A stretch of 9,253 nt of DNA, taken from a virus. Taxonomy: Duplodnaviria; Heunggongvirae; Uroviricota; Caudoviricetes. The DNA lies in the IMG/VR virus record IMGVR_UViG_2713896781_000016. The stretch is one strand, 5' to 3'. Below the pieces are notes generated by a model. The model was not told the origin of the DNA and did not search any database. It saw only the letters and a list, made by a program, of their open reading frames with translations. A program made the translations under genes and the position numbers. Position 1 is the stretch's first letter. Every line of letters begins with the position of its first letter. Below, one piece after another: positions 1-9,253 of the stretch.

Positions 1-669
1 GGTGGCGGTCTGTTCTCCCGGTATGATGTCGCTTTCACGGTATACGGAGCGGATTTTTTCCGCCGGTAATCCCAGAGAGCGACGCGATACTGCCTCAGGT
101 AATGCGTCCACCACCTGATTGCAGACTGCCCACCAGGATAATTCAGCCAGCGATAATTCCCGCTCCTGCGTGCCATTCATTACATGGCGTATGACGTCAA
201 TCATCCAGGCTGTCAGATTTTGTTGAGTAAGTTGCTCAAGTGATTCGGAGGTCTGGTCGCGCAGCTGGTTGTCGCAGTGCCAGCACAACACCATTGCGCC
301 AGCACCGTAACTGTGAATAACGGTTTCGCTGTGATGATAATCGCCGTGTGGCCACTGGCAGGATTTCACGTGACGTAATAACCAGTCAGACAGTGCACCA
401 GCGCCGCCAGCTGCACGAATCACCCGCTCATCGCTGAAAAATGGCAGCAGTGATTTATCTTCCGCCAGCGGCTGGCGAACAGCAGGAACCGCTCCAGATG
501 GCAGCGCCCGCATGTTTTTCGGTTCCGGCTCCACCAGCACCCTGCCGCGATGAAAAACTGGCAATGATTCACGACCGGGCTTAAGGACCACCAGCCCGAG
601 TTCCGGAACCAGAACAGGTCGAAGTAATACCCGCACATTACCTCCAGACGCGCTGACGGTAGCAGGCAT
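1..669 (-). CDS. Hypothetical prophage protein, 5' part only (223 codons in window, continues beyond position 1); possibly DUF968/YdfU-like, unverified
   Basis: Minus-strand frame (plus triplet start = 1 mod 3) has no stop from 720 down to 1; ATG at 669-667. Manual translation begins MPATVSASGGNVRVLLRPV and includes LCWHCDNQLRDQTSESLEQ. Not in the ORF track because it has no in-window stop. Weak SD, so start uncertain. Confidence 0.5.
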   Translation of the reverse strand, partial: MPATVSASGGNVRVLLRPVLVPELGLVVLKPGRESLPVFHRGRVLVEPEPKNMRALPSGAVPAVRQPLAEDKSLLPFFSDERVIRAAGGAGALSDWLLRHVKSCQWPHGDYHHSETVIHSYGAGAMVLCWHCDNQLRDQTSESLEQLTQQNLTAWMIDVIRHVMNGTQERELSLAELSWWAVCNQVVDALPEAVSRRSLGLPAEKIRSVYRESDIIPGEQTAT

Positions 670-910
670 GTGTCCGTGGCAGATGTGCACGAACAGGAAG
701 ATATACAGAAACGGTCCAGGTCAGACGATCAGCGTTCAGACTCCGCTCCACACGGACACCGCGACGCAGATACGCCTCTTGAAGCATATCTGCCTCATCG
801 ATCGTACAGAACAGATAGTGAAACCAGCCATACTGAGGCGCACGAAAACGCCTCCCCTGCTTAATTTCCGGGTCGGCTTCAGAATTGTGGGATTTTATGT
901 GTTGTGTCAT
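638..910 (-). CDS. Hypothetical small protein (90 aa); position matches the small gene between ydfU and hok in Qin-like prophages, identity unverified
   Basis: ORF track 638..910; ATG at 910 preceded by GGAGAA 6 nt upstream; candidate promoter just upstream. C-terminal 29 aa are Arg-rich and low complexity, and overlap the next ORF start by 32 nt in another frame. Confidence 0.4.
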   Translation of the reverse strand: MTQHIKSHNSEADPEIKQGRRFRAPQYGWFHYLFCTIDEADMLQEAYLRRGVRVERSLNADRLTWTVSVYLPVRAHLPRTHACYRQRVWR

Positions 911-959
911 CGGATTCTCCGGTGACAGCAGGTGTCAGTTGTTCAGGCTGACTGCGCGA

Positions 960-988
960 ATTGTAAGGCAATACGCCGGAATGTACAA
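960..988 (-). promoter_or_regulatory. Candidate sigma70 promoter for the 90-aa ORF operon (-35 TTGTAC at 988-983, 17-bp spacer, -10 TACAAT at 965-960)
   Basis: Hexamers read directly on the reverse complement; sits between the BOF terminator and the ATG at 910. Confidence 0.35.
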
Positions 989-1013
989 ACAGAAAACCCG
1001 TCAGTAAGACGGG
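985..1013 (-). terminator. Rho-independent terminator downstream of the BOF gene
   Basis: Minus-strand RNA: stem CCCGUC / GACGGG (plus 997-1002 and 1008-1013) with 5-nt loop, followed by UUUUCUGUUUGU (plus 996-985). Lies 19 nt past the BOF stop. Confidence 0.6.
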
Positions 1014-1031
1014 CTTAACAAGCAGGGGCGG

Positions 1032-1376
1032 TTACTTTAATAATTTCAGTGCCTTTACATCAACTTCAACACTGCTCAGGTCTTTATCAATTTCACCCTC
1101 AATTCTTACTTTGTCTTTCGGAGAAACATTCTGCCCGGCCCATACGCTGTCATCAATATCCGTGACAATTGTCCCGCTATTGTCACGAAACTCATAACGT
1201 TCATCACCCACTTTTTTAACGATGCTCCCTTCAAGGATAACCCATGCATCATCCTTCAGTTCTTTTGCCTGCGCTACTGTTGAACGCTCTGCTTCTGGCC
1301 CCTGGAAACCACCCTGCTGTGCAAAAGCGCCAAAAGACACACCGGAAATAAGTGCTGCAATCAATACCTTTTTCAT
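1032..1376 (-). CDS. BOF (YgiW/YdeI) family periplasmic OB-fold protein with signal peptide
   Basis: 114 aa; N-terminal MKKVLIAALISGVSFGAFA signal peptide; body ILEGSIVKKVGDERYEFRDNSGTIVTDIDDSVWAGQNV matches the BOF pattern from memory. ATG at 1376 with AGAGGA SD. Confidence 0.8.
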   Translation of the reverse strand: MKKVLIAALISGVSFGAFAQQGGFQGPEAERSTVAQAKELKDDAWVILEGSIVKKVGDERYEFRDNSGTIVTDIDDSVWAGQNVSPKDKVRIEGEIDKDLSSVEVDVKALKLLK

Positions 1377-1495
1377 TCATAGTCCTCTTTCAGAGATGAA
1401 CATTCAAACAGCATTTTCAGTATGGTAAAGCGCGGGTGCGTTGAGGATGCCTGACACATCAGAGGTGGCGGGAGATTACTCCCCCGCCTGGTCTC

Positions 1496-1688
1496 TTACT
1501 TCTCAGATTCGTAGTCTACGAAGACAGCGACCTCCGTCTGACCGGTTCGGATTCGCACCTCGCAGAGGTCTTTCCTCGTTACCAGTGCCGTCACTATGAC
1601 GGTTAAACAGATGACGATCNNNNNNNNNNNNNNNNNNNNNNNNNNNNNNNNNNNNNNNNNNNNNNNNNNTCGCCTTTTGCTGCTTCAT
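1496..1688 (-). CDS. Hok/Gef-family type I toxin (small membrane toxin), coding sequence interrupted by the assembly gap
   Basis: ATG at 1688 gives MKQQKA, then N-run; after the gap, manual translation of 1618..1499 gives IVICLTVIVTALVTRKDLCEVRIRTGQTEVAVFVDYESEK then TAA at 1498-1496. Near-identical to Gef/RelF as recalled. AAGGAG SD 9 nt upstream of ATG. The track ORF 1503..1745 is a wrong-frame artefact of the N-run. Confidence 0.75.
1620..1669. other. Assembly gap (50 N) inside the hok-family gene
   Basis: Run of n characters. Flanks imply only about 11 nt (MLIAL region) are really missing, so the gap length is a placeholder. Confidence 0.95.
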
Positions 1689-1978
1689 AGCCTGCTTCTC
1701 CTTGCCTTTCGGCACGTAAGAGGCTAACCTACATGTGTTCAGCATGGATTGAGCCTCAGATTAATGTTAAGCGTCTTGCAGGACGCGTAATGTTAACTGG
1801 GGCTTTTCTCTATCTGCCGTTGGTGTTCATGCCCGAGGCAGATAGCCTCAAGCACCCGCTGCAATTCTACTTAACTATCCTTTTCCCGCAAACCGTTTTT
1901 ATCCCCAGCGGCAAATCGAATACACCACCAGCGCCACCGCCATCGCAATTCCTACCGTTGTGAATGCTTCAGGCCAGG

Positions 1979-2536
1979 TCATTGATTCACCTCCTGCGGC
2001 GGTTCTGGTAGCGACATCCAGTGGGTTGCTTGCCTAAGATCATTACCCGGACTAACTGCTATACCTCCGCGCCGGAACGTGCCTCCGAGATAGCGTGCGG
2101 AATATATTAATGGCCCAGCCTCGCTATCGATATTCATCGAAATAAGCACGTTCTGGCTCTTTTCAGGCATTCGCTCAGTACAGCTTATCCAGCCATCCAG
2201 AGTTATCGGAGATCTGGTTGACGTTTCCGAGATTTCCCGAAAATTGTTGGTTGACGAATTCTTATTTTCCCGAAAGTTTCCGGCCTGAAGCATGGCGACG
2301 CGGCAGGCGTTCCAGCCATCAGCATATGTTTTAGTTACACCGTCGAGATGGCAGGTAAGCAAATCCATTTCATCAGGCACTACCATTGCTATCGGCTCTG
2401 CTTCCAGTGATGCCAGCGCGATACGAAACACATTAGCCAGCAGGCTGTCTGAAGACTTGTTATCGTGCGCCGAGTCGCTCAGGAAGCCTGTGATGTATGA
2501 TTTAATCTCCGCGCGTTCTCTGGTAATAGTGCTCAT
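1979..2536 (-). CDS. DUF551-like prophage protein (185 aa)
   Basis: C-terminal GWISCTERMPE...ATHWMSLPEPP matches the DUF551 hallmark (W..P.PP) from memory; ATG at 2536, 1 nt after the stop of the upstream small ORF. Confidence 0.65.
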   Translation of the reverse strand: MSTITRERAEIKSYITGFLSDSAHDNKSSDSLLANVFRIALASLEAEPIAMVVPDEMDLLTCHLDGVTKTYADGWNACRVAMLQAGNFRENKNSSTNNFREISETSTRSPITLDGWISCTERMPEKSQNVLISMNIDSEAGPLIYSARYLGGTFRRGGIAVSPGNDLRQATHWMSLPEPPQEVNQ

Positions 2537-2537
2537 A

Positions 2538-2756
2538 TCAGTTTTCCTTATACGGATTAATTTTATTGTGCAGTGCGCTGAATGATTCCCATGTCACATC
2601 GGTATATAGCTCAATAACTGGTTCAAATGTCCTTCCAATTATCCAGACCAGTAATAGCGGGGATATCGGTATCATCAACACTATAAACAGAATGAAAAAC
2701 AGAAACTCTGTTGTTCTGCTCTTTCGTGGGTAATTTTTTTCTAAATAATGTTTCAT
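2538..2756 (-). CDS. Small single-pass membrane protein (72 aa), unknown function
   Basis: Hydrophobic stretch FLFFILFIVLMIPISPLLLVWII flanked by charged residues; ATG at 2756; coupled to the downstream DUF551-like gene. Confidence 0.5.
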   Translation of the reverse strand: MKHYLEKNYPRKSRTTEFLFFILFIVLMIPISPLLLVWIIGRTFEPVIELYTDVTWESFSALHNKINPYKEN

Positions 2757-2783
2757 TTCTTACCGCCCTTTCGGGCGGCCTCC
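2757..2783 (-). promoter_or_regulatory. Structured translation initiation region: GGAGG, stable GAAA-tetraloop hairpin, then start codon
   Basis: Minus-strand RNA: GGAGG (plus 2783-2779), stem CCGCCC/GGGCGG (plus 2778-2763) with GAAA loop, then UAAGAA AUG. Linear SD-AUG spacing is about 22 nt, about 6 nt if the hairpin is looped out. Confidence 0.4.
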
Positions 2784-2883
2784 TGATGTTCTGAGGGTGC
2801 AGGAATCCCTCCGGTTAAGGATTTAATAAAAATCGTTTCTGATTTAAATCTTCAGTATTTAGTTGTTAGTTGGTTTATCGCCT

Positions 2884-3195
2884 TTATGCTTCAGCCTTAT
2901 TTCGCAACCAGACACAAACCGGGCCATCTTCCGTATCATGAATGGAACCAATAAACCAGCCATCGCCCTCTGGTCGTTCCGGTTCCCATGCAGAAATATC
3001 AGCATCACACGCATCAAGGTCAGCACATCCTTCATCTCTGAAGCAGAGGACGTATTGAAGATTATTTTCCTCCATCCAGGCGTTAAACTCTTCCGTTGAA
3101 ATATATTCCCGACCATCACAGAATTTTTCATATTCAGGATGTGTCCAGTAGCCATATCCGTCACGAACTACCGGCATTTCTTTAATTTTACTCAC
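2884..3195 (-). CDS. Hypothetical acidic protein (103 aa), GTG start
   Basis: ORF track 2884..3195; first codon is GTG at 3195-3193 with GGAGG 6 nt upstream; overlaps upstream gene stop by 8 nt. Asp/Glu/Cys-rich; no family recognised. Confidence 0.5.
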   Translation of the reverse strand: MSKIKEMPVVRDGYGYWTHPEYEKFCDGREYISTEEFNAWMEENNLQYVLCFRDEGCADLDACDADISAWEPERPEGDGWFIGSIHDTEDGPVCVWLRNKAEA

Positions 3196-3415
3196 TGTTA
3201 ACCTCCTGCAACGCTACACGATACGCCTTCTTTATCCACGCCTTACTGCCATATAATTTCGTCTTCATAATAAACACACCTGCACGACTCGCCGATATCC
3301 CCGGACAGGTTAACAGCACAGCATCCACCACACGGTTATGCTTCCGAAACTCCATTACAGTACTGCTGATAACCACCTGCCCCACCGGGCCGTAATCCTG
3401 ATACAGGATTTTCAC
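3188..3415 (-). CDS. Hypothetical small protein (75 aa), GTG start coupled to upstream stop (GTGA)
   Basis: GTG at 3415-3413 overlaps TGA of the upstream gene (3414-3412); AGGAGG 7-9 nt upstream. No family recognised. Confidence 0.45.
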   Translation of the reverse strand: MKILYQDYGPVGQVVISSTVMEFRKHNRVVDAVLLTCPGISASRAGVFIMKTKLYGSKAWIKKAYRVALQEVNSE

Positions 3416-3693
3416 GCAGACACCCTCCTGTCGAAATAAACGTAGTTATTCACTATGCGCAGCGGCATGCCTAATTTTCTGGCAATTTCCCTTCTTTGCA
3501 TGCCTCTCTGATGCAGTTGCCGCGCCAGCTCAATATCACGCTGAGAATATTTTGCCGACGGGTGAAAATCACCACGTAACATCATGCTGATGCCCAGCTC
3601 CCGTGCCTTCGTTCTCACTGCCGCTTCAGTTCGTCCGATAAGTGCGCCAACGCTTTTTACCTTCCTCGTTCCCGCACACTGCCGGAGTATCAT
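3412..3693 (-). CDS. Small HTH DNA-binding protein (about 93 aa) with two helix-turn-helix-like repeats
   Basis: From ATG at 3693: MILRQCAGTRKVKSVGALIGRTEAAVRTKARELGI...RREIARKLGMPLRIVNNYV. The track ORF extends to a GTG at 3816, but that extension overlaps the upstream gene out of frame. Start uncertain. Confidence 0.5.
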   Translation of the reverse strand: MILRQCAGTRKVKSVGALIGRTEAAVRTKARELGISMMLRGDFHPSAKYSQRDIELARQLHQRGMQRREIARKLGMPLRIVNNYVYFDRRVSA

Positions 3694-3725
3694 GATTTCC
3701 GCCCGGCACCACGTCTTCCACCCAC

Positions 3726-4442
3726 TCACCGCTGCTGTTCTCTGGTGGCGGTAATATCCCGGAGAATATCCCGGCACTTGTTCAGCTCCCGCAGCGCGGC
3801 GCAGACTCGCTCCCACTTCTGAACCTGACCTTTTGCCCGGCGCAGCTCGCGGTTAGCCACATGCAGCGATGGTAAAATCAGACCATCCGGATGCTTTCTG
3901 GTGAACGACGGCTGTGACTGCACTGTGACCGCCACACTTTCCGTTTTTATTTCTTCCTGTGTTTCCGCTTCCCCGACTGGTAACGCAACACCTGCTGGCT
4001 GAGGAAAGGCTTTACCATCCGTTTCCGCTATGGATGCGGCTTTCGGCTCTGCCGGTAAATCAGCGCCCGGTATGCAGTACCGAAATTTACCGCCCTGATT
4101 CACGCGAATCAGACGCCCTTTGCTGATTGCCATGGCCAGTGATGAATTCGCCCGGCGGGAGGTAATCCCGAACATCAGTGCCAGCTCATCCGCCGTTTGT
4201 GGGCCATGATGTTCAATCGCCTCAGTCAGCATTTGCGCTGTCACTTTCGGTACCGGTGACACTGGTTCACTTTCACCAGCCTGAATCAGCCACCACATCG
4301 AACCCTTGTTATCCGCTTCACCACGGCGCTTCAGTTTCCACAGTTCGTTGACAGCATCTTCGCGGCTGATTCCAAGGCGCGATGCCACTACCTGTGAAGA
4401 GGCTTTTTTCAGTGCTTTCAGTGCGTCAAATACAGTTTCCAT
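3726..4442 (-). CDS. DUF1627-like prophage protein (YdaW-like position) with tandem winged-helix-like segments
   Basis: ATG at 4442 with GGAGG 8 nt upstream (track start at 4460 is TTG). Sits directly downstream of the DnaC-like gene as in Rac. Family name is from memory. Confidence 0.65.
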
Positions 4443-4463
4443 TAAAACGTCCTCCAACAAAAA

Positions 4464-5210
4464 TTACTTCACAACCCTCTGATTGCTGACATTTGGACGC
4501 CAGCTATCCCAGTTAAACGTCACCCACCGACCACCGTTCATGGTCATGCGGTCCATAATCCTCTCACCAAGAAGCGTGCTCATTGCGGCATGATTCAGGT
4601 TTGTTAACATCCCGACACTGCACAGTGATGCTGTCCGGCGATCAATTATCTGGTGTAATACCACCTGCTCGTTTTTCGTCTCCCGCTGAACGCCTATTTC
4701 ATCCAGGACCAGCAAATCAACACTGCAAAGCTCCTGTAAAAATTTTTCCCCGGATTTGCCGTTGTCGTAGCTGTCATGCAACACGCTCATGACATCAGAC
4801 ACGGTGACGATAATCACGCTGCGCCCCTTCGCCATCAGCCGGTTACCCATCGCCGCTGCAAGGTGATTTTTCCCGGTGCCGGTTTTACCGCTGAACACAA
4901 AATTCGTGCACCCGGTCATCAGTTCGTCAGCTATGGATTTGGCCTGGCTCAGCGCGTATTTTTGCCCGTCGTTCTGCACCTGATAATTCGCAAACGAGCA
5001 TTTGCTGTGCAGAGGCTGGATGCCCGAACGATTCAGGATTTTTTCCACCCGCAACTGGTGATTCTGGCGGTTAATCTCCTCGCTGCGTTTTCGTCCTTCA
5101 ACAAGTTGCCATTCCCGCCACTCCTCCACCGTCCGGTACGGTGGAACCGACGCCTGTGGTGCAAGTCTGCGAATACGTTCAAGAACCCCGGCTGCCGCAA
5201 TGTTTTTCAT
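4464..5210 (-). CDS. DnaC-type replicative helicase loader (AAA+ ATPase)
   Basis: 248 aa; Walker A FVFSGKTGTGKNHLAAA, Walker B LLVLDEIGVQ, and C-terminal GMLTN...LGERIMDRM...WVTFNWDSWR closely parallel E. coli DnaC as recalled. ATG at 5210, 6 nt after the O-like stop. Confidence 0.9.
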   Translation of the reverse strand: MKNIAAAGVLERIRRLAPQASVPPYRTVEEWREWQLVEGRKRSEEINRQNHQLRVEKILNRSGIQPLHSKCSFANYQVQNDGQKYALSQAKSIADELMTGCTNFVFSGKTGTGKNHLAAAMGNRLMAKGRSVIIVTVSDVMSVLHDSYDNGKSGEKFLQELCSVDLLVLDEIGVQRETKNEQVVLHQIIDRRTASLCSVGMLTNLNHAAMSTLLGERIMDRMTMNGGRWVTFNWDSWRPNVSNQRVVK

Positions 5211-5216
5211 GCCACA

Positions 5217-6299
5217 TCACCCCCTGAATCCCGGCGGAATTTCGGTATCCGGTTCAGAAATATGATTCACACAACGCTGGTTGTTCGTGCCGCTTACCGG
5301 GAGCAACCAGGGGTTTTCAAAATTCCGGTCCGGCCCAAAAAACGTCGTCGCTCGCTGAACAAATTCCGTTCCCGTTTTCCCGGTAGCCGCCAGGTATCTT
5401 GCGTAACGCCTCACACCATCCAGTATGGCCTCTGGTGGCACCCCCTCGCGTAATCTGGCCTTCCAGGCACTGAAAGCGGATTTCTTCGGGTTTGCCCCAG
5501 CACGCAACGGGTATTCCCGCCAGACCTGTTCGAACACATCCGGATAATCCACTCGTCCCACAGGCTGCCCGGTGTTTTCCGGGACTACCCGATCGGCTTC
5601 CCGCTGAATGGCGGAATCGGCTTCAGGCTGCTGCAGTTGGTGTGATTGCTCCGGCCTTGCGGTCATCACCTGCTGCACAGCGCCCGAATCGGCTTTCAGC
5701 GCATACGCTGAATCGGCTTCCGGTGTCGTGCCTGCTGGCTGACCAGGATTGACGGTCTGAACATCCCCTGCCTGGTTCGTGGCGTTTTTTACGCCATGGA
5801 CCATAGTGTTTTGATCTTCTTGATCTGTATCTTTATCTGTATCTTTATCTGTATCTTTATCTGTCGTGACTCGTCGTGACATGTGCGTGACATTTCGTGA
5901 CGCGCCGTGACAATCGCCATTTTGTTCCCGCTTTCTTTCCCTCTCACGCTGCGCCCTCTTGCGCTCTGCCGGAGATTTTGCGGTTTGCGAAATATTGCCG
6001 TTGTCCTCTTTAAGCACCTGGCGTTTCTCCCATCCAGTGATTAAATCACCATCAAGTACCCGCCCCTGCATCGTCTGCAAAATTGAATCAATTACCTCTT
6101 CTGTCACGTCGAGCGCACTTGCCAAATCTTCTGTCGTGACATCAATGTGACCTCGCGTGACATTTCGTGACGCGCTCACCAGGAGGTGGATATACACTGC
6201 CATCACTGTTGCAATTGGCTGCCCTGACACCCTGGCAATTGTTCGCCACTTAGGGTCATTTGGCATGTCATGCCATAATCTGAGCCAAGCGTTAGCCAT
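5217..6299 (-). CDS. Phage replication initiation protein (lambda O-like replisome organiser) containing internal iteron arrays
   Basis: ATG at 6299 with GGAGG 5 nt upstream (track start 6305 is GTG). Immediately upstream of the DnaC-like gene. Central low-complexity linker (TDKD)x4 coincides with DNA tandem repeats and CGTGAC iterons, as with lambda ori inside O. Confidence 0.75.
   Translation of the reverse strand: MANAWLRLWHDMPNDPKWRTIARVSGQPIATVMAVYIHLLVSASRNVTRGHIDVTTEDLASALDVTEEVIDSILQTMQGRVLDGDLITGWEKRQVLKEDNGNISQTAKSPAERKRAQRERERKREQNGDCHGASRNVTHMSRRVTTDKDTDKDTDKDTDQEDQNTMVHGVKNATNQAGDVQTVNPGQPAGTTPEADSAYALKADSGAVQQVMTARPEQSHQLQQPEADSAIQREADRVVPENTGQPVGRVDYPDVFEQVWREYPLRAGANPKKSAFSAWKARLREGVPPEAILDGVRRYARYLAATGKTGTEFVQRATTFFGPDRNFENPWLLPVSGTNNQRCVNHISEPDTEIPPGFRG
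5823..5864. repeat. 12-bp tandem repeat (ATCTGTATCTTT) x3.5
   Basis: Exact units at 5823-5834, 5835-5846, 5847-5858 plus partial 5859-5864; encodes TDKDTDKDTDKD on the minus strand. Confidence 0.9.
5865..5911. repeat. Iteron array: five CGTGAC copies at 10-11 bp spacing (putative origin core)
   Basis: CGTGAC at 5865, 5875, 5886, 5896, 5906; followed by a pyrimidine/T-rich stretch 5912-5945. Confidence 0.6.
6103..6175. repeat. Second iteron cluster plus an exact 21-bp direct repeat of the first cluster
   Basis: CGTGAC at 6135, 6156, 6166; variant TGTGAC at 6146; inverted copy GTCACG at 6103-6108. GCGTGACATTTCGTGACGCGC is identical at 5885-5905 and 6155-6175. Confidence 0.55.
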
Positions 6300-6370
6300 A
6301 CTCACCTCCTCTGATACCGAATCTTTTTACTCACGAATTGCCGGAAGCGATTCGATATGGCTATTGTCAG

Positions 6371-6796
6371 TCAATGTACTGCCACAGCATTTCCTGCCGG
6401 GCCACCACGGTTCATCTGATTGAAACCGGCGATTGCCACTGCGACAAAATCATCAGCGTCTCTCACCAGTCGCTCCCGCGTCTCCACCAGCTCCCGAAAA
6501 TAAGTTGAACTGTGGCTGCGCATTCTGGCCACCAGCAAAGGTGGCATTGCCTTTTCGATCGCTGGTAACAACGCCTGAATTTTTTCAACTGCATCAGGGG
6601 TGTCTTTCTCTATCCAGCGGAAAATTTTCTGGGTATTGCGAGCCAGGGCTTCCGGATGGCTGTCGTCATACAGTTCCGGGAACGTCATACCCAGTTCGAA
6701 ATACGCTTTGGTAATCTTCGCAGTCGGTACTTTTTCGCCGTCCGGATGCGCCCAGGCATTCATCGCCATGCGGATGTGTTCATGCTTGATTTTCAT
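6371..6796 (-). CDS. YdaT-like protein (cII-analogous position), 141 aa
   Basis: Internal ATG at 6796 gives MKIKHEHIRMAMNAW..., matching the YdaT N-terminus as recalled; G-rich SD upstream. The track N-terminal extension to 6868 looks non-coding. Confidence 0.7.
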   Translation of the reverse strand: MKIKHEHIRMAMNAWAHPDGEKVPTAKITKAYFELGMTFPELYDDSHPEALARNTQKIFRWIEKDTPDAVEKIQALLPAIEKAMPPLLVARMRSHSSTYFRELVETRERLVRDADDFVAVAIAGFNQMNRGGPAGNAVAVH

Positions 6797-7022
6797 GAAT
6801 CCCCCCTTGGTTAGAAGGCGGATTATGATCAGAATCGGGAATGACAACCGTCGGTATGTGTAACTCATATTTGAGCGCCCCGGCAGTGACTGCCTGAATT
6901 AGCAACGCCCATTTCCACGGAACGTCTTCCCCCCACATGCTGACTGTGGTTTTTGACGTTCCTAGAGCGGCGGCTGTTTTAACAACTCCGCCAAAATAGC
7001 CTAATACTTCTGATTTTTTCAT
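6780..7022 (-). CDS. Cro/YdaS-like HTH regulator (80 aa)
   Basis: ATG at 7022 with GGAG 9 nt upstream; MKKSEVLGYFGGVVKTAAALGTSKTTVSMWGE is a Cro/YdaS-type HTH. Divergent from the repressor across a 91-bp operator region; 3' end overlaps the YdaT-like start by 17 nt. Confidence 0.8.
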   Translation of the reverse strand: MKKSEVLGYFGGVVKTAAALGTSKTTVSMWGEDVPWKWALLIQAVTAGALKYELHIPTVVIPDSDHNPPSNQGGIHENQA

Positions 7023-7050
7023 GAGTCGCTCCATAAAACTGAACGCCAAA

Positions 7051-7114
7051 AGTTTAATAATCAAAACCAAAGAAAGTCAAGAAACAAAACCATCTGTGTT
7101 TTAAAATCAAAACA
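7051..7114. promoter_or_regulatory. OR-like operator region with two GTTT-N8-AAAC palindromes (7051-7068 and 7097-7114) and a possible leaderless PRM (-10 TAAAAT at 7102-7107)
   Basis: aGTTTaataatcaAAACc at 7051-7068 and TGTTTTaaaatcAAAACA at 7097-7114; the latter abuts the repressor ATG at 7114, which has no SD. Confidence 0.5.
7052..7080 (-). promoter_or_regulatory. PR-like promoter for the cro operon (-35 TTGACT at 7080-7075, 17-bp spacer, -10 TAAACT at 7057-7052)
   Basis: Read on the reverse complement; same -10 hexamer as the PL-like promoter; overlapped by an operator-like palindrome at 7051-7068. Confidence 0.5.
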
Positions 7115-7752
7115 TGAACAAGCAAACAATATCTGAACGCATAACCCAACGTATGCATGCGCTAAACTTGAAAGGCAAAGACCTTGTCAATGCCACTGGC
7201 GCATCAAAAGGCTCCGTAAGTCAATGGATGAACGGTGGAGGAGCGCCGTCCTCGCGTTACATAAGTTCACTGGCAAAGATATTGAAAGTAAACGAAAATT
7301 GGCTTCTTAATGGAGGAGAGTTAAATACAGGTGATTCGCTTGATCTATCTTTACCGCCGATAAAAACGGTTCCGCTACTATCACTTCAGCAGGCAGCAAG
7401 CTGGAGTGATTATATGAAAAATTCCTCAATAACCTCTTGTGTGCAGCTTGTCGGAGAAATCCCGGCCAATACCTTTGCTGTTGTTCTAGAGAGTGACAGT
7501 ATGTCGACATCTGGTGGTGGAGTTTCCATCCCAAATGGTTCAACAGTTTTTGTTGATCCCGATCGAATCGTACAACCAGGAAATATTGTCCTTGCCTTAC
7601 CCAAAGGGACCACAACGCCTGTCATTCGCAAACTGGAGATAGAAGGGCCGGATATTCTTTTAGTCCCCACGAATCCTCGCTACCCTTCAATTATGCTGGA
7701 TGATCTATCTTGCATATTGGGAGTATGCTTTAAAATTCAACAAGATATTTAA
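7114..7752 (+). CDS. CI/LexA-like prophage repressor: N-terminal XRE-type HTH plus C-terminal S24 peptidase domain
   Basis: 212 aa; N-terminal ISERITQRMHALNLKGKDLVNATGASKGSVSQWMNG; C-terminal DSM serine motif and VIRKL lysine consistent with an S24 Ser/Lys dyad. Confidence 0.9.
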   Translation: MNKQTISERITQRMHALNLKGKDLVNATGASKGSVSQWMNGGGAPSSRYISSLAKILKVNENWLLNGGELNTGDSLDLSLPPIKTVPLLSLQQAASWSDYMKNSSITSCVQLVGEIPANTFAVVLESDSMSTSGGGVSIPNGSTVFVDPDRIVQPGNIVLALPKGTTTPVIRKLEIEGPDILLVPTNPRYPSIMLDDLSCILGVCFKIQQDI

Positions 7753-7780
7753 CCAACCTCATCTATTTGATTAACTGTAT

Positions 7781-7797
7781 GCCATCGTAGTGATGGC
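7781..7797 (+). terminator. Inverted repeat GCCATC-gtagt-GATGGC 29 nt after the repressor stop; possible weak terminator or protein-binding site
   Basis: Perfect 6-bp arms with 5-nt loop; no clear U-tract follows, so terminator function is uncertain. Confidence 0.3.
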
Positions 7798-7818
7798 GTA
7801 ACAGCTGCCTGCTTAAAA

Positions 7819-7865
7819 TGTTTTGATAAAAAAACATTGACCTTAAATGTTCATTTTTCTAAACT
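7819..7865 (+). promoter_or_regulatory. PL-like promoter (-35 TTGACC 7837-7842, 17-bp spacer, -10 TAAACT 7860-7865) with two operator-like palindromes
   Basis: TGTTTTgataaaAAAACA at 7819-7836 shares arms and 6-bp spacer with the OR site at 7097-7114; tGTTCatttttctAAACt at 7848-7865 overlaps the -10. Confidence 0.5.
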
Positions 7866-8044
7866 TCATTCATTCCCTCACCCCGCCCCACAGAATGCAG
7901 GGCAATACTTCGAGTTACCAGGCAGTGGTCAGGGGTTAAGTAGCCAGCCCGAGGCGTAAGAACATGACGGCAGGGTTCAACTTTAATAACTATGCAGCAG
8001 GTTTTTGTTCCGCTACCCCGGCGTTAAGGGGAAATGAGGTCAGC

Positions 8045-8197
8045 ATGGATACTATCGATCTTGGCAACAACGAATCTCTGGTATGTGGCGTGTTTCCCAA
8101 TCAGGACGGCACGTTTACCGCGATGACGTATACCAGAAGCAAAACGTTTAAAACTGAAGCTGGCGCGCGTCGCTGGTTAGCCAGAAACACTGACTGA
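8045..8197 (+). CDS. Small early-left protein (50 aa; alternative 77-aa form from ATG 7964), possibly YdaF/DUF1391-like
   Basis: ATG at 8045 with GAGG 5 nt upstream; MDTIDLGNNESLVCGVFPNQDGTFTAMTYTRSKTFKTEAGARRWLARNTD. Stop overlaps the next candidate start (TGATG). Family resemblance is recalled, not verified. Confidence 0.45.
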   Translation: MDTIDLGNNESLVCGVFPNQDGTFTAMTYTRSKTFKTEAGARRWLARNTD

Positions 8198-8208
8198 TGA
8201 GGTTGACG

Positions 8209-8847
8209 ATGGAATTTAAAGATTTACCTCCTTCAATCCAGGAGATTGCAGCACACACACTTCGTCATCGTCTGAACGAACTTGAATTGGAATCGGTAAC
8301 GAAAAAAGACACTGATAATATGGCTCGTAATGTGCGCGATGCGTTTACCGGATTGTATTTCTGTGCGTCTATAAATAAACACGACTCAGAGAGTGTGGCA
8401 AATAAAATTGCAGAAACGACAGCGCAAAACATCAATACGAAACCAACGGAAGAAGAAATTGATCAGTTTGCTCATGATGCTGGTTTAAAAAACAAGAAAG
8501 AAAAATCGCCATATGCGGGGAACATGTTTGTTTATGACAATCTCATCAGAATTCGTGGCGAAATTCCGGCGGAATACCTGGCAAGAGTCCATCAGGCATT
8601 GCTTAAAAATTTGGAAACAGAATTATTTGATGGCAACACTAACGGTTTCTTCATGGTATCAGGCCTTGATAAAGACTGGGATGCAGAAAAACGCTGGAAT
8701 GTTGCTACATGGTTATTCAGTAACAGAGCCGCTGCACTGGAAGCTTCGGCATGTATTTGCGGCCTGTTCTTAACAGACCACAAATATAATCTGGATGTGT
8801 ACAGTTATATTTACGCTGAACACGGTCCACTCTGGATTGACTGGTAA
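8209..8847 (+). CDS. Hypothetical protein (212 aa), second gene of the PL-like operon; no family recognised
   Basis: ATG at 8209 with GAGG 6 nt upstream (track start 8197 has no SD). Soluble-looking, no TM segment, no motif I can assign. Confidence 0.6.
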   Translation: MEFKDLPPSIQEIAAHTLRHRLNELELESVTKKDTDNMARNVRDAFTGLYFCASINKHDSESVANKIAETTAQNINTKPTEEEIDQFAHDAGLKNKKEKSPYAGNMFVYDNLIRIRGEIPAEYLARVHQALLKNLETELFDGNTNGFFMVSGLDKDWDAEKRWNVATWLFSNRAAALEASACICGLFLTDHKYNLDVYSYIYAEHGPLWIDW

Positions 8848-9057
8848 TTATAAGGAAACACCAGCAGGGCCGCGGCGACCAACAGAACGATTAAAATCAA
8901 TAATGCCATTATAAAGGACATTATTTAATTTATCGTCGAATGCTGATTCTGTGAGCCTCAACTCTGAATGAGTTTTTAATAACCCTGATTGCCTGAGTTG
9001 ATTTACCAGGCATTCAATCTGTTTTTCAATAAGCGGATTTCTTTTTTTGTTTGGCAT
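8848..9057 (-). CDS. Hypothetical small protein (69 aa) convergent with the 212-aa gene
   Basis: ATG at 9057 with GGAGGA 5 nt upstream; stop TAA at 8850-8848 is directly adjacent to the opposing TAA at 8845-8847. No family recognised. Confidence 0.35.
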   Translation of the reverse strand: MPNKKRNPLIEKQIECLVNQLRQSGLLKTHSELRLTESAFDDKLNNVLYNGIIDFNRSVGRRGPAGVSL

Positions 9058-9253
9058 TTTATCCTCCATTGAGGTTCTGGGTTAAAAATGGAGACCAACA
9101 CGCTGTCACGTGTGGTCGTGCGCCGGACACGGATAAGAATCCGGTACTGACAGTTTACTGAAAGGATATTTCCCTGAAAAGTCAGGGCATAACGCGAAAG
9201 CGTACGGCGAAGCTCTTTCCCTTAGAAGGCTTGTCGTTAGATTTCTTCGAACG

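Follow-up and report, generated by a model that had tools for sequence, protein, structure and literature searches.

The Locus Is an Allele of the hokW-mokW-sokW Module

The window analyzed here, a stretch of 9,253 nucleotides from the virus IMGVR_UViG_2713896781_000016, carries what we identify with high confidence as a type I toxin-antitoxin module known from Stx-phage-like lambdoid prophages, namely an allele of hokW-mokW-sokW. We are equally sure of the joint reading, in which the locus is a hokW-sokW module and the run of 50 N within it is a gap of nominal length that stands for 13 bases. Every defining hok/sok sequence feature that can be checked in the locus is present. Nothing separates it from the published and annotated hokW-sokW, and the module is therefore already known. 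Its discovery value is accordingly small, since its annotation is available for phage 933W and its function has been characterized in Sakai prophage 5 (Sp5). The elements of the locus are listed here in the coordinates of the window, first those of the toxin strand from 5' to 3' and then those of the antisense RNA.

1886-1891, minus strand: putative -35 element of the hokW promoter, TTGCGG, read from the sequence 16 nt upstream of the -10 element
1864-1869, minus strand: -10 element of the hokW promoter, TAGAAT, fixed 6 nt from the conserved GGGTGC mRNA 5' end
1434-1857, minus strand: full-length hokW/mokW mRNA, about 387 nt after replacement of the 50 N by 13 nt; 3' end approximate
1845-1857, minus strand: tac, GGGUGCUUGAGGC, at the mRNA 5' end; pairs with fbi and is conserved in the R1-type locus
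1683-1857, minus strand: hok mRNA leader, Rfam 'sok' (RF01794), full model 1-157
1799-1804, minus strand: anti-SD or upstream complementary box, AGCCCC; pairs with the mok Shine-Dalgarno sequence in the minimum-energy fold
1754-1757, minus strand: mokW Shine-Dalgarno sequence, GAGG; precedes the mok AUG by 8 nt and is also conserved in the R1-type locus
1496-1745, minus strand: mokW reading frame, which extends Hok N-terminally in the same frame; 70 aa after filling of the gap
1698-1703, minus strand: hokW Shine-Dalgarno sequence, AAGGAG, read from the sequence
1496-1688, minus strand: hokW toxin CDS (HOK_GEF), 51 aa once 13 nt replace the N-run; corresponds to WP_000813258.1
1620-1669, no strand: placeholder of 50 N, read as 13 nt, on the minus strand TGTTAATCGCCCT, with the codons M-L-I-A-L
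1467-1488, minus strand: 3' stem-loop just after the hok stop, 9-bp stem, GGCGGGGGA GUAA UCUCCCGCC, in the full-length and the truncated folds
1434-1451, minus strand: fbi, GGCAUCCUCAACGCACCC; pairs with tac in the minimum-energy fold and is conserved among relatives
1702-1707, plus strand: -35 element of the sokW promoter, TTGCCT; TTGCCT or TTGACC in all 57 distinct relatives
1725-1730, plus strand: -10 element of the sokW promoter, TAACCT; TAACCT or TAATCT in nearly all 57 relatives
1737-1807, plus strand: SokW antisense RNA, 71 nt, coordinates transferred from the sokW misc_RNA of 933W

A lambdoid prophage found in O145 and related STEC strains matches the window over its whole length at 99.9% identity. 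The locus is part of the early-right (nin-like) operon of this prophage, with a DUF551 gene on its upstream side and a YgiW/BOF gene downstream. From the cro-like gene to position 1 every gene is encoded on the minus strand, among them replication genes, DUF1627, DUF4014, DUF551, hok, YgiW/BOF and DUF968; RusA and an antiterminator follow outside the window. In the closest complete genome (O145:NM FWSEC0002) there are no stx genes after the tRNA cluster.

The closest described relative is the locus of phage 933W (GenBank AF125520.1). Its record annotates mokW (213 nt, with a stop shared with hokW and thus an in-frame extension), hokW and a plus-strand SokW of 71 nt. The Hok protein and its coding sequence in 933W/Sp5 hokW are identical to those of the window outside the gap, and the in-frame mokW, the sokW promoter, the 71-nt SokW and the downstream YgiW/BOF gene are all arranged as in the window. 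Within the roughly 387 transcribed nucleotides only 2 substitutions separate the window from 933W: a T for G in the loop of the SokW hairpin and a G for A at the foot of the 3' stem-loop. Two further differences were found in the hok promoter region. The carrier prophage, however, differs from 933W, and the gene upstream of the module is DUF551 in the window and L0139 in 933W.

Functional data are available for the Sp5 locus (Takada et al., 2021, PMC8621323). Thirteen of the primers and probes used in that study match the window exactly and one more matches with a single mismatch, whereas the deliberately mutated promoter primer differs from the window at 4 positions. In Sp5, HokW is toxic and sokW expressed from its own promoter neutralizes it; mutation of the sokW -10 element abolishes this protection, which is partly restored by sokW in trans, and northern blots detect both the hokW and the sokW RNA (PMC8621323). 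Upon mitomycin C treatment SokW vanishes and HokW accumulates in the inner membrane in a RecA-dependent manner, and deletion of the locus halves phage release (PMC8621323). Toxicity and neutralization by Sok would hold for the present locus by analogy, being carried over from an Sp5 allele with matching primers and probes.

RefSeq annotates only the Hok CDS on the identical locus of complete genomes (L001, L003 and L098) and omits mokW and SokW. The coordinates given above supply both elements, which are missing from these RefSeq relatives.

The Toxin Gene and the Run of 50 N

The whole window contains a single N-run of exactly 50 N, located at 1620-1669. On its 5' side, the minus-strand sequence ATGAAGCAGCAAAAGGCGA (1688 to 1670) encodes MKQQKA. 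Past the gap, the minus strand continues with G ATC GTC ATC TGT ... GAG AAG TAA and can be read as IVICLTVIVTALVTRKDLCEVRIRTGQTEVAVFVDYESEK followed by a stop codon at 1498-1496. As written, these two halves of hok are out of frame (19 nt plus 50 N make 69 nt), and an ORF listing that runs through the N-run gives the downstream half as DRHLFNRH... The preliminary description of this DNA had placed the N-run inside a toxin gene and held that it breaks the frame. Both statements are correct, as 1620-1669 falls within 1688 to 1496 and the halves do not share a frame. An 80-aa minus-strand ORF that extends through the N-run was rejected as an artefact of the gap, and the plus-strand ORFs at 1596-1727 and 1733-1963 were dismissed as artefacts of the antisense strand.

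The 40 C-terminal amino acids present in the window alone match the Pfam family HOK_GEF (PF01848) with 74 bits and E = 7e-21, far beyond chance and well above the cut-off of 22 bits. The rebuilt Hok of 51 aa reaches 81.1 bits and is identical to the protein annotated as Hok/Gef family protein (WP_000813258.1) in complete genomes. The earlier assignment of this ORF to the Hok/Gef toxins is borne out by the Pfam match. Upstream of the start codon, the hok Shine-Dalgarno sequence AAGGAG is unchanged across 57 relatives and the R1-type locus.

A megablast search with 1380-2000 against complete E. coli genomes returned 505 records of at least 99% identity. In 25 of 25 genomes among the matches listed, the 621 bases of the window correspond to 584 genome bases, and the flanks of the gap are 100% identical to hundreds of complete E. 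coli genomes, complete STEC genomes included. Alignments with strain E2865 and phage 933W match on both flanks up to the N-run, where the 13 bases TGTTAATCGCCCT take the place of the 50 N. Filling in these 13 nt restores the frame, and the resulting 51-aa protein reads MKQQKAMLIALIVICLTV... across the site. An exact-pattern scan of a species-representative genome collection, which sought an N-run or a lesion at the gap site, yielded 12 further loci from E. albertii, E. ruysiae, Shigella, Kluyvera and others; all 12 have 13 nt at the site and none of the 12 has an N-run there. These loci were combined with 80 viral-contig loci and with loci from annotated records. With 13 nt at the gap site, the ORF is intact in 87 of 87 hok loci, which comprise prophage, phage and chromosomal copies, all in fetched DNA.

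Since the relatives uniformly have 13 bases here, 50 is only a nominal length for the N-run. Judged from these alignments, the 50 N are best read as a scaffold gap of nominal length for 13 bases and not as evidence of disruption, and the run should not be annotated as a disrupted toxin gene. We infer the intactness of this particular hokW copy from its relatives, as its own 13 bases are not in the sequence.

Each of the closest genomes has 5-10 hok-like places (megablast). The commonest exact block that other alleles share with the window comprises 65 nt, the 13 missing nt and another 63 nt, 141 nt altogether, and the N-run sits at its centre. The assembly probably broke here because the hok core is an exact repeat in several prophages of one genome. 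Flanks that are symmetric around 13 nt fit an overrun of contigs by k-1 bases into the shared repeat, and would agree with a de Bruijn assembler run at a k of about 64-66: two unique contigs would each have extended k-1 bases into the repeat and would then have been joined by a scaffolder. On this reading, the locus illustrates how a short multi-copy prophage repeat may break a short-read assembly within a gene.

The N-run might instead hide a real lesion, be it a frameshift, a mobile element or, should the 50 N preserve length, about 37 nt of extra sequence, and the present copy would then be a hok pseudogene. This explanation takes its appeal from the difference between the 50 N and the 13 nt of the relatives, which at 37 nt is not a multiple of 3, from the fact that IS elements commonly break short-read contigs, and from the IS3-family element that the closest O145 genomes carry elsewhere in this prophage. 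That element, however, is located in a dnaC-like gene and not in hok. An IS at the gap was rejected, since the contig ends consist of pure hok without IS sequence and bases are missing rather than duplicated. There is neither foreign sequence nor a target-site duplication next to the missing 13 nt. Furthermore, no lesion at the site was found in the 87 hok loci, nor in the 25 complete genomes among the matches listed, and the position of the gap at the centre of an exact multi-copy repeat block by itself explains the contig break. We therefore consider a pseudogene very unlikely.

Still more improbable is a decayed chromosomal hok relic similar to hokD/relF, lacking a working Sok or leader and hence any antisense control. 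Such loci do exist: in L010 and L014 other sequence stands in place of the entire leader, and relB-relE is followed immediately by a nearly identical Hok. In hokD (relF), which lies downstream of relBE, 47 of 51 Hok residues are identical to those of the window and so is the coding DNA around the gap site, but the leader with tac, mok, the Sok promoter and the target has been replaced by relB-relE, whereas the window keeps all these elements. Indeed, the present locus has its leader in full length, together with mok, both promoters, tac, fbi and the 3' stem-loop. It is only 2 nt away from the 933W allele, and the functional Sp5 locus is near-identical, with matching primers and probes. Alignment to known hok/sok and hokD loci, which had been proposed earlier as a check, thus places the window next to hokW-sokW of 933W and apart from hokD, which lacks the leader. 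We retain the reading as a hokW-sokW module with a 13-base gap.

The hok mRNA Leader and mok

The match to the Rfam model RF01794 starts at 1857, the 5' end of the mRNA, and scores 113.5 bits (E = 6.9e-26; gathering score 59), with an insertion of 16 nt in the long hairpin. This identifies the hok leader; the model, though named 'sok', lies on the hok-sense strand. At the place of the hokW -35 element most relatives have TTTGCG/TTGCGG or TTGGCG, and the -10 position is occupied by TAGAAT, TAAGAT, TACAAT or TAAAAT in 44 distinct upstream variants.

The mokW start codon (ATG, 1745-1743) is in frame with hok and is located in the Sok target. In the predicted fold, the mok Shine-Dalgarno sequence is sequestered, with GAGGCU (1757-1752) paired to AGCCCC (1804-1799), the anti-SD element as defined for R1 (PMC9841398). 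Four pairs of this helix (helix 5) have changed on both sides among the relatives. An out-of-frame mok in R1 would have made the in-frame mokW unusual, but mok of the R1-type locus is in frame and does not differ from mokW in this respect.

The SokW Antisense RNA and Its Promoter

The two hexamers of the sokW promoter, TTGCCT and TAACCT, are separated by a spacer of 17 nt, and the -35 element is homologous to TTGCGC of the R1-type locus. The RNA start given in the 933W GenBank record falls 7 nt downstream of the -10 element. In the near-identical Sp5 locus, primer YO-421 was used for the promoter-less mutant, and it alters exactly the TAACCT at 1725-1730 (PMC8621323). The plus-strand promoter proposed in the preliminary description is, by the RNA start and by this primer, the sokW promoter. 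A Sok-like antisense RNA over the toxin leader had been suggested as well, with its identity left open; according to the 933W annotation this partner is SokW at 1737-1807.

The published northern probe for sokW, YO-592, is an exact match to 1737-1766. SokW is predicted to fold into a single-stranded 5' tail of 14 nt, a long hairpin and a terminal UUUU (-30 kcal/mol, z = -5.0). The 5' tail covers the mok start codon, and the mok ATG is complementary to SokW nt 7-9. SokW thus has the features of the cis-encoded antisense RNAs of this family, which are made from a promoter of their own within the hok leader and combine a free 5' tail with a terminator hairpin.

Within the alignment of 57 conserved hok loci there is one hypervariable block, at about 1728-1760 (alignment columns 135-162), and it comprises the Sok 5' tail and the mok start. 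The Sok promoter hexamers and the hok Shine-Dalgarno sequence that flank this block are nearly invariant. Such a pattern in the alignment is consistent with a diversified antisense specificity among the many copies per genome.

RNA Fold, End Pairing and the 3' Region

The minimum-energy fold of the rebuilt full-length mRNA has -162.6 kcal/mol (z = -7.0) and is closed by pairing of the two ends, 5' GGGUGCUUGAGG with 3' CCUCAACGCACCC, which corresponds to the tac/fbi pairing of the family. This helix is 98% paired in 57 distinct relatives and nearly invariant. Compensatory changes in tac/fbi were absent from the 57 relatives, so that its support is conservation and not covariation; because tac and fbi are almost invariant, covariation speaks neither for nor against the helix.

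Across the 57 distinct relatives the full mRNA structure is 95% paired, and 14 pairs have changed on both sides, compared to 8.0 +/- 1.5 in shuffles. The compensatory changes are located in the 5' hairpin, the Sok hairpin, the long-range helix 6, which joins the mok start region with the 3' UTR, and the 3' stem-loop. In the latter (helix 20), 4 of the 9 pairs show compensatory changes. A 3' hairpin had been noted before at about 1455-1485. The stem itself is real, conserved and covarying, but its position has to be corrected to 1467-1488. By analogy to R1, for which the role of the stem-loop has been shown (PMC9841398), it would be the expected protective end of a 3'-trimmed, activatable mRNA. 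In the minimum-energy fold of the 3'-truncated RNA, tac is freed from fbi and pairs with the adjacent downstream segment, not with the anti-SD (ucb). A tac hairpin with the adjacent downstream segment has been described as metastable for R1, where the open form is tac/ucb (PMC9841398).

A consensus promoter and terminator scan of 1380-2000 returned no sites. This is due to its thresholds and not to an absence of the elements: the scan required 9 of 12 matches and both promoters match at 8 of 12, while the stem of the Sok terminator is long and bulged. By terminator scan and alignment, a hairpin with a U-run was not found after fbi in this allele, which leaves the hokW mRNA with a 3' end that is only approximate. 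In most relatives, a hairpin and U-run, AACCCGCTTCGGCGGGTTTTT, follows fbi, and hokW-type alleles (the window, 933W and several viral contigs) are without it (alignment columns 440-470). In the window (1377-1451), fbi directly adjoins the ribosome-binding site of the YgiW/BOF gene (1032-1376).

Comparison With R1 hok/sok and Proposed Mechanism

The hok/sok locus of R1/IncF (parB) is the prototype of the family. Like the window, it contains tac, the mok Shine-Dalgarno sequence, an in-frame mok, hok, the 3' stem-loop and fbi; the order of the elements is the same, and in both loci the Sok promoter overlaps the hok Shine-Dalgarno sequence. The sequence blocks common to the R1-type locus and the window are GCTTGAGGCT-TCTGCCTC, AGCCTCTTAC and GCAAGGAGAAG-AGGC-ATGAA. 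There are also clear differences. Hok of hokW is 44% identical to R1 Hok (PMC8621323), and the SokW hairpin exceeds the Rfam consensus by 16 nt. The R1-type locus has a terminator hairpin after fbi, whereas the window has none. The locus of the window is co-directional within a phage early operon, and that of R1 belongs to a plasmid stability region. The reported roles differ too: help with phage release for hokW and post-segregational killing for R1.

Sequence identity, anatomy of the elements, predicted folds and conservation were all observed at the locus itself. The mechanism outlined here follows that of R1 hok/sok as reviewed in PMC9841398, and for toxicity, antitoxin activity and processing it draws on published work with near-identical or homologous loci. 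Transcription of the minus strand from a weak constitutive promoter (-10 at 1864-1869) would yield a stable hok mRNA of about 387 nt. Pairing of tac with fbi and the anti-SD lock on the mok ribosome-binding site would keep the full-length RNA inert. Slow trimming from the 3' end to the stem-loop at 1467-1488 would then remove fbi and free tac, and the RNA would become translatable. With ribosomes initiating at mok (1745), Hok (1688 to 1496), a membrane toxin of 51 aa, could be translated as well. The unstable SokW of 71 nt would pair with the mok start region via its free 5' tail, thereby blocking translation of mok and, as a consequence, of hok, and the duplex would be marked for RNase III. 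Once the supply of SokW stops, the short-lived antisense RNA would decay and Hok would be made and damage the inner membrane.

What triggers the loss of SokW upon induction has been stated as an open question (PMC8621323). From the gene order and the missing terminator we speculate, tentatively and with considerable doubt, that the module might act as a transcription-coupled induction sensor via read-through from pR. Read-through at induction would meet the sokW promoter head-on and, in addition, provide extra Sok target. Such read-through could be the RecA-dependent trigger that removes SokW and releases HokW.

Neighboring Reading Frames and hok Loci in Other Assemblies

Between the DUF551 gene and the hok promoter the minus strand contains an unannotated ORF of 27 codons, MTWPEAFTTVGIAMAVALVVYSICRWG, at 1899-1982. 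Its ATG overlaps the stop codon of DUF551 (ATGA), and an AGGAGG is located 7 nt upstream. Although 933W differs at 11 nucleotides here, it preserves both the ORF and the hydrophobic core, and a tblastn search found the ORF in 90 phage records, where it is mostly unannotated or listed as 'hypothetical protein'. Judging by this conservation, the ORF probably encodes a real small membrane protein.

E. coli-type hok sequences were also encountered in L007, a contig of 431 nt from Xanthomonas pisi DSM 18956, in which the stretch read is identical to the hokW allele, and in L015, a contig of 22.9 kb from a Veillonella parvula MAG. The presence of hok in these two assemblies is most likely due to contamination or mis-binning rather than to transfer.

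In several of the closest O145 genomes, an IS3-family element of 1.3 kb is inserted in the dnaC-like replication gene (L098, 4427-6486), and the dnaC-like gene of the window is intact (4464-5210). At the position of the repressor, the window has a plus-strand ORF of 212 aa (7114-7752); in the closest genomes RefSeq annotates only a 'LexA family protein' of 113 aa, which covers the C-terminal part of this ORF.

Follow-up and report, generated by a model that had tools for sequence, protein, structure and literature searches.

The window analysed here, a stretch of 9,253 nt from the IMG/VR record IMGVR_UViG_2713896781_000016, is 100% identical to a stretch of the E. coli O145 chromosome (NZ_CP028379), and is part of a prophage of the Rac/lambdoid type. 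An S24-type repressor gene (7114-7752) lies on the plus strand, and the minus strand carries P22-Cro-like, YdaT-like, replication-initiator-like and DnaC/IstB-like genes, followed by a DUF1627 gene, a gene for an HTH protein and two small hypothetical genes, and then by an intergenic gap and the gene pair considered here. Beyond the pair are a hok/mok locus, masked in part by Ns, and a BOF/YgiW gene, past which the full record continues with DUF968, RusA and DUF1133. This gene order places the pair among the accessory, nin-like genes of the early-right operon, in which its first member is the first gene past the gap. The gap spans positions 2757..2883 (minus strand) and begins directly after the stop codon of a 103-aa hypothetical gene (2884..3195, minus strand; PHROG 1372); it therefore has the 127 nt given in a preliminary description of the locus. 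The gap, the leader and both genes of the pair are on the minus strand throughout, a point absent from that description. A promoter and terminator scan of positions 1800-3400 yielded 0 terminator-like sites and no promoter-like site in the gap, and an Rfam scan of positions 2400-3100, with E values of up to 10, returned only chance-level matches (best E 0.15, with 21 bits where the gathering score is 45).

The first gene of the pair (2538..2756, minus strand) encodes a 72-aa protein with a full-length match to DUF4014 (PF13198; E 1e-24; 87.2 bits, with a cut-off of 23.2; residues 1-72 on profile positions 1-72; PHROG 1832) and a conserved C-terminal sequence, LHNKINPYKEN. A single hydrophobic stretch (F18-G41, about 24 residues) is flanked by an N-terminal segment with a net charge of +3 and a C-terminal tail with a net charge of -2. 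This composition is consistent with a single predicted transmembrane helix in the N-in orientation, and agrees with the earlier reading of the product as a single-pass membrane protein. The TGA stop codon is separated by one base (2537) from the ATG of a 185-aa gene (1979..2536, minus strand), so that the 1-nt gap reported previously is exact. The product of this second gene is Ead-like in its N-terminal part (..ALASLEAEPIA..) and ends in a DUF551 domain (PF04448; residues 115-181, E 5e-20, 72.5 bits against a cut-off of 22), and its Shine-Dalgarno (SD) sequence, AAGGA, is located within the end of the DUF4014 gene.

Conservation of the pair across prophages, named in the preliminary description as a check, held for the junction but only in part for the partner. 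Of 152 DUF4014 loci, 148 had a gap of 1 nt before the downstream gene; the gap was 3 nt in three others, namely the two Salmonella phages and a further contig, and reached 29 nt at a single locus that is probably disrupted. The junction sequence, ..AAGGAAAACTGA(T/A)ATG, is conserved. The downstream gene, by contrast, encoded an 87-aa protein in 52 loci, a DUF551 protein of the type found in the window in 47 and an HNH endonuclease in 24, the remaining partners being other proteins with an Ead-like N-terminal part, with or without DUF551. Neighbours of the DUF551/EaA type are found again in distant phages (epsilon34 gp27-gp26 and g341c gp23-gp22). Thus, since the partner differs among loci, DUF551 is a frequent but not an obligatory partner downstream of DUF4014. 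The gene pair itself is ordinary accessory prophage cargo.

The leader of the DUF4014 gene has the order SD, hairpin and start codon that had been noted before, and can be read directly as AGGAGG-CCGCCC-GAAA-GGGCGG-UAAGAA-AUG. On the minus strand, the SD sequence AGGAGG (2784-2779) adjoins the 5' arm CCGCCC (2778-2773), which is followed by a GAAA loop of the GNRA tetraloop type (2772-2769), the 3' arm GGGCGG (2768-2763), an A-rich spacer, UAAGAA (2762-2757), and the AUG start codon (2756-2754). The last G of the SD is able to pair with U2762. The hairpin belongs to a conserved intergenic core of about 60 nt and of constant length (2762..2823, minus strand), consisting of AATCCTTAACCGGAGGGATTYCTGCACCCTCARAWCATCAGGAGG and the hairpin, which is common to hundreds of prophages and is flanked on both sides by differing sequences. 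The SD lies 22 nt from the start codon (between G2779 and A2756), well beyond the limit of about 13 nt past which an SD is too distant for direct action, and the spacer holds no SD-like motif. Six nucleotides of this interval are left outside the hairpin, or five if the G2779-U2762 pair forms, and the corresponding spacing in other gene families headed by the same leader is 6 to 10 nt; these values are within the range of effective spacings (about 5-11 nt) expected of a split ribosome binding site.

The predicted fold of the hairpin is stable, with an energy of -12.4 kcal/mol for the 6 G-C pairs and -14.4 kcal/mol for 7 pairs when G2779-U2762 is added. The 51-nt initiation region had a z score of -4.1, and 0 of 200 shuffled sequences folded equally well. 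In an ensemble fold of 100 nt, the stem bases and the spacer U at position -6 were paired (unpaired probability of at most 0.07), the spacer positions A-5 to G-3 were open (above 0.9), and A-2, A-1 and the AUG were mostly paired in a weak predicted downstream hairpin (0.10-0.39). The stem fills the interval and takes in neither the SD nor the AUG, as only the last SD base can pair (G-U) and the AUG lies 6 nt beyond the stem. When the intergenic core is included, the SD is predicted to pair in part with a CUC or UUCCUG farther upstream, its first four bases having a mean unpaired probability of about 0.3, and the ensemble fold gave similar SD pairing; in the gene-abutting and P2-like contexts described below, the SD is predicted to be free.

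The leader is not confined to this locus. A 73-nt element was present in 2339 of 5426 complete E. coli genomes (about 43%), with up to four copies per genome. DUF4014 loci were also sampled by protein similarity, blind to the hairpin, which gave 82 loci (2 genome contigs and 80 viral contigs), most of which carried the identical SD and hairpin with a 6-nt spacer. Two upstream contexts were found for this cassette: the intergenic core, as in the window, and a position immediately after the stop codon of an unrelated gene, where ..GATTAATGTC is joined to AGGAGG. In the latter, the hairpin is located only 9 nt past the upstream stop, and the rest of the core is missing. Both contexts join exactly 5' of (A/G)GGAGG, and the junction with the downstream modules comes just 3' of the stem, so that the mosaic breakpoints on both sides respect the SD-hairpin unit.

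A search of viral contigs with the 21-mer GGAGGCCGCCCGAAAGGGCGG identified at least 120 stretches. Among the matches listed, the spacer between hairpin and start codon was 6 nt for DUF4014, 7 nt for DUF7167, 9 nt for proteins beginning with MQEIKE, 8-9 nt for Ead-like proteins beginning with MTELTKE or MAELTKE (with ATG or GTG start codons) and 10 nt for a small terminase gene in a P2-like contig, where the context is unrelated. The spacers of these families are A/U-rich and lack an SD. The exception is provided by antiterminator Q-family genes, in which the hairpin is followed by an 11-nt spacer with its own SD (TGGAGATAATAATG); the hairpin can therefore exist where it is not needed for initiation. 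The cassette heads at least four unrelated families of accessory genes, and the unit is the SD and hairpin rather than any one gene.

A natural comparison was provided by unique upstream sequences from three families, two of them other than DUF4014 and sampled by protein. All 48 hairpin-bearing leaders lacked an SD motif in the spacer, whereas a canonical proximal SD was found in 38 of the 42 hairpin-less leaders of the same families, and, of the four exceptions, three have a hairpin that an IS1 insertion or a rearrangement has disrupted. Within DUF4014, the hairpin was absent from all the more distant homologues and from a few of the sampled loci. The hairpin-less homologues include 933W L0067, epsilon34 gp27, ES18 gp39, g341c gp23 and D6 orf103, all of which are tightly coupled to the preceding gene and have GGAG or GGGGGAG 6-7 nt before the start; overall, homologues without the hairpin start 5-8 nt after an ordinary SD. 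The two types of DUF4014 leader can thus be written as GGAG + 6 nt + ATG and GGAGG + hairpin + 6 nt + ATG, and the spacers of 6-10 nt that follow the hairpin correspond to normal SD-start spacing.

The SD and hairpin are also strongly conserved, with an average of 20.85 of 21 nt identical between DUF4014 genes that are about 81% identical in their coding DNA and about 72% identical at third positions. However, the SD and hairpin are no more conserved than the 60-nt core as a whole, and recent spread by recombination therefore explains this conservation as well as selection does. The commonest changes in the stem replace C by U, which preserves pairing as G-U (CCGCCU, CCGUCC, CUGCCC and GGGUGG), the loop variants remain of the GNRA type (GAGA and GGCA), and the SD appears elsewhere as GGAGA or, rarely, as GGAGT or GGAAG, with the closing pair alternating between G-U and A-U when the SD is GGAGA. 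A few variants (GGGCAG, CCACCC/AGGCGG and CCGCCA/GAGCGG) break pairs, in some cases through G-to-A changes, and persist with a stem that folds at only -4.6 to -6.6 kcal/mol. Three protein-based samplings unbiased with respect to the hairpin contained no compensatory double substitutions, and RNAalifold detected no compensatory changes among 62 unique core sequences, the divergence of which is too low for a test of structure; covariation is thus uninformative, because the stem is almost invariant. A possible first hairpin in the core (GAGGG/CCCUC or AAUCCUU/AGGGAUU) has variants that break pairs or give wobbles, without compensation.

The closest known counterpart is the leader of T4 gene 38, which we read directly as AAGGAG-AGGGGC-UUCG-GCCCUU-CUAAAU-AUG. 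In both leaders, the SD abuts a G+C-rich stem of 6-8 bp with an extra-stable tetraloop, the hairpin cuts 22 nt between SD and AUG to 5-6 nt, the spacer is A/U-rich and the site comes directly after a gene or gap within a phage operon. A generic scan for an SD, a hairpin, 4-10 nt and a start codon in all the loci fetched repeatedly recovered only this cassette and T4 gene 38. The two differ in their loops (UUCG in T4 and GAAA here) and their stem sequences are unrelated; moreover, the T4 site serves one gene, whereas the cassette is common to several unrelated genes and to about 43% of E. coli genomes. Such sites have been termed noncontiguous or split (PMC7297116). In T4, the spacing is reduced from 22 to 5 nt for gene 38 and from 27 to 11 nt for gene 25, and mutations destabilising the structure lower initiation, the two genes being treated jointly in this respect; the reporter and probing work detailed in the same review concerns gene 25 (PMC3014915). 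The gene 25 site, verified by lacZ fusions and DMS probing, resembles the cassette in that a hairpin between SD and AUG gives a workable distance and is present in close relatives but not in distant ones, a pattern that parallels the hairpin-bearing E. coli prophages and the hairpin-less homologues of Salmonella and Stx phages. It differs in its spacing and in its position at the intercistronic junction of one essential baseplate gene. Initiation effects of mutations have been reported for T4, whereas the cassette is known from its sequence and predicted fold.

We therefore favour, with moderate confidence, the interpretation of this leader as a T4-type split ribosome binding site that is probably also a recombination junction for gene shuffling. 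The preliminary description had offered structure-dependent start-site selection, as in T4, as one of two alternatives, and it is this alternative to which the geometry of gene 38 and the contrast between hairpins without a proximal SD and canonical SDs without a hairpin lend about an even chance of being correct. The GNRA-capped hairpin of 16-18 nt would fold and be looped out of the ribosomal mRNA track, which would bring AGGAGG to an effective 5-6 nt from the AUG rather than 22; the downstream DUF551 gene would then be translated through ordinary coupling, with its 1-nt gap and internal SD. That ribosomes reach the AUG from this SD while the hairpin stays folded, and that translation is increased by the hairpin, are both inferred. 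The unit of SD and hairpin probably also acts as a junction for the exchange of gene cassettes by homologous recombination, because its 24 nt are near-identical everywhere. A more tentative extension is that these 24 nt constitute a portable and self-contained split site, employed by lambdoid and Rac-type prophages as a standard plug that heads the first gene of interchangeable accessory cassettes and at the same time supplies the homology for their exchange. Such a dual role in translation and exchange would explain why the cassette is so frequent in E. coli genomes, why it sometimes occurs in multiple copies and why it is found before a P2-like terminase gene.

The exchange function could, however, be the main one. 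Boundary or linker sequences at module junctions are a concept of comparative lambdoid genomics, and the SD and hairpin could mainly be such a linker, the position of the start codon being a by-product and the first gene being translated weakly or without an SD. Like these boundary sequences, the cassette is a short near-identical stretch (21-24 nt) with unrelated modules on either side of it, and it also occurs in duplicate around a group of genes: in several contigs, two copies about 1064 bp apart bracket DUF4014 together with a three-gene cassette. The conservation of the entire 60-nt core at constant length, the Q-family genes that bring their own SD and the clustering of IS1 insertions at or within the hairpin would also be expected of a linker. 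As an evolutionary property, a recombination linker is well supported. Nevertheless, the cassette differs from known boundary sequences in comprising a defined SD and tetraloop hairpin at a fixed distance from the next start codon, and this fixed distance suggests a selected function in expression. A linker alone does not account for the exclusivity between hairpin and proximal SD, with SD-less starts 6-10 nt past the stem in four to five families as opposed to hairpin-less relatives bearing an SD, and it leaves unexplained the retention of GGAGG in both upstream contexts. We consider it unlikely as the main explanation; it is, moreover, compatible with the split-site reading, and both may be true.

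The second alternative of the preliminary description was tight translational control of a potentially toxic small membrane protein, with the hairpin acting as a brake. The DUF4014 product is indeed a small membrane protein, the hairpin is stable (-14 kcal/mol) and its position at -7 to -22 is inside the 30S footprint, and the SD is predicted to be partly paired in the intergenic context. However, both the SD and the AUG lie outside the stem. Furthermore, this idea was not supported because the same cassette heads genes for proteins that are not membrane proteins (DUF7167, Ead-like and terminase), and because the DUF4014 genes of other phages are preceded by strong, ordinary and unstructured SDs. 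We regard such a brake as improbable.

Little probability can likewise be given to a role at the RNA level separate from initiation, in which the hairpin would be a barrier to processing or a stabilising element, a site of pausing or factor-dependent termination, or a boxB-like GNRA hairpin bound by an RNA-binding regulator of the phage. The element is located at a point of operon punctuation, directly upstream of Q in some phages, and GNRA-type hairpins are bound by N-type peptides. In addition, the bare 16-nt hairpin CCGCCC-GAAA-GGGCGG, with no preceding G, is found in many unrelated phage contigs, where it is followed by a T-run and has the appearance of an intrinsic terminator. The lambdoid version shares this stem-loop, but there GGAG(G/A/T) always comes before it, and what follows is TA(A/G), an A-rich stretch and ATG, never a T-run. 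In the window, the minus strand continues after the hairpin with UAAGAAAUG and the plus strand with CCUCCUGAUG, and an intrinsic terminator was ruled out because there is no U-tract on either strand and the scan gave no terminator-like site. No Rfam family matched, the best score being far below the gathering score. The occurrence of the hairpin without the remaining core, 9 nt past an upstream stop codon, also argues against this type of role.

Three more specific candidates were rejected. An RNase III site is not expected, as a stem of only 6-7 bp is too short for this enzyme. In the lambda nut site, a boxA is followed after about 8 nt by a boxB with a 5-bp stem and a GNRNA pentaloop, and the site operates with an N-like arginine-rich protein. 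The hairpin here, by contrast, is a tetraloop on a stem of 6-7 bp, no CGCTCTTA-like boxA lies at the corresponding distance, and the ORFs of the window that were scanned include none for an N-like protein. An upstream ORF extending through the hairpin to the conserved UAA or UAG was rejected because the gene-abutting context puts the upstream stop in a different frame.

The cassette is a predicted addition to the known class of split ribosome binding sites, of which there are few cases (T4 genes 38 and 25 and leaders of the thrS/rpmE type). If it is confirmed, the split site would be a general and transferable solution rather than a curiosity of T4, and a translation signal would be tied to the mechanics of prophage mosaicism. 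Gene callers and predictors of translation rate that penalise long SD spacings or nearby structure would misjudge these starts, and synthetic biology would gain a compact natural part in the cassette. The practical gain from the gene pair itself is smaller, as it is ordinary cargo and the label of acetyltransferase inhibitor attached to some DUF4014 proteins is unsupported. Our literature search found no mention of DUF4014 or of the hairpin sequence, no experiment supporting this label and no link between DUF4014 and the small O-antigen-modifying proteins of the Gnarl type (PMC12373910). The name "O-polysaccharide / sugar acetyltransferase inhibitor" is an annotation copied from epsilon15 p46 into g341c gp23.

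The conserved unit upstream of the DUF4014 gene exceeds the Shine-Dalgarno (SD) sequence plus hairpin (the candidate split ribosome binding site) and corresponds to an intergenic core of about 60 nt and of constant length (window 2762-2823, minus strand; AATCCTTAACCGGAGGGATTYCTGCACCCTCARAWCATCAGGAGG plus hairpin), within which there are two SD-like tracts and three anti-SD-like ones. The 5' half of this core may fold as AAUCCUU/AGGGAUU; no covariation was found in the core, and no match to it was obtained in Rfam.

In four viral contigs (L094, L115, L149 and L158), the SD plus hairpin was present in two copies, separated by about 1064 bp and bracketing a cassette composed of DUF4014 and genes encoding 87-, 47- and 118-aa products. 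Such an arrangement is as expected if recombination at the SD plus hairpin serves to insert or exchange cassettes. The identical 24-nt unit (TCAGGAGG plus hairpin) was also found in the viral contig L120 (IMGVR_UViG_3300009036_000333, at about position 11455), 10 nt ahead of the gene for a P2-like small terminase (Pfam Phage_term_smal) and in otherwise unrelated surroundings, and its occurrence there reflects either horizontal transfer or convergence. IS1 was found at or next to the SD plus hairpin in several of the comparison loci: directly 5' of the hairpin in L477, within it in L473 and L478, and just 3' of the SD plus hairpin in Rac-SA53 (L205 2652-3417). The insertions in L473, L477 and L478 resulted in the loss of the SD or the 5' arm.

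Downstream from the DUF551 gene, a hydrophobic 27-aa ORF (MTWPEAFTTVGIAMAVALVVYSICRWG; window 1899-1982, minus strand) has no entry in the RefSeq annotation. Its ATG overlaps the DUF551 stop codon as ATGA and is preceded, 7 nt upstream, by GGAGG. The reading frame of this ORF was conserved in over 150 of the loci fetched, which differ in the genes upstream, with an amino-acid identity of 55-100% and an SD nearly always of the GGAGG type (one variant, GGGGG). The ORF probably represents a genuine gene for a small membrane peptide. A hok/mok-type toxin locus (window 1503-1745, minus strand; Hok/Gef annotation in the matching record), masked in part by a run of N (about 1620-1670), lies directly 3' of the DUF4014-DUF551 pair.

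Some DUF4014 proteins are called 'sugar / O-polysaccharide acetyltransferase inhibitor' in public databases, and the label of PHROG 1832 reads 'released from the phage upon host infection'. Each of these names appears to be a propagated annotation for which no experimental support is visible.

Since no N-like antiterminator was seen among the window ORFs scanned, the immunity region is, judging from its gene content, Rac/Qin-like and not lambda-like. The gene in the cII position (window 6371-6868, minus strand) matches the YdaT_toxin family, and the first gene past the repressor is a DUF1391 (YdfA-like) gene (window 7964-8197, plus strand).

Follow-up and report, generated by a model that had tools for sequence, protein, structure and literature searches.

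The segment at positions 5773 to 5911 of the analysed DNA (a stretch of 9,253 nucleotides, hereafter the window) probably serves a Rac/lambdoid-type E. coli prophage as its core replication origin, and it lies inside the gene of its own initiator. This gene (5217..6299, minus strand) encodes 360 aa from an ATG at 6299, the mechanical ORF start being a GTG at 6305. Its product is predicted to consist of a winged-helix N-domain (approximately aa 1-100), a basic helix (approximately 105-128), an origin-encoded linker (130-176), and a C-terminal domain. An origin within the initiator gene was the central claim of the original prediction, and it is well supported in that the repeat arrays are conserved as DNA, covary with the N-domain, and adjoin a strand-asymmetric A+T tract. 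Judged by sequence comparison, this appears to be an intragenic phage origin that resembles those of lambda, SPP1, and the RepA_N systems, yet is new in having a second, co-evolving array within the code for the DNA-binding domain.

Iteron array 1 (5865..5911, minus strand) consists of five GTCACG hexamers on the coding strand, at codons 130-145 in the linker-coding region. Read on the plus strand, CGTGAC occurs at 5865, 5875, 5886, 5896, and 5906 with spacings of 10, 11, 10, and 10 bp (10, 10, 11, and 10 bp in gene order), which confirms the five copies at helical spacing of the original prediction. The hexamers are translated as C-H, S-R, V-T, S-R, and V-T, and are therefore read in all three frames. 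The window contains 14 copies of the hexamer against 3.96 expected, a number reached in none of 200 shuffles, and by our own arithmetic approximately 1e-9 runs with four further copies of the same hexamer at 10/11-bp steps are expected in 18.5 kb (both strands). We compared the gene with 60 related loci, which come from gamma-, beta-, and alpha-proteobacteria and, in part, from Acidobacteria MAGs. An equivalent of array 1 is present in 56 of them. We propose that array 1 is the main initiator-binding array of the origin.

Directly after array 1 is a (GATAAA GATACA)n tandem tract (5818..5864, minus strand), which spans codons 146-161 and encodes DKDTDKDT.... A 12-bp tandem repeat had been predicted at this place and is indeed present (TCTTTATCTGTA, 97% matches over 5818-5864), although TRF gives 3.9 copies and not the 3.5 originally counted. 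The mean A+T content of the tract over the 60 loci is 73%, that of the gene 45%, and the coding strand of the tract is 76% purine. At least three perfect GAnAnA hexamers are found in the tract of 28 of 59 loci, compared to none in 600 kb of flanking DNA. The tract copy number is polymorphic among E. coli relatives. These features suggest that the tract is likely the DNA unwinding element, not an extra.

Further, an inverted repeat with 13-bp arms and a 5-nt loop (5773..5803, no strand) lies 15 bp past the A+T tract, and ranks in the top 1% of the gene's 34-nt windows by stability. In lambda, a palindrome adjoins the A+T-rich region, and the inverted repeat here occupies the analogous position. 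We considered the hairpin as a conserved part of the family, since at first look 38 of 60 loci were in the top 5% of windows, and rejected it after a placement control, under which the enrichment was only weak (median percentile 0.33; best 20% in 21 of 60 loci, p 0.005). It is thus kept as a feature of this window only, with an uncertain role. It scores terminator-like on the antisense strand. The counts of promoter-like and terminator-like sites are not above those of shuffles, and no Rfam family matched in the region. The sole promoter-like site in the finding is made of the iterons themselves.

Iteron array 2 (6135..6171, minus strand) is in the same orientation as array 1 and consists of three GTCACG and one GTCACA at codons 43-55. 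CGTGAC occurs on the plus strand at 6135, 6156, and 6166, and a one-mismatch TGTGAC at 6146 makes it a phased set of four (11, 10, and 10 bp, or 10, 10, and 11 bp in gene order). As the gene is on the minus strand, array 2 precedes array 1 in gene order. In the AF2 model, this segment codes for the end of a helix (29-45) of the winged-helix domain and the loop before the next (56-63). The original prediction described this second cluster as holding an exact 21-bp copy of part of the first, with the two clusters about 270 bp apart, and noted an inverted copy at 6103; all three observations were confirmed. The measured distance is 270 bp, and 5885-5905 is identical to 6155-6175. The identity stops there, and the 21-bp block is not conserved as a unit, one spacer base being already altered in phage Evi. 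We regard the exact identity as incidental. The inverted iteron (6103..6108, plus strand), 27 bp beyond array 2 at codons 64-66 (D-V-T), reads CGTGAC on the coding strand, i.e., the GTCACG iteron is on the plus strand.

We propose that array 2 is an auxiliary initiator-binding array. The loop that it encodes is variable in length, and 21-bp insertions bring two more iterons in loci L005 and L068. Array 2 is missing in several loci, which are alpha-proteobacterial apart from one acidobacterial locus (L040, L052, L055, L057, and L062), and is therefore not essential to the family's origin. Two further candidates were discarded: a strict helical phase between the arrays, as their distances of 239-270 bp fall in steps of about 9, and a DnaA box, the nearest candidate for which (approximately 6186-6196) has two mismatches by eye and unconstrained codons.

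The related loci share a common layout of 3-7 hexamers spaced 10-11 bp apart in the linker-coding part, followed by the GATAAA/GATACA tract, and usually have a second phased array at codons 43-56. Pseudomonas phage phita81A and Aeromonas phage pAEv1818 have the same architecture at approximately 70% DNA identity. Iteron spacings among the loci are 10 bp in 99 cases and 11 bp in 29. The phased hexamer is GTCACG in approximately 28 loci, GTAACG in 6, and CGAACG/GAACGC in approximately 14, with GTGACG, GGAACG, AACGCC, or ACTACG in others. There are thus at least six hexamer classes, and both arrays of one gene use one hexamer. Alignment with related prophage genes, which had been proposed as a check, found the DNA of the arrays to be conserved even between very distant hosts. 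The inverted iteron is also in place in many GTCACG-class loci, where V65 is GTG in 19 of 19 and T66 is ACA in 12 of 17. The N-domain is carried by 26 phage records, all of which are genomic only and none of which is a model phage. We searched the literature on GTCACG/CGTGAC iterons, prophage replisome-organizer origins, Stx-phage "Eru" regions, and oriJ, and in it this origin is undescribed. A scan of viral contigs with (GATAAA)3GAT returned 120 matches, only 16 of which have phased hexamers upstream, while most are low-complexity DNA in low-G+C or giant-virus contigs.

Codon usage separates selection on the DNA from selection on the peptide. For array 2, we examined codons in 21 GTCACG-class loci from hosts of 0.34-0.69 G+C; the peptide pattern with which loci were found excludes S44, V47, and T48. 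Codons within the hexamers are fixed, with TCA for S44 in 20 of the 21 loci, and GTC for V47, ACG for T48, GGT for G50, CAC for H51, GTC for V54, and ACG for T55 in all 21. The spacer codon R49, in contrast, is free (CGA 9, CGC 6, CGT 5, CGG 1), and invariant residues outside the hexamers have near-random codons in these loci. The pattern was replicated in 12 CGAACG-class loci (TCG 10/12; GCA, GAA, CGC, and ACG 10/10), again with a free spacer Gly. Similarly, tract codons are GAT in 130 of 132 cases, AAA in 79 of 82, and ACA in 42 of 43, compared to approximately 50%, 55%, and 18% elsewhere in those genes, and the tract is A+T-rich even in hosts of 69% G+C. Since the hexamer codons are fixed, those of spacers and other invariant residues are random, and three frames are used, selection acts on the DNA and not on the protein. 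Both arrays and the tract are shown to be under purifying selection as DNA.

If the repeats instead reflected protein-level selection for a repeated peptide (ASRNVT..., DKDT...), or had arisen by neutral internal duplication, and did not function as DNA, it would be natural that the two clusters encode similar peptides (ASRNVTRGH and ASRNVTHMSRRVT), that the tract encodes an acidic/basic low-complexity linker, and that these motifs are conserved in protein alignments. We consider this extremely improbable. A repeated peptide does not fit a single hexamer that is read in three frames per array, nor does it account for fixed hexamer codons beside random spacer codons in two independent iteron classes, or for a tract that is nearly all GAT/AAA/ACA even in hosts of 60-69% G+C. 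The insertions are iteron-sized, and from class to class the loop peptide is replaced as a whole, always together with the linker hexamer.

This covariation points to the initiator itself as the binder. In 40 of 56 loci, the N-domain segment contains two or more copies of the linker hexamer, and in the rest of the gene this hexamer is absent or single (twice in two loci). The hexamer count in the N-domain segment is 2.21 for a locus's own hexamer versus 0.16 for those of other classes. Direct repeats in helical phase with class-specific hexamers, as is general for iteron-type theta origins, are present in this family. Phages of one host genus can differ in their hexamer (Serratia L008/L046, Pantoea L024/L060, and Pseudomonas L011/L036), which argues against a host protein as the binder. 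Further, genes up- and downstream vary from host to host while the arrays persist, and the binder is therefore likely encoded by the conserved N-domain. From the hexamer covariation, we infer that each initiator binds its cognate iterons.

The loop peptide was rejected as the specificity determinant, given that the GTCACG and GTAACG classes are both able to encode N-V-T. Outside the loop, a single column separates the classes, at approximately residue 110 in the basic region past the wing. It falls within a stretch (approximately residues 99-112) of differing sequence between hexamer classes, and is no more than a lead, being confounded by phylogeny. The linker tolerates copy-number changes, and its sequence is wholly different between classes.

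The protein was called O-like in the original prediction, a designation that we do not retain. It has no match to Pfam Phage_rep_O even at E <= 10, and among known folds it is closest to the DnaD N-terminal domain, its own N-domain being a winged helix of the DnaD-NTD type. No match in Pfam or NCBIfam is above threshold, and neither assigns the protein to a curated initiator family. Below threshold, PF09681 (Phage_rep_org_N; E 0.13, 12.7 bits, cut-off 23.3) and TIGR01714 (E 0.016, 15.4 bits, cut-off 49.8) each match over the whole model. PHROG "replisome organizer" families match at 1e-5 to 1e-7, and relatives are named "phage replisome organizer" at NCBI. The C-terminal domain ends in a DnaT-like tail, IPPGFRG, and this tail was the sole match in a PDB sequence search. 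By these profile and fold comparisons, the initiator appears to be a winged-helix "replisome organizer" and is no lambda O homologue.

Immediately downstream of the initiator gene is a gene encoding a DnaC-like helicase loader (4464..5210, minus strand). Its product matches Pfam IstB_IS21 (E 2.8e-19) and the Bac_DnaA ATPase, and NCBIfam PRK12377 at 508 bits (above the cut-off), with the DnaC equivalog at 298 bits (below the 357-bit cut-off), and it also matches PHROG 50, "DnaC-like helicase loader". As the presumed partner of the initiator, it would deliver host DnaB once the origin is open. E. coli SW070919 shares the N-domain, both arrays, and the tract with the window, and exactly at the tract the gene switches to a DnaT-like C-domain that is unrelated, the loader after it being of the lambda-P type. 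Comparison of these loci shows the arrays and tract to travel with the N-domain as one module.

The position of this junction, between N-domain and arrays on one side and C-domain and loader on the other, exactly in a tandem tract of polymorphic copy number, might be taken to indicate that the element serves something other than replication initiation, e.g., as a hotspot for recombination or module exchange, or in packaging or partition. Partition centromeres are also arrays of short direct repeats. However, the arrays are tied to a protein with an initiator fold and initiator family annotations and a loader as neighbor, and no partition or terminase gene is next to the initiator. Recombination at the tract is what would be expected of an interdomain linker, and it leaves the selection on the hexamers unexplained. 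We therefore regard such a function as very unlikely.

Under the origin reading, the winged-helix N-domain would bind the five GTCACG iterons at 5865-5911, which are one helical turn apart, so that the protein would be aligned on one face of the DNA. The nucleoprotein complex would then destabilise the adjacent GATAAA/GATACA tract (5818-5864) as the unwinding element, where the C-terminal domain with its DnaT-like tail and the downstream DnaC-like protein would load host DnaB. Array 2, together with the inverted iteron at 6103, lies 230-270 bp upstream as the gene is read. It would provide more sites for the initiator, and would most likely cooperate with or control array 1 through looping, titration, or action as a fork barrier or transcription roadblock. 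That the N-domain binds, that the tract unwinds, that the helicase is loaded, and that the origin fires are all deduced here from sequence.

Under a purely regulatory function, the initiator or another phage DNA-binding protein would bind inside the gene and repress or roadblock its transcription, and replication would start elsewhere in the phage. In favor of this, array 2 lies just ~130 nt into the coding sequence, has no neighboring A+T tract, and is dispensable in some lineages; it recurs at this position in a second, unrelated N-domain family (L097 and L122), as a site acting on the gene's transcription would be expected to. Array 1, however, is always followed by the conserved strand-asymmetric tract, which is needed by an origin and not by an operator. 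Iterons and tract are found mid-gene in at least five N-domain families, among them that of Rac ydaU, and an active origin has been reported for Rac (PMC3945230). The flanking genes also differ between hosts while the arrays stay. Regulation as the function of the arrays overall is thus unlikely, while array 2 alone may be regulatory.

The core origin proposed above allows for a more far-reaching joint reading, which we advance only tentatively and would not bet on as a whole: that the N-domain and both arrays form a specificity cassette of approximately 450 bp, and that the tract acts sequence-specifically across initiator families. For the cassette, a surface loop of the winged helix, variable in length, would accommodate extra copies of the site to which the protein itself binds, so that the loop peptide would be dictated by the origin DNA and not by the function of the protein. 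Initiator and origin specificity would then change together, and the two-array layout would have arisen in at least two unrelated N-domain families. The tract would be more than an A+T-rich stretch, namely a sequence-specific unwinding or loading element that five or more initiator families (the one of Rac ydaU among them) have in common, with a shared recogniser, e.g., a strand-specific single-strand contact or a host factor.

The predicted resemblance to lambda holds for the layout, i.e., intragenic iterons and an A+T tract, and fails for homology to lambda O. In lambda the origin, like the one proposed here, is in the linker-coding part of the initiator gene, between the DNA-binding N-domain and the loader-recruiting C-domain, and in both the gene order runs from a cro/cII-like gene to the initiator and then the loader. 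An iteron array followed by an A+T region inside the initiator gene (codons 130-161) is a lambda-type arrangement at the level of sequence layout. The loader here is DnaC-like, whereas in some relatives this N-domain is paired with a lambda-P-type loader. The iteron units are 10-11 bp long and directly repeated, and their 6-bp core is not palindromic, unlike 18-bp inverted repeats, and, also unlike lambda, a second array is inside the N-domain coding region.

A similar layout is found for G38P and oriL of Bacillus phage SPP1, where direct repeats within the initiator's own gene lie beside an A+T-rich unwinding element. G38P binds the direct repeats in its gene, and the helicase loader and helicase act afterwards. 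The sequence prerequisites for such action, namely repeats in the gene, an A+T tract, and an adjacent loader gene, are present here. SPP1 has a second set of sites, for which a role in stalling forks and triggering the theta-to-sigma switch has been proposed (PMC6316719). This oriR lies at a distance of approximately 13 kb, with an A+T-rich region of its own, whereas the second array here is approximately 250 bp away in the same gene and lacks one.

The RepA_N systems likewise combine a three-part initiator with central origin repeats. Rep of pSK41 has a DnaD-like winged-helix NTD, an origin-encoded linker, and a host-specific CTD; four Rep boxes are centrally located within rep, and the linker peptide is dispensable (PMC5703833). 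In pPR9, the NTD and origin were swapped as a unit (PMC5703833), which is paralleled by the switch in SW070919. The two differ in that the hosts here are Gram-negative and the setting is a phage, and the initiator has no match to PF06970 (RepA_N) in the Pfam search. Compared by way of a review, the RepA_N systems also differ in that no array in the NTD-coding part is described and no GATAAA-type tract is mentioned (PMC5703833).

In the Rac prophage of E. coli K-12 (ydaS-ydaT-ydaU-ydaV), a cro-like gene (P22_Cro here, YdaS in Rac), a YdaT-like gene, the initiator, and a DnaC-like gene follow one another as in the window. Rac ydaU has mid-gene repeats, 4-5 copies of (C)AGATGTTCAA, then AATAAAGATACAGATAAAGAT, then a C7...G5 palindrome, and the YdaU tail, IPPGFRG, is identical to that of the initiator here. 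YdaU differs in having a DUF1376 N-domain and another repeat, and its BLASTP similarity is in the linker and tail only. Rac has been reported to have an active origin, oriJ (PMC3945230), and we liken the two at the prophage level.

Placing the origin would indicate where these prophages begin replicating after induction, which matters for the in-situ amplification of neighboring genes and for Stx- and Rac-like elements. It would also be a case of dual coding, in which one DNA stretch is both protein code and protein-binding array. The "conserved peptide motifs" CHxxSRNVT and ASRNVTRGH would accordingly be the shadow of a DNA signal, and annotation should not infer a protein function from them. 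Hexamer classes with matched N-domains offer ready material for studying DNA recognition by this winged-helix family, and the series could yield compatible orthogonal origins. Array 2 poses the question of the role of extra initiator sites near an origin, and synonymous recoding would remove it while leaving the protein unchanged. Existing records annotate the gene as "phage replisome organizer" or "hypothetical protein" and mark no origin there. Of 5426 complete E. coli genomes, 2221 match a 611-bp query covering both arrays (5700-6310), and 1649 contain at least 80% of it.

The window derives from an E. coli prophage of the Rac/lambdoid type and covers its immunity and replication region, consisting of an S24 repressor gene (7114-7752, plus strand) and, on the minus strand, a P22-Cro-like gene (6780-7070), a YdaT/CII-like gene (6371-6868), a gene encoding a 360-aa initiator (5217-6299) and one encoding an intact 248-aa DnaC-like ATPase (4464-5210); a DUF1627 gene comes next in this order. 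The initiator matches PHROG 3729 ("replication initiation protein", E 1e-255) and has no significant Pfam family, its match to Phage_rep_org_N being below threshold only. The original prediction referred to this gene as O-like, but its product is not a homologue of lambda O. Its last ~22 codons (5217-5285), with the tail ...SEPDTEIPPGFRG, resemble the C-terminus of the primosomal protein DnaT (PDB 6aep, 2ru8, and 9zbt, E 0.02-0.07; NCBIfam DnaT positions 156-179), and 13 of 19 residues are identical to the tail of YdaU from the K-12 Rac prophage. This DnaT-like tail is possibly a short recruitment motif for the helicase or its loader.

The hexamer CGTGAC (GTCACG on the coding strand) occurs 14 times in the window against 3.96 expected, a count reached in 0 of 200 shuffles. 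As originally predicted, five phased plus-strand copies (5865, 5875, 5886, 5896, and 5906) form one array (array 1, 5865-5911), copies at 6135, 6156, and 6166 form a second cluster (array 2, 6135-6171), and a single inverted copy is present at 6103. In the minus-strand gene, array 1 lies in the linker-coding region (codons 130-145), array 2 in the N-domain-coding region (codons 43-55), and the inverted copy in codons 64-66. The sequence TGTGAC at 6146, with one mismatch, completes the phasing of array 2, and there is no helical phasing between array 1 and array 2. The exact 21-bp duplicate was also verified, 5885-5905 being identical to 6155-6175 without mismatch. Next to array 1 is the predicted tandem tract (5818-5864, codons 146-161), whose 12-bp unit TCTTTATCTGTA is present in 3.9 copies instead of the 3.5 first counted. 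In gene order, array 2 is therefore followed by the inverted copy, array 1, the tandem tract and, beyond this A+T tract, an inverted repeat (5773-5803) as the last element. A T-rich run on the plus strand after the inverted repeat (5773-5813) gives an intrinsic-terminator-like score antisense to the initiator gene; the conservation of this downstream hairpin is weak after placement control, promoter-like and terminator-like counts are not above those of shuffles, and the repeat region has no Rfam match.

Alignment with related genes, which had been proposed as a check, showed that phages phita81A (Pseudomonas) and pAEv1818 (Aeromonas), with ~70% DNA identity over the N-terminal half, have both CGTGAC arrays in steps of 10 bp as well as the inverted copy, and that a tract of the tctttatc type adjoins their linker array; the C-terminal domains and the genes downstream are different. 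Scanning one genome per species, we retrieved 62 loci (60 usable) from Gamma-, Beta-, and Alpha-proteobacteria and a few Acidobacteria MAGs. A hexamer repeated at 10/11-bp steps is present in the linker-coding region (~+350 to +440 nt) of 56 of the 60 usable loci, and in the GTCACG class neighboring copies are spaced by 10 bp (99 times) or 11 bp (29 times). Besides GTCACG (~28 loci), the classes include CGAACG/GAACGC (~14) and GTAACG (6), and rarer hexamers are GTGACG (locus L058), GGAACG (L057), AACGCC (L062), and ACTACG (L046 and L060). The linker hexamer recurs at least twice in a 115-nt N-domain segment in 40 of the 56 loci, whereas the other 330-950 nt of the gene have 0 or 1 copy (2 copies in two loci). 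On average, the N-domain segment contains 2.21 copies of the locus's own hexamer vs. 0.16 of hexamers of other classes. Since different hexamer classes are found among phages infecting a single host genus (Serratia, Pantoea, or Pseudomonas), these comparisons argue for the co-inherited N-domain, and not a host protein, as the putative reader of the hexamer. Array 2 is absent in five loci (L040, L052, L055, L057, and L062) and, because it is missing in some lineages, is regarded as auxiliary. The two loci with ACTACG, from Serratia (L046) and Pantoea (L060), encode longer variants of 396-436 aa, whose extra segment after the N-domain (YVYYVATTDGDVVRVGISRNPWARCKDLK...) gives the impression of a T5orf172/GIY-YIG-type domain.

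Both arrays use every reading frame of the hexamer (tGT CAC g as C-H, g TCA CGa as S-R, and GTC ACG as V-T), which accounts for the protein "motifs" CHxxSRNVT and ASRNVTRGHxxVT in alignments. The view that the repeats are purely a protein-level feature, or a neutral duplication, is contradicted by codon usage in two hexamer classes and in the tract. Among 21 loci of the GTCACG class, from hosts with 34-69% G+C, invariant domain residues outside the hexamers have nearly random codons (1.5-2.5 bits), whereas codons inside the hexamers are fixed: TCA for S44 in 20 of 21, and GTC for V47, ACG for T48, GGT for G50, CAC for H51, GTC for V54, and ACG for T55 in all 21. R49, whose third base falls in the spacer, is encoded by CGA (9), CGC (6), CGT (5), or CGG (1), and V65 in the inverted copy is GTG in 19 of 19. 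Retrieval bias cannot explain these fixed codons, since S44, V47, and T48 lie outside the retrieving peptide pattern. Similarly, in 12 loci of the CGAACG class, retrieved solely via the unrelated MPNDPKWR pattern, TCG is used in 10 of 12 and GCA, GAA, CGC, and ACG each in 10 of 10, with the spacer Gly free. The tract has a mean A+T content of 73%, compared with 45% in the gene, and its coding strand is 76% purine. At least three perfect GAnAnA hexamers are present there in 28 of 59 loci, but nowhere in 600 kb of flanking sequence. The tract uses the codons GAT (130/132), AAA (79/82), and ACA (42/43), compared with shares of ~50, 55, and 18% elsewhere in the same genes. These patterns indicate that selection in the arrays and tract acts on the DNA and not on the peptide, and all three are almost certainly functional DNA elements.

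An AlphaFold2 model of residues 1-153 (core pLDDT 85-95) predicts helices at 4-14, 16-25, 29-45, 56-63, and 67-77; a beta wing (78-87) and, farther on, a long basic helix (110-130) come after these. Codons 43-56 correspond to the end of helix 29-45 and the following loop, where model confidence dips. Loop length varies from ~10 to 35 residues across loci, the insertions being extra iterons: a 21-bp insertion adds two copies in E. albertii (L005) and in E. coli SW070919, and the insertions in two other loci, L029 and L044, are longer. From one hexamer class to another, the loop peptide is entirely different (SRNVTRGH, SNATERGRTQ, etc.), yet N-V-T is possible in both the GTCACG and GTAACG classes. 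The simplest reading is that the loop tolerates whatever sequence the DNA signal imposes. Column comparison across loci identified no specificity residues with confidence. One column outside the loop, near residue 110 (stretch ~99-112), separates GTCACG- from CGAACG-class proteins; it sits in the basic stretch after the wing (REDxGNPETGAKSAAERKRE in one class, REDGSAERAKAWRE in the other) and is a lead as a candidate specificity determinant, confounded by phylogeny.

SW070919 and the window have in common the N-domain, both arrays, and the beginning of the tract. Precisely at the tract SW070919 diverges, its DnaT-like C-domain being unrelated and the loader after it of the lambda-P type. The N-domain, arrays, and tract are thus inherited as one unit, and the C-domain and loader as another. 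The tract also varies in copy number among near-identical E. coli relatives, being 12 bp shorter in phage Evi and 18 bp shorter in strain GABEEC132.

The sequence comparisons establish that the repeats exist, are conserved, co-vary, are selected as DNA, and are inherited in modular form. The array 1/tract region is probably the replication origin, for which binding, unwinding, helicase loading, and firing are inferred steps. The N-domain would bind array 1, with its five phased hexamers, and open the adjoining GATAAA/GATACA tract, where the C-terminal domain and the DnaC-like protein would load host DnaB. Array 2 would bind further initiator, possibly for cooperative assembly or looping with array 1, for titration or handcuffing-type negative control, as a fork barrier as proposed for SPP1 oriR (PMC6316719), or as a roadblock to transcription entering the origin. 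Reading the arrays as a regulatory operator leaves unexplained why the tract always follows array 1, although array 2 alone may be one. A role in recombination or packaging accounts neither for the selection on the hexamers nor for their link with a protein of initiator type that has a loader gene beside it.

An iteron origin inside its initiator gene is of an already known kind and represents no new principle. Ori-lambda, inside O, comprises iterons and a 39-bp high-A+T region (PMC6022878), and the element would function in a similar way; the parallel with lambda in the original prediction holds for iterons inside the initiator gene, but fails on protein family and iteron type. Closer in fold and layout is SPP1, whose G38P recognizes direct repeats in oriL, which lie within gene 38 and adjoin an A+T-rich unwinding element (PMC6316719). 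The RepA_N initiator of pSK41 is also similar: its winged-helix NTD is DnaD-like, its CTD is host-specific, its linker is dispensable, and four Rep boxes occupy the central part of rep (PMC5703833); the SPP1 and RepA_N family sequence models give no above-threshold match to the window initiator. The K-12 Rac prophage has the same gene order, and its ydaU encodes an unrelated N-domain (DUF1376) but the same tail, IPPGFRG. Mid-gene, ydaU contains 4-5 repeats of (C)AGATGTTCAA, then AATAAAGATACAGATAAAGAT, and then CCCCCCCTAAATCCCCCCCGGGGG, a C7...G5 palindrome (3972-4157 of the Rac locus L070), a candidate position for oriJ, the active origin reported in Rac (PMC3945230).

In a scan of viral contigs for (GATAAA)3GAT, 16 matches have phased hexamers immediately before them, each time in the middle of an ORF. 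The N-domains of these genes belong to at least five families, including that of the window, YdaU-like, "LPYFKF", classical WIKI/L-type replisome organizers, and others. Two viral contigs of the "LPYFKF" family (MSKELPYFKF...; L097 and L122) have two arrays of their own hexamer AGCAAA, one ~140 nt into the gene and the other just before the (GATAAA)n tract, so the two-array layout is not unique to the window's family. New relative to checkable known examples are the co-varying second array in a DNA-binding-domain loop and a sequence-conserved GATAAA/GATACA tract common to several initiator families. We found no literature description of this family's origin.

The element is real, common, and cleanly testable. 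Of the 5426 complete E. coli genomes searched, 2221 match a 611-bp stretch over both arrays, and in 1649 the match covers at least 80% of its length. In RefSeq the gene is labeled "hypothetical protein" or "phage replisome organizer" with no origin annotated, and the N-domain is found in only 26 phage records, none of them model phages. Many database entries for the initiator are "partial", from short contigs ending inside the gene, which suggests that short-read assemblies often break there due to multi-copy prophages and/or the internal repeats. In E. coli 95-3192 (L069 3452-5511; 100% match to 5700-6310), the DnaC-like loader gene is disrupted by an IS3-family element, so that the window, where this gene is intact, must come from another strain or copy; the 95-3192 prophage copy is probably defective for replication. 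The window also encodes a sok antitoxin RNA (1683-1857, minus strand; Rfam RF01794, 113.5 bits vs. a gathering score of 59), which is part of a hok/sok module in the prophage, since the near-identical prophage of 95-3192 has a Hok/Gef family gene at the corresponding place.

Follow-up and report, generated by a model that had tools for sequence, protein, structure and literature searches.

Which DNA sequence does the repressor of this prophage read, and does the repressor mRNA begin directly at the start codon? Both questions arise at positions 7051-7865 of the window, the whole stretch of 9,253 nucleotides that was analysed. An earlier note had proposed an immunity switch here, with operators of one type at both promoter regions and a probably leaderless repressor mRNA. 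Our analysis indicates that a lambda-like prophage, Sp11 of O157:H7 Sakai, has its immunity module at 6797-7878, and that this module probably works as a CI/Cro bistable switch. The module is a lambdoid CI/Cro switch, an ordinary member of a well-known type, and has itself not been described before; a search of one literature library found no paper on the operator strings or on the Sakai genes ECs2208/ECs2209. Of 5426 complete E. coli genomes, 1042 (about a fifth) carry this immunity type, among them O157:H7 Sakai and EDL933 and strains of O145 and O121.

Genes of the Immunity Region

The cro-like gene (6780-7022, minus strand) codes for a protein of 80 amino acids that matches Pfam P22_Cro (E=1e-15) and, with its residues 1-53, the structure of P22 Cro (1rzs, E=3e-8). 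Its coordinates are identical in the ON470612 and RefSeq annotations, and a scan of the 20 nt upstream of its ATG at 7022 revealed GGAG at a distance of 7 nt. ON470612 annotates the protein as a DicC orthologue; we rejected this assignment because BLASTP finds no similarity to K-12 DicC. The cI-like gene (7114-7752, plus strand) codes for a repressor of 212 amino acids with an HTH domain (Pfam HTH_3, 2e-4) and a LexA-like S24 domain (Peptidase_S24, 8e-13). It aligns with lambda CI over residues 13-204, with P22 C2 over residues 1-69 and with the 434 repressor over residues 6-67. RecA-stimulated self-cleavage of lambdoid repressors uses a Ser/Lys dyad and an Ala-Gly (or Cys-Gly) bond. Ser129 and Lys173 align with Ser149 and Lys192 of lambda, and Ala94-Ala95 aligns with the lambda cleavage bond Ala111-Gly112. 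From the AF2 model of CI, the N-terminal domain alone was used (pLDDT 72-89): it consists of five helices in residues 1-68, with helix 1 at residues 6-16 and the recognition helix at K32-M39. The C-terminal domain was modelled weakly (pLDDT about 30), since the alignment had five sequences only. The recognition helices read SKTTVSMW in Cro and SKGSVSQW in CI.

The two genes are divergent, and 91 bp separate the ATG at 7022 from the ATG at 7114. The gene for YdaT, a CII analogue, and replication genes are located downstream of cro. On the other side, the operon ydfA(DUF1391)...dicB...exonuclease lies downstream of a PL-like promoter. An Rfam scan of the window gave no match in or near the region, the sole match being sok at 1683-1857. 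A structured antitermination RNA in the PL leader (7872-8050) was considered and dropped, as the fold is no better than that of shuffled sequences (z=+1.18).

Predicted Promoters and a Shared Dyad Motif

A consensus scan identified the PR-like promoter of cro at 7051-7080 on the minus strand (-35 TTGACT at 7080-7075, an 18-nt spacer, -10 TAAACT at 7056-7051), with a predicted start at about 7044. The PL-like promoter at 7837-7865 on the plus strand has the -35 TTGACC (7837-7842), a 17-nt spacer and again TAAACT, with a predicted start at about 7872; the scan thus bears out the common -10 reported by the earlier note. A putative PRM-like -10, TAAAAT (7102-7107, plus strand), was read from the sequence 6 nt before the cI ATG. 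Upstream of it no good -35 is found (AAGAAA at 7079-7084), which is why the consensus scan missed this promoter.

The motif GTTT-N8-AAAC occurs in three exact copies in the 9.2-kb window (7052-7067, 7098-7113 and 7820-7835), each of them in one of the regulatory gaps on either side of the repressor gene. Dinucleotide shuffles of the whole window contained 0.19 copies on average, and three copies were reached in 0 of 200. Both noncoding regions have an A+T content of 66-68%; when only these two AT-rich regions were shuffled, the motif was never found in three copies (0/5000). Any 4-mer dyad with a gap of 0-12 reached three copies in 48 of the same 5000 local shuffles, and did so with both regions represented in 12. 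Listing without bias all 4- and 5-mer dyads common to both regions returned the GTTT-N8-AAAC family alone. We propose as operator an 18-bp dyad with the consensus TGTTTw-N6-wAAACA and the core GTTT-N8-AAAC, and consider it very likely, judging from the sequence patterns, that these sites are the operators of CI and Cro.

The OR1-like operator AGTTTAATAATCAAAACC (7051-7068) matches the motif exactly and spans the -10 of PR. Its centre lies at -15.5 from the predicted PR start, and its core positions are invariant in all relatives. The OR3-like operator TGTTTTAAAATCAAAACA (7097-7114) is a perfect 6+6 dyad; it spans the putative cI -10, and its last base is the first of the cI ATG. The relatives show no change at 7097-7108 or at 7110-7117. 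Beyond the repressor gene, the OL2-like operator TGTTTTGATAAAAAAACA (7819-7836) is an exact match and a perfect 6+6 dyad, centred at -44.5 and abutting the PL -35. None of 88 loci shows a change in its GTTT or its AAAC, and a 1-bp deletion at 7828 is present in four loci. The OL1-like operator TGTTCATTTTTCTAAACT (7848-7865) covers the PL spacer and -10 and carries GTTC-N8-AAAC (7849-7864), one mismatch from the motif. Matches with one mismatch are found in the window at chance frequency (8 vs 4.9 expected), so that this site rests on its position and on the exact match in the relative L090. Its centre at -15.5 has the same register on the -10 as that of OR1 on PR, both L090 and L092 have an exact GTTT (7852 C>T), and its reverse complement differs from an exact site of Pseudomonas phage PP9W at 1 of 18 positions.

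The earlier description of four sites of the same type thus holds for three exact copies, with one mismatch (GTTC) in the fourth, 7848-7865. It had also placed all four on the -10 or -35 elements of PR and PL. This is correct for 7051-7068 and 7848-7865, whereas the last base of 7819-7836 lies 1 nt before the PL -35, and 7097-7114 overlaps the putative cI -10 and not an element of PR or PL.

A fifth, OR2-like site that is absent from the earlier note lies 23 bp from each of its neighbours. This candidate weak operator, AAGTCAAGAAACAAAACC (7074-7091), overlaps the PR -35 and has an intact right half and a degenerate left half. CAAAAC half-sites follow one another in steps of exactly 23 bp, with ends at 7067, 7090 and 7113, and the block 7069-7091 is invariant in relatives with CI proteins that are 83-84% identical. 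OR2 at 7074-7091 is a site that we infer, because it is a half-site only and not a motif match.

Conservation and Exchange of the Module

In the relatives with 83-84% identical CI, substitutions fall outside the sites. Polymorphism was counted with the help of an IMG/VR scan, which yielded 80 loci with CI 99-100% identical and was used for these counts only. Among 88 loci, the core tetranucleotides are variable at 2 of 32 positions, compared with 73 of 185 in the rest of the noncoding sequence (Fisher p=8e-5). This test assumes that alignment columns, and likewise related haplotypes, are independent of one another. In OR1 and OL1 alike, AAAC falls inside the -10 TAAACT. CP-933P has the same -10 together with unrelated repressors, and the conservation of these two half-sites could therefore stem from the promoter.

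Homology to the phages vB_EcoS-689R5 and Tritos and to CP-933P and Rac stops at two points, about 6797 and about 7878. The first three have the left flank with ydaT and the right flank with the PL leader in common with the window; their repressor/cro pairs are different ones, and each of these relatives has dyads of its own at OR as well as at OL. The candidate operators are confined to an immunity-specific mosaic module, which heteroimmune relatives appear to swap as a unit.

Recurrence of the Motif in Other Genera

Distant relatives were found by tblastn against phage genomes. Word-indexed protein searches with the full-length CI and with its N-terminal domain returned near-identical E. coli sequences only; a scan of species-representative genomes with CI gave three S24-domain matches (Mycobacterium, Alicyclobacillus) that were judged spurious. 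In Acinetobacter phage BUCTT20, the DNA-binding domain of the repressor is 50% identical to that of CI (helix KKGTVSKW). Its genome has four exact GTTT-N8-AAAC sites (0.10 expected): one pair separates cro from cI, and the other pair is on the downstream side of cI, where one site lies on a TTGACA-N16-TAAACT promoter. PP9W, with a DNA-binding domain 35% identical (helix SKGTLSHW), has four sites with at most one mismatch (0.91 expected) in the same arrangement as BUCTT20. Both repressors share only the DNA-binding domain with Sp11 CI. In Acinetobacter phage Attikon1 (46% identical, helix ARGTVSGW), the regulatory region has no GTTT-N8-AAAC and shows GAACA/TGTTC dyads instead. Across three genera the motif tracks the DNA-binding domain of CI.

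Layout, enrichment, conservation, confinement to the module and recurrence across genera support the original proposal of an immunity switch with a candidate repressor-operator specificity of its own.

Comparison With Known Switches

As in lambda, cI and cro diverge from a region with three phased operators, the same operator type is used again at the leftward promoter beyond cI, the repressor is built from an HTH and an S24 domain, and a -10 box lies 6 nt before an ATG that has no Shine-Dalgarno sequence. Operators are spaced by 23 bp in Sp11 and by 23-24 bp in lambda. With respect to PR, the Sp11 operators are centred at -15.5, -38.5 and -61.5, within 1.5-2.5 bp of the lambda positions (-17, -41 and -64). 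Unlike lambda, the module has another operator sequence, a Cro of the P22-type fold and two visible OL sites, 29 bp apart. The start points of PR and cI would be 70 bp apart in Sp11, compared with about 83 bp in lambda. The operators would consequently lie about 10 bp nearer to the cI start, with OR2 not at the activating position. If cI starts at 7114, OR2 would be centred at -31.5, a repressing position, whereas lambda OR2 occupies the activating position -42.

P22 is similar in other respects: Cro belongs to Pfam P22_Cro, the N-terminal domain of CI aligns with P22 C2, and P22 operators are likewise 18-bp AT-rich dyads. Operator sequence and recognition-helix residues differ, the helix reading SNVAISQW in P22 C2 and SKGSVSQW in Sp11 CI.

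CP-933P/Sp12, with its PaaR2-YdaS-YdaT switch, is a neighbouring prophage in the same strains; its locus was retrieved with a query rebuilt from the primer table of PMC8630535. The hexamers and spacer of its PR are identical to those of Sp11 (TTGACT-N18-TAAACT), its PL -10 is also TAAACT and is followed by the same conserved leader, and its YdaT is 86% identical to that of the window. As in Sp11, its operators have outer GTTT/AAAC half-sites that lie within the -10 boxes. By BLASTP, neither its repressor nor its Cro-type protein is related to the Sp11 pair, and the repressor PaaR2 has no S24 domain and heads a toxin-antitoxin operon. The half-sites are spaced as GTTT-N10-AAAC in CP-933P and as N8 in Sp11, neither region having the spacing of the other, and the centre of the OR3 equivalent lies at -20.5 from the repressor start in CP-933P compared with -8.5 in Sp11. 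Start sites mapped by 5' RACE agree with the predicted promoters PR933P and PRM933P, and activity of PL933P was proven with a reporter (PMC8630535). The PL of Sp11 is homologous to PL933P and also to dicBp of Qin (TTGACC-N17-TAATCT).

In Qin of K-12, DicA is 37% identical to CI in the DNA-binding domain (E=1e-11). DicA binds the operator Oc, TGTTAG-N6-CTAACA (PMC3441716), which has the same 18-bp geometry and one change per core half (GTTA/TAAC vs GTTT/AAAC); both dyads have the form GTTx-N8-xAAC. In an arrangement like that of the candidate sites at the Sp11 PL, dicBp has an operator across its spacer and -10 and another one upstream of the -35, and the downstream operon is similar (ydfA...dicB). 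Unlike in Sp11, DicA has no S24 domain and DicC shows no BLASTP similarity to the Sp11 Cro; the leaders that follow the two promoters differ up to a point shortly before ydfA.

Start of the Repressor mRNA

The observations behind the proposed leaderless mRNA were confirmed. No string resembling a Shine-Dalgarno sequence is present in 7094-7113, whereas cro has its GGAG, and TAAAAT at 7102-7107 is followed by 6 nt and then by the A at 7114. An in-frame TAA at 7102-7104 makes an earlier cI start impossible. The next ATG (7153, M14) lies inside helix 1, leaving 7114 as the sole start that keeps this helix intact. Annotated starts disagree: ON470612 uses 7153, and RefSeq and Sakai use 7414, so that in the latter two only a 112-aa repressor fragment is annotated although the Sakai reading frame is intact. 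In a 2009 survey the Sp11 repressor was reportedly scored as disrupted. The missing Shine-Dalgarno sequence has probably misled the gene callers.

The spacing of TAAAAT, 6 nt and ATG matches that of the leaderless paaR2 of CP-933P (GATAAT, 6 nt, ATG), for which 5' RACE together with N-terminal sequencing and mass spectrometry demonstrated the leaderless start (PMC8630535). PP9W shows the same design: there, too, an 18-mer operator has the A of the repressor ATG as its last base. From these parallels it seems reasonably likely that the PRM-type transcript of cI starts at the A of ATG 7114 and is thus leaderless.

Alternative Explanations

A minor but real possibility is that the operators are genuine and cI is not leaderless: it could be transcribed from an upstream PRE-like promoter in or beyond cro and translated from an A-rich leader without Shine-Dalgarno sequence by a start that ribosomal protein S1 aids, with TAAAAT a mere part of the AT-rich operator. 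TAAAAT has no acceptable -35 and was not called by the consensus scan, and TANNNT hexamers are common at 68% A+T. In CP-933P, a PRE-type promoter controlled by YdaT feeds the repressor operon (PMC9986795). The scan did find TTAACA-N18-AATACT on the plus strand inside cro (6979-7008), but this is one of three promoter-like matches where 2.7 are expected by chance. The leaderless start is favoured by a distance between -10 and ATG that is the same in lambda cI and in paaR2, the latter proven by RACE, and by the repetition of the design in PP9W. Since lambda has a leadered PRE and a leaderless PRM transcript together, both readings of cI are compatible.

Two further readings concern the sites themselves. 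The CP-933P homologue of YdaT (86% identical) binds TTGATT-N6-AATCAA, and the half-site AATCAA is found inside OR1 and OR3 and TTGAT inside OL2; the sites containing AATCAA might accordingly be targets of the CII-like YdaT and not of CI and Cro. We consider this very improbable, as OR and OL have no full TTGATT-N6-AATCAA, matches with up to three mismatches are as frequent as expected (6 vs 6.45), and a homologous YdaT site is located at the cro/ydaT junction (6786-6803, two mismatches). Moreover, heteroimmune relatives share ydaT yet have no GTTT-N8-AAAC sites, and the motif follows the DNA-binding domain of CI across genera. It is hardly credible that the dyads have no operator role and are a by-product of an AT-rich promoter scaffold made of T/A tracts and TAAACT. 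The base composition of both regions would suit such an origin, as would the two AAAC halves that form part of a -10 box conserved in CP-933P next to unrelated repressors. The pattern is, however, almost never reproduced by shuffles of local composition, and OR3 and OL2, which are perfect 6+6 dyads, are located outside the -10 boxes of both PR and PL. The motif is also enriched beside homologous repressors in two unrelated phage genomes, and different dyads occupy the same positions in heteroimmune relatives.

Proposed Mechanism

For the CI/Cro switch, the binding, order of occupancy, cooperativity and transcript start that we infer are the following. With CI dimers on OR1 and OL1, PR and PL would both have their -10 boxes covered. 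OR2 on the PR -35 and OL2 just upstream of the PL -35 probably add cooperative binding. The maintenance transcript of cI would most likely begin at the A of ATG 7114, as in lambda cI and paaR2 of CP-933P. As OR3 covers the cI -10 and start point, excess CI, or Cro after induction, would stop cI expression; Cro, with its P22-Cro fold, is expected to read the same sites as CI.

Biological Implications

Sp11 and Sp12/CP-933P adjoin in O157:H7, and 86% identical YdaT proteins are encoded in both. It is conceivable, if unlikely in our estimate, that their unrelated repressor/Cro pairs read the same GTTT/AAAC halves, which would be fixed by the scaffold TTGAC(T/C)...TAAACT, and that immunity specificity in this prophage lineage changes by a swap of protein and spacing (N8 vs N10). 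If this were true, there would be room for weak cross-talk between the two co-resident switches.

The accepted picture of lambdoid switches is unchanged by the Sp11 module. Its switch controls an operon with an exonuclease gene and with dicB, an inhibitor of cell division, and the repressor gene is under-annotated in RefSeq and Sakai. The recurrence in Acinetobacter and Pseudomonas phages provides a small natural data set in which recognition-helix residues can be compared with half-site bases. GTTT-N8-AAAC and the true 212-aa repressor together give a testable specificity for a common prophage.

Gene layout and distribution of the switch region

The window belongs to a lambda-like E. coli prophage in reverse orientation. 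The minus strand carries genes for a DnaC-type loader (4464-5210), an O-like replication protein (5217-6305), a YdaT-family protein (6371-6796) and a P22-Cro-family protein (cro, 6780-7022). The plus strand encodes a 212-aa repressor with HTH and S24 domains (CI, 7114-7752), followed by a DUF1391/ydfA-type gene; dicB and an exonuclease VIII gene lie further right in related records. Over 7000-7900 the sequence shares 99.9% identity with prophage Sp11 of O157:H7 Sakai, and this region was found in 1042 of 5426 complete E. coli genomes (at least 80% coverage). A hok/sok-type locus (sok, Rfam, 113.5 bits, minus strand) is located at 1683-1857, directly adjoined by a 50-N run at 1620-1669.

A dyad motif is shared by both promoter regions

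The motif GTTT-N8-AAAC, reported in the earlier note for both promoter regions, indeed occurs there: exactly three copies are present in the 9253 bases (7052-7067, 7098-7113 and 7820-7835) against a chance expectation of 0.19, and none of 200 shuffles of the window contained three. Because both regulatory gaps are 66-68% A+T, these were also shuffled alone. Three copies were found in 0 of 5000 such shuffles, and any 4-mer dyad (gap 0-12) reached three copies across both gaps in 12 of 5000. A full listing showed that this is the sole 4- or 5-mer dyad family common to both gaps. Two sites have the perfect 6+6 form TGTTTT-N6-AAAACA. Of the four sites originally proposed, the fourth (7848-7865) reads GTTC-N8-AAAC; since one-mismatch matches are at chance level in the window, it depends on its context.

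The two predicted promoters share the -10 box TAAACT as described: PR, the cro promoter, is TTGACT-N18-TAAACT (7080-7051, minus strand) and PL is TTGACC-N17-TAAACT (7837-7865, plus strand). The AAAC half-site lies inside both -10 boxes in identical register, and thus OR1 (7051-7068) and OL1 (7848-7865) are both centred at -15.5 from the predicted starts. The proposed overlap with promoter elements holds for these two sites, but OL2 (7819-7836) only abuts the PL -35, ending at the preceding base. Half-sites reading CAAAAC have their ends at 7067, 7090 and 7113, a spacing of exactly 23 bp, which makes 7074-7091 (OR2) a fifth operator candidate; its degenerate left half coincides with the PR -35.

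The motif follows the DNA-binding domain

In loci with a CI 83-84% identical, the recognition helix is kept and substitutions (7023-7048, 7068, 7092-7096, 7109) all lie outside the site cores; in L090, which belongs to this group, the fourth site has an exact GTTT. Among 88 loci, 2 of 32 core positions vary versus 73 of 185 other noncoding positions (Fisher p=8e-5), a rough guide only, as the count ignores haplotype relatedness.

Searches with the CI DNA-binding domain (tblastn) led to phages of other genera. Acinetobacter phage BUCTT20 has a 50% identical domain (helix 3 KKGTVSKW) joined to an unrelated C-terminal part. It carries four exact GTTT-N8-AAAC sites in 2.6 kb (0.10 expected), two between cro and the repressor gene and two downstream of the latter, the last one on a TTGACA-N16-TAAACT promoter. 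Pseudomonas phage PP9W (35% identical, helix SKGTLSHW) has four sites with at most one mismatch (0.91 expected), two upstream of the repressor gene and two at a TTGACC-N17-TAAATT promoter, where the operator occupies spacer and -10 as in PL of the window. The sites are absent from the regulatory region of Acinetobacter phage Attikon1 (46% identical, helix ARGTVSGW), which has GAACA/TGTTC dyads. The motif therefore tracks the DNA-binding domain and recognition helix rather than the host or the remainder of the protein. If Cro reads the same sites as CI, a similar helix would be expected, and Cro of the window has SKTTVSMW.

Polymorphism is much higher at OL than at OR (41 versus 11 haplotypes). 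Changes at 7828, 7837 and 7865 were seen in L007, L023, L024, L045, L047, L050, L068, L088 and L089: the PL -10 became TAAACC in three loci, the PL -35 became CTGACC in two, and the OL2 spacer has a 1-bp deletion in four. Such changes should weaken PL or OL2 in some prophage copies, and the OL polymorphism would fit if expression of the toxic dicB operon is decaying or selected against.

Immunity module and known switches

Three heteroimmune relatives, phages vB_EcoS-689R5 and Tritos and prophage CP-933P, match the window in ydaT up to ~6797 and again from ~7879 in the transcribed leader, which is also found in K-12 Rac. Between these borders the three have different repressor and cro genes and their own dyads at both OR and OL: ATCTAAA/TTTAGAT in vB_EcoS-689R5, GTAC-based in Tritos and GTTT-N10-AAAC in CP-933P (L096 1733-1750, 1772-1789, 2758-2775). 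This classic immunity-module signature places the operators between 6797 and 7878. The conserved PL leader (7879-8044) begins with CACCCCGCCCCACAGAA; matches to the first 80 nt are present in 3454 of 5426 genomes. It showed no structure beyond shuffles (z=+1.18); Rho loading or antitermination is a possible role of its C-rich start. A hairpin located between the cI stop and PL (GCCATC-gtagt-GATGGC, 7781-7797) has a stem invariant over 88 loci, with variation in the loop (7787, 7789-7791) and flanks (7780, 7798); lacking a T-run on either strand, it is no canonical terminator.

The architecture is that of lambda. For the proteins, the DicA/P22 group is nearest, the DNA-binding domains of CI and DicA sharing 37% identity. 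The operator of DicA (Oc, TGTTAG-N6-CTAACA; PMC3441716) is the same 18-bp dyad with one base changed per core half, and dicBp has the promoter-operator layout of PL. Among studied switches, that of the neighbouring prophage CP-933P/Sp12 is closest: its PR agrees in both hexamers and in the spacer, its PL in the -10 and the leader, and its YdaT is 86% identical. It uses an unrelated repressor and an unrelated Cro-type protein, and its half-sites are separated by N10 instead of N8 on the same TAAACT -10 scaffold; neither OR/OL region contains the other's spacing. The cro/ydaT junction (6786-6803), at the very start of the immunity module, reads TTGATT-N6-AATCCC; it corresponds to the high-affinity YdaT operator of CP-933P (TTGATT-N6-AATCAA), one half of which is damaged here. 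This module may have a weakened CII-type control of its repressor. No description of the module's operators was found in the searchable literature.

Start of the repressor gene and its mRNA

An in-frame TAA at 7102-7104 precludes a repressor start upstream of 7114. The next ATG, 7153 (Met14), is the start given in ON470612; it lies within helix 1 (residues 6-16, AF2 model; N-terminal domain pLDDT 72-89), and alignment of the DNA-binding domain begins at residue 1 with P22 C2 and at residue 6 with the 434 repressor. RefSeq/PGAP and the Sakai record give only a 112-aa C-terminal fragment from 7414, and the Sp11 repressor was scored as disrupted (Asadulghani et al., 2009; PMC2669165). The 212-aa frame is nevertheless intact and identical in Sakai (L100 1615-2253, ECs_2209); gene callers were probably misled by the missing Shine-Dalgarno sequence.

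The earlier note had also proposed a leaderless repressor mRNA. The 20 nt before 7114 contain no Shine-Dalgarno-like string, whereas cro has GGAG in the same interval, and the putative -10 element TAAAAT (7102-7107) is followed by 6 nt and the ATG. The spacing equals that of lambda PRM (TAGATT+6+ATG). CP-933P paaR2 has it as well (GATAAT+6+ATG), and its mRNA is leaderless according to 5′ RACE, N-terminal sequencing and mass spectrometry (PMC8630535). In PP9W, the operator 18-mer likewise ends on the A of a repressor ATG without Shine-Dalgarno. On the other side, no recognisable -35 was found for the cI promoter. A promoter-like TTAACA-N18-AATACT (6979-7008, plus strand) inside the start of cro points towards cI; it is one of 3 matches in the scanned region (2.7 expected) and may represent a PRE-like establishment promoter or a fortuitous match. 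We regard a cI mRNA that is leaderless from 7114 as moderately probable.

Operator geometry also speaks against the leaderless reading. With this start, the centres would fall at -8.5, -31.5 and -54.5, some 10 bp nearer to it than those of lambda, so that OR2 would repress rather than activate. The -35 elements of PR and of the cI promoter would overlap, which suggests promoter competition, not lambda-style activation. The lambda CI self-cleavage bond Ala111-Gly112 aligns to Ala94-Ala95 (7393-7398) and, in our reading, to Ala-Ser in BUCTT20; the catalytic pair Ser129/Lys173 is kept. RecA-dependent induction of the repressor may be poor or absent.

That the repeated sites are CI/Cro operators, and with them the candidate repressor-operator specificity, is a prediction well supported by independent comparative evidence; a leaderless cI mRNA is likely but unproven. 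The earlier observation is confirmed, and the module represents a widespread new case of a well-understood switch type.
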